Below, one piece after another: positions 1 through 64,000 of a stretch of DNA of 64,000 nt. Position numbers and translations under genes: made by a program. The stretch covers positions 131,998,001-132,062,000 of the forward strand of contig OX597814.1 in the NCBI GenBank assembly GCA_951406725.2, in the 5' to 3' direction. This stretch comes from Octopus vulgaris (Eukaryota). Each line of letters opens with the position of its first letter. Position 1 is the first letter of the stretch. The notes beneath the pieces are model-generated. The model saw only the letters and a list, made by a program, of their open reading frames with translations. It had not been told where the DNA came from and ran no database searches.

Positions 1-41
<41 letters not shown>

Positions 42-69
42 TTATTGTTGTTGTTGTTGTTGTTATTGA

Positions 70-100
<31 letters not shown>

Positions 101-120
101 GCTGTTGATGTTGTTGCTGC
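1..120. repeat. (TAT)n/(TGT)n trinucleotide microsatellite
   Basis: Directly visible tandem triplets. Confidence 0.95.
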
Positions 121-628
121 TTCCGCTTTTGTTCTTTTTCGTCTATTTACTCGTGTTGCACATCGCTCCTGTAAGTTAGTTGTTATTGATATATTTACAC
201 ATTGTGATACATCGGCAATTTGTTAACGTTACATAAATAAATTAATAAGGGCCTTAGGATGTTTAGTTCTTCTCCAACTGTAGCCCTTAGCGGCTAACTT
301 GGTGTTTATTTAAGCTGATATACCCATCAAATTTTTGCTAAAAAAGAAAAAGAGATGGTGAACGAGAATTATTCGTCCGCTGAAAGGAACAGCTAGTCAT
401 CCGCAAAACAGAACAGCCGAGTCGTAAAAGACAGCAACAGCTGTAGTAGCAGCAGCAGCAGCAACAGAAGCAACAACAAGAACAAGTACAATAGCGCACG
501 GGAAATATATAAAAGTAACTTCCCAATGCTTTCAGCGCCACCTTCCCCGTTGCAGGAACAAAATTGTCAATGACAACAAAAGGCAACAATACCAGCGAGA
601 AGACTTCCAGCAACACTGGCAATAGCAA

Positions 629-747
629 ACCCACCACCACGGCCAGCGCCGCCGTCGCCGCCGCCACCACCACCACCACCACCACCACCACCACCACCAC
701 CACCACCACCACCACCAACACCACCACCACCATCAACAACAACAACA
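629..747. repeat. (CCA)n/(CAA)n triplet repeat
   Basis: Directly visible; source of the poly-T/poly-V ORFs in the track. Confidence 0.9.
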
Positions 748-959
748 TTAACGAAAATGTCAAAGAAGAAAACGAATCACGCAAATCCATTCTTAGCGAT
801 TTCTCATAAGCGACATGACGAGTAACTGAAGACCTTTTCTGTCAACGAAAATGAATTCAAATCTTTCTATGAAGGACAAGGGCGTCGACGAGAACGAGCT
901 GCCCTTTCTGTTCCGGAGGAATTCCTCACCGGATAATATCGATAATATTCAGGAATCTT

Positions 960-1320
960 TGGCCTGGCAGTGAAAAGGAAAGTGAAAGTAGAGAGAGAAG
1001 TGCTGCCTCCCAGCAATTTTGCTAAAAGGTGGGTGAATGTAGCGCAAATTGCCTGAGTGAACGGGACTACTCTAAGCGAACGACTCTACGTCAAAGGTAG
1101 ATGAAGATGTAAGGGCTATTTGCCCTAGACATCAAGGCAATCGTGATTTTTGTGGCATTTGCACAGACAGCCCTTAGAAGTCTCCCTGTTTGGGGGTTTT
1201 AATTGTTATAATTTTTATTGTTATTCTGTTTTTACAAGTTTCGGCCCCACACTTTTGGTATCGTATTGTCTTGTACAGTCACCAATCTTTTATATGAACC
1301 CTCAGTGGTTGATAAAGAAA
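960..1320 (+). mobile_element. 3' end remnant of an L1/Tx1-like non-LTR retrotransposon
   Basis: 964-1056 translates LAVKRKVKVEREVLPPSNFAKRWVNVAQIA*, resembling the R/K-x-E...F..RW C-terminus of L1/Tx1 ORF2, followed by a T-rich 3'UTR-like tract. Confidence 0.5.
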
Positions 1321-1439
1321 GATCATTGATATTATTTATTATAATTTTTAATGATACAGCCAAGCAGAAACGTTAGCTAACCAGGAAAAATGCTGAGTGA
1401 CAACTCGACCGTTTTCACGTTCCGAGTTCCAGCTATGTC

Positions 1440-3920
1440 CTAGTCGTGGATCCTGGGAAACGCTAAAGTTGGGGATTGTTTGGCAGGATGAAGTGTAGTT
1501 GGGCCTTCGATGACCATGGGCGGCTACGGTAACCGATAAAGCCTATCAAGAACCTCGAAACGCTAATTTGAAGGAGCTCTGGTACCGCCATTCGGGTTTG
1601 CTTCAAGGTGATCTCTAAAAGATCTCTGTTTCGGTAGCTCGATGCTGCTCTATTGTTTCAAGACCGCCTGTCTCAATTCAGTGAGGCCTTGGAGCGAAGT
1701 TGCGTGGGCATCGGTTTCGAGAACCGTCGTCCAACCTAATAAAAATAACGCGAACGCCCCATCTGTACCCTACATGATGCTCTCCCTCTCTTCAAGTTCA
1801 ATAGTGATGTCCCCACGGGCAAGGGGAGCAGGCTTGGTACACTGCATAGTCATTTTCTCTGTGGAGTAGTGGTGACGCAGGATTTTGGCAGCTGTGTACG
1901 GTGTCAGGGTTGGCCTATTTAAGTGCACTGCAGCCCTCCCTGTACAGGGAACCCCTAGAAAAGGTAGGTTAAAGATCGGTCTCTGCGCGCTTCGTCTGCT
2001 TGTTTTACAGCGACCAGTGGACACTCATGTGAAAGGTAGAAAATTTCGATCCCATTCTCTGACTTTGGGAGCGTGGAATGTAAGAACTTTGATGGACATG
2101 CAAACCACCTAAACCTGAAAGGCTTACCGCATTTGTCTTCAGCATTGACGTAGCCACTCTGAGCACAAATCTTTTGTCTGGTGACGGCAGCATGAATGAA
2201 TTGACCACAGTGTCTTTTAGAAAGGAAAAGACGCCAATGAAACTTGCATCCATGGCGTCGGATCTGCTATCAAAACCGAGCTGGTCAAAGAATACAACCC
2301 GACCAAAAATACAAACGTGTGATGTCCATCCGAATTTAAATAAGACCTTCTTTGCGCTGCTCTCAATCTATACTCCAACTATTGACTTAGATGACGAAAT
2401 TTAAAATGCTTTCTACGACCCCCTCAAAGCTTTTCTGCGAAATGATAAACTAATCATCCTTGGCAAAATTAATGCCCAAATCGGTCACGATCACCATCTC
2501 TGGCAAGGCATCCTCGGCAAAGAAGGGATTGGAAACTGCAACCCAACGGGTTCCTCTTCCTTGGACTCTGCGAGAAATAACCTGGCTTTTATAAACACCC
2601 TCTTCCAGCTCGCCACTAAACAACCTGGAAACATCCGAAGTGAAAGCACCGGCATATTCTGGATTATGTATTGACGAGGATTTGGTACAAGAAAGATGTG
2701 AAGATCCTTAGATCCTTGCTAGGTGCTGATGATTGCTGGACCGATCCCCGGAGAGCGATCTCTCGTCTCAACTTTTCCATCCGTTCGGTATCTCAATACT
2801 CAATATCACAAACTGAGGTATGACTGTTACAAACTGAAGGACTCACTCCAAGCCTTCCTAGAAGTTAAGTAACATCTGAGGGAAATGCAGAACGGTAATC
2901 CTTCACCGAATGATTGGAGCACTCGGCGTGATGCTATAACATCTGCTGCGGACGAGGTCATCGGCTACTCAGAGTGCCACAAACAAGACTGCTGAAGAGA
3001 TCGTACATCTGTTCATTGAGTAAAAAAGAAACAAGTATTGCTTCCGAAAATTACCCAACGAGAAGCAAAAAGAAACACCTCGCAAAAGAAACGCAGGCGT
3101 GCCAAAGGCGCCTCAGAGAGATCCAGAACTCCTGGTGGCAAGCGAAGCCTGCTGAACTTCAGAATCACGCAGACCAAAGAGATGTAACTCGGCAGAACTC
3201 TTTCACAATGCGGAACATGCGAAAGAGACATCGACCACCGCATGAGATCCACTCTTTGGGATCTCGAAAGACTTAACACGCGTATGTAAAAAAACTACTT
3301 GCTCTCCCACCGAACAAAACTCATGGTGCTCTGCACTGTTGTTATTTCCACCTTGCTCAATGCTAGAGAGACATGAACTCTGTATCGAAAAGACATGAAA
3401 AAGCTTGAGCATTTCCAACAAGCCAAGCTTCGACAGATCCGCAACATCAAATGGCAGGACTGACGCACCAACAGTGAAGTACCCAATCGCTCAGAAATGC
3501 TAAATATTGAAGCTGCCATCCTCAAGCATCACCTCAGATGGTCAGGATATGTCATCCGAATGACCTCTTCAAGATTTCCGCGGACCATCCTCTACAGCGA
3601 ACGCATCAACGGCAAATGACATCGAGGAGCTCCCAAAGGCAGATTCAAAGACCAACTGAAGTATTCCCTCCTTCAAGCCGGAATCAACCGTAACACCTGG
3701 GAAACAGAAGCTGCCAACTCTCCGTCCTGGCAAAGAATAATTCATTTCGGCTGTTCCACTTTTGAGGAGAGTAGAAAAACTCAAGTAAAAGCAAAAGGAA
3801 GGCAACGCAAGGCCCAGCAACCCCAGCCAAGACCACTATCCGCCCTGGCGTGCGATCAATGCCCGAGACTGTTCCATTCCTGACTTGGGTTTCTGAGGCA
3901 TGTCAGGTCTAAGCCTTATT
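1440..3920 (+). mobile_element. Degenerate RTE-clade LINE with most of the RT domain deleted
   Basis: APE motifs TLGAWNVRTLMD (~2060), IYTPT, LIILGKINAQIG, HILDYVL, DCWTD, then RRLREIQNSWWQAK. Near 3190 it jumps to the post-RT region (KLEHFQQAKLRQI, LRWSGYVIRM, RGAPKGRFKDQLK) and a terminal CDQC..H finger. Many stops and frameshifts; 5' boundary approximate. Confidence 0.85.
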
Positions 3921-5169
3921 AAAGCTTTGTGGCTTTGTGTCTGTTTGTCCCTTTGTAGAATGTATTATGACACTGAAACCTCTCACAGTCGCTTTACCTG
4001 CTAGAAATAGCAGGTATATCAATCCAAATGCTGAATGTTCAAGAACTAAATGAAGGGCAGAATTTTCAATCCAGGGATTTTCCTGATTCTAAAAAGGTAT
4101 AATATATCTATGTAAAGCAAATGTAGATTGAGATGCAAGTGTCTCAATTACCTTCCACTGGAATTGTTCGTTGTTGTGCCTATGTCGTAAAATATCACAA
4201 CCATATGATTATGAAATATATAATACTGATAAAAATGGTCGGTGACATTTCAAACGTTTTACTTTCAACTTAGAAAAAATCGAATCCTGGAATGAAATCA
4301 GCATTAAAAAAATATGCCTTCTGGTCCAATCCAAATCATTTGGATTGGTACCTGAGCACTGTATACAATAATTTCATTATAATTTATTTCCGATGGAGAA
4401 GGGGATGATATATATTACAAATGAGACCTGAACGTTTTCATTTCTTTAAAGTGGTATAGATTCTTCAATTAATAAACTACTAAGGATTTAATGAGAATAT
4501 CACATACCGGTAGCAGAAGAGACAAAAGCAGGAGATAAAGTAAATCTTATTTATTTATTTCTTCTTGCCAATTGTAAACAGCTGTAAAGAATTACTTATA
4601 CTTTCCTATCCATCACTTACAAGGCTAACTGATTCCAGTTATTTTCTAATTAAACACCCACTTCGCTGTTCTCCCATTAATAGCCCCTTCCGTTTTTCTC
4701 TCGTTGTAAACATTTCCTGGAGTTTAATGTTAAGTGTCCTACAGTGTTCTCGTTTTAAATATCCTCCAGGATTGACTTGCTAAAAACCTCCTACTGGGTT
4801 ATTTCTCGTTAATCGTGCTTTTCTACATCTCATTAAAAGTGTCTGTTATTGTTATTTATATTATCAACAATTTGAGAAATATGCATTTCTTTTCTTATAA
4901 GAAGCATTAAGTACATAATGGAAAACACACAATAAGACTGTCTAAAAACATACATGATAAGACTGCTTAAAAAGTAAATTCATTTTTCAAGGTGAACAAA
5001 TATGTCCAAATTTAAAAACGATATTTAAGGTTCAAGAATGTCTATATGTCTTAGAATTTCACATATCAATGCCATTTCTTGTTGGTTATTACCAGGGTTT
5101 TTCTGACGAATATAGCTATGTATGACTTTGATTGTGCCAGTTATACACGAAACAATTGAGACATTCCTT

Positions 5170-5384
5170 AGGTGGAGATGCTGAAAAGCTCCTGGCTTTA
5201 GGGGTATTGCGAAATGCCTGGTTGGAGGCCCGACCTTCCGAGTTATTTTACAGTGCGAAGCAAAACTGAAAGGTCGCTGCAATAAGTGTGTGAATCTAAG
5301 AAGGGAATATGTTGAATAAATTCATAGCTGAACCTCCAATATTTTCTTTTACCCAAAGCCAGGGTCTTTTCAGTACTCTTCATA
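5170..5384 (+). mobile_element. Short non-autonomous mariner derivative
   Basis: Imperfect TIRs (gatgctgaaaagctcctggcttt / aaagccagggtcttttcagtactc) and a transposase C-terminal remnant RCNKCVNLRREYVE*; related copy at ~56830-57025. Confidence 0.7.
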
Positions 5385-5524
5385 CTTGTCATAATGACTT
5401 CATTTCGACTTATCGTTGTAATTACTAGACTTTTTAGCTAACTTCTGCAATATTTTATAGGCATTTGCTAGTGCTGTGGACATAAAACATTATCATTTTT
5501 AGCCATGACATAGAAAGTAATCTT

Positions 5525-5715
5525 TTCTACTGAAGGCACAAGGCCTTGACAATTCGGGGGAGGAGACTAGTCGATTGCATCGACCCCAGTGTTTAATTGG
5601 TACTTAATATGTCGACCCGAAAGGGTGAAAGGCAAAGTAGACTCCGGCGGAATTTGATCTCAGAACTTGAAGACGGGTGAAATACCGTTAAGCCCTCCGC
5701 GCGGCCTGCCTACGA
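5525..5715 (-). mobile_element. Abundant SINE with a Nin-domain-like core
   Basis: Reverse complement of the ggcagaa..gttctgagttcaaattccgccgaggtcgactttgcctttcatcctttcggggtcga..gtaccag family present more than 10 times in the window. Confidence 0.8.
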
Positions 5716-6719
5716 TTCTGCCAGCACGCTGCCTTCATTACATAGAAAATAATACCAAACTTATTATTTCATCTCACCTTGTCCGTCATTATTCTAAATT
5801 TTTTATAACTTTTAATATTGTCATGTTCTAACACAATCAGATTATCGCCTGAAAGCTTTTTCTTAAAGCAATTGAAATTGGGTGACTGTATACACAGAAC
5901 TGGCATGCCACGTTATTCTTTATCCTTCTCGAATTTAGTATGAGGCGTCCTGATAGAGTGTGGTGTATTGCGTCAGAAGGTGCACCACATGGATGACATG
6001 ATAGTGTATCTCAGTTATATTGTACGAATTATGATGACTTGCTCTTTTATCGCTTCAGTTTTGTTGCCCTATTTATCTGGATTAGTTTATATAAAGAATA
6101 GTTTTTAATTATATGTTCTTTGCATTAATAACGGGAATCATGGTGTTTGTAAAGACGTTCCTTTACTCTTACTTCAGTTCAAACTTGAGCTCTTAGAAGT
6201 CTAAGACAGTTTAATGTGATAAGTTTGCCGTTGCGGATATAATCGATTTGCTACATTATTTACAATCATATCCAACACAAAAGAATTCGCTAGAAAGAGA
6301 TAGTAGGTACCATATTTTTTGATATTACTCTCTAAAGTTAAACAATTTCCTTCATCTCATTTTCTAGGAAAGCGCAATCATCGGTTGTCTGATTATTGTA
6401 TAGTATATGAGCTTTTTTGCAGATTTAGTAGTGATAAGCTCTATAGATTATAGTCTATAGGGTTTCTGTCCATCACGACCCATTCCAAGATAACAGAATT
6501 ATACGCTATAGGTAGCGCTACAGAACCGTTGAAAACACCTATTGTAGTGTGACAAATAAGACGAATTAAAAATGTTTTATTTTTAACTTTGTCAAAGTAT
6601 TCGCTGTTCGTTCCCATTCGGATAGCTTTCTCTTACACAATTTTATTCCCATCTACACTTAAAAGTTTGTAGGATACGGAATTGTCCAGTGTTTATATTT
6701 CCTTCCTTAACTTGGTCTG

Positions 6720-6915
6720 GGAATCGGCAGAATCGTTACAACATCGCAAAAATGCGTTGCGGTATTTCTTTCGGATCTGAGTTCAGATCTTGTCGAAGGT
6801 AAATTCACCTTACCCTCTTTCGGAGTTGGCAAAATAAAGTAGTTGTCAAGTCATAAAGTCGATGATGTCGACTACCCCTTACCACTCGAGAACGCTAGCC
6901 TCGTTTCTAAATCAG
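6720..6915 (+). mobile_element. Diverged copy of the same SINE family
   Basis: ggcagaatcgtt...tctgagttcagatcttgtcgaaggt...ctttcggagttggcaaaataaagta. Confidence 0.65.
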
Positions 6916-6979
6916 AAAGCCTTATATTCTCTTCCTGGACTTCCCAATCATGTACTAGACATGTCAGTAAAACGTTTGA

Positions 6980-7125
6980 TATGTTTACATTATTGACATT
7001 CGACGGATGTTTGTCCTCATCTTGTTTGTTGTTACCATCTAGCCTTCTTCAGGTGTCTTGGGGAAATTTCGAACCTGGGTTCTCATTCCTAATGTATTTT
7101 TTCGATATTGCTGTTGTTGTTGTTG

Positions 7126-7160
<35 letters not shown>

Positions 7161-7360
7161 GTTAGTATCCTGGTCACTGTTTGGGATCGAACTCGGAATC
7201 TTGGAGTTAGTAGCCCGCGCTCTTAACCACTACGGTATACAAGATGAGGACACTTAAACACTCTTAACCACTACGCCAAAGAAGATCAGGACAAATATCC
7301 GTCGAATGTAAATAATGTAAATAATGTACATAATTCCTCATCTCTTAAATGTAGAACTGT
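6980..7360 (-). mobile_element. Composite repeat: tRNA-like head, (AAT)n, tail, with an inverted duplication of the tail
   Basis: Minus strand 7235-7170 reads cgtagtggttaagagcgcgggctactaac..gagttcgatccc (A/B boxes); 6980-7024 is an inverted copy of 7281-7325. Confidence 0.6.
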
Positions 7361-9304
7361 TTGCTATGTTATCTTCTATTTCTTCAGTCCAAATGGTAGC
7401 TTGATGTCACTGATAAATTGTTTGTCAATGCTAAAAAAAAGAGACCAAGCTGATAGACCATTCGGTTTTCAAGGTGAACAAAATGTCCAAGGTTAACAAG
7501 GTTCAAGAAAATAATCAAGATTAATAAAACTCACGTGTTATAACAAAATTATTAAGGTCACATGAAGAAGGTGTTCTATGCATATAGCAATAGATGCCAG
7601 TTATGAGTTTTCTGCCTTGAAAACTTTAAAGAACAAAACTACAAGTAAAAATTATGGAGACTGAAGGTCTGAAAGACGACTTTATCATAAATATAAAATC
7701 GCAGAGATGAAAAATGTACAACGAAATCCGAGAGAAAGGTAGCTGCAGCGCGAACGGTTACTGGTTGCTCTGGAATGATATCATTTTCATTCGAAAAGGT
7801 TCTGTGTACAGAAATTAGGATAAGGGAATACATTGTACAGAGAAAAAGCTACAGGACCAATCTCCAGCCGGAATTGTGAAGTTCTCGGAAGAAGTGAGTC
7901 CTTCATCAGTATATACAGCAAGAGAAAATGAACAGGACGCTGGCTGCCATCTACTCGAAGTGTTGCCACAACAACGTACAATACATACACAAAAGATTAA
8001 GATATCACTGTATAAAGAAACGTCATGTGATCATAGTCAGATCGCTGGTGTTCAACTTTACAGCGACTATGCCAATGGAAATGCTAAATGGGTACAGAGA
8101 AATAATTAATATGAAGAAGAATGTCAATTAAGTTCTCTGTTCTGCTTGGAAGACGTTTATGATATTGTTACATTTCTTTCTATCTTGGAGAATGCAAGCA
8201 GGGGCGAGTAGTGGAGCAGAGAAGAAAAGGCAAAAGTTAAATTTATGGAAAAATAAACAGTAAAACGGAAAAAATGGAGCATCACACAGCACCGATGCTA
8301 CCAACACCAAATCAGCTGCCATTGCAAAGAAGGCGGCAGATGCAATTAGGACAACAATAACAATGAAGGAACACTCTGCGCACACATATGGAGAAGGATT
8401 CAGGAACAACTCCACACCTCACAACCACTACCACCATCTACAATATAAGCAAATATCTCAGAACAAAATGAAACCCCAAGCGATCTAAGTGTTTAGATAT
8501 GGAAGAAACCACGGACAATAGAAAAGCGTCTAAATGGCCTATAGTTGAACACCCATTAAAAAGGAAGAAATGTCAGCTCCTAAGTCTAGTGATCTAATCT
8601 ACCTTCTTCTTCCTCTCTAAGCACATAAGTAGCATCAAGGGAAACACTACTAAAACAAAACAAAAAAAGTGCAACTAAACTCACAAACCAGCTTCAGAAC
8701 AACGAAAACAATAGCGAGGACGACGACTGTAACAATAGCAAAACCGACATCACAATAACAAATAGAACAGGACATAATAAGAATAGCAACAAGAACAAAG
8801 AGCAAACTCAAAAAACAAAACAAGAACAACGAATGTGGCAGCTACTACAACAATGACAAGAGACGGAAGAACTGCATTTACAATAATACTGACTGTCGAT
8901 TCCCCACAACTGCACAGTTCTTCGAAAGGTGAACGTGGAAGTGTTGGCAGTTGTACTCTTAAGAGAGATAAATTCTTGGTAGCAGGCAAATATTACGATG
9001 CATTCGCTCTCTAAAATACCACACAAAGTGGATTTCTTGTAAGAACTACTCTAAAACTTTATCGCTACTTGAGAACGTGTTTCCTTTGTGATGTGGGGAA
9101 AAGTACCAGGTGTGCACAAGAGCGCATATTAACAAGGGAATCATTGGACTTGAAACACAGAAGGTGGAAAGGAAAAATACCAGCCTAGGGCGATTTCTGT
9201 CGATGTATCAGGACATTCAAGGAGAAACGAACTGGGAAGAGGTCATGAACAAGGTGACCCGTTTCACATAAAAATGCGCCTAAGGGATGTTCTCCTTTAA
9301 TAAT

Positions 9305-9460
9305 TGATGTGTTTACGTCCTCGTAACTTAGCGGTTCGGCAAAAGAGTTCGATAGAATAAGTTCTAGGCTTACAAAGAATAAATCCTGGGGTCGATTTGC
9401 TCGACTAAAGGCGGTGCTCCAGCATGGCCGCAGTCAAATGACTGAAAGAAGTAAAATAAA
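9305..9460 (+). mobile_element. SINE 3' half with a LINE-like tail
   Basis: gtaacttagcggttcggcaaaaga...ggcggtgctccagcatggccgcagtcaaatgactgaaa; the same tail occurs at 15615, 17070 and 35595 (minus strand). Confidence 0.8.
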
Positions 9461-9699
9461 AAACCTTACATATTTCTTCAAATCAGTGATCTACAGATGT
9501 TTAAACTGGGCATCATTCCCGTCAGTTTTGGCATTCTTAGAAGTACTATATTGAATAAGGTCACAAAATTTCTACATTGATTAAAGTATAAGACATTCAG
9601 TAATCAACTCAAAAGGCGGGATACAATAATGCCTTCGAATAAATGTTTGTAGCCTATAAGTGATTAATTATTTTTTTTTCTTTTCTACTTTAGGTACAA

Positions 9700-9842
9700 T
9701 GCAACTGGTACTTAATTTATCGACCCCGAAAGGATGAAAGACAAAGTCGACCTCGGCGAAATTTGAACTCAGAACGAAAAGACAGACGAAATACCGCTAA
9801 GCACTTCGCCCGGCGTGCTAACGTTTCCGCCAGCTCACCGCC
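9700..9842 (-). mobile_element. SINE (Nin-like core family)
   Basis: Near-identical to the reverse complement of 23156-23300. Confidence 0.85.
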
Positions 9843-9944
9843 TTTGGGTGATTAATTATTTGTCAATCAGTTGGATAGAATTCTGTTGTTTTCTAACTTT
9901 ATAACTCGTTGTTTTCTAATTTCTACAGGTGTACATATGATGCA

Positions 9945-10255
9945 GTGGAGGCACATTGCTTAGCGGTTAGAGCGGCTGACTCGCGGTCGAGGGATCGCAG
10001 GTTCGAATCTCAGGCCAGGCGATATGTGTGTTTATGAGCGAAACACCTAAGCTCCACGTGGCTCCGGCAGAAAGTAATGGCGAACTTCTGCCGATTCTTT
10101 CGCCACAACTTTCTCTCACTCTTTCCTCCTGCATCTTGCGGCTCATCTGCGATAGACCGGCGTCCCGTCCAAGTGGGGAAGCTATAAACCAAGGAAACCG
10201 GGAAACCGACCCTTATGAGCCAAACATGGCTCGAGAAGGAACAAACAACATATGA
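9945..10255 (+). mobile_element. tRNA-derived SINE
   Basis: A box ttgcttagcggttagagcg and B box ggttcgaatctc; body shared with 14955-15213. Confidence 0.8.
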
Positions 10256-12019
10256 TACAAGTGTAGTAATCATACACTGAAAAACATATACAGTAATATT
10301 TGTTAAATAGAAATAATATTAATAGTACAACACGTTCAAATACGGATAATGGTATTTGTGGTAACAGTTCAGAGATAAGATGTATCGTCTCTTTGTTCTT
10401 TCTGTTACTATAGTTGTTTCTCCCCTCGGAATTGTTCTGGTTTCTTGCTAACTCCGATAAACTGGCGCCGCACTGACTTGTACACACAGTCCTCTGTAAT
10501 TTCCCACAAGAACATCAATCATCTGAATTTCTTCATAAGTCAGGATTTCATTTCAGCTGTTGACGTGTGACGTTAACTGTATTAATCTCAAGAGTAACAT
10601 TTCCTGTATCGCTTTCGCCGGTCCTGGGAAGCCTACACAGATTATGACACTTAACATATGAAGATAACTAAACAACAAGCAAACATATCCTTAGATTATT
10701 TGCAACATCGTAACGAAAATATTTTTAAAATCCCATAATTTTTGTTCTCTTGAAATTTCTCGCTGCACCAGTAATGCGGTTGAAGTACCACTGAAGATTT
10801 TCTTGCTTCGGAAGCAGCTTAGAAATTATGTGTATTTCCACATTTCTACAAAATTAATTGCATAAATATAAACACTACCAGACGTATGGCAACCGAAGAA
10901 ATGCTGGTTACATTTAGTTTCGAGCTATTCAGAGAGAATGTAGCTTAAAGCCATTTATATATCAATTAATAAATCAATAAATCTGGATGTAGATTTGGTA
11001 ATTTCTGTAGAAGGAAACGTATGTAATAAATGAAAGAAGTTTGGAATTAATGATTTCTATATTACAACATGCATTTATAAAATTTCTCTTAAGTAAATGT
11101 ATAAGTTAATCTAAACTATTTATAGCATGAAAAGGTTGCAAATTAATACAATCTGAAATGATTTGTCAACATAAATTCAGAGATGACGGATTTGGGTTTT
11201 GATAAAAAAACAAAGACCTGTTGAAAATGATACATTTTGTAACACTTTCGCCATACGATATACAACATTTGTGAGAAAAACATAGCAAGGGTGGGAGTTC
11301 CAGGGGCAACATTCTGGATGGGAAGGACTGGTTGTATTAATTCATACATTGCCTGTGAATTGGACACAAAGTGGCGTAAGGAGAAGAGACGAGTTGGTCG
11401 GAAATTTCGTGCCAGGAACGAGGAATAAAAGTGAAACAGGTGAGCCAGAGACTGGAGTGTACCTGTGACTTTCTAACACATATTGTGTTGTCGCTTTTCC
11501 GTATGCAGTCTAGGATGTATATCTGCCACGGTTGGGGATTGTCTAGCTATGAAAGCCATTGGTCATAAATCTGCTTCATTAAGATTAATACCCAGATATA
11601 TATGGGCCAAAACAAGATTAGAATAGAAAAGAAAATGTCAGTCTTTACAAATGCTTTGTGTCTAGTACAAAATAAAACAGAGAATATGAAAGAGTAAGAA
11701 CGAAAGAAATAAAATGAAGTTTTACTTTTATGTACTTGTGTATCAATGCCGCGACTAGGACTCGTAGTCACTGATCGGTTGAAATTACCGAAATATGACA
11801 ACTTTAGCACGAAATAACTTCGAAAATAGAAACTTTTTTCAACAACACTAAGAGTAAAAGATGTTTTATATGACACATTCTACCAGTGTCCGAAGTTTGA
11901 AAGTGTTGAGTTACAAAAAATTAATTTCTCGATCTGTCGTTTAAAGGGAAAAGATCCACGTACTGTCATTTATTGGTATGAAATTGTAAAAAAAAAAGAA
12001 AAGAAAAAAGGGAGTATTG

Positions 12020-12237
12020 TGTGCTTAAGAAGCTTATCATGCAACCCTGTAGTTTCAGGTTCAGTCCCACTGAGCTGCACCTTAGGCAAGTGTCGCCTAC
12101 ATTAGCCTCGAGTCAACCTGTGTGTTGTGTGAGAGATTAGTAGATAGAAACTGTGCGGAAGCTCGTCGTACCTGTCTCTCTGTCTATCTATCACTCACTC
12201 ACTCACTCACTCACTCACTCACTCACTCACTCAATCA

Positions 12238-12291
<54 letters not shown>

Positions 12292-12570
12292 GTGTGTGTA
12301 TATATATATATATGGATATACTTATACTGACACATATATATGGATATGTTGTGTGTGTGTAAGTGTGTGTGTGTGAGCGTATCTATGTGTCTACGTTTCT
12401 CTCCGCCACGATTTGACAACCGATGTTAGTTTGTTTACGTCAACGTAGTTTAACAGTGCAGTGAAAGAGATTTATAGAATAAATATCAGACTTAAAAATA
12501 AATGCCGGGAACAATTTATTCCACTAAAACCCTTCAAAGGTAGAGAGCCAGCATGATTAAAACAAATAAA
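12020..12570 (+). mobile_element. tRNA-derived SINE with internal (TCAC)n/(CTAT)n/(TG)n, ending just upstream of the IL-17 #1 TATA box
   Basis: ggttcagtcccactgagctgcaccttaggcaagtgtc head and ttgacaaccgatgttagtttgtttacgtc tail, as in 15615-16035. Confidence 0.7.
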
Positions 12571-12628
12571 CAAAGAACAAAGATAAAATAAAACATTTTA
12601 AAAATTATTATTTTGGATCCTCCCACTC

Positions 12629-12660
12629 TATATAAGTCAAAACAGTGCCATGCCTTAGTT
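12629..12660 (+). promoter_or_regulatory. Core promoter of IL-17 #1 (TATATAAGTC + Inr-like TTAGTT)
   Basis: TATATAAGTC at 12629 with Inr A at 12657; an identical 10-mer lies 270 nt before the paralog's ATG (268 nt here). Confidence 0.7.
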
Positions 12661-12896
12661 GTTACATCCATCTGTTACTAAGTTCATTTAATTTATTCTC
12701 TTTACGTTGTTTAATGTCACGTTGGATTCGTTTTACATCTACTGGTGTCCAACAGTTATATAAGTAAATCAAGGACGGCCGATAACATTACAGAAGTATA
12801 CCACACTGAGAAAGAAACACAAGTCTTAATAGTGAAATATCTTACTGCTTTTCTCCTCTTTTCAATTTCCAAATTTCCACGTGAACAGTCAGTATA

Positions 12897-12911
12897 ATGA
12901 AGATAACTACT
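12897..12911 (+). CDS. IL17: IL-17-like gene #1, coding exon 1 (MKITT)
   Basis: ataATG AAG ATA ACT ACT|GTAAGTA, a phase-0 donor matching the phase-0 acceptor at 21273; same layout as the paralog at 49086. Confidence 0.75.
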
Positions 12912-12997
12912 GTAAGTATGAAGTTAATGACACTATCTGAGATATTTCTAAATGTTATTTGATTTAATTCTAATATATATTATATACAATATATGTA

Positions 12998-13563
12998 TTG
13001 AGTTGTCCGGAAAGTTCGTTCCGATTTATATTAGCCTTAACCTTCGACTAATTTTAGAACATGCTTGAGTCCATAAAATAGGATTTGGCTACACCTCCAT
13101 TTAGAGCACACTTTAAGCTGCCTTTTCGTGGAAGAAGGTTTATATTCCTATAACCTGTGTTAATTTTGTAACCCTTTAAAATGGAAGATAAGAAAGTTCA
13201 TTTTCGGCACTTGATGATTGGGAACCAGATAAAAATTGCTGCAGCTCGGATGGGATGTGTTACCCCACCCTCCATATTCACCAGATATTGCTCCTTCGGA
13301 TTTCCACTTATTCAGGTCTCTGCAGAATAGTCTTAATGGTAAAAATTTCAATTCCTTGGATGACGTAAAAAGATACCTTGATGAATTCTTTGCCATGAAA
13401 CCACCTCAATTCTGGGAAGATGGTATTCTCGAGTTAAAGGAAAAATGGAGACGCATTGTGCAACAAAATGGTTCATATTTGGTTCATTAAAAACGCAATG
13501 ACAAGTATTTATTGAACATTTTCATTCCTTTATAAATCGGCACGAACTTTCCGGACAACCCAA
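12998..13563 (+). mobile_element. Internally deleted mariner element in intron 1 of IL-17 #1
   Basis: TA target duplications and ~30-bp TIRs (ttgagttgtccggaaagttcgttccgattt / aaatcggcacgaactttccggacaacccaa); N-terminal MEDKKVHFRHLM fused to WDVLPHPPYSPDIAPSDFHLFRSLQN. Confidence 0.95.
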
Positions 13564-13638
13564 TATATAAATACACACACATACATGCATACATACATAC
13601 ATACATACATACATACATACATACATACATACATACAT

Positions 13639-13669
<31 letters not shown>

Positions 13670-13684
13670 TATATATATATATAA

Positions 13685-13870
13685 AATCCCCCAAACGGAA
13701 CAAGAACATAACGGGCGACAGTGAAAACATACGCACAAATGGACGATACAAGGACGGACAGGAAAACAAGGACAGAACACTCGTGGCTTTCTGTCCATCA
13801 GTCAAGCTTCCAATTATCACTACAGTTTCGGCCTCTTACATTTGAGACTGTTCAAAATTGGTGGGCTCTC
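13685..13870 (-). mobile_element. (TA)n-flanked PLE/pLTR-like fragment with an eroded hammerhead-like motif
   Basis: Minus strand: TTGAACA gtctc..gaggcc GAAA ctgtag TG; both the core and the cleavage triplet are non-canonical. Confidence 0.35.
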
Positions 13871-13878
13871 TCTCACCC

Positions 13879-13934
<56 letters not shown>

Positions 13935-13995
13935 TGTATGCATGTGTGTATGTAGGTATGTATGTATGTATATATAATGTATGTATGTATATATA

Positions 13996-14036
<41 letters not shown>

Positions 14037-14126
14037 ATACATATAATATATATATATATATATACATAAATATATATATATATATACATACATAAATATA
14101 TATATATATACATACATATAAATATA

Positions 14127-14340
14127 CCGGAGTAAGCACATGAATGCGGAACAAGGTGAAAAGAATAGTACTCGAATACTCGAATACTACAGGTAGAAAA
14201 GCAGCCAAAATATCCCAAAAGCTGTTACTCAGAATTTCATGTTTCCGTTCGTTGGACAGTTTTCTGTCCGATGAACGGGAACGTGAAACTCTGAGTGACA
14301 GTTTTTGTGATATATTTGCTGCTTTTTAATAATAATTCAT
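14127..14340. mobile_element. (TA)n-flanked palindromic PLE/pLTR-like element with two back-to-back hammerhead-like motifs
   Basis: Palindrome 14197-14326; + strand ctgt CCGATGA acg-ggaa-cgt GAAA ctctgag TG acag (14264-14301); related copy at 24490-24680. Confidence 0.6.
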
Positions 14341-14358
14341 ACATACATACATACATAC

Positions 14359-14390
<32 letters not shown>

Positions 14391-14430
14391 ATACATACAT
14401 GCATACATAAATAAATATATATATATTTTA

Positions 14431-14765
14431 ATATTCTGTTCTGTCTGGGGTGAGTCATTATTTTGTGCCTTATAATTTAACACACTCACATGTAAAATTT
14501 CCACTTATTTCTAATTTTTTTTTCTTAAAATTTTCATTGCGTCTTGCAACCTTTTCAATAATCTTGACTCTTGAGAATCAAGACTATTAAAAAGGTTGCA
14601 AGACGCAACAGAAATTTTTGGAAAATCAGGAATAAGTGGAAATTTTACCAGTGAGTGTGTTAAATTATATGGCACAAAAAGAAAATGACTCTCTCCAGAC
14701 ATAACAGAATATGCTTCAACACACGAACTCACATAAAGAATCTTGCAAACCAAATCCAGAAACAA
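14431..14765. mobile_element. Fold-back (MITE-like) element with ~140-bp arms
   Basis: atattctgttctgtctgggg...ccagacataacagaatat palindrome centred ~14571; second copy at 51789-52075. Confidence 0.85.
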
Positions 14766-14954
14766 AGTATATTTTAATAATTATATACATAATTATAACA
14801 AGGGATTGGCCCGTGATTTTTTTCGGAACTTTTTGTGTCTTAATAGCATCTTTAGGTTTCTATTTTTCTAGCGCATGGAGATGTTTATAGCCCATCCCTT
14901 GTTATAATTATGTATATAATAACTAAAATATTTGGAAAATTTACCTATAAAGTT

Positions 14955-15215
14955 AGGGCAGCGGACTCGCGGTTTCGATTCCCAGCCCGAGCGTTGTGAG
15001 TGTTTATGGAGCGAAAACACCTAAAGCTCCACGAGACTCCGGCCGGGGTTGGTGGCGAACCCTGCTGTACTCTTTCGCCACAACTTACTCTCACTCTTTT
15101 TTCTGTTGGCCTGCTCGCTTAGCCTGCGTGGTGGCGTCATTTGAAGGGTAAAACAATGCGGAGCGCATTGTGACCAGCGATGTGTAGCAACATCTGATAG
15201 CCTGGTCGGTCACGG
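14955..15215 (+). mobile_element. tRNA-derived SINE
   Basis: Similar to 9945-10255; its 3' part recurs inverted at 16337-16455. Confidence 0.75.
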
Positions 15216-15614
15216 TGATATATATATATATATATATAGGTATAGCCATATATTTATACATACATACATACATACATACATACATACATACATACATACA
15301 TACATACATACATACATACATACATACATACATGCATGCATGCATGCATGCATACATATGTGTGATTGTATGTGTAGAATAGCTCGAGTGTGCAATTGCA
15401 ACGGTTCGGATTATCATAATCCAGTCTTGCTTCAGTTTTGTGGTTTGACTATTATTGTACTTGTAGAATTACTGGTTATGACTTTGCGAGCAAAAGTAGG
15501 AGTTTGGAATATTTAGGAAACGATACATATTTCTAGAAGTACGTATGCCTCCACCATAATAGTTTATAATATCTAGCGGTTTGCTTGCAGCAGAATGGAT
15601 TCGATACCGCACTT

Positions 15615-15827
15615 TTTTACTCTTTTACCTGTTTCAGTCATTTGACTGCGGCCAAGCTGGAGTATCACCTTTTAGTCGAGCAAATCGATCCCAGGACTTA
15701 TTCTTTGTAAGCCTAGTACTTATTCTGTCGGTCTGTTTTAAGTTACGGGGACGTAAACGCATCAGTATCGGTTATCAAGCGATGTTGGGTGGGGGTGGGG
15801 CAAACACAGACACACAAACATTTACAC

Positions 15828-15867
<40 letters not shown>

Positions 15868-16035
15868 ATATATACGACGGGTTTCATTCAGTTTCCGTCT
15901 ACCAAATCCACCCACAAGGCTTTGGTCGGCCCGAGGCTATAGTAGAAGACATTTGCCCAAGGTGCTACGCTGTGGGACTGAACCCGGAACCATGTGATTG
16001 GTAAGCAAACTACTTACCACACAGCCACTCCTGCG
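15615..16035 (-). mobile_element. Full-length tRNA-head SINE with central (TA/TG)n and LINE-like tail
   Basis: Minus-strand head ggagtggctgtgtggtaagtagttt..ggttccgggttcagtccca; copies at 17070-17385, 35595-36036 and 42060-42447. Confidence 0.85.
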
Positions 16036-16457
16036 GCTAAACATAACTAAAGTATTTCATAGTTAGTAGTCACGTTGATGAATTTCGTAGTAATACTTAC
16101 ATTCATTCAACGAAACAATTTTGTGTATTAGATACATGAAAAGGGGAAAAAAAAAATTATGTAATGCATTCCATTACATTATTTCTTCTTCCTTTGTCGT
16201 TTATGCAATCTCTTATTACGCACCGCACTAGACAAACATTTTGTTCTAAAGCGTAAGTATATTCAGCTCTAGCAGTTTGTTTAAGCGGAATGTTGAAACA
16301 CACACACATATATATTTAGGTATATATATATATATATCACGCGATCGCGTAACCGACCAGACCATCAGATGTTGTTACACATCGCTGGTCACAATGTGTT
16401 TCGCATTGTTTTAGCCTTCGAATGACGCCACCCCGCTGGCTAAGCGAGCAGGACAAC

Positions 16458-16550
<93 letters not shown>

Positions 16551-16551
16551 C

Positions 16552-16584
<33 letters not shown>

Positions 16585-16602
16585 AATATATATATATTTA
16601 TA

Positions 16603-16685
<83 letters not shown>

Positions 16686-16755
16686 GAGTATATACACGTA
16701 TATACATACTTATGTTTATATATATGCATACACACATGTATATAAAATATACATA

Positions 16756-17035
16756 AGGCGCATGGCTCAGTGGTTAGAGCGTCGAGCCTACGATCACGAG
16801 GTTGTGAGTTCGAATCCCGGACCGGGCTGCGTGTTGTGTTCTTGAGCAAGACACTTTATTTCACGTTGCTCCAGATCACTCAGCTGTAGAAATGAGTTGC
16901 GACGTCACAGGTGCCAAGCTTTACCTTTCCCTCGGATGATAACATTGTAGGCGACTGCTGGTCTTCTTTAAACAACCTTGCCCGGGGTAACGTCCGAGGT
17001 GCAATCCCATGGTCAGTCATGAACAAAGGGGGTCT
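16756..17035 (+). mobile_element. tRNA-derived SINE
   Basis: ggcgcatggctcagtggttagagcg..gagttcgaatccc then gtgttcttgagcaagacacttt; relatives at 18550-18845, 24163-24450 and inverted at 19715-19800. Confidence 0.85.
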
Positions 17036-17069
17036 CGACACACACACGCACACACACATATATATAGTC

Positions 17070-17385
17070 TTTGACTTGTTTTAGTCATTTGACTGCGACC
17101 ATGCCAGAGCACCGCCTTAAAGGGTCTTAGCCGAACGAATCGACTCCAGGATTTATTCTTTGTAAGCCTATTCTTGGACAGCTGAACTACGGGTACATAG
17201 ACAAACCAGCATCGGTTGTCAAGCAATAGAAGGTGGGGTTTCTTTCAGTTTCCGTCTCCCAAATCCACTCAGAAGGCTTTGGTCGGCCAGAGGCCATACT
17301 AGACCCTTGCCCAAGGTACCACGCAGTGGAACTGAAGTCGGAACTATGTGGTTGATAATCAAGGGCCCTATCACACAGCCATGTC
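17070..17385 (-). mobile_element. SINE, same family as 15615-16035
   Basis: Shared head and tail sequence. Confidence 0.75.
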
Positions 17386-18423
17386 TGTGCGTGTATGTGA
17401 GTGTGTGAGCGCGTGTGTCTGTGTGCGTGTGTATACACATTAGCTAAGTAGCCGGAGAATTTTCACAATAAAATGACTATTTCGATTCAATTTTTTTATT
17501 GTATATCAGAATACATCTTCCCCGACGGATAGTTCTTTTGATCAGGACGGATTTCTACATTATTTTGGGGACAATTTATAGTGTCTTCATGAAAGAAGGA
17601 TTTGTTTTCTCTTTGACGCAGGGCTGTAAAGGTTTTTATTACTTCCTATTCTTGAAAATCCTACGTAAAGCTGACCATGCGGGAAGCAGGGCTCTTTAAG
17701 TTGTACACCAAAAATGTTTGCCCTTGCGATTGTTGATAGTCATGGCAAAACTAAGATTCACTGGAAATTGAAGTTATTTGAACTGGAACGGAACAGCGTC
17801 TACTGTGTTTCTGGATCGAAGGCTCATGAGCGCTTGCAATCTCTCTCAGCATACAATGCTGGGAGAGACACAAAGAGAGACTCTTTTCTGTTGAAGTCAC
17901 AGATTTTGAAATTTTAAAGTTACGTGAAGTTTCTCAAATTTGGGATACTGATGTAATCGTTTACGTTCAATCCGATTTAGTGATACGTTTTGGCCACACA
18001 GTTACATCTGCACATATGTATTAATCCTAATTACTACCAAGGTCAATAAAAGTACCAGTCATATACTTCAGTAGTTCCCAGGTCAAAAAGTATAGCGGCT
18101 AGCGGTCAATCATGGCGGATGACTGGACGGAAGTCGTCAGACAGGAGAGCCAAGAAGAAGGGGAGATAATAAAGTAGTGGCGATCCCAAAACGAGGGTGC
18201 GCGCGTGTGTGTATGCAAGAATGTGTAAGTATGTGCGTGTAGATAGGGGCTAGTGACATTGGCGTGTGGATGTGTGCGTGTGTCTGTAATGTGTAGGTGT
18301 GTGGATAATGGTATGGGTGCTAGGAAGTGATCAGTGATAGTGTGTGCGCTTTGGTGTGATGTGGTGTGATCTATATGTATAAATATATACATACACGCAC
18401 ATATATATATTTCTCTGTTTCTT

Positions 18424-18502
<79 letters not shown>

Positions 18503-18549
18503 GCATATATATGTATGTGTATGTGTGTGTTCATATGTGTGAGAAATCT

Positions 18550-18845
18550 CGTGGCTAAGAGTCTAGGGTATTCGGCTCACGATCACACGAACATAGCACT
18601 GTGAGTTCGATAACCGACAGTGCGATGCCTTCTTGAACAAGACAATTTCACGTTGCCGCAGTCCACCTAGGAGGAAAAAATGTATTGTAACTGTATTTGA
18701 AGAGGCCAACCTTGTCAGATTGTGTCACACTGAGTTTCCATGAGAATTACGTTAAGGCTACATGTGTCTATGCAGTGCTCAGCCTCATGTACGCTAATAT
18801 CACGAACAGGGTCTTTCGTTGACCGGATCAGCTGGAACATTCGTC
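18550..18845 (+). mobile_element. Diverged tRNA-derived SINE
   Basis: gtgagttcgat..cttgaacaagacaatttcacgttg similar to the 16756 family. Confidence 0.65.
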
Positions 18846-19005
18846 ACACACACACACACACACAAACACATACACACATATATACACACGCACATATGTA
18901 TGTATGTATAGATATATTTATATATACATATATATATATATATATATAGTATATAGTTATGTATGAATATATATGGATATATATGTATGTGCATATATAT
19001 GTGTG

Positions 19006-19059
<54 letters not shown>

Positions 19060-19064
<5 letters not shown>

Positions 19065-19245
19065 TTTTTTCTTTCCTTTTTTCACTCCTTGTTTCTCTCC
19101 TGTTTTTTTCTGTGTCCCTTTCTGTAGAAGAGCGTAGGCACGAAACGTAAAATACTTTTTCTATTCATGAGCGTTATACTAATACATCTGTTTGTTTTGT
19201 ACACCACCTGTCTTCGTCTTTTGTTTTTTTCGTAAACACTCCCTA
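19060..19245 (+). mobile_element. (TA)n-flanked short element with a minimal hammerhead-like motif
   Basis: High-identity second copy at 56250-56410; cttt CTGTAGA A gagcgtaggcac GAAA CG TA aaa. Confidence 0.65.
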
Positions 19246-19844
19246 TATATATATATATGAAACATCAATTTGGCAATTCACAATTTATAACCGAAAGGCA
19301 ACAAGTATAGACACCACTAAAGTTGCGGAGGGTACTAGTCAGCCCCACCATTGCTAGAAATAAGAGTAAAAAACAATTCTTAGCCAAGTAAGAACACTAT
19401 TCTGAAGACTAACAAGGTAGACAAGTTCCCTGAGGTAGGTTAGATGGTGTTATATCAACACTGATTTCAGATTTGATTAATCTTCACCTTACAGAAAACT
19501 ACTTCCTCGCTCAAAATTCGTTGGCAGGAGGTCCAGGATACACCAATCATAACAAGTTCGTCAATCCTTTGGGGACAGTTCTACAAAATCACTCTGTAAA
19601 TTTGCATGATATTTTCTTTTGTTCGAAAGAGTGATGGTTGTCATGAATGAAACGTTTCTTCGAGCAAAAAATGACCATAGCTAAAGCGTGGAAGCAACCC
19701 GTAAGTTTGTGTTTTACACTTCATAGACACGTGTAACCTAAGCATAATTCTCTGGAAAATTTAGTGTGACACACGGAATCTGACAAGGCTGGTCTTTTGA
19801 AGTACCAGTACCTTTAATTTTTTTTCCTCCTGGGTGGATTCTGA

Positions 19845-20155
19845 CAACAGAAGCTGTTTGAAGCATGACAATCGTTTCGGCCGCCGTTTTCTCTAGCAGT
19901 AAACAGAATTTCACGGAAGCACACTGTTCTCTCGTTTCAGCTATCACAAAAAATCGAGAAACAACGGAGTAGCACTGTAAAAGTAAGATGCACCACATAG
20001 CAATAGGATATAATCGTTAGGACATGACCAATCTGACGGTCATCACATTGATACCTGAGGGTAGCATCAAGTGGGTTCTAGTAGCAGATGCCTGAACTAC
20101 AACGGGCTCGTCCCACAGAGAATGTTTCCTGTTAGTTTTGGATACCTCCCTCGTA
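19845..20155 (-). mobile_element. 5' fragment of a mariner element
   Basis: Minus strand starts TAcgagggaggtatccaaaa; translation REQCASVKFCLLLEKTAAETIVMLQTA resembles the mariner transposase N-terminus. Confidence 0.75.
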
Positions 20156-20159
20156 TATG

Positions 20160-21069
20160 TATAATACATTAAAAGTCAGTTTGAATCTTGGTTGCTTGCT
20201 TGCTTACTTGCTTGCCATGTTACCCAACCGAACTGGCGCATAATGGGAAAATACTTTGAATTAAGTTTACCCTGAAATATTAATACGAACGGAATAAGGC
20301 AAGTTTCGCGTAAATGGGACTAGTAGTTTTAGAGATATTAAAGCTTTTCGGGTCTAAATACCCAAAACGGTGAATAATGGGAAAATATTCGGAAAATATT
20401 TCTTAATTCTGAAAGGGACGGAACTCTTATCTTTCGATTAGACACAGACACTCGACAACGAAAAAATATGCGCTTTTAACTGTAAATGTTTCTATTTTCG
20501 CTTCAGTTAAATACAATATTTTAATCATTTAGAAATATTTTTAAGTGAATTAATTTAAAAAATGTAAGTTGTTTGTACAGTAAGTATTTATATTCTAGAT
20601 TTCTTTAAACAGACAATAGTTTAATGTTTTAAAATTATTACAAAAGTATCTTTTGCATATTTAAAAAATATTTTAAAGTAAAAGTAACTTTAAAAATACG
20701 GTAAATATTTCGTAAAAGACCCTTCGTAACCTCGGTGTGAAATAGTGTTTTTTTCTATAAGTTTTTTTACCGAGTTAATTAAACGTATCTCACTTCGAAA
20801 GATTTGGCTGCTATTTCTGGCACACCCTGCTACCTCGTAACTACTATTTACGATAAACGACCTCAAATACCTGTTACGTGGTTGTAGAGCATACAAGAAA
20901 TAGCAGCCAAATCTTTCATTTTCTGGGGCCATTTACGCGTGCTTTCGATGTCACATTCGTTGAAAGCATGCGAAATAACCTGGAAAAGAAAAAAACCACG
21001 AAACAGAACTCCATTGCTGGGAGAATCAGTTTCCCGGTGACCCATCGGGTCACGGATCGTCTAATCTAG
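20160..21069 (+). mobile_element. Non-autonomous Helitron-like element
   Basis: 3' GC-rich hairpin GTGACCC-atc-GGGTCAC (21037-21053) followed by CTAG|T (21066-21070); short (GCTT)n near the 5' end; 5' boundary approximate. Confidence 0.6.
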
Positions 21070-21273
21070 TATATATACATATATATTTTGCTTTTCTATA
21101 TCTTGTTTATATCTTTTTGTTTCTACAATATTTGATATAGCTCTTTATTTACTGCTATACCTAAAAGGTGTGCATCAGAGATTCCCATAATTCTTGTTAA
21201 ATTTCTTTATGCAGCTTACATTAGTACCCTTAGTATAGTATATGTCATTATTATAATATTATCTCTCTCGCAG

Positions 21274-21789
21274 GCTGTCATCCTGATTGTACCGCTCCTC
21301 TTCAGTTACAGCTTGATTGTATCATCAGCCTGGGTAACATGTAAAAGACGCAATGACTTAAAAGTGGAATACTCCAAGCTGCTCAAGAATAACGTTGGAT
21401 ATACTTTCTATCTACCAGCTGAAATGGCTCCTGTCAAATCATGTGATCCACCACGGGCCGTTGGAGGAACACAGTGTAAATTTTTTTTCGAGAATCCTAA
21501 AGATATCCGTGATCGTTCACTCTGTCCTTGGTACCTAAACGTTACTCATGATCCAACACTTTACCCTCCATCACGTACTGAAGCAGTGTGTCGATGCACA
21601 AAATGTCGGAATCAACATTCGAATAACGTATGTATTACAGTATTCTCTAAAATGACTGTCCTCAAACGCTCAAGTACATGCATTGATGGAATGTATATGT
21701 ATAGACCGAGTGAAATTAAAGTAGCAACAGCCTGCGTGTGTGCAACTCAAATCGAAGCCAAATATACTAACAATCCATTTGAAGAATAA
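21274..21789 (+). CDS. IL17: IL-17-like gene #1, coding exon 2 (176 aa predicted in total)
   Basis: Acceptor ctctctcgCAG|; continues the signal peptide (AVILIVPLLFSYSLIVSSA); IL-17 cystine-knot motifs RSLCPWYL, YPPSRTEAVCRC, MTVLKR, VATACVC; no stops. Confidence 0.95.
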   Translation, partial: AVILIVPLLFSYSLIVSSAWVTCKRRNDLKVEYSKLLKNNVGYTFYLPAEMAPVKSCDPPRAVGGTQCKFFFENPKDIRDRSLCPWYLNVTHDPTLYPPSRTEAVCRCTKCRNQHSNNVCITVFSKMTVLKRSSTCIDGMYMYRPSEIKVATACVCATQIEAKYTNNPFEE

Positions 21790-22158
21790 TAACGGACAAT
21801 ATGAATTTTGAATGAGAAAACTGTTCATAATTTTTTAAAAATTCAGCTGGTGAAATATGCGATCACATATGCATACCCATAGGAGCACGCACGCACGCAC
21901 GCATAATTTACTATTTTTATAAATACCTAAACATATATACATATAATACAATCATATTTCATAAAACGAAAGATACTTCGTCATATTTACTTAGTATACA
22001 ACGTAGTACCATCAGACTTACTGTTAGTAATGTAAGTATAATGGCAGAAAATTTAGTGTCATCTTATATTCGTTGCAGTATTTAGAGACAACTTATGTAC
22101 ATATAACATAGGAGAGGATTTCCACTGTTATTTATTCGGGTTCGGATAAATATAAGCA

Positions 22159-22159
<1 letters not shown>

Positions 22160-22235
<76 letters not shown>
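22160..22235. repeat. (CTAT)n microsatellite
   Basis: Directly visible. Confidence 0.95.
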
Positions 22236-22236
<1 letters not shown>

Positions 22237-22399
22237 GACTGGTCGAGAAAGACCACGCGGTGACACAGCATGTTGTTGGTATTTCTGCGACAACAATTAC
22301 TTTGAAAATACTGCATGGTGTACAGGAAATCGATCACGTGATAGATAGGAAATCGGTCGAGTTGTTGAAGGGGAAATAAGAAAGGGTGGTATGAGGTGT

Positions 22400-22910
22400 A
22401 GCTATGCGAGTTTATACGTATACGTGTGTGTATGTGCTTATGTGTTTATGCGTGTGCGTTTGTGAGTATGTGTGCATAAATGTATCAGCGCACATCCATC
22501 CACACACACTCACGCGCACACACACAGATATATACATGTATGTGTATATGTGTGTGTGTATGTGTGTGTGCGTATATATAAGTTTGTGTGTGCATACACA
22601 TAATTACAACGTGCGCACGCGCTTATATGTATACGGCATAGAGCGCGTGTGTGTGTGCATAATAGTGTGTATGTTTGTGTGCATACAGTATGCACATGTA
22701 TATGCGGATGCATGTATATATAGTGGTGTGTGCATTTGCATCCATGCGTGTGCATGCATGTATACATAGTTATACTTACACACACACACATAGATACACA
22801 CACATATATGTACATACATACACATGCACCCAAACAGGCATGCACACAGACACAAGATGCGTGCGTGCGCACATGTACGTCCGTGTGCGCTTGCATGCAT
22901 ACACTTGTGG
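22400..22910. repeat. Degenerate (TG/CA/TA)n low-complexity tract
   Basis: Alternating purine-pyrimidine sequence. Confidence 0.85.
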
Positions 22911-23155
22911 TTATGTACAAGGGGTGAGAGTACGCGGGTTGACAGGCATGAACAAGCGTTGGGGATTGGTTATTGACAGTCTTGCTCACGGGGGTTGTTT
23001 GGTGACGGTGACATTGGTGCAGGCAGTGCAGAAACGTTAGTACTTATGTGATATACTCATGGCTTGAAATTTACCAGAAGCGCATACTTCAGATGACACT
23101 GTAGGATAAATTATATTTCTTGTTGATGGATACTGAGGGTTGGTAGGTGATGGAA

Positions 23156-23388
23156 GGCGGCGAGCTGGCAGAAACGTTAGTACGCTGGGCGAAATGCGCA
23201 GCCGTATTTCGTCTGCCGTTACGTTCTGAGTTCAAATTCCGCCGAGGTCGACTTTGCCTTTCATCCTTTCGGGGTCGATTAAATATGTACCAGTTACGCA
23301 CTAGGGTCGATATAATCGACTTAATCCGTTTGTCTGTCCTTGTTTGTCCTCTCTGTGTTTAGCCCCTTGTGGGTAGTAAAGAAATAGG
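23156..23388 (+). mobile_element. SINE (Nin-like core family), near full length
   Basis: ggcggcgagctggcagaaacgttag...gtgggtagtaaagaaatagg; near-identical to 35041-35245 and to the reverse complement of 37062-37295. Confidence 0.9.
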
Positions 23389-23389
23389 T

Positions 23390-23800
23390 GACGTGCAGTA
23401 TTTTGCGTAGGCAGCGATAGAAATTCGGGGTGCCGGGTGAATATGGTGGATTCCTGTCGACAGTAGTCCGCTTGATGCTTGGTGTTTCGTCTTGGAGGTT
23501 ACGGGATCTCCAGAGAAAGTGAGACAAAGAAGCAGAATTCTCTCTCTTCGTGATCGATTTCCTATCCACCACGCAGTATTTTCCAAGTATTTGTTCTCGC
23601 TGAAATACCAACATCAAACTTTGATACCACGTGATCTTTCTCGACCAATCGCAGCCCACCTTCGAGTAATAACAATTCAATCTCTCCAACTGATCTCGCC
23701 TTCAAATTTCCAGTGACTGAGGATCAGCCCCACGGTTTGAAACTTAAATTACGGAGGAATTTGAATCCAACTGTTTTGATCCATACGTGTATCTCCCAAT
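23390..23800 (-). mobile_element. Penelope-like element GIY-YIG endonuclease remnant
   Basis: Minus-strand peptides VGISARTNTWK and ENSASLSHFLWRSRNLQDETPSIKRTTVDRNPPYSPGTPNFYRCL resemble the PLE pattern YIG...N.T.LS..IW...IKW...PY...C.LC; an inverted diverged copy lies at ~22240-22345. Confidence 0.6.
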
Positions 23801-23838
23801 AAGTGTGTTGAGCGCCCTTTTTCGTTTGTCACTCATTC

Positions 23839-23877
<39 letters not shown>

Positions 23878-23881
<4 letters not shown>

Positions 23882-24075
23882 ATCCAAACAAGAAAACACA
23901 AAAAACACAACAACGCGAGGACGTGGAACAAATATAGTATTATTGGACGCTCAGGAAAGAAGGGAAGAAGGAGAGTTTAACGTTTCGAGCGGAGCTCTTC
24001 GTCGGGAACATAGGAGGAAAGATCCAGAGAAGAGAAGACAGAGGGAAAAAAATCGCTGACGGTACACACGAGGTC
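23878..24075 (-). mobile_element. (TA)n-flanked pLTR-like element with a minimal hammerhead-like motif
   Basis: Minus 24009-23975: gttc CCGACGA A gagc-tcc-gctc GAAA CG TT aaac. Confidence 0.6.
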
Positions 24076-24162
24076 ACATGTGTGTGTATATATATACACA
24101 CACACACACATATGCATTTATATGTGTGTGTATGTGAGTGCGCGCGCGCGTGTGTGTGCGAA

Positions 24163-24450
24163 GGCACATAGCTAAGTGGTTAAGGTAATGCACTCTCGAT
24201 TGCAATATCGTGGGTTCCATTCCCAGACCGAGCGTTGCATTGTGTTCTCGAGGAAAGCACTTCACTTCACGTTACTCTGCGATCATTTTGACATGTGGCA
24301 CCCGTTGCACCTGTACTGGTAATGTCAATCTCATGGAGGGGGTGAGCTTATGTCTACACAAATATTTGATCACTATAGACAGATCATCTGTGTGGTTGTC
24401 CAGTAAGAAATTATCCAACCGTCATACGTCGTCTAACGACGGAAGAGTCC
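24163..24450 (+). mobile_element. tRNA-derived SINE
   Basis: ggcacatagctaagtggttaagg..gggttccattccc head. Confidence 0.7.
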
Positions 24451-24490
<40 letters not shown>

Positions 24491-25181
24491 CGAGTAAGCA
24501 CATAGATATGAAACAAGGTGGGAAAAGTAGTATTCGAATAACAGAGGTAGAGTAGTATACTGTGCTATTAAAAGTGCAAGAAAATCGCAAAACATCACAA
24601 TGAACAGGAACGTGAAAATGAGAGCAGATTTTGTGATGTGTATGTAGTTTCAATAATAAAGTATTTATAATTACGAACAAGAAAAATAGAGTAAAACAGT
24701 CCTTTTATTACATCAATTTCCAAATGTTTTATTTGAATGCAATTTCATCAGTCTTGCTATATTATGCAATACTATTTATTTCTAACTGTTACTTCTTAAG
24801 GTGTCATTGAAATGACAAATACCGAATCAAACACATCATGATCATCCAGTTTCACTGCTTACACGCATTCTCGTGGTACACTGTCGCTATCCAATCTTAT
24901 TCTTCAACATATTTGGCAGTTCAGAGAGAGTGTATTTTTCTGGAAAGTAAATTAGGTGGAGCATTATAAGAGTGACTTTCATTGTCACCTTCAGAGATCG
25001 ACTAACAAATGAGCGATTGCATGTCTAACCCCCTCCAGTATTAGACATCAGAAGAGAAGTAGGGTCAGATTAGCGGCTAAATGCTGGAGAGTTAAAGACG
25101 AAATTGTTAGTGAAGATCTTTTACGAGATCCTACACAAGGAAGGGCTAGGAAGGGACGTCAAGCCGAGACACATATCAAAC

Positions 25182-25249
<68 letters not shown>

Positions 25250-25433
25250 TCGGGGTGAGTACTTGATAATTATAAGCACCTATACCGTTTGGTGGTGTAG
25301 GTGGTGGATAAATATCAAAATAAAAATAAAAAAATTGATCAAAATAAAAATAAAAATAAAAATAAAAACATGATCAAAATAAAAATAAAAACATGAGGCA
25401 AAGGATTTGCCTCATGTTTTTATATTTTGATCA

Positions 25434-25468
<35 letters not shown>

Positions 25469-25471
25469 TGC

Positions 25472-25905
25472 ATACAAAGTTATAAATGACGAGAGAAATA
25501 GCATGAGGAAATTTGTAAACCATTGTAAAATTCATAAATCATAACAAATTGTTTCGTAAATCAGGGCATGAAAATGTACTTTATTTTATTATATTTAATA
25601 ATAAATAAACTACATATTTGCATTAATACAAATACTCATTGAATTCAATGCATAAATTATTTCTATGTATATATTTAACAAGGATTTTCTTTTCACATAA
25701 TGAGGATTGATTTGTGCATCGATTTAAAAGATTAATTTTAAATCAAATTGCTTACACTTGTAAATAATTTATTTATTATTAAATAAAATAAAATAAATTA
25801 TCTTTGCATGCTTTAAGTTACGAAATTTGTTGTGATATATGAATTTTCCAATGGCTAAATAAATTTCATGATAGTATTTCTTACGTCATTTATAACTTTA
25901 TATAC
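25472..25905. repeat. AT-rich fold-back element with ~140-bp imperfect inverted arms
   Basis: aaagttataaatgacgagagaaatag... versus ...tatttcttacgtcatttataacttt. Confidence 0.7.
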
Positions 25906-26175
25906 ACTCCCTATGGTTCGATTACATCGAACCCAGTATTCAAGTGGTACTTACTTTATCGACTCCGAAGGAATTAATTTAATTTAGAACGTAGTGATGG
26001 GTGAAATATCGCTATACCTTTCGTCCAATGCGTTAACGATTCTGCTGCTTTGCTGCCTTTATATATATATATATATATATTATATTAAATTAGAGATAAA
26101 ACCACTATTAGGCAAATCAAACAGTGAAAAACATATGTATGTATATATATATGTATATACATATATATATGTATG

Positions 26176-26229
<54 letters not shown>

Positions 26230-26527
26230 GGATTCGAGTAAATCAAGTACGTAAATGATAGACAGCGGGTTGGGTGGAATTAATTTGCAAACAGCACCTT
26301 TAGTCGAATAATTATCATGGCTAGCGAAGTACACCCAGTGAAATATTCAGGTTATGCATACGGAGAATTTAACCCTGATGAGTATTGTAATTGCCCGTTG
26401 GCTAATCAAAATGAGTACGTTGTATTGCTCCTACGCTATATGATGCACTGCAGAATGTCCGATGAGTCAGGATTCAAGTCAGTTGTATTATGAACAAATA
26501 AATAACAAACGATGGATAAGTGTCACT

Positions 26528-26615
26528 TCATTACAGCCGTTTCAAACAGAATTTTTTGATAGATAAATAAATACATTACATCATAACTAAGAACAAACCG
26601 CATTCGTCAGACAAT
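26528..26615 (-). ncRNA. Type-I hammerhead-like motif (weak helices)
   Basis: ttgt CTGACGA atgcgg..ctgttt GAAA CGGCTG TA atga. Confidence 0.45.
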
Positions 26616-27812
26616 ATCAGAATAATATAAGAACAACACTTGACCACAGTGGGCAAACCAAACTTGATTCCTGCCAAGGTTACCTTGGAATGAGAGAAGA
26701 AAGTAAAACTAGGATGAGATTAAGTGGTTACTTAGTGGGTAGGGCGTACAAAAGATTTATAGCTTCAGGATAGTTAGTGAGCATGTCAGGGTTGGGTGAA
26801 AGAAAGAAAGACAAACAGTCTAGTTCGTTATTACAAGTTGTAAGATAATGTTTGAGTTAATTATTTATCTCCTTGCTATTCATTTTATTAGATTTTATTT
26901 TATTTTATTTTTTATTACATTAGGATCTGAGAGAGGGATGAAACTAAGATAAATGATATTTACGGCAGCTAAGCATTCAATAAGAGTGCAGCATAAAGGT
27001 AATCAATATTAAAGAGAAGACGAAAGAACTCGAGTAGGAGTTCGGGGTTATAACAGGAAATAGTGGTGACAATAACGAGTGGATGATAATAATACGTAAA
27101 TGGTATGGGTGAGATTATATGAATTATGAAAATATAGATATAGAAGCAATAGTAATTCATAATAATCAACAAGAGTAATAAGGATAATACATCAACTATC
27201 AGGATGCTTTAAAGTAGTTGTACACTAAACATAATTAATACAGGGGGGATAATAAGAATATAAAACAGAATAAGGGGTTTACGAGAGCGCTGATAATTAA
27301 AGACTGGTAGTATCTTGGCCGATGACTTTTCTGAGTCAGGCACAAGATAGTTAAGATACCAGTATAAAGCCATCATAGGTTTTAAACAGACATACTTATA
27401 TAAAAAGATATGTATAGCTTAAAGGAAATATTATAAAATGGATAAGAAAAAATAGGTTGTGGTATTATTTGAATGATACTACATATCATTCAAATAATAG
27501 AGTTCCGCGGGTAAAAAAAGTTATCTAGTATATATCACATAATATTGAGAGGAGAAGAGGATATACCAGATCTGTATGGTTTGTAAGTTATCGGTCATGT
27601 GGCTATCCTTTAGTTACATTTCTAGTTTGTTTAATAGGTGTAATGAAGGATAATAGGTAATTAAAATATATGGGCCTCTATTATATATGATTAGATCCGA
27701 TGGGATAAAATAAATGCTCAGTCACTCTATCCATTTTTCAATCGAATCCTCAACGAATTAACATGAGATCTCCGAACGACAATGTAAGCTTCATATAATC
27801 AAGTTATCCTTC

Positions 27813-27894
27813 GCCTGAAGAGAAGCTTGCTATCTATCCCGCGTGTGAATAATTTGCTACTTCTGAGATTCTGCAAGCTATGAAACATGTAGCC
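27813..27894 (+). ncRNA. Type-I hammerhead-like motif
   Basis: gc CTGAAGA ga agcttgc..gcaagct at GAAA CATG TA gc; 7-bp helix II core, ACATGT palindrome, GUA site; helix I only 2 bp. Confidence 0.55.
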
Positions 27895-28141
27895 TGGATT
27901 TAACTATTCTATTTCCAAAATTTGGGATGTTTATTCGCAAATACAACAACCGCTGTTGCTAACCGTGAACTGTAAAATTAACCTTTTTCAGCCTGTCGTA
28001 CTTCGATACGAGAAAAAAAATCAGATCACTGCTTTGTGCGCCAATAAACCACTATTATTCCAGAAATTGTTTTTTTTTAATATGTTTTACAGATTGCCTG
28101 AAGCTCACTAACTTCTTACACCTTGATCCTTGGTTCTTACC

Positions 28142-28173
<32 letters not shown>

Positions 28174-28180
28174 CATACAT

Positions 28181-29998
28181 CAGAAGGGAATAACCGAGAG
28201 AAGAACAATAAACAAAATAAATTAGCCGTAATCAGGCAGCAGTGTACAGACATGAGAGGAGGAGCAGTAAACATCACGGAAGCTCCTTCACGAGGACTCC
28301 TTCTGGGGGAAAATCTGGAGTAAAGAGAATGAATTTAACCAAGATATTCAGTGGCTGGAAGAAATCCGAATAAGCTATTGCTCCTGCGTTAAATCCAGTA
28401 CAATTAACATTGATGGTGAAACTCTTGGAAGGTTACTTTCAAGGCAGTGAAGTGCATAAAGGCAGAAAACACCGAACTTGATACTACAGCAGCTATTCGA
28501 AACCTAGACCAATTCGAAGTATACAAATATCTGGGAACCAATGAAGGTAATGGTATCCAGCACTCTAAAATGAAAGAGAAAATCCGCAAGGAATGCAACC
28601 GAAGAGTAAGAATGGTCCTAAACTCAGAATTAAATGCTGCTAACAGAATTAATGTGATCAATTCTTTGACCACATATAGCTTCGGAATCATTTAGTGGAG
28701 TCTCACTGATATGCAGAAAATGGATGGAAATATCCGTAAAATCCCTTACAAGGTACCGAATGCACCATCCAAAATCAGATGTAGAAAGGATTCATCACTA
28801 AAGAAAAATAGGTGGAAGATGTTTGATGCAGATCGAACAGTCTTTCAAATCAACAATAATAGGCCTTGAAACGTACCTTAATACAAGTGATGTGCTCTTA
28901 CTAACTGCACTGAAGCATGAAGATTCCAAGTAAGCTTCACTAATGAAGCTTAGTAAGAAATTTTAAAAGTCTCTTGACCTGCAAGTTAACAATAAGAATG
29001 GCCAAAGACACCCAAATACTGACAGACCTACTATTGATTCTCCTGATTTAGAAATTAACAATTAGAAAGACCAACGAGATCCAAATAGTGACAAACCTAT
29101 CATTGATGCAAAGACATCAAACAAAAATCAAAGAAGGCTTGCATAAATAATATCGAAGACAAACTCCTGCATGGAAAATACTCTAACCACCTGTCCAAGC
29201 TAGATATTGCTCCAAACTTAGCACACCAATAGCTACAAGGGACAGGTCTGAAAGGGGAAACAGAACGTTTTGTTATTGCAGCGCAAGATCAGAGCTTACC
29301 TACAAGAAACTGCCATGCAAATATCCTTCAAGACTCCTCTTGCAGAATTTGCGGGAAATTCAGAGACAATTGATCATGTTGGTTCTGGCCGCAGAGTACT
29401 CGCTGAAAATGAGTGCGTCATAAGATATGACAGACTAGGGCCGTACATCCACTGCAATGCTTGTAAGTACTACAAAATTAAATTCCATAATAACTGGTAC
29501 AGGCACCATGCAGAGGATGAAGTAAATAGTGAGTGCGTCACTTATCCTTTGCAACTTTCCAATACAAACAAACAGAAAACTGACTCCAATCGACTAGACA
29601 TTGTGATGAAGGTCTACAAAAGAGTAACTTGTCTGTTAATAGATATGTCAGTCCCACAAGATCAAAATGTCTCAAGAAAAGAATTACAAATTGAAATCAC
29701 AAATATGTGGAAATTTAGTACTACGATAATACCAGTAGTAATTGGTGTATTGGTGATAGTAAAGAAGGGAGCTGAGAATTATGTTAAGCAACTCCCTGGA
29801 AACTCCAAACTGCGTGAACTGCAAAAGATAACCTTCATGGGCACAACACATACTACGGAAAGCACTCTCCATTTAAAATGGAATAAATGTGGGGCCAGTA
29901 TTAGTATGCACAGCAAAGGAAAAGCACCCTAGCTACTCTTAGCCTCCGGAGAATGCCTGGTACTAAGGCAACTGAAATAAAGTTATAATGAAAAGAAA
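28181..29998 (+). mobile_element. R4/Dong-like (RLE-type) non-LTR retrotransposon remnant A
   Basis: [55 protein letters not shown]; internal deletion, stops. Confidence 0.8.
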
Positions 29999-30002
29999 CC
30001 AT

Positions 30003-30003
30003 A

Positions 30004-30059
<56 letters not shown>

Positions 30060-30098
30060 TGATGATGATGATGATAATAATAACAACACCAATAATAA

Positions 30099-30188
<90 letters not shown>

Positions 30189-30201
30189 TAACAACAACAG
30201 C

Positions 30202-30281
<80 letters not shown>

Positions 30282-30328
30282 TAATAACAACAACAATAAT
30301 AATAATAATAATAAATATTATTATTATT
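30003..30328. repeat. (TAA)n/(CAA)n microsatellite
   Basis: Directly visible. Confidence 0.95.
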
Positions 30329-31375
30329 GTGACAGAAATGACAGAAAAATTTAAGGTGGAGTACTTGCGAAGACTGAGACTAATCCTTAAGTCGAAATTA
30401 AACTGACGGAATAAGAATGAAGCTATAAACATCTGGGCGGTTTCAATAGTTAGATATAAACGAGGGGCAATCACACGGATAGTAGACGAACTAAGCAGCT
30501 TAGACAGAAAAACAAGGGCGTTGCTGACTAGATATGGGATACTCCGCCCAAAACGTGACACAGACAGATTTATGTACCAAGAAAAAAGTGGCGAGAGGAG
30601 TGATTGAATGCGAACACAGCATTAGAGCAGAAGAAAACTACATAGCATGGTAAGTAAAAAAATTCCATAGAACTGCTATTATTGGAAGTAAGAAGGTCTG
30701 GCTTGTGTAGGATGCAAGATTGCAAAGATAAAGCACTGTAGAAGCACTTGAGAGTTAATGAAACTGAAAATAGGTGGATAATGAAAAGAATGCATGGACA
30801 ATTTCATAGGGGTAGTGAAAATAGGCCAGAGAGAGAAAGAAGATGTGTATAGATAACTAAAAGTGATTTAAGACAGGAAACGGGGGCTCTAATCGATGCT
30901 ACCCAAGAGCAAGCATTAAGAATCAATTACATCAAATACTGAATAGACATAACATCAAAACGTGACGAGTGCAGAATGTGTAGACAAAATGGTGAAACCG
31001 TATGGCATATCACCAGTCAATGTACGCCACTAGACCAGAAAGAATATAAGAGACGTCATGACAATATAGCAAGGATTGTCCATTGGACACTTTGCGACAA
31101 GTACAGACTTGAGAGTGCAAAAAGGTGGTACGAACATAAACCCGAAGGCATAATCGAAAATGAGAATACAAAGATCCTATGGGATTTTATGATTCAGCGC
31201 GACCAAGAGGAAATTGGAATAGAGTTCCCAGTAGAACTGTTACAAAAGCTTTGCTCCCTTGGCAGGGCCAGAATGGTCAAGAAAGTATTTAGATAGCTGA
31301 AATGAGCGAGTAGCATGGTAGTAAGCCTGCTACGCATGCAAGACTCCAGCAGCTCCAACAAAACTTGTAATAAAG
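30329..31375 (+). mobile_element. R4/Dong-like remnant B
   Basis: EYLRRLRLILKSKLN, AINIWAV, CRMCRQNGETVWHITSQCTPLDQKEYKRRHDNIAR, KILWDFMIQ; nuclease core deleted. Confidence 0.85.
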
Positions 31376-31377
31376 AG

Positions 31378-31452
<75 letters not shown>

Positions 31453-31475
31453 TTAATAATAATAATAATAATAAC
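31378..31475. repeat. (TAA)n microsatellite
   Basis: Directly visible. Confidence 0.95.
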
Positions 31476-32430
31476 GATGAATCCTTTTAGTAAGAATGAA
31501 AAAGAGATAGATTCATTAATAAAGACTGTAAGACTCTTCAACATAGATATAGGCATAGAATCTGATATAGATAACTGTACAGTATTAGTCACGAGAGGGG
31601 GACAAGCAATCAACAGTGAAGACATCCAATTACCAGATGGCCAATAATAAATATCATTGAAAAGAGGAGAGAGTTACAAGTATACAAGGAGTATTAGGAC
31701 CTGACAGAGTACTAACTACAGAAATGAAAACGAAAATTAAGAAGGCGTACATCAAAAGGGTGAGGAAGCTAATGAAGTGAAAACTAAATGGTCCGAATCT
31801 AGTGAAGGCAGTAAATACGTGGGCAGTTTCATTAATTAGATACTTAGCAGTTTTTGTAGATTAAACAAAAACTGAATTACCAAATCTAGACAGAAGAACT
31901 AGGAAGGAATTTAATATGAATTGAGGACTCCACCCAAGGGCAAGAAAGCAAGATTATATCTACCTAGAAAGGAAGGTAGAAAAGGGCTAACATTAGTAGA
32001 AGACTGTATGGAGTTAGCTAGAGTAGATATAGACTCCTCTGTAGGTAATTGTGAAGAAAGTTTATTAAAAGCTGCTAGAGTTTCACGAAGACACAGAGAA
32101 ACGAAAAACAAAAGCAAAGATAAAAACCAGAAAAAAGAACAGAAATTATCTGACTGGGAGGAGAAGGCGTTGTATGGTAGATTCCCTAAGTAGTACCAAG
32201 TAGTAGTAGTGAAACATGGTTATGATTGCAGAAGGAAAAGTTGAAGAGAGAGAGAGAGAGAGAGAGAGGGGGGGCGACAGAGGGAGGGAGAGAGAGGCGG
32301 TAAGTTTATTAGCAGCTGCATAAGATCAAGCATTAAGGACTAATTGGATAAAAGCCAAAATAGACAGAAATGAAGTAGATTCCCAGCGTAGATTATGCAA
32401 ATGAAAAGCGTAAAGTGTTGGTCATGTGCT
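31476..32430 (+). mobile_element. R4/Dong-like remnant C
   Basis: KNEKEIDSLIKTVRLF..DIG, KAVNTWAV, RLYLPRKEGRKGL, WEEKALYG, AA*DQALRTN. Confidence 0.8.
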
Positions 32431-32557
32431 GTTTATCTTGATATGAGATCATCATGTCGCGCACATATGGTTATCAGACGGGTAGTCATGATGGGTATAC
32501 TGGGCTTCGTATATTTTACCCCAGTGTCACTTTGATGGCATGCACTGCTCTCTCACT

Positions 32558-32585
32558 CAATAACAATAATAATAATAATGATAAC

Positions 32586-32647
<62 letters not shown>
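32558..32647. repeat. (TAA)n microsatellite
   Basis: Directly visible. Confidence 0.95.
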
Positions 32648-32649
<2 letters not shown>

Positions 32650-33895
32650 CCATCCAAAGGCAGACGTGGAGCGTCTTTACCTTTCCAGAGATCAGGGAGG
32701 TCGAGGCCTGATTTAGCTTGAACATACGCACAAAACCAACACAATCGGACTAGCCAAATACCTTGAAACAACCAGCGATTGGATGATAAAACTTGTTGAA
32801 AAACACGAAAGACCGAAAAAACTTCACTTTATTCTGAAAGAGAGCAAAATTTCGCTACTGATCTCTTAGATACTTACGAGATTAATCAGGTTGAAGGAAA
32901 TGCGCCAACTGCTGCTGCAAAGAAAATAAAATTAATTGCAAAGACAAAAGCACATGAATAATTAACAAGCAGATGGGAACAGAAACCTCTGCATGTCAAG
33001 TATGTGACCCGTAGCAAACAAGCTGATGTCGACAAGAAACACATGCATCAATGGTTACGAAGCTCAGGGCTAAAAGCAGGGAGTGAAGGTTTCATATTAG
33101 CTGCTCAAGACCAAAACTTATTAGTCCGGAACTACCAAACCAATGTGATAAAAAATGGAGCTGACCCAAAATGCCGATTCTGTAACGATGAGATTGAAAC
33201 AATGGACCACCTAATCTCAGGGTGTAGAGTCTTAGCACCCGTAGAATATAAAGCAAGAAAGAACAGAGTCTGCCAGTATTTACACTGGACAATATGTCGG
33301 TATTATAAAATCAAAACCGCTGACAAATGTTATAAGCACCATCCTGAAGCTGTGACTAAGGGAGAAAACGTAACGATTCTATGGGACTTCCCCGTACATA
33401 CCGACAAAACTATAAAAGCTAATAAACCGGATATTATTATGAAAGATCAGACAAAAAAGGTGTATTATTTAATTGACATGAGTCTTCCTTGCGATCACAA
33501 TATAGCTGCGAAAGAATTTGACAATTTCAGTAAATATAAACACTTGCTAATAGAAATTGAAAAAAATGTGGCATCTCAAGGCGACTACAGTACCAGTGAC
33601 TGTAGGATCTCTAAGAATGATAACAAAAAGGTACTGATACCAGGCTTACCATCCCTACAGGAAGTGCAAAAAATCGTGTTAACTGGAACGGCTCATGTAC
33701 TGAGAAGAGCATTATCGCTGTGAAAACAACATCCATTCATGAAGTTATTCATTTATTAATTTTTTAAATACATATTTTACTTGTGAATGTGCGTGTGTAA
33801 TCTGGGAATGCATACAAAGGGCTTCACTGCCCTAGATGTACGAAAAACACTCGTCGAGAAACGGGAGAAAATTTGAAGAAAGAAGGAAAAATAAA
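32648..33895 (+). mobile_element. R4/Dong-like remnant D (best preserved, CCHC finger + RLE)
   Basis: HHPKADVERLYL, EGFILAAQDQ, CRFC..ETMDHLISGC, ILWDF, KPDII..LIDMS, LQEVQKIVLTGTAHVLRRAL. Confidence 0.9.
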
Positions 33896-35040
33896 ATACT
33901 AATACTCCTGATATTAAATAAAATACCCATACTCCTGGCCAGCTACAATGTTTGGTAGAGTGCCATCTAAGCCCTTTGGTTTACATAAATTATAGAAATG
34001 ATTTTATTAAAATAGGTGAATTATCCTCGAAGATTCTAGTTAGTAGTAATTTCGGAAATTATTTTAAGAATTAAAAATTTCTATAATAGTTTCATGCTTA
34101 ATCCTGTCTGCGATTTAATATGCTCGATCGATCGATATATCGCTAATACAAATTATGAAATATACTATTTATGCTGGACACGCTTCCATAGGAGAGTGCA
34201 TGAGAAACTTAATATCTTTAAGCATGGTAAAACCAATTCCGTTTTTCACATGGCAATTCATTTTCTAAGACAAATCCAATAGTTTGATGAATATGCCTTC
34301 AGTCCGGACAATTCTAGGATATACAAGGCAACATACAGGTTGAGTAATGCCAGGTATTCTGTTAGTATAGAAAAAAACAACTAAACATTATTGCGTACAT
34401 CCAAATAACTTTGAAGTAGTTTTTAAGCATTCGAATTTTATCTGACTGGTTTTTCTCTTCAACAACATGAAACTATGTAAATATGCTTAGACTCTGCCCG
34501 TGATGCCGACATTTAACAATGTAATTTAATGCTTTTTTTCCTAAGTGTTTATGACATTGCACGCAGTACTGAATAGGTATTAAGAACCTGTGTGACTTAG
34601 TACAAGGAAGAGCTTCATGGAAAGCATAATACTTATCGCAGTAGGAGACTCAATCTCCGTCCCACCACAGGTTATCTGTTTACACTTACTCCCGGTCTCT
34701 TTATTATACCGTCAACTCATTCCGCTCACTTGTCTAAAACAATTATTGCGAACCATTTTGTATACCATGTTGCTTACAACAGTGAAAAATGTATTAAACG
34801 GAAATTATCGCACATTTTGCGTTATATAATTAGACAAGGTTATTTATCACTTAATGATCAGTGGGGAGTACACGTTCTCTCTCTCTCACATACACACACA
34901 CACACACACACACATACACGCATGCACACACGTATGGGTTGTACATACATTCCCATAAATTGCCATATAGAGAGATTCTCATGAATTCAAATACATGTGC
35001 ATAGCATAAATTGGTAATTTTTATATATATTTTTCATAAA

Positions 35041-35248
35041 GGTGGCGAGCTGGCAGAAACGTTAGCACGCCGGGCGAAATGCGTAGCTGTATTTCGTCTG
35101 CCGTTACGTTCTGAGTTCAAATTCCGCCGAGGTCGACTTTGCCTTTCATTCTTTCGGGTCGATAAATTAAGTACCAGTTACGCAGTAGAGTCGATATAAT
35201 CGACTTAATCCGTTTGTGTGTCCTTGTGGGTAGTAGAGAAATAGGTAT
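35041..35248 (+). mobile_element. SINE (Nin-like core family)
   Basis: Near-identical to 23156-23388. Confidence 0.9.
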
Positions 35249-35594
35249 TTTTTACATTCACATTGGCATACTTGTATGATTTCATATGAACTCAAATATT
35301 TTGATAAATTGGTGTGTGTACATGCACAAATACAAATATATACATGCACATTTTTATATACGCATGCATACATACTTATACACACACTCACTCATTCACT
35401 CGCACACACATGCACACACATTTATATAGCATTATTCATTTCACAAAGTCCCCGTTCACACACCTATAAATGTATACACTTGCGACGGTCAAGCGTCTCG
35501 TTCCAGGGAAGTATGATTTCGGTGACTTACACTCCATGAGAACCGAGTAACCGTCTCTATGCTTCTTAGGACTCGATATAATAATGCTTAGTGG

Positions 35595-35799
35595 TTTTAC
35601 TCTTTTACTTGTTTCAGTCATTTGACCTTCGGCCATGATGGAGCACCGCATTTAGTCGAGCAAATCGACCCCAGGACTTATTTCTTTGTAAGCCTAGTAC
35701 TTATTCTATCGGTCTCTTTTGCCGAACCGCTAAGTTACGGAGACGTAAACACACCAGCATCGGTTGTCAAGCGATGTTGGGGAGACAAAAACAGACACT

Positions 35800-35830
<31 letters not shown>

Positions 35831-35831
35831 G

Positions 35832-35882
<51 letters not shown>

Positions 35883-36036
35883 TACATATATACGACGGGC
35901 TTCTTTCAGTTTCCGTGTTCCAAATCCACTCAGAAGGCTTTGGTCAGTCCTCGGCTATAGCAGAAGGTGCCACGCAGTGAGACTGAATCCGGAACCATGT
36001 GGTTGGTAAGCACGCTACTTACAAACCGCCACTCCT
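35595..36036 (-). mobile_element. Full-length tRNA-head SINE
   Basis: Same family as 15615-16035. Confidence 0.85.
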
Positions 36037-36161
36037 ATGATAAATAAAGTTAACTTCGGTCGCATTTGAATTTAATACTTAAACAGCCAAAAGAAATGCT
36101 GCTAAGCATTTAGTCAGTCACGCAAAGAATTCTGCTAAATCGTCACCTTAAATTATAATTT

Positions 36162-36558
36162 AACAAGAACACTGAGATAGCGCAAACCTCCGCCAAGGCA
36201 ACACCAGCATCCTCTCAACGATTAGCCAAAGAGGATTTTTAATATGAGAATATCTGAAATAAACTCAACTGTTCTCACAAGCGAGAATACTAAAAAAGAA
36301 CCAGACTGCCATCAAAAATTAAGTAAAAAAAAAAACGTAAAATAATCCAGAATCCTTGTTTGGTCCTGAATCGATCCCAGAATCCTTGTCTGGTCCTGAA
36401 TCGATCCCAAAATCCAATCAGTTCGTGCCAGTTACGAAGTCAAACTTCCCTGAAAGTTTCATCCGAATCCATTCGGCGGTTCTTGAGATAACTTGTCCAC
36501 GGACAAACAAACAAACACGACTGAAAACAATACCTCCGCCTTTACTAAGGCAGAGGTA
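36162..36558 (+). mobile_element. Helentron/HINE-like non-autonomous element
   Basis: Subterminal acctccgcc (36186) repeated in the terminal hairpin tacctccgcctt-tact-aaggcagaggta; internal 30-bp tandem duplication (ccagaatccttgt.tggtcctgaatcgatc) and (ACAA)n. Confidence 0.55.
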
Positions 36559-36569
36559 GTATTAATCTT

Positions 36570-37485
36570 TTCTGTTATAAGTACAAGACCTGAAACTTTC
36601 GGGGGAAGCGGCTTGTCGATTACAACGACCCCAGTGCTCTGCTGGTTCTTTATTCATCGGCTCAGAAACGATGAAAGGATGACTTTAAAGCGGAATTTGT
36701 ACACAGAAGGTAAAGCCGGATGAATTGTTTCTAAGCATTTTTTCCGACGTGCTAACAATTCTTGCAGCTCGTCGCTTCATTATAATATAATAATAATACA
36801 ACTAGTACTAGGCAGCAATGAATTATATGCACGCCTTATAATTTAACAATAATCCGTTCTAGTATTGGCACAAGGCCCGGAATTTGGCGAGAGAGGTAAG
36901 TCAATTACATCGACTCCATTGTTCAACTAGTACTTCATTTATCGACTCCGAAAGGATGAAATGTAAAGTCGACCTCAGCGGAATTTGAACTCAGAATTTG
37001 ACTCAGAAACGATGAAAGAATGAGTTCAAAGTGGAATTTGAACTCAGAACAGACGAAATACCTGTTTCTTTATTACCGACAAGGGGCTAAACATAGAGCA
37101 GACAAACAAGGACAGACAAACGGATTAAGTCGATTACATCGACCCCAGTGCGTAACTGGTACTTAATTTACCGACCCCGAAAGGATGAAAGGCAAAGTCG
37201 ACCTCGGCGGACTTTGAACTCAGAACGTAACGGCAGACGAAATACGTCTACGCATTTCTTCCGGCGTGCTAACAGTTCTGCCAAATCGCCGCCTTATTAT
37301 CTATACCTATATATTCCTTTCTATTCTAGGCACAAGGCTCGAAATTTTGGGGAAGAGAGCCAGTCGATTAGATCGACTCCAGTACGCAACTGGTACTTAA
37401 TTTTTCGACGCCAAAAGGATGAAAGGCAAATTTGATCTCGGCGGAATTTGAACTCAGAACGTAACACGTACGAAATACCGTTTAG
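36570..37485 (-). mobile_element. Cluster of at least four tandem SINE copies (Nin-like core family)
   Basis: Repeated cgaccccagt..aaggatgaaaggcaaagtcgacctcggcggaatttgaactcagaac units at ~36575, 36860, 37062 and 37325. Confidence 0.85.
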
Positions 37486-38609
37486 CAGATGTCTGTGTAT
37501 TTGCATGCATGTGCATAATGCCAATGAAGGAGTGAGAGGAGAGAGAAATAAACAGAGAAGCAAAATGAGGAAGAGGCTCTTTACTTCCCCTCCTCCACCT
37601 CCTTATTCGTCACACTTTCTTTCAATAGTATACTTCCTTTTTAGCACCCTGTATTTTTGTTCGCTTTTAAGCTCCCCTTTCTCTTTTCGGCCTAGCACAG
37701 AGATTTCCTTCGAGAGCATGTCTAACCCTGCCTGGATTCTTCTTTTCCACCATGGATATTATCCTATGTCACTCCCGTTATATTTCTTTTTCTTGACATC
37801 ATCATCCACATTTTCTGCTACAATGATACTTGCTGCCTTCATCTAAATTGTTTGTTTCTGTGGTGCTTTTTCTTCTGATGTATTTCAGAATTTCATTCGC
37901 ATTTTTCGTTTCTTGGTTCAATTTTCACTGATCAACTTTTTAAGGTTGCGAATAATGTCGCTATCGTTCCCCTGTAGCCTTGCTTTTATTTTGTCGTAGA
38001 TTAACTTTTGCCCACCTGCCATGTCACCATTGTCTTCTTTCAAACCATCTATATGCCTCTCATCGAGCAAGCTATCTCTGTTCCTTTCCTGTGATTTATT
38101 AGAGATTTCACCTCTGTTTTCTGCTATGAGATTACCTTTATCCGTAGGAACTTTATTTTCATCGTTTCCTCAGCTGCTTTTCATAGCTTCGAGCTCTACT
38201 TCTGCGAACCAACGATTTTTTCTTATTGCTCTAGCTTGATCACATAATCTCTGATGAAGCAATCTTCTTTCTCTCCATTGATCGTACATACGTTGGTAGT
38301 ATCGCCTAAGATAAACACCATTTTCGTCTACGGAGTTACTCAGTCAGTAACACTCTATGACCACAGCATCGGCTTTTTTGTTCCATCTACGCTGTGTGTG
38401 CTGGTCCCCTGTTGGATAACGACAGGCTAGAATCGGACCAGTATCTCTGAGCCTGCCGGGTACAACATTGTCAACATCAAGGGTTTCAATTTAATTACCT
38501 CCATTATTCACAATATCTTATTTTTTCATTGTCAATCATATGAGGTAGCGATTATCAGGTTGCGCAATTACCAGTGTTTTTAGTGTGAACCCATCAGCAG
38601 ATATATCAT

Positions 38610-39012
<403 letters not shown>

Positions 39013-39714
39013 ATTCAGAATTGATTTCCTAATTGAAAAATATATTGAATTTAGAATAACAACTTTCTATACAACATATTTTGTTTTTTTTCTTCCCTCA
39101 TATAAGGAATAATTTCACTCCCTGGCAACGCCGAGTGCCTCTTGTAGTAAAATAATAATCAGACAATTAGTACTGTGTAACAGTAAGTTATACACACTGT
39201 AGTCTCACCATACAATGTTATTTAATCAATTTTTTGCATGTTCACATCCAATTATTTTGATCCCTTTTAGATATTTACCTCTTCCATATATTGATTTGAC
39301 TATCACTATCCTCATAAAGATCTTTTCCTGTGTGACTGAATATCGAAATATTAATTCCTATTAAGTCATATTATGAGAATTTACATTCGTCAATATTCAA
39401 ATAAATTAGAAAATATTCCAAATGAATACCGCGAACTCCTAAAGAAGAAGTTGATCAAAGCAACGACACGGAAAAGGAAATATAGAGTGGAACTATGATG
39501 CAGTTAAAGTGTTATTGACTTTAGGATTAAAATGGTGATGGTATATAAATGTTGAGAAATAAGAAATACATGACGCTCAACTAAATTAATTGAACAATAA
39601 TTGTGATGTAAATTTTTTAGTAACTAAATCACCGGGGCATTTCTTAATTAAATCTGAGTAAAGGAAATACTGGCAAAAGTATACAAACTGACACACACGC
39701 AAACAAACAAACAC

Positions 39715-39715
39715 G

Positions 39716-39790
<75 letters not shown>
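39715..39790. repeat. (CA)n microsatellite
   Basis: Directly visible. Confidence 0.95.
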
Positions 39791-40035
39791 GCACAAATAT
39801 TTATGTAGTACCATATATATTTGTGTATGTAGATTTATTTACATATATTTACAAAACAAGAATAAAAGAATGTTTTTGTCAATCTTTCCCTTGTAAAAAT
39901 AAACATGGTTCTCTGCTTGAAAGCATTCGGTGATTCAGTTTCTTGTTCAAATGTTTATATAAACAACACGCACGCGCTTGCACAGAAACGAAGACACGAA
40001 GACACATACATTTTACGCCAATATGTATAATCATA

Positions 40036-40160
40036 GGCGTTCCTGTGTGGTAAGAAGTTTGTTTCCCGGACATATGGTTCCGGATTCAGTCTCACTGCGT
40101 GGAACCTTGCGCAAGTGTCTTCTACTATAGCGTCCGGCCGACCAAAATCTTGTATCTATA
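40036..40160 (+). mobile_element. SINE 5' fragment (tRNA-like head)
   Basis: ctgtgtggtaagaagttt..ggttccggattcagtctcactgcgtggaaccttgcgcaagtgtc. Confidence 0.7.
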
Positions 40161-41091
40161 TTTGCTCGTCAGAAATATAGACAGGCTTATTTAACTATAT
40201 ATAGAAAATACTTAGTCATCTGATAATGCACAGTTTAGAAAAATTAATTATTTTGTTTCTTTAATAAAATTTGTTTTTTTATTTTCTCTCTTTTGAATTA
40301 CATATATTCTACATGAATTAAATTCTATTACACATTATCTGTAATTTAACCATTTTTTTGATAATGAGTTGTTTAAGAAAATAAAATTAAAACAATAATA
40401 TAATACTAAAAATAAGGCAGAAATGCTTTACCCTAATACAGAGAAATTTTTAAATAAAGAAATAATAACTTAGATCTTTAAAAAAATTGCATTGACGCGC
40501 AAAAGAATATAAAAAACAAAACATTACACACACAATTTGATGAACAAATTCTGAAATTTATTTAGCCAATTCTAATCTCAGGAGCAATATTTTAAGGCTT
40601 TTATTTATTTATTTATTTTTTAAACTTTTCCTGTAATTTTCCAGGCTTAATTAGTGTTTCTCCTGTACTCTTCCTTACGCCCGCATTTTTCATTCTTGTC
40701 CAGTTTTTTTCCCCACACATCACTTGCATTATTATGATTAATTATATTTACTTTTACAATTAAAAAAAATGATACTATTGTAAATATTTTTTATACACAA
40801 ATTTTTTCAGACTTAGAAGTTTTGTTTGCACCTAAAAATAACAAAGGATTAATAACAGCATATCTGTTACAAATAAATATATTTAAAGCAATTTTATTAT
40901 AAAATAATGTTACATTTTAATTAAATAATGAATTACTTTTCTAATGAGGGAAATTTTTATTTTTATAAACAAAATAATATAAATTAATATGAAATCTCCA
41001 AAAATCATAACTTTTTTATACTTAATATTTTTCGACAGGAATTTCTCCAAAACTTGATGAACTCGATGAAGTCATTCATTTGAGTTGAAAG

Positions 41092-41832
41092 AATATTAGC
41101 TAAATAATATGTGGAGTACTTTTAAGTGACGAAAAGTAGGTATCATTTTAACAAATCAAATTTTTTTTCCATTTTAAGATACTTAATGTCGGTTTCACGG
41201 ATCGTTTAACTTAATGGTACATAGCGCTTAACAGAAGTTTTGAGTTGTACAGGGTCCGATCTTCTGTAGCAACTCACAGGCCACTTTTTCTTCTGTTTTC
41301 TAACGATATTTCACCTAATTTCTTAGCCGTTTACGCAGTTGTTATGCATTCGAGATTTGCTTCAGATTAAAGAGAAGAAATTTGTAGTGACTATATTAGC
41401 AACAAAAGTTGCGTGTCTTTAAGTGACAAAAAAGGTAATAATTTAAAACATTCAGAATATTATTATTGCCTTCTTAAGAAAAAAATTACCTTTTTTTGTC
41501 ACTTAAAGACACGCAACTTTTGTTGCTAATATAGTCACCATAAATTTCTTCTCTTTAATCTGAAGTAAATCTCGAATGCATAACAACTGCGTAAACGGCT
41601 AGGAAATTAGGCGACATATCGTTAGAAAACAAGAAAAGGTGGCCTGTGAGTTGCTACAGAAGATCGGACTCTGTACCACTCAAAACTTCTGTTAAGCGCT
41701 ATGTACCATTAAGTTAAACGATCCGTGAAACCGACATTAAGTATCTTAAAATGGAAAAAAAAAATTGATTTGTTAAAATGATACCTACTTTTCGTCACTT
41801 AAAAGCACTCCACATTTTATTTAGCTAATATT
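41092..41832. repeat. Long inverted repeat: ~348-bp arms, 45-bp spacer
   Basis: 41092-41439 is the reverse complement of 41485-41832 with only scattered mismatches. Confidence 0.95.
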
Positions 41833-42059
41833 TTTTGACGAAATTATCACTATAAGATTTATTACATATAGCTCTTTCAGTATTGTAAAGTTTTCTTTAA
41901 CGATAGCTGAGATATTTTGAAACAAATTAACTTTTGGGGGTTATTAACTATATATTCGTCAATTAAAACTATACTATTTTTCTCTCTACCAAATATTTTT
42001 TAACGAGATTTTCACCAAAAGATTCTTCTCAATGAGCTCATTCTTATTCTATCTGTCCC

Positions 42060-42447
<388 letters not shown>

Positions 42448-42779
42448 TTTTAAAATAACAGCTATTTTGAGTCAAAGTAAATGTTTCATCCTATTTTCCC
42501 AGTTTTGGCCTCATATATTTTGACCTAACCTTTGTTAAACTAATTTTCAATTATTTGATTTCAAAATGTAGCTGAAGACTGGAGCAATATTGTTAAAAAC
42601 TTGCATTCAATTAAGCTAAAAACTGAATAAGTGATGAAGCCTAGAATTGTTCACGGGTAACTAAAAGTTGACCGTAACAACATATCCACTCGCCGCCACG
42701 AGTGAATATATGTATACACACAGACACACAGACACAAACAAACATATACTCAGACACACAAACACACATACACATTTTT

Positions 42780-43160
42780 GAATCCCTAGTGAGCATTGAT
42801 AGATTTTGTATGCCCAATTGTTTCTAGGGTTGTGAGTTGATATAGTATTTTCGGATGTGTTGTTTCTCTTGATGTTTTAATGCCTATTTCCTTGGTACGT
42901 TTAATTCTATCATCTATAAGCGAGGATGGATAGTGTCTCTCAACTAGTGTTGACCTAGTTGGACGGGTCATTCGAAGCATTTAATCTTCAGTCAAGAACC
43001 GGGTCATCCTCGCAATTTCGGCTGATTAATCTTGAAATTGCTCCAATCTGGCCAGCCCCAACGAAAACCTAAGCTAAAAGCATTAGATTCCTTGGAAAAA
43101 GGATCGAATGTATACGAAACAAAGACAGAAAATCGGACAATGTTACACGAATATAAATAC
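42780..43160 (-). mobile_element. Penelope-like ORF fragment with adjacent repeat DNA
   Basis: Minus-strand LVERHYPSSLIDDRIKRTKEI resembles the PLE RT/endonuclease linker L..RGYP..LI...I.RA. Confidence 0.55.
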
Positions 43161-43309
43161 ACTATTTCCTGTGAGTTCATTTCTTCTTTACTCTAAAGAG
43201 AATTGTATTAACAGTGCAGTGAATTCGAAGTTTCGGCTTGCTGAGCCAACATCATATATGCATACATACATACATACATACATACATACATACATACATA
43301 CATACAAAC

Positions 43310-44330
43310 ATAAAGAGAGACAAGATCACAAGTTATGCAGATGATACAAAAGTTTCACAGGTAATACAAAACCCTGAAGACACTATGCACCGGCAATGTG
43401 AGCTGGACGAAATATACAAGTGGGCTGAAAAGAATAGCATGCAGTTCAATGCTGTAAAGTTTCAAGCTTTATGCTATCAGCATGCAACACTAAGTGCGAT
43501 ACCCAATAAATACACTGGACCTGGAGGGATTGCAATCCCAGAGGCACAATCGGTGTGAAACCTGGGTATTTACATGAGTGATGATGCAACCTTTCATGTG
43601 CATGTTGCTAAATTGGCAATGAAATGTTGGCGGCTGACCGGATGGATTCTTAGAACTTTTAGGACAAGACCAGGAAACCATGATGGTCCTCTGGAGGACA
43701 CTTGTCCTAAGCCACTTTGAGTATTGCTCTCAGCTATGGTCACCAACCAGTATCAAATTTATCACAGAACTTGAGGCAATCCAACGAAGCTACACGAAGA
43801 AGATAGCCTCTAGGTAGCATATAAGCTATTGAGAAAGACTCAAGAGATTAAGACTCTATTCCTTAGAGCGTAGGTGAGAAAGATATGCCATAATATACAT
43901 CTGGAAGATCCTGGAAGGACTTGTCCCAAACTTTGGCATCGAGAGTTACACAAATACTAGAACTGGGCGCCGCTGCATAGTGCCAAGGACTCTTAATTTG
44001 CCATCAAGATGTAGGACAAGATACTGCGATAGCCTGGGCTTCAGAGGCCCACAGCTCTTCAATATCTTCCCGAGGGACCTGAGAGACCTGCATAGGGTGG
44101 ATGCGGATGTCTTTAAAATAAAGCTGGACCTCTTCCTGTCAGGTATCCCAAATGAACCAACTTCACGGCAGGAGGTGCAGATGAGGGCAGCTGCATCAAA
44201 CTTTCTCATGCACCAAATGACAATTGCTAAAAAGCATTCGTGAAGTAAAATCACGCATCAACACCGAATGGCGGTGCTCCAGCATGGCCACAGATCGTGA
44301 GCTGAAACTAGATGAAAGTGAAAAAAAAAT
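43310..44330 (+). mobile_element. 5'-truncated CR1-like LINE
   Basis: ITSYADDTKV, WAEKNSMQFN, GWILRTF, EYCSQLWSP, LYSLERR, FRGPQLFN, KLDLFLSGIPNEP; 3' tail ggcggtgctccagcatggcc. Confidence 0.9.
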
Positions 44331-44880
44331 GAAAGTACATATATACACACACACACACACATATATAAGAGTAAATATAAGGACAAACAAGTTAGATAAA
44401 TCGATATACAAAAAAAATTAAATACATTTCATACAAAAAATGTACATGTTTACATATAAATAGGTCCGACTTACACAGAAGAGAAATAATATCGGGAATT
44501 AAAGGGGTTGAATAGGAGTTGAATAAGAGTCCAACAGCTGTTCCTAGGGGCTTGGTGAGCCAAAATAATGATTGTAAATTGATTCCATCATCGGATAATA
44601 CCAGCCTCCCTCTTCAGGGAAGAATTTTACATTTGCGGCATTGACAGAATAGAGTATATTGATGGAATTCAATCCCTTTAATTCTTGTATCATTTCCATT
44701 CTGTGTATTCGGATCTTTTTGTATGCAAATGTACGTACATTATTTATATCAAATGTATTTAATACTCTGTTGTATATCGACTTACCCATTTTGCTTGTCC
44801 TTACATTTATTCCCTACCTACACAAGTTTAAATCTCATGAGCACTATGAAGTGTATTCTATAAAGTGAATACCTTCTCTG

Positions 44881-45100
<220 letters not shown>

Positions 45101-45370
45101 GCTATTTTTTAATTTGTGGTCCAGCGCACACTGAAATACACATTCCTGCAAAATATGTATTTTACATTCGCTACCGAAACCCTCACGCATAGATTAGCGT
45201 GACACTGCGGGAGCAATACACACAGTTAACAAGGACAATGACAAATTCTAAAATAAGAAACGCCCTCGCCCACAAATAGACACAGATAAACAACAACATA
45301 CGTCCATATAAGCATATTTTCATTCACATGGACCATAGTTACCCAACACAGCAAGCATGCTTTGTACTTA

Positions 45371-45410
<40 letters not shown>

Positions 45411-45490
45411 TTAAGGGTAGAAATTGATATTTATCAATTAAAACCAGTGGTCTAGCATATTAAAAAAAGAATCCGAAGATTAAAATATTT

Positions 45491-45665
45491 ATATATACCA
45501 ATTAAGGACTGAACACGAAAAGTGGACAGTCAACATGCTAGATATAGACGTCAAATCACCATTCTCCACAAAAGATTATGTTCTCAAAATCTTTTGTGAA
45601 GAATGGCGATTTGACGTCTATATCTAGCATGTTGACTGTCCACTTTTCGTGTTCAGTCCTTAATT

Positions 45666-45672
<7 letters not shown>
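45491..45672. repeat. Near-perfect palindrome (~85-bp arms) abutting (TA)n
   Basis: ccaattaaggactgaacacgaaaagtggacagtcaacatgctagatatagacgtcaaatc / reverse complement at 45608-45667. Confidence 0.9.
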
Positions 45673-45720
<48 letters not shown>

Positions 45721-45940
45721 AGAGAGAGAGAGAGAGAGAGAGCAATAAGTAAATGGAGGGGATGAATAGGTTGTATTCATCAACTTTTAGACATTACATT
45801 ATAATTATATTATAATACGACGATTGTAACAATATATATACATGTATAACATATTATGCTTTGCATATATAATATATAAAATATAAAAATATCAGTAATT
45901 ATTAAAATATATAACATATAGCAATAGAAATTGGGATAAT

Positions 45941-46064
45941 ATCTTACAGCTGTTTCGGCCAAGAGGCAATCATACCGCATTCTACTTATATCCTTCCAGT
46001 TGACTGAATTAATTAGTAGATGAAATTGAGGTACTTGGGTGTTTTTCTAGGCTTCGTCAGAGAT
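45941..46064 (-). ncRNA. Type-I hammerhead ribozyme motif
   Basis: atct CTGACGA a gcctaga..tcttggc c GAAA CAGCTG TA agat: canonical core, 4-bp helix I, palindromic helix III, GUA site. Confidence 0.7.
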
Positions 46065-46216
46065 TTAAGAAGGTACATAAGGTTAAGTTATAAATATAAA
46101 TACACGCATATATGCATAGTTTACATATACATACATATACATAAATATACATAAATGCATATAGCTACATTTAAATGTACACGCTTATGTGTATGTATAT
46201 GCATACAAATGAATCA

Positions 46217-46249
<33 letters not shown>

Positions 46250-46392
46250 GGATGCATTATATTAATCATATTAGATAAAATATAAACAGAGGTATGAGAA
46301 AGTTATTATAAGAGGAGTAATATAATTTATAAAATCAATATATCTTAAGACTATTTTAGCTTTGTAAAAATGAAACTGTATATACACGAGTA

Positions 46393-46452
<60 letters not shown>

Positions 46453-46658
46453 AAATATTAGGGAATAAATCCAAACTTACAGGGAAAAATCAGATTTAGG
46501 ATTAAATCCAATTTTATAGTATAAATATATTATATTATATTATATTAAATTAGAGATAAAACCACTATTAGGCAAATCAAACAATGAAAAACATAAGCCA
46601 ATACATAAAATTAATTTAATTTATATTATTTTTAATATATATCAAAAGTATTAAAAGT

Positions 46659-46755
46659 TTACACTACGATCGTTTCATGGCTGTACAATTCGAATAACAA
46701 TAATTTAAATTCAATTAATAATTCGAGTTATGGCTACAGTCAATCTTCAGGTTAA
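46659..46755 (-). ncRNA. Type-I hammerhead ribozyme motif
   Basis: ttaac CTGAAGA t tgactgta..tacagcca t GAAA CGATCG TA gtgtaa: canonical core, palindromic helix III, GUA site. Confidence 0.65.
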
Positions 46756-47429
46756 TTGAAATATCTAAAAAATAATCAGAAATATTTAAACAATAGTTTT
46801 AAGATATAAATAATATAATAATTTTACTTATAATAAACTCTATTATCAAACTAGAAACATAAAACTTAATAATTATAATTATATCAAAATCGACTTTACT
46901 GTTAAATATTAATTTTAATTTATAAGGTAGGAAACCCACCAGTAATCTAATATCGGTATTAATCTATATCTAATTACATAAATATTTAAAAATGACTATT
47001 ATATATAAAAATTATCAATGAAAATATATAAATGTATATAAATATTATAATTAAGATCTAAAATAATCTCTATAAATAAATATATAAGCATATATAATAA
47101 AAACCTAATAAATTAATTTTTCATATTTAAAGATGAAATAGGTAATTTCAAAATACAAATAAATAAACTTAAACGAACTTTCGGAATTCTTATGTAAAAT
47201 ACTTATAGAAATAATCAATTCGTAGTAATATAGTATCGAATAAATACTATAAATACTATAAATATAATTATCAATGGGAATAACTAGCGAATATCAATTT
47301 AAAAAAACAATAACTAAGTTATGCTATTAAATTAGACATGGCCTGGACCAATCTTTAGTCGAAACATATCTAAGTTTATCTAATTTAAATTATATAAGAA
47401 ATTTAAAACTACAATGCGTTGTTTCCCCC

Positions 47430-47620
47430 CATTATTTGTATGTTCTCATGCTATGTCATTATTCCTGTATCTCCAGCCTTTTGGATATTTGCGTGAACCA
47501 GTTCCCCTCTTTGTTAAATGATCGTGGTGACTACAAAATTATGTTGGACCTTGGCACATCATAAGCCATGTTTCTACTCACCGATGAGGCAAAAAGTTTT
47601 TGAAAATGTATGCAATATAT
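47430..47620 (-). mobile_element. Possible Penelope-like GIY-YIG C-terminal remnant
   Basis: Frameshifted minus-strand peptides FCLIGE*K, NK/RGELVHA and HENI resemble C.LC..EK...LNKR.EL...CRH. Confidence 0.35.
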
Positions 47621-47654
47621 ATATTATTTTGTTACACCCCTTTTAGATATTAGT

Positions 47655-47835
47655 CTCAAATTTTGGCACAAAGTGAGAAACTACATATCAGGAGTAAGTT
47701 GATTACATCGATCTCAGGACTCAACTGATATCAAGCCCAGAAATTCCTCGGCGGAATTTAAATTCAGAACGTAAAAACGGACGAAATGCCTCTACGCATT
47801 TTATCTGGCGTGGTAACTATTCTGTCAGCTAAACT
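47655..47835 (-). mobile_element. Diverged SINE (Nin-like core family)
   Basis: cctcggcggaatttaaattcagaacgtaaaaacggacgaaatgcc. Confidence 0.7.
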
Positions 47836-48673
47836 GTCTTATCTAGTTTAAATGTTGTATTTCTCAGAAGTATCACAACTCCTCGGAATACTCAGCGCTC
47901 CACATTACACCCCCAGTTTGCATGATAAAAATTATTCCAATACGATGCAACAATCCAAGTTAAGAAACAACTTTAAATTATAAGCAGGTCAGAACTGTGC
48001 TAATACCGACTACCCAACGTGTTTTACTTTTGTTATGAAATAATTCCTACAGTTATAAGCAGCTATTGGGTACTTGCTAGTTACACCTAGATGGGCTCTG
48101 TAGAACAATAGTGCAGTTAGAAGGAAGTATATTTTTTCCAACAGTTTATATGTTGTTATTTTTACCAGCCTTATCAACTTCATAAATAAGTCGATATGAA
48201 TTTAGTAATTATTCTGAGAGTTGTTAAATTACAAATTCTATGCTGTAGTATATACTTGTGTACTCGCTTTGAAATAATTAGAGGGATTATTTGATTTGAT
48301 TTTTCCAGTTTCAGCTCATGAGCTGTGGTATTGCTGGGGCACCGCCATTGTGAATATTATTGTTATAATGTTCTGTTTAGGAAAGAATTTGATGTTATAT
48401 TGCATGCTATACATTGCGAGTTAGAAAGGGTTGTAAAATATGATCACTTGAAGTCAATTGTTAACAACTGTTCAGAGGTTTTGTTTAAGCCATTAAATCT
48501 ATAGCCGTTACACTTAAAACGGTTGAATTATTGAATATAAATACACGCATACAAATACATACAAACACACAAATGCGTGCGCACACAAACACAGAAGCAT
48601 AATGATATACAGACACATATCCACACAAACAAACAAAGACACTAACGTCTTTGAATAGAAATGAAAGGAAGAC

Positions 48674-48850
48674 GGGTTTTCCGTTCCCAATACCTGTGTA
48701 TAGATATTAAACTGACTTTTTCACACCCACCACTTGTAGATTAGATGAATAAACACCAATCAGAAAAAATGTAAGATACATCCTGGTTCAAGCGCCACCT
48801 GGCAACCCTGTAGGTTATATAAGTCCATGAATTATCAAACTAATTCAGTG
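48674..48850 (+). promoter_or_regulatory. Promoter of IL-17 #2: Rel/kB-like GGGTTTTCC, CCAATCA box, TATATAAGTC, Inr-like TCAGT
   Basis: Motifs at 48674-48682, 48756-48762, 48816-48825 and 48845-48849 in canonical order and spacing. Confidence 0.7.
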
Positions 48851-49085
48851 TAACCATGTGCTTTCTTTAACTCACCATAGGTAATATTTCTCATTTTAAT
48901 TCTTTCCTTATATAACTCATTACTTACCTGAAGTGTAAGAGTTTACATGACTGGTGTCTAGTGTGTTATATCTCGGTTAAACCAGGGCAGTTAAACGCAT
49001 ACTGAATTGAGAGGTGGTCAGGTCTCTTATGTAAAATTACTTAGTTGTCGTCGTCTTTTCCACTCCTGAGTCAACAAGCTGCATA

Positions 49086-49100
49086 ATGGAGTCATTTCAA
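49086..49100 (+). CDS. IL17: IL-17-like gene #2, coding exon 1 (MESFQ)
   Basis: ataATG GAG TCA TTT CAA|GTAAGTA, a phase-0 donor that completes the signal peptide MESFQFVNYFLLNFILTVSSA. Confidence 0.8.
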
Positions 49101-49136
49101 GTAAGTATTATCTGATACATAACTATATGTGTGTGT

Positions 49137-49167
<31 letters not shown>

Positions 49168-50069
49168 CGAAAGAAGGAGAGAGAAATACAAGTTTATATG
49201 TTGTTATTTTTACCAGCCTTATTTGTAAATGTAGGGCAATTAGACTTCTCCCAGAGAAAGTAAAGCTATAAATATAATTTGTTAAATATATAAAATTTTA
49301 ATTATTTACTATTCATTAGAAATGCGGCGGTGTTTCAGAATAGCTATCTCTACCTTCTGAGGAGCAAAAACAAGCACGGAAATAGGGGAGGCGGGCAGAA
49401 ACTCTGAGAAAAAATTATTCTTTCAGAATCTTAATTGCCGTTGTATGAAATATGGGATTATGGAAAAAAAATGAGAGAAAAAAAAGACCCACGTAATTCC
49501 TGCCCTTCTTTCTCAGCAAATAGTGGTAGGTCTTCCGTATGCTCGCTATATGTGACTTTTAAGTCTTGTTAGGAAGTTGAACACTTTTGCAGAGATGTAA
49601 CAACATGTATTTAGAAAGCTTACCATACGTTGATATCTGCCTTCATTCTAACACGGAATTTTTCATTGGGTGTTTTTCTGTCTCGGTTGCGGCCAGCCAC
49701 TGAATGCATTCATGATAAAGGTATTAACTGATATGTTGAGAATTAAGCAATGCCTGTGCCTCAAGCTTTTTAAAGTTAGGAAAGGCGTTGGATAGGACCA
49801 ATTTCAGTCTATGAACAACATACACTCCTCCCCAGTAAACGAAACAAAACTGGTTAACATCAGTGCTAACAAACGAATTTTTCCTTCTAGAGAGGTATCT
49901 AAGCAAAGACTAGGTATCTCTTATACTCAACTATTGGATGGCCACTGACTCCACTGAATCGCCCTTTGACAGGCTTTGTAATGTTGTTGGTTTTGTCACG
50001 GACGGCCTTTCCATGCAACAAGTTTAACTAGATTAGTTAATGCTATCCGTAGCACCTAGAATAATTTGT

Positions 50070-50247
50070 CATACGTACATGCATGCATATACACATACAT
50101 ACATACATACATATATACATACATACATACACACATACACACATACACACACATACACACACATACATACACACATACATACACATATACATGCACAAAT
50201 ACATACACACATACATACACACATATACACATACATACATACATACA

Positions 50248-50281
<34 letters not shown>

Positions 50282-50368
50282 CATACATACATACATACAT
50301 ACATACATACATACATACATACATACATACATACATACATACATACATACGTACATACATATATATAG
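50070..50368. repeat. (TACA)n/(CA)n microsatellite
   Basis: Directly visible. Confidence 0.95.
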
Positions 50369-50595
50369 GTACACTTAAACAAACACATATGCATATTTCT
50401 GTTGTGAAAATTTTACATATTTTCTAAATATTTGTTGATAGAACGGGCAAGGTGTCCGAAAAGTCATATTTTAGTCCGAAGGGTGATATTTGCAGTAAAA
50501 AAAGACAAAACAAAACCACGCCAAAATCATTAATTAGGAAGATTTAGACCAATCATGCACATTTTATGCATACCCTACCTACCCGTAACTTGTCA

Positions 50596-51011
50596 ATATA
50601 CATGATCTCGCATTATATAATATTATATGAATATATATTATCTCGCATTATATAATATTAGATGAATATATATGATCTCGCATTATATAACATAAGATGA
50701 ATATATATGATCTCGTATTATATAATATTAGATGAATATATATGATCTCGTATTATATAATATTAGATGAATATATAAGATCTCGCATTATATAATATAA
50801 GATGAATATATATATGTTCTCGTATTATATAATATTATATGAATATATATGATCTCGCATTATATAATATAAGATGAATATATATGATCTCGTATTATAT
50901 AATATTAGATGAATATATATGATCTCGCATTATATAATATTAGAGGAATATATATGATCTCGTATTATATAATATTAGATGAATATATATGATCTCGTAT
51001 TATATAATATT
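50596..51011. repeat. 35-bp minisatellite, 12 copies
   Basis: Unit tgatctcgcattatataatattagatgaatatata; tctcg recurs every 35 nt from 50606 to 50993 (one 37-nt unit). Confidence 0.95.
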
Positions 51012-51788
51012 CAAAATATTATATAATATTAATTTAGTTTTGTTCAAACTTCAGTATGAATGGTAAATCTAGAGTGTGAGATATGTTGGAAACAAACAAT
51101 ACATGCCACAATATTTGGTGCGAATATTTCTAATGTTAATTATTACGCAAGTACATCAATTCCACTTTCGAAATATCCACAATCAGTAATTCATATGTCA
51201 AATAATATTGTATGTTGTATATATGGATTGAATATACAAACTATGTAACAAAATATTTCAATTTAATGCATATTTGTAAGACAAAGATGATATACATAAA
51301 ATTTAAAGGTTTTCAAATTTTATTATTGTTGTGTGGAGGTCCCCAGACGATGAAGTAGGCTAGCCCAAAACGTAGATACAGAGGGAGACGTCTAGACGCC
51401 AAGGTAGACTAGAACGGAGTAGTGTTGAGGAGTTGAGTAGAGATAATTCGAACGTGCGACATAACAATTATAAATATGGAATCCATTTCTCTAACCTGCA
51501 AATATAAAAACAAATGTTTGAGTGTCTGTATTTGTAACAGTAAATAAACATATACATACACAGGATCAGTGTGACATATTAGACTACGTAGACAACAGTC
51601 AAGAACGCTAAAATCTGGGGGCACTGCACAAATTCTGAACTACTTGAAATTTCTTAATGCAACAAAAACACGAAATCGCAGTAAGAAAGGGAGCAAGAAT
51701 GATGACTCCTGGAACGGAGGAGAACAGAGGAAAGGGTTTTAGTGGGACGGATAAGACGAGAAGGTTTTGTGGAATTATGAACTGTCAC

Positions 51789-52075
51789 ATATTCTGTTGT
51801 GTCTGGGGAGAGTCATTTTCTTTTTGTGCCTTATAAATTTAACACACACACACACCGATAAAATTTCCACTTATTTTTACTTTTATTTTTCTAAAATTTT
51901 CGTTAAGATGCAACGAAAATTTTAGGAAAATAAAAATAAGAAATAAGTGGAAATTTTACCGGTGAGTGTGTTACATTATAAGACACAAAAAGAAAATGGC
52001 TCCCCCTAGATACAACAGAATATGCTTCAACACACGATCTCATATAAAGAATCTTGCAAACCAAATCCAAAACCG
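51789..52075. mobile_element. Fold-back (MITE-like) element, centre-deleted copy of 14431-14765
   Basis: Same arms and the same downstream gcttcaacacacga..gaatcttgcaaaccaaatcca tail. Confidence 0.85.
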
Positions 52076-53140
52076 AAATTGTCACTTAATTTGTCGGAAA
52101 ACATTTCGAATTTTTTCTCGATACACTAAAGACATTTATTCAGCGATAAGCATGATAATAAAAGCTAACAGTAATATCGCAACTGCATTTTTCATTTGCT
52201 GTAAAAAGAGTGGTGACTGAAGGAATTTGTGTGAACAATTGTTAAAGGGGACTAGGTGAAATGGTGTACAATGTAGGACTACAAGAAGGAAGTACTCCGT
52301 GGAGCCGATATAAGGAGAGTACTTTGCAGAGCTCTGAGAAAGGACCAGTCTTGCAAAAGCCTGAAAATTCCTGATGACAATACTTCAGTACTGTAACACT
52401 AATTTATAAAGAAACCGTTAAAACATGTAATTTCAGTAATTTCTTGGTTACCTTCAGCAGATTTGCACAGTTTGTAGTGCAATTTTTCGCAGTTTAAATG
52501 TAACTACCTTTATACTTACTTACATAAACACATTTTGACGAAATTAGGAGTGTCGACCTGTGAATTCACACGTTTATATGTCTGCCTACTACCACTCTAA
52601 ATGCTTTTGTTATAAATCTATTTTGTTTCTCTCACTTCGTTTCTCCCTTACCTTCATAATGACAATGGCTTTACTTATTATTAACAAACAAAAGAAAAAA
52701 GAAAAAGAGAGTATCGTATACTAGCTCAGTGTATATTATGTCATCCGCCAGCTCTCTTCAACACTTTAAATGACTTTTCATTTAAAACTTTATCGAAAGT
52801 TATATCTTATTCAACTCTATAAAATAAATAACAGTAATATTAGAAATATTAAATTTCTAAATATCTCATAGAGATATGTGCGGTGGTGGGGCGATAGAGT
52901 GGTTGTATACTGTCAACTTAACGTGACAGTAAGGGAAGAGGGGGGATTACACCACCGCTGTTTAGCCCTAGGAAGCATCGACGCTTACTGTCGTCCTTGA
53001 CACATTTCCTGTGTCCTTATATATTTACGAAGGGGAGACAAACACCCCCAACAGCTAGGCTTGTTCGTAAACTTATATATATATATGTATATATATATAT
53101 ATCTGTAAAATAATGTGTGACAATTATTCAATAGCGAAGA

Positions 53141-53198
53141 TAAAACTCTGAGTTTCAGATGCCGAGGTGGAAATCCACAACACCATCTCTTCGGATAT
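53141..53198 (-). ncRNA. Variant hammerhead-like motif
   Basis: CCGAAGA gatggtg..cggcatc t GAAA CTCAGAG TT; U4C core change, poor helix I. Confidence 0.35.
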
Positions 53199-53226
53199 AT
53201 ATATCGTTGGCGATTTTTAATATTTT

Positions 53227-53400
53227 AAAATTAAAAACGTTTACCATCTCAACTATTTCCCAGACCGACGGTCTGTATGTCTGAAAACTAAAAGGCTGTC
53301 CCACTGAAGAAAGCTGACCTTCAGCAAATACTTTTTTTCTGGAAATAGTTAGAAACCGTCGGTCTGGGAAATAGTTGAGATGGTAAACGTTTTTAATTTT
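53227..53400. repeat. 45-bp perfect inverted repeat
   Basis: 53227-53271 is the reverse complement of 53356-53400. Confidence 0.9.
53299..53369 (+). ncRNA. Type-I hammerhead ribozyme motif, sense strand of IL-17 #2 intron 1
   Basis: tccca CTGAAGA a agctg..tagtt a GAAA CCG-t-CGG TC tggga: 5-bp helix I, canonical core, GUC site after 53364. Confidence 0.7.
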
Positions 53401-53548
53401 CATTCCTTTCGTGAATTTATCCTTTTTTGTGGTCTTGAGATTTCTACTGCTCTTTCTAGAACAACGCTTTCCTATTTGGAAGGCTCTTAATGTATTTCTA
53501 CATGAATTAGGCCACTGGTAATAATAATTTATTATTTTATTATTACCC

Positions 53549-53629
<81 letters not shown>

Positions 53630-53758
53630 GTATATGTATATGTCTGTGTGTGTGTGCATGTGTTGAAAATGAATTATCTTAAATGTATTTATTCGGACAA
53701 ATATATATCATATTGAAAGTAAAATACACCACTTGATTAACATTATTTCTTTTCACAG

Positions 53759-54277
53759 TTTGTAAACTACTTTCTCCTCAACTTTATCTTGACTGTATCT
53801 TCGGCACCAACGCAGACCAAATGTGAAATACCAACGGACCTGATAGTCCATTACAACAGTTTGTCCGGTGCATCTATTGGCAAAAAAATTTTTCTATCAG
53901 CTGAAATGGCTCCAGCAGGAAGTGACCAGCAACCACAAACCGATGGGGATAAAACTTGTCCAACATCTCTGGTTTCTACTAATATCGTCCGCGAACGTTC
54001 AACCTGCCCTTGGTATCTTAAAGTTATCAATGATTCATCAGTTTTCCCCCCATCACGTACTGAAGCGGTGTGTCGCTGTAGAAACTGTCTAGGCTCTGAC
54101 AACAACCACCAATGTGTAACAGTATATACTAAAACGACTGTCCTGAAACGTACAGGTAAATGTGTTGATGGATTGTACGTGTATAGACCAAGTGTGATTC
54201 AAGTACCCACAGCCTGTGTCTGTGCAAAGAAATTCGATATCATTTCTAGCGAAAATGACCACCTTTACGAGTCGTAA
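53759..54277 (+). CDS. IL17: IL-17-like gene #2, coding exon 2 (177 aa predicted in total)
   Basis: Acceptor tttcttttcaCAG|; motifs RSTCPWYL, FPPSRTEAVCRC, TVLKR, VPTACVC; no stops; clearly paralogous to 21274-21789. Confidence 0.95.
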   Translation, partial: FVNYFLLNFILTVSSAPTQTKCEIPTDLIVHYNSLSGASIGKKIFLSAEMAPAGSDQQPQTDGDKTCPTSLVSTNIVRERSTCPWYLKVINDSSVFPPSRTEAVCRCRNCLGSDNNHQCVTVYTKTTVLKRTGKCVDGLYVYRPSVIQVPTACVCAKKFDIISSENDHLYES

Positions 54278-54595
54278 AAACATCAAGCTACCATTTTGAA
54301 ATGCGTGTAACGCAAATGTCATTCATAATTTTATGAATCTTAAAGTAAACCACTATGTGGTTATTATATTATTTCTTATATTTTGTTAATACCTTTAATA
54401 TATGCAACTGTTTTATATTTCATAATCATAAATATATTCAATGAAATCCCAAGTGATTACTATGTAATCAATTAAAATTGTTAGCATATTGTTAACTATG
54501 TCGTTATCTAAATAACAGTATGTTATTTAATCATAAATGTACATATTAATCTATAATATATAACTGCGCTAGACGCAGTTCACGCCCATTTACAC

Positions 54596-54643
<48 letters not shown>

Positions 54644-54668
54644 CAAGAAAACCTACTCTTGGTTATTG

Positions 54669-54790
54669 GCGGCGAGCTGGAAGAACAATTTGCACGCTAG
54701 GCGAAATGCATAGCAGCATTTCGTCCGTCTTCGTGTTCTGAGTTCAAATTCGACGAGGTCGACTTCGCTTTTCATCATTTCGGAGTCCAT
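54669..54790 (+). mobile_element. SINE fragment (Nin-like core family) between (CA)n tracts
   Basis: ggcggcgagctgg..gttctgagttcaaattcgacgaggtcgac. Confidence 0.8.
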
Positions 54791-54844
54791 GAAAGATTTT
54801 GTCGTAATCTACAATTTGACATAAAATATCAAATAATAAACGTT

Positions 54845-54911
<67 letters not shown>

Positions 54912-56178
54912 GCACACACAAACATGTGTATATAAAATCATATTCCATTTATAGTCTCCAAATCAAGAGTTTTTGCCATCTTGCATTTCTAAAAACTGGA
55001 CAAACAGTCCTCGAGGCACCGGTCTATGGCACGTGCACATCATTTTTAGTAATGTTAATGGCGGAACGTTAAAATGGGCTTCCAGACTCATGTATAATAG
55101 ATGCCGGCTGGTCCGGTAATCTCGTGTTCAAAAGTTGAACTCTTAGGCCACGCATATATATATATATATGCAAAGTCTATTTAAATATAATAAATTTTGC
55201 TTTTATTGTATATACCTATAGATAAAAGTCTATAATAACTTCAAGCAACGTTAAAAATTCATAAATGTATATTATATATAATACTAAAAATTTCATTCAA
55301 AGAAAATTGATACATATATATTGTGTTGTACATATTAATTTGCTATTAAAACCTGCTTTTTATATCAATTTATATTTAAATAAAAACATTAAATAATATC
55401 TTAACTCGTTGATATTTTCTTGAATTAATTCAATGGTGTTACTTCTCTCTAGCCATAACAATTTATCAATATGCATTTGTAAGTTCACATTATAATACTG
55501 CTTGTATTACAATTACTGTAATTTAACGTATATTTCATACATAAAGTACCATTTCGAATAACTTCCTTTATTTCGATTATCAGTCGTAACAATTAATGCA
55601 ATTTCTGATAGTTTCGCATTCCACCAAACTGATGAGCAGTATTGACTGTCAGAAAATTCCCAAATTCTTTTAGATCACATTATACCTACGATATATTCAT
55701 GCAGCCTCCATATTAACCGAACAACAAAAACAACAACCTTTAAGTGTTCATTTTGTTTTAACTCTTTGTAAAGTTTCGCTTTTACTCGCCCTTTATTTCT
55801 CTCACATATCCATCGCAAAGCTTTCCTCTGATGCTACTCCGTGGAGATCAACCATCGTTTTGATATCATTAATCCATTTTCTAGCTAAAAACCGAAAACA
55901 TAATTCAGGGAAGAACTACACTCTGCCATCATAGCAGTTCATGCGGCTCATTAAGACTCTCATATTTTAAGTAACTCCATTTATCAATGGTCTCCTTACT
56001 GCTTTCCATTAGACCATCAAATCAAGAATCAGACTGGTCAGTTGATTCGATTAATGGAAAAGCTTGCGCATGAAATAAATAAATAAATAAATAAATATAT
56101 ATATATATATATATTTGTATGTATGTATACATATGTATATATATACACACACACAAACACGCATGCACACACACAGAT

Positions 56179-56216
<38 letters not shown>

Positions 56217-56249
56217 ACATATATATGATATATCGTTAGCCACTACACA

Positions 56250-56410
56250 CATTTTTTCTCTCCCTGTTTTTTTTCTGTGTCCCTTTCTATAGAAGAGCGT
56301 ACGCTCGAAACGTAAAAGACTTTTTCTATTCCTGAGCGTTATACTAATACATCTATTTGTTTTGTACACAACCTGTCTTCGTCTTTTGTTCTTTTCGTAA
56401 ACTCTCCCTA
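56250..56410 (+). mobile_element. (TA)n-flanked short element with a minimal hammerhead-like motif
   Basis: cttt CTATAGA A gagcg-ta-cgctc GAAA CG TA aaag (56283-56318); copy of 19060-19245. Confidence 0.65.
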
Positions 56411-56829
56411 TATATATTTGCATATATATATAATTTATATTATTTGATTAAACGCCACGCATCCATTTGCAAGTAAGTTTATCTTAATATTTCTGATGCC
56501 TCTACCCTATATTGTTCTCTCCCCCATCGTTTTCTCTCATCCTTTCTGTATTTCGTTTATACTCTCCTTCACCCTTTTCTATCTATCTCTCACCCCCTCT
56601 TTCTCATTTACTCCCTCTCTCTCGTTGCTCACATGTGACCATCGTCCATCTTTCTATTCTTCACGTGATCATCTTTCTTTTTCTTCAGGGCTGTCGTACA
56701 GACTGCACATAACCTATCTGTCTCTTTCAAAATTATGATGCTATGATGCTAGGTGTTTCCTTTATTTTGTCCAGCCCCTGTATATATAACTTTTCAGAAC
56801 CCCCTTTCATATATATATATATATATATA

Positions 56830-57026
56830 TTGAAAAGCCTGATTGTAAGGGTGTCTCGAAAGGCCTGGTTGGAGGCTCGACATACTTTTACAAGGTTTAA
56901 TATAAGTGAAGGACCGCTGCAACAGGTATGTGAATCTGAAAAGAGAATATGTTGAATAAAATAATAAACTGATCCTCCAGTATTTTTATTTACTCAAAGC
57001 CAGAAACTTTTCAGTACTCCCACGTA
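56830..57026 (+). mobile_element. Short mariner derivative
   Basis: Same family as 5170-5384 (RCNRYVNLKREYVE*; aaagccagaaacttttcagtactc end). Confidence 0.65.
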
Positions 57027-57419
57027 TATACACGTGTTTATGCATTTGGTTCTGTTTAAAAACTGTAAATATATGCCATTCAAGTGTAAAATGAATTCAT
57101 TCCAATCGTCTTAATTTCTACTTCTTCATAGTCCCTTACACTAAACGGTTTTCGCCTTACTTAGGACTTAAGAATTTAAAAAAAAATGTATAATGAACAG
57201 TAGCGTGGATACAGTAACAGAACGCCGTATTACAGCGGTGTTCACTTTCAGAGGATTTCTCGAAGCGAATATCGTTATATTACCGGCATTCTAATAATTA
57301 AGCAACGTCAAGTAGGTTACAAAGATTACCAGATCGGTCCGTCTATTTGTTTGTCTGTCTGTCTGTCTCTTTCTGTCTTTGCCTGTCTGTCTTTCTCTAT
57401 CTATCTTTCTATCTATCTG

Positions 57420-57499
<80 letters not shown>

Positions 57500-57504
57500 A
57501 ATAT

Positions 57505-60360
57505 ACACCATATATCTATCAAAATATACACCAAAGCACCCAACACACGAATACCAACGCCATGTCAACCGATGAATATAAGAGGCCTTCTATAGAACAG
57601 CAACGAAACTGAGCATCTGAAAAACCTTTCTGCATGTAATCAAGCTATATGCATTGCACTTACAGAAACACATCTATTTGCAGACATAAGTGATGCGGAG
57701 ATGCACATATCAATGTATACTATCTTCCGTACAGACAGAAGAAAAAGAAGTCACGGTGGAGTTGCAATGTACATCCGAAAAGAGGTCACACCATTAAGCC
57801 TGTTATCGAACTCGATGTGTGATACACTCATAGTACATCTAAAGCAACTTGATATAGTGATGTGCACAGTATATATCCCAGCCTCAAAATTCTGATGGAA
57901 AATCTGAGGAAAGCCTCAGTGCGGTAAAGAAAGTATTAACACAATTGGATCAATGTACTACTATATTCCTGATGGGTGACAATATTCTCCACAATATTCT
58001 CAGACCATAACATGATAGAACTAACGATGTATGGTCCGGAATTAACTAAAGATAAACTCCGCACAGATGGCGCTCAAACTCTATCCAGCCTAAATTTCTA
58101 TAAGGTTGACTGAAAGTCACTTAAGAAACTGATACTCCAGCAGGACTGGTCTAAAAGCTTCTCTACGCAAGACATAGATATGAAACTTAATAAATTCATG
58201 TCAATAATGCGAGCCATATGCATTAAATATGTCCCAGAGAAGGGAGCTAATACGCACAAAAACATCATTTTCCTCGAGACAGGAGAATACTCATGCGGCG
58301 GAGAATAAAGATCTTGAATCGTTTAAACAAACACCTTAATTACAGTGTCACATCCCACTTGACAGATGAACTCTTCGAGATAGAAAATAAACTCAAACTC
58401 TCCCATGAAAAAGAAAGAGAAAAAAGAGAAACCTGGGCAGTCGAAAATATAAAAAGAAATCTTAAAGCCTTCTACACGTTGGTGAGTCTACCTCAGTACG
58501 CTATAAGGTAGGCCCACTATTTGTTAAAAACGGCACACTAACTGCAGACCCGGGGAATATAATTGAAGCAGTAAATAAACAATTTCAAAGTGTTTTCACT
58601 TCTCCACTGGAAAATATGCAAATAAACTAGCCAAAGGAGTTTTTCAGCGTAATGAATCTATTCGGAAAAGAGGCAACCATCGATTACATCAAAATAACAG
58701 AAGAGGATGTTATATCGGCCATTGATGAGATGAGATCAAACTCAGCAAGAGGTCCAGATAGACTCCCAGCTGTTCTCTTAAAGACATGTAAAAAGGCTCT
58801 TGAAAAGCCACTGCAGATGCTCTTTCAGAGTTTCCTTGCATGTGGTAGACTTCCCAACATGGTAAAAGAGGGTATAATATGCCCTGTCCATAAAAGAAGG
58901 AACAGAGCAGATGCTAAAAACTACAGGCCCATCTCTCTGACCTCACATGTTAGCAAGACAATGAAATGCATGGGCAGAAAAAGGCTAATCACGTGCCTAG
59001 AAGAAAACAACCTTCTACACACACGCAACATGGCTTCCGTCCAGAGAGGAGCTGCCTCACACAGCTGCTGCAGCTCTTTGACTGAGTTCTGAAGCAACAG
59101 CCAAACCAGTCAGCTGTAGACGCGATATACCTCGACTTTGACAAGGCTTTCGACAAGGTTGATCGTGGCATGATAAGTCACAAGCTGCGAAACTTTGGTA
59201 TTACCTGGAAACTGGGAGAGTGACAGAAGGATTTTTCTGAAGGGCAGGAGTCAGATAGTTGTAGCCAATGGGGCTCACTCTGAAGAGACACAAATTCTCA
59301 GCGGAGTCCCACAGGAACTGTATTGGGGCCACTACCATATATGGTGGCCCTTTCAGACATGCCCTCCGCGGTACAGTCAGCCAATCTGACAAGTTATGCT
59401 GACGATACAAAAGTATCGCAGGTAGTTAGGAACCCAGACGACATCATAAACCTGCAGAAGGGCCTGAACGAAATCTACAAATAGGCTAACAAAAATAACA
59501 TGCAATTCAATGCTATGAAATTCCAGGAACTCAATTGTCGGTCCAGCACTAGGCTAAAATCGGAATACACTGGACAAGAAATTAATATGATCCCAGAGTC
59601 AGTGTCAGTGCGTGACCTGGAGGCTCGCATGAGCAATGATGCAACATTCCATGTGCATATTACCAATATGGCATCATTGTGCAGGCGAGTGACTGGTTGG
59701 ATTCTGAGGACATTCAGAACCAGGAAAAGGGAAGCCCTGCCATCCCTATGGAAGACTTTCGTTCTCAGATGCTTGGACTACTGCTCGCAACTATGGTCCC
59801 CAGAGAGTGTGAAACAAACTGTGAAATTCGAAGCAATCCAGCGCCAATACACAAAGAAGATTGATTCGATGCAAAAAATGGGCTACTGAGAGAGGCTAAA
59901 GGAGCTGAGTATCTATTCATTGGAGAGAAGACGAGAGAGATATGCGGGGATATATATTTGGAAGATCTTGGAGGGTTTAGTTCCCAATTTTAGAATTGAC
60001 AGCTATACCAATCCTCGAACTGGACGGCACTGCATCATACCAAAGATCCCGTCTTCCCCATCTAAAACAGCACAGTACGGCAACAGTCTTGATTTGAAGG
60101 GTCTGCAAACTGTTCAACCTCCTTCCAGGCAACCATAGAGGTATACATGGTGTTGATGTGGAAGTTTTCAAAGAACGTCTGGACAGGTTTTATCTGAGAT
60201 ACCAGATGAACCCACATCGCGGCAGGAGAATGCAAAGAAGAGCAGCTCTGTCCAACTCGCTACTTCACCAAAAACAGTACCGGAAGCAACACCGAGTAAT
60301 TACAGGTGGTGCACCAGCATGACCTCAGCCCTGAACTGAAACCAGTAAAAGATAAAAGAT
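57505..60360 (+). mobile_element. Degenerate CR1-like LINE ORF2 (APE + RT) with 3' tail
   Basis: MNIRGL, LTETHL, RTDRRKRSHGGVAMYI, NYRPISLTSHVSK, DAIYLDFDKAFDKVD, SGVPQ, SYADDTK, LDYCSQLWSP, LERRRERY; related to 43310-44330. Confidence 0.9.
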
Positions 60361-60574
60361 ACTTATGTAAAAATGCACCATCGTTATGCATTTATCTTGA
60401 TGTATAAATATCGGCATAGAATTAGAGGCGTGCATTTCCCTAAAATAATATGATATAAATGTAAAAACATTAGACAGAAAAACTACAGAAAACCCTAAGA
60501 AATATTTAACGTAAAAAAAGCCCCTCAATCGAATCCTTCCTCAAACATCAAGTTTAATATTTCGGCATTTCTTC

Positions 60575-60881
60575 GTTTTAACTCGACAAACCAAAACAGA
60601 CACTCGGTTGTTTCCGTGACAACTCAACAATTCACTTCGGATATCTTCGTGACCTCCTTGACAGCTGCAGTGACACTCATACAGGTAAAAACAAGCACGC
60701 ACGCACGCACGCACGCACACACAGACACACAGACAAGAACAAGTACGCAACACAACCCTTTAGCTTTCTTCTCCTCCTCCCAGTTTAGCAGCTGTTACGG
60801 AGGTCACGAAGATATCCGAAGTGAATTGTCGAGTTGTCACGGAAACAACCGAGTGTTTGTTTTGGTTTTGTCGAGTTAAAA
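60575..60881. repeat. Inverted repeat with ~94-bp arms and ~120-bp spacer
   Basis: 60575-60668 is the reverse complement of 60788-60881 with few mismatches. Confidence 0.9.
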
Positions 60882-61369
60882 CAAAAGAACGCCTTCTTAT
60901 CAGAAATCTCATAACAGTAACACCAGTTCAACCTGAAATGTGCGACCAACCATTTTATTTGCATTGTTTTTGTGAACCCTAAAACACAAAACCAACTTGC
61001 AATACAAAGAATGTTCTGACCTGAATTCGATACTGCTGTCTGTAAAGTTACATCCACGCTTGACTGCAACCGAAAAAATTACAAAATTCCGATACCAAGC
61101 CGAAAAAATATCTCTCAAAGTAACATTCCTTCAAATCTACAAGCCTTCCACACACACATATCTTCCTACTATTTTCTTTTATAAACTCTTCCAACACAAC
61201 TAGTTTCAGTTTTACATCTAGTACTGCTAATGATCATTCCGCATAACTCCTCTTAACCAGCAATAAACCAATTTTCCAATAATTAAATAAAGCAAAAATG
61301 TACCAAAGGAAAAAGCAGTATGACGAACGAAAACTTGCAAAAACGAAGTCACAGTCAACCTTTATATAT

Positions 61370-61575
61370 ATATATTAGAAGAAATGAGGTACTCAGAAAT
61401 TCGGATGGTTTTATATTTACAGATATTTATTTGTATATTACATGTTTTTATACATCATATATCATATCTCATCATATATACATGATATATGATGTATAAA
61501 AATATGTAATATACAAACAAATATCTGTAAATATAAAACCATCCGAATTTCTGAGTACCTCATTTCTCCTAATAT
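61370..61575. repeat. Palindrome (~95-bp arms) between (TA)n tracts
   Basis: agaaatgaggtactcagaaattcggatggttttatatttacagatattt / reverse complement at 61518-61567. Confidence 0.9.
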
Positions 61576-61596
61576 AAAATACCTGTACATCAAATC

Positions 61597-61714
<118 letters not shown>

Positions 61715-61872
61715 TTGGTATGTGAAAGCACATTATGCAGTTTATTTCAAGATTTCCTGTCAATAAAGAAAGAACCGGTTTCTAGCCTAGATCCAAGGCT
61801 CCTTCATTGGAATTTCAACATCACAACAAGGTATTTTTGCATGTATGTATGTAGGTATGTATGTGCACATTG

Positions 61873-63120
61873 GATGCAGATGATTGTGAGCTAGTAGCGC
61901 ACACAGAGATTGATATGCAACACATTTTGAATGCATTCTCTGATGCTTGCTCTACCTTAGGATTGACAGTCAATCTCAAGAAAACTGTTGTTATGTACCA
62001 ACCTGCCCCTGGTAAGCAGTATATTGTACCAAATATCTATGTGTATGGTAAACGACTTTATGTAGTTGATCAGTTTGTCTACCTGGGAAGCACTATTAAT
62101 TGATATAGCAATTTGGATGATGAAATGCCATATAGAATTAGGAAAGCAAGAGATGCTTTCGGAAGGCTAGAAAGGCGCCTCTGGGGTCGGCGAGACATAT
62201 GCAGAAAGACAAAGATAAAGGTGTACAAGGCATGTGTGCTCCCTTCTCTTCTCTATGCCTGCAAGACGTGGGTCACATATCGATACCACCTTAAACAACT
62301 GGAATGTTTCCTTCAGATGTGTCTCAGACGGATCTATGGCATTAAGCGGGAGGACCGCATCAGTGATCTTGAAATATTGGAAGACTCTCGGTGCGAAAGT
62401 ATAGAAGCTCTTGTATTAAAGCAAAGGCTCAGATGGAGTTGTCATCTAGTCAGGATGAAGGATTCAAGGATGCCAAAACAATTCTTTTATGGAGAGTTAG
62501 CTAAAGGAGAACGACCTCCACGTAAACCAAAAAAAGAGGTATAAGGACTTGCTGAAGGCTTCCTTAAGAGATGCTTGCATCTCTCCTAACACATGGGAGA
62601 GCATAGCTATTAATCGTAGCAGGTGGAGAAAGATTGTGCACGAGAGGACAGCTACTTTTGAGAAAACTCGAGTTGCGCATGAGAAAGTAAGGAGGGATGT
62701 CAGGAAGGGCATCGCTGCTACACTTCCAGATGGGAAGGGTCTCCCTATGATGCTGACATGCAATGTCTGTGCAAGACCCTGCCTCAGTAAAGCTGGACTC
62801 AAGAGTCATCTTCGTAGTCATAAAGCAAAACAGATGAGTGACCACCTGGCCACTGATGGTGGTGTTACACACCATATTTATCATATCTGTCAGGCATGTG
62901 GAAGAGAGTGTAATTCGGCTGGAGGACGTAAACGACATGCAAAGGTACATGAAGCCCAGTTACAACTACAGCCGGCTATTACCGGTAAAGGTTTTAACTG
63001 CCAATTCTGTACAAGACACTGTAGATCTTTAGCTGGGCTAAAATGTCACATTCGATCACAGCACCAATGACAGTTAAGCTTCGTGCAATGGCCATACTCG
63101 ATAACGAGGGGACAGTCATC
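61873..63120 (+). mobile_element. 5'-truncated RTE-clade LINE with three C-terminal C2H2 zinc fingers
   Basis: 12-bp TSD ATGTGCACATTG (61861-61872; 63121-63132); ADDCELVAH, FVYLGS, KVYKACVLPSLLYA, LRWSCHLVRM; fingers CNVC..HLRSH, CQAC..HAKVH, CQFC..HIRSQH. Confidence 0.95.
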
Positions 63121-63550
63121 ATGTGCACATTGTATGTTTTGTTTTAAATATGTATTCTCATGGAGCTTTCTAATAGCATATCCGTGCATAGTCTTCTACT
63201 CATATAGGCTCGTCTTTTCATCTGATGATACGTTGCGGTAGAGTCGTGCAACTTCTTTGGGCACGTATTCAAGATTATCAGACAAGGAGTGTTGCTCAAG
63301 GAGCTATCTTCCAAGTCTTGTGATGTTATCAGGCTCATGTATGCAAGCATGGTCAAGAGATGCACTTCGGCACTTGGTGATTAAAAGATGTTGCCGAATG
63401 AATACGATGCGACATTCAAAGGCATTTTATATCGATGTTAAGCCTTTGCCATCTTGTTTTCGTTTTCGGTTGAGGTGGAAATTATGTATGTTTGTTAGTA
63501 TTTTCGGGTTTTCAAATCAATGGCTCAGATCTCATGTATGTATGTATGTA

Positions 63551-63947
63551 TCAGGTCATCCCATAAGTTCTGTCCGATTTTACCTTTTTTAAAATTGAAT
63601 AAAATTTAATAGCATTGTAGAATGTCTAATGGAATTAAAAATTATTTTTATGCATTTGTGTACATTTAAACTAATTAAATATTATTTTACAGAATAATAG
63701 AATTAAAATGTTTTGATTAAAACCCTTTCTATCAAGCCAGGAGAAGACCGAAACTGACATTTTAGAGTTCTTCGCTTTGAAACCAAAAGAGTTTTACACT
63801 GATGGGATTAAAAAGCTTGTAAATAGGTGGAAGGAAGTCATAGATAATCAAGGAAAAGTACATTGATGATTAAATTTCAATTAAATATAACAATTTATCA
63901 CTTGTTTTCTTTATTCAAAATTCGGACAAAACTTATGGGATAGCCTG

Positions 63948-63948
<1 letters not shown>
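63551..63948 (+). mobile_element. Internally deleted mariner element inserted in (TATG)n
   Basis: TA duplications; TIRs tcaggtcatcccataagttctgtccga / tcggacaaaacttatgggatagcctga; remnant FYTDGIKKLVNRWKEVIDNQG. Confidence 0.9.
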
Positions 63949-63978
<30 letters not shown>

Positions 63979-64000
63979 TGTATGTATGTATGTATGTATG

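Follow-up and report, generated by a model that had tools for sequence, protein, structure and literature searches.

Hammerhead ribozymes have been described in several kinds of mobile element, among them the Penelope-like elements (PLEs). In PLE hammerheads, as reported by Cervera and De la Pena (PMC4209133), a single minimal motif gave no detectable cleavage and dimers cleaved little, the G10.1-C11.1 pair was named as highly conserved, and hammerheads lying 100-700 bp apart on opposite strands were noted. The hammerhead of an anole PLE required the element's protein, and none of the RNA-seq reads ended at its cleavage site (PMC11167929). PLE insertions are often partial tandems, carry an inverted 5'-truncated copy at their 5' end and favor microsatellites such as (TA)n (PMC8557442, Craig et al. 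2021). Retrozymes have been described in mussel and coral (PMC7229834, Cervera and De la Pena 2020), and a preprint makes the case that the retrozymes of animals descend from PLE pLTRs, and puts 42-44% of Xenopus retrozyme copies in introns (10.64898/2026.07.22.740005).

The 64,000-nt stretch of Octopus vulgaris DNA analyzed here (the window) holds a 5'-truncated copy of an ORF-less hammerhead repeat of about 449 nt, likely a non-autonomous PLE of retrozyme type, with a 46-nt antisense arm that is very probably a routine by-product of insertion and would clamp the cleavage site in the pre-mRNA of an IL-17 gene (Table 1). In its core letters, 5-bp helix I and long helix II, the family resembles the minimal or variant type I hammerheads of PLEs (PMC4209133; Lunse et al.). 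It also shares with them a palindrome at positions 15.2-16.2 closed by a very small loop, a predominance of single copies with some opposite-strand pairs and, in the window's subfamily, an extra A that stays unpaired after A9. Unlike the PLE hammerheads of those accounts, the octopus motifs have a helix III palindrome of 8-10 nt, and in every subfamily seen (about 20% apart) helix II opens with A-U and an additional A precedes G12. The G10.1-C11.1 closing pair of helix II was found in none of 43 parsed copies (51 examined, eight unparsed), 41 of which have A/A instead. Judged by sequence, the motif is built like a PLE hammerhead and fails one of its defining features.

Table 1. Features of the IL-17 locus and of the hammerhead repeat in its intron (positions in the window)
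Feature	Position	Strand	Basis or detail
IL-17 exon 1, coding part (MESFQ)	49086..49100	+	tblastn of P0001 against the window; donor GT at 49101
IL-17 intron enclosing the element	49101..53758	+	4658 nt, GT-AG, phase 0; tblastn and RNA-type contig aligning from 53759
Inverted arm, family unit positions 208-253	53227..53272	-	perfect reverse complement of 53355-53400
4-nt overlap (microhomology) of inverted arm and truncated 5' end of main copy	53269..53272	.	sequence, junction analysis
5'-truncated copy of the ~449-nt non-coding repeat, from unit position 123, with ~35-nt internal deletion at 53507/53508	53269..53552	+	genome similarity search, tandem-defined unit
Type I hammerhead motif	53299..53369	+	helix I 53299-53303/53365-53369; CUGAAGA 53304-53310; helix II 53312-53316/53346-53350 and inner hairpin; GAAA 53352-53355
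Palindromic helix III (4+1+4 nt), predicted cleavage after C53364	53355..53364	+	sequence and folding
(TA)n/(TATG)n microsatellite at 3' end, likely insertion target	53553..53650	.	sequence; most family copies end alike
IL-17 exon 2, coding region	53759..54277	+	Pfam PF06083 and tblastn

The ORF at 53741-54277 encodes IL-17 by its match to PF06083 and is 98% identical to P0001, an annotated protein named Octopus sinensis IL-17-like. Because the N-terminus of P0001 located exon 1 upstream by tblastn on the window, the motif can be placed inside the IL-17 intron on the sense strand, as the initial annotation had it; an exon 1 at 52350-52470 was dropped in favor of this tblastn placement. The predicted cut lies 4264 nt past the donor and 394 nt short of the acceptor AG, in agreement with the distance of about 395 nt given earlier. 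Four sequencing runs, all represented by assembled contigs, were compared with the locus. A contig of the putative RNA run X3 begins aligning exactly at 53759, and its 221 preceding letters have no placement among the matches listed. Coverage in X3 sets in about 7-12 nt beyond the predicted cut, which we rejected as a sign of cleavage because the DNA runs fall off at the same place; X3 has no coverage over the ribozyme core and is uninformative on expression. At 53290 and 53338, reads amounting to about single-copy depth in the DNA run X17 do not carry the family letter (not clear in X18 and X20), a weak hint that this copy of the element may be shared with a lineage about 1.4% apart. Elsewhere in the same intron, a contig of X3 matches 52257-52555 without a single difference, and depth rises at approximately 52350-52465; this stretch could represent pre-mRNA, DNA or an unannotated exon. 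Tandem repeats with a period of 35 nt fill 50526-51080 of the intron. The window also contains, at 21136-21789, another IL-17 gene that has diverged further, with about 40% identity to P0001.

The window copy retains all of the core letters (CUGANGA, GAAA and UH), with U16.1 at 53363, C17 at 53364 and the GUC site at 53362-53364. The core had been called intact, which is right for these conserved letters and does not extend to helix II, which lacks its usual closing pair and starts after the A/A juxtaposition. A strict hammerhead descriptor matched once in the IL-17 intron compared with no match in 300 block-shuffles, the motif by itself folds unremarkably (z = -0.66), and Rfam at the gathering threshold gave no match anywhere in the window. 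It had also been proposed that a 1-nt helix III loop makes dimerization necessary. A 1-nt loop cannot close, and folding of the monomer instead gives 3 bp with a GUC triloop; the palindrome itself does point to cleavage as a dimer, in which 4+4 bp flank a U-U mismatch. The isolated helix III 9-mer is predicted to form a self-duplex (-11.3 kcal/mol) and no monomer hairpin, and on these models the palindromic helix III is consistent with dimer cleavage.

The repeat is dispersed: of 875 first-look candidates 40 were scored, and these include dozens of places with 90-97% identity. A 23-mer of the family has 47 exact matches, two of them the window's own arms, a 25-mer of the sister subfamily has 127, and the family comprises several hundred or more copies. 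The unit length of about 449 nt was set by tandem duplications, in which units join head to tail without a coding middle; the RT + GIY-YIG ORF that an autonomous PLE carries between its pLTRs is absent. Copies are truncated to variable extents at the 5' end, while their 3' ends cluster at unit positions 340-360 or beyond 420, and most of the printed copies, by eye and uncounted, run into (TA)n at the 3' end. Two hammerheads in succession occur only at L032, plus a deleted pair at L044, among 50 loci, and the arrangement is absent from the window locus. Judged by its identity of up to 97% to unlinked copies, the insertion in the window is young. The animal non-LTR retrozymes (PMC7229834; 10.64898/2026.07.22.740005) are likewise dispersed monomers of a short, non-coding, AT-rich unit that has head-to-tail junctions and carries a single type I hammerhead, but the octopus unit is 449 nt long rather than the about 220-400 nt given there, and its tandems are mostly partial. 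Our literature search, made on article listings rather than on repeat libraries (Repbase, Dfam), found no paper on this family.

Pairing is well kept across the family. In 36 aligned copies, hand-picked out of 58 distinct spans, 96.6% of 503 cells are paired, compared with 16-43% in slid controls. Two-sided swaps were found in helix II (A-U/C-G, 23/8) and helix III (G-C/A-U, 30/6), which represent few inherited events, and helix I shows no covariation. The helix III palindrome is retained with zero, one or two central letters in three variants. This covariation of helices II and III between subfamilies makes it likely that selection acted on the fold during the mobile phase of the family. The window copy differs from the column majority at nine of 236 columns (median of seven in 18 close copies), seven of its changes being private. 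Helix II holds three of its changes, and a C-G pair is lost to one. By this count the decay of the window copy is ordinary, proceeding at the same rate as in other copies.

The genome was also searched for an autonomous partner. Of 6136 candidate GIY-YIG places, 150 were scored, and intact open frames of 781 aa recur among them, one of which was shown to carry RT and GIY-YIG domains (the RT below its curated cut-off). The unit had no meaningful match to 30 of the 150 scored loci, apart from one match of 22 nt, or to two full-ORF loci, and no PLE ORF was found at L134 between family matches 1.9 kb apart. Because no autonomous partner matched, we infer PLE mobilization from architecture. Some GIY-YIG loci carry other hammerheads with a palindromic helix III, present at L082 as an inverted pair, and the hammerhead of L077 has unpaired letters on either side of helix II. 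The many intact 781-aa RT + GIY-YIG frames, L139:1664-4009 among them, likely represent a young PLE family; a hammerhead scan of two such loci found none.

The architecture in question is that of PLE insertions (PMC8557442; Frangieh et al. 2024, PMC11167929), namely 5' truncation, partial tandems, an inverted 5' piece at the truncation, (TA)n targets and two preferred 3' ends. It departs from those accounts in that the octopus unit has no ORF and no matching autonomous element was found, the window arm is short and ends internally, and the two 3' ends are about 85 nt apart versus 30-40 nt in PLEs. Frequencies were taken from two samples of loci chosen by similarity to the ribozyme region, which somewhat favors inverted loci: one of 50 loci (61, less 11 duplicates of the same place) and one of 24 from the sister subfamily (30, less six duplicates or loci seen before). 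Five loci picked for their layout (L134-L138) were excluded. An inverted 5' piece was present at 17 of 49 other loci in the first sample (18/50 with the window) and covered the cleavage site at six (7/50 with the window), and 13 of the 50 independent loci, window included, are partial tandems. In the sister subfamily 15 of 24 loci are inverted and six have both arms over the cleavage site, which brings such arms to 12 of 73 loci other than the window. Four of 33 inverted loci have no junction within 60 nt; among the 29 resolved junctions, 13 overlap by 1-6 nt, the 4 nt of the window being one of these. The simpler of the explanations first offered for the arm, an inverted piece from PLE-type insertion, thus matches the genome pattern of inverted 5' pieces and short junction overlaps.

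On this reading, an AT-rich stretch of the intron would have been cut by a reverse transcriptase/GIY-YIG enzyme that a PLE supplied in trans, and the RNA would have been copied from its 3' end as far as unit position 123. Priming at a U-rich tract near unit position 253 would have given a second cDNA, joined to the first through the 4-nt microhomology.

An arm that arose after insertion, by local fold-back or a template switch in replication or repair, or that was later homogenized, and that is neutral, seems to us an unlikely origin. It would account for arms that are 100% identical despite the seven private changes of the main copy; at 32 other loci the arm and its main copy differ by 6.5% pooled, so that 0/46 differences in the window has P of about 0.03-0.05. 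The junction also forms a small palindrome that folding predicts could fold back, and the outer end at unit position 253 is a minority one, most inverted pieces ending near 340-360 or beyond 420. The identity of the arms and this minority end weigh against the by-product reading. However, the window was selected for its perfection, and a single perfect case is no surprise among 33 inverted loci. Short arms with no differences occur at two other loci (30 and 18 nt), short inverted pieces ending at unit positions 250-284 are found at L005, L047 and L060, and the arm of the window is located exactly at the 5' truncation point, all of which count against a later origin.

The initial annotation described 53227-53271 as an exact reverse complement of 53356-53400, which we confirmed with an extension by one base to a perfect repeat of 46 bp. 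The 191-nt stretch 53220-53410 folds far better than expected (z = -13.7), with the arm paired over helix III, the GUC site and helix I', and folding supports the earlier statement that the hairpin and the ribozyme fold are mutually exclusive. The computed probability of the active monomer fold is 5e-6 for the motif alone, 3e-4 for the intact copy L003 and 5e-21 with the arm; because the energy model omits core and tertiary contacts, only the ranking of these fold shares is meaningful. The arm duplex is computed at -77.5 kcal/mol, with an ensemble gap of 28.8 kcal/mol favoring the hairpin over the active fold. The arm precedes the ribozyme in the transcript and, made first, would pair with all three of these elements as soon as they appear. 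A fixed hairpin is the predicted state, that is, a one-way block of the ribozyme. In a genome scan for exact motifs 60-120 nt apart, the same short-hairpin spacing was found in the window only; the exact geometry is unique under this tight pattern, but arrangements of this class recur elsewhere. Editing of double-stranded RNA is extensive in octopuses, and A-to-I editing or small RNAs are possible side effects of such a hairpin. Rearranged Drosophila Penelope copies similarly carry inverted repeats made by transposition and able to form double-stranded RNA, although those described are long and match siRNAs, versus a 46-bp stem in the window (PMC3681739).

Even without the arm, the ribozyme of the window copy is predicted from its fold to be nearly inactive. 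There is no second sense copy in the 64-kb window and no partner in cis, and a lone dimer-type hammerhead with private mutations would be expected to cleave little or not at all. The insert would then be neutral and removed along with the intron. In having a self-cleaving-type motif on the sense strand of an intron, the locus resembles the amniote intronic hammerheads and CPEB3, but those are described as conserved gene features (PMC6765202), whereas the window holds a young multi-copy insertion that is decaying and predicted to be occluded.

It has been suggested that the arm could neutralize a self-cleaving insert in a cytokine intron. The corresponding account, in which the host retained the insertion since the arm neutralizes a ribozyme cutting IL-17 pre-mRNA, as part of a survival filter on sense-intronic copies, is in our judgment highly improbable. 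It draws on the position of the arm, which covers helix III, GUC and helix I' and so excludes the active fold, on the under-representation of retrozymes in introns reported for two Xenopus genomes (10.64898/2026.07.22.740005), and on upstream complementary inserts that can block ribozyme assembly in vivo (PMC2817708). Against it, PLE hammerheads of the dimer type reportedly cleave poorly or with help from a protein (PMC4209133, PMC11167929), and the window copy lacks a partner in cis and has damage in helix II. No special neutralizing device is indicated, because arms over the site occur at 12/73 other loci and hardly any ribozyme activity is predicted here even in the arm's absence; with such arms elsewhere, no selection is needed to explain one case. 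A variant of this account, equally hard to credit, would have the arm gained after insertion and kept for stopping a trans-dimerizing or protein-assisted hammerhead from cutting IL-17 pre-mRNA, with inverted arms acting as a survival filter genome-wide. If true, arms would let ribozyme-bearing retroelements persist on the sense strands of introns, which would explain the survival of self-cleaving elements.

A regulated switch between hairpin and ribozyme that tunes IL-17 output, a conformational switch having been raised initially, can be set aside as extremely improbable because the arm is made first and its duplex is favored over the active fold by about 29 kcal/mol, and because the ribozyme decays at the rate of other copies in a young insertion, with only the mutual exclusivity of the folds and the heavy editing of double-stranded RNA in octopuses to recommend it. 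The preferred reading of the arm as a routine insertion by-product matters little for IL-17 biology, this being one copy among several hundred or more. The modest gain is the description of a hammerhead-bearing, retrozyme-like family in an octopus, with its variant helix II.

Other hammerhead-like motifs lie in the window. At 53102-53198, on the minus strand and antisense to IL-17, is the remnant of a second, unrelated high-copy repeat whose hammerhead-like motif is severed in helix I. It has a CCGAAGA core, with C at core position 4 in 10 of 11 copies, and a 4+1+4 palindromic helix III. Forty of 542 candidates for this repeat were scored (91-97% identity), and 15 short opposite-strand matches alongside the scored copies show the same inverted habit. 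An unpaired nucleotide between helix II and G12 is seen in the main family, in the second repeat and in L077, and may be common to octopus PLE-type hammerheads. A third hammerhead-like motif, from 14268 onward on the plus strand, has a CCGAUGA core, a short helix II and a 4+1+4 helix III, and resembles one beside the GIY-YIG locus L078.
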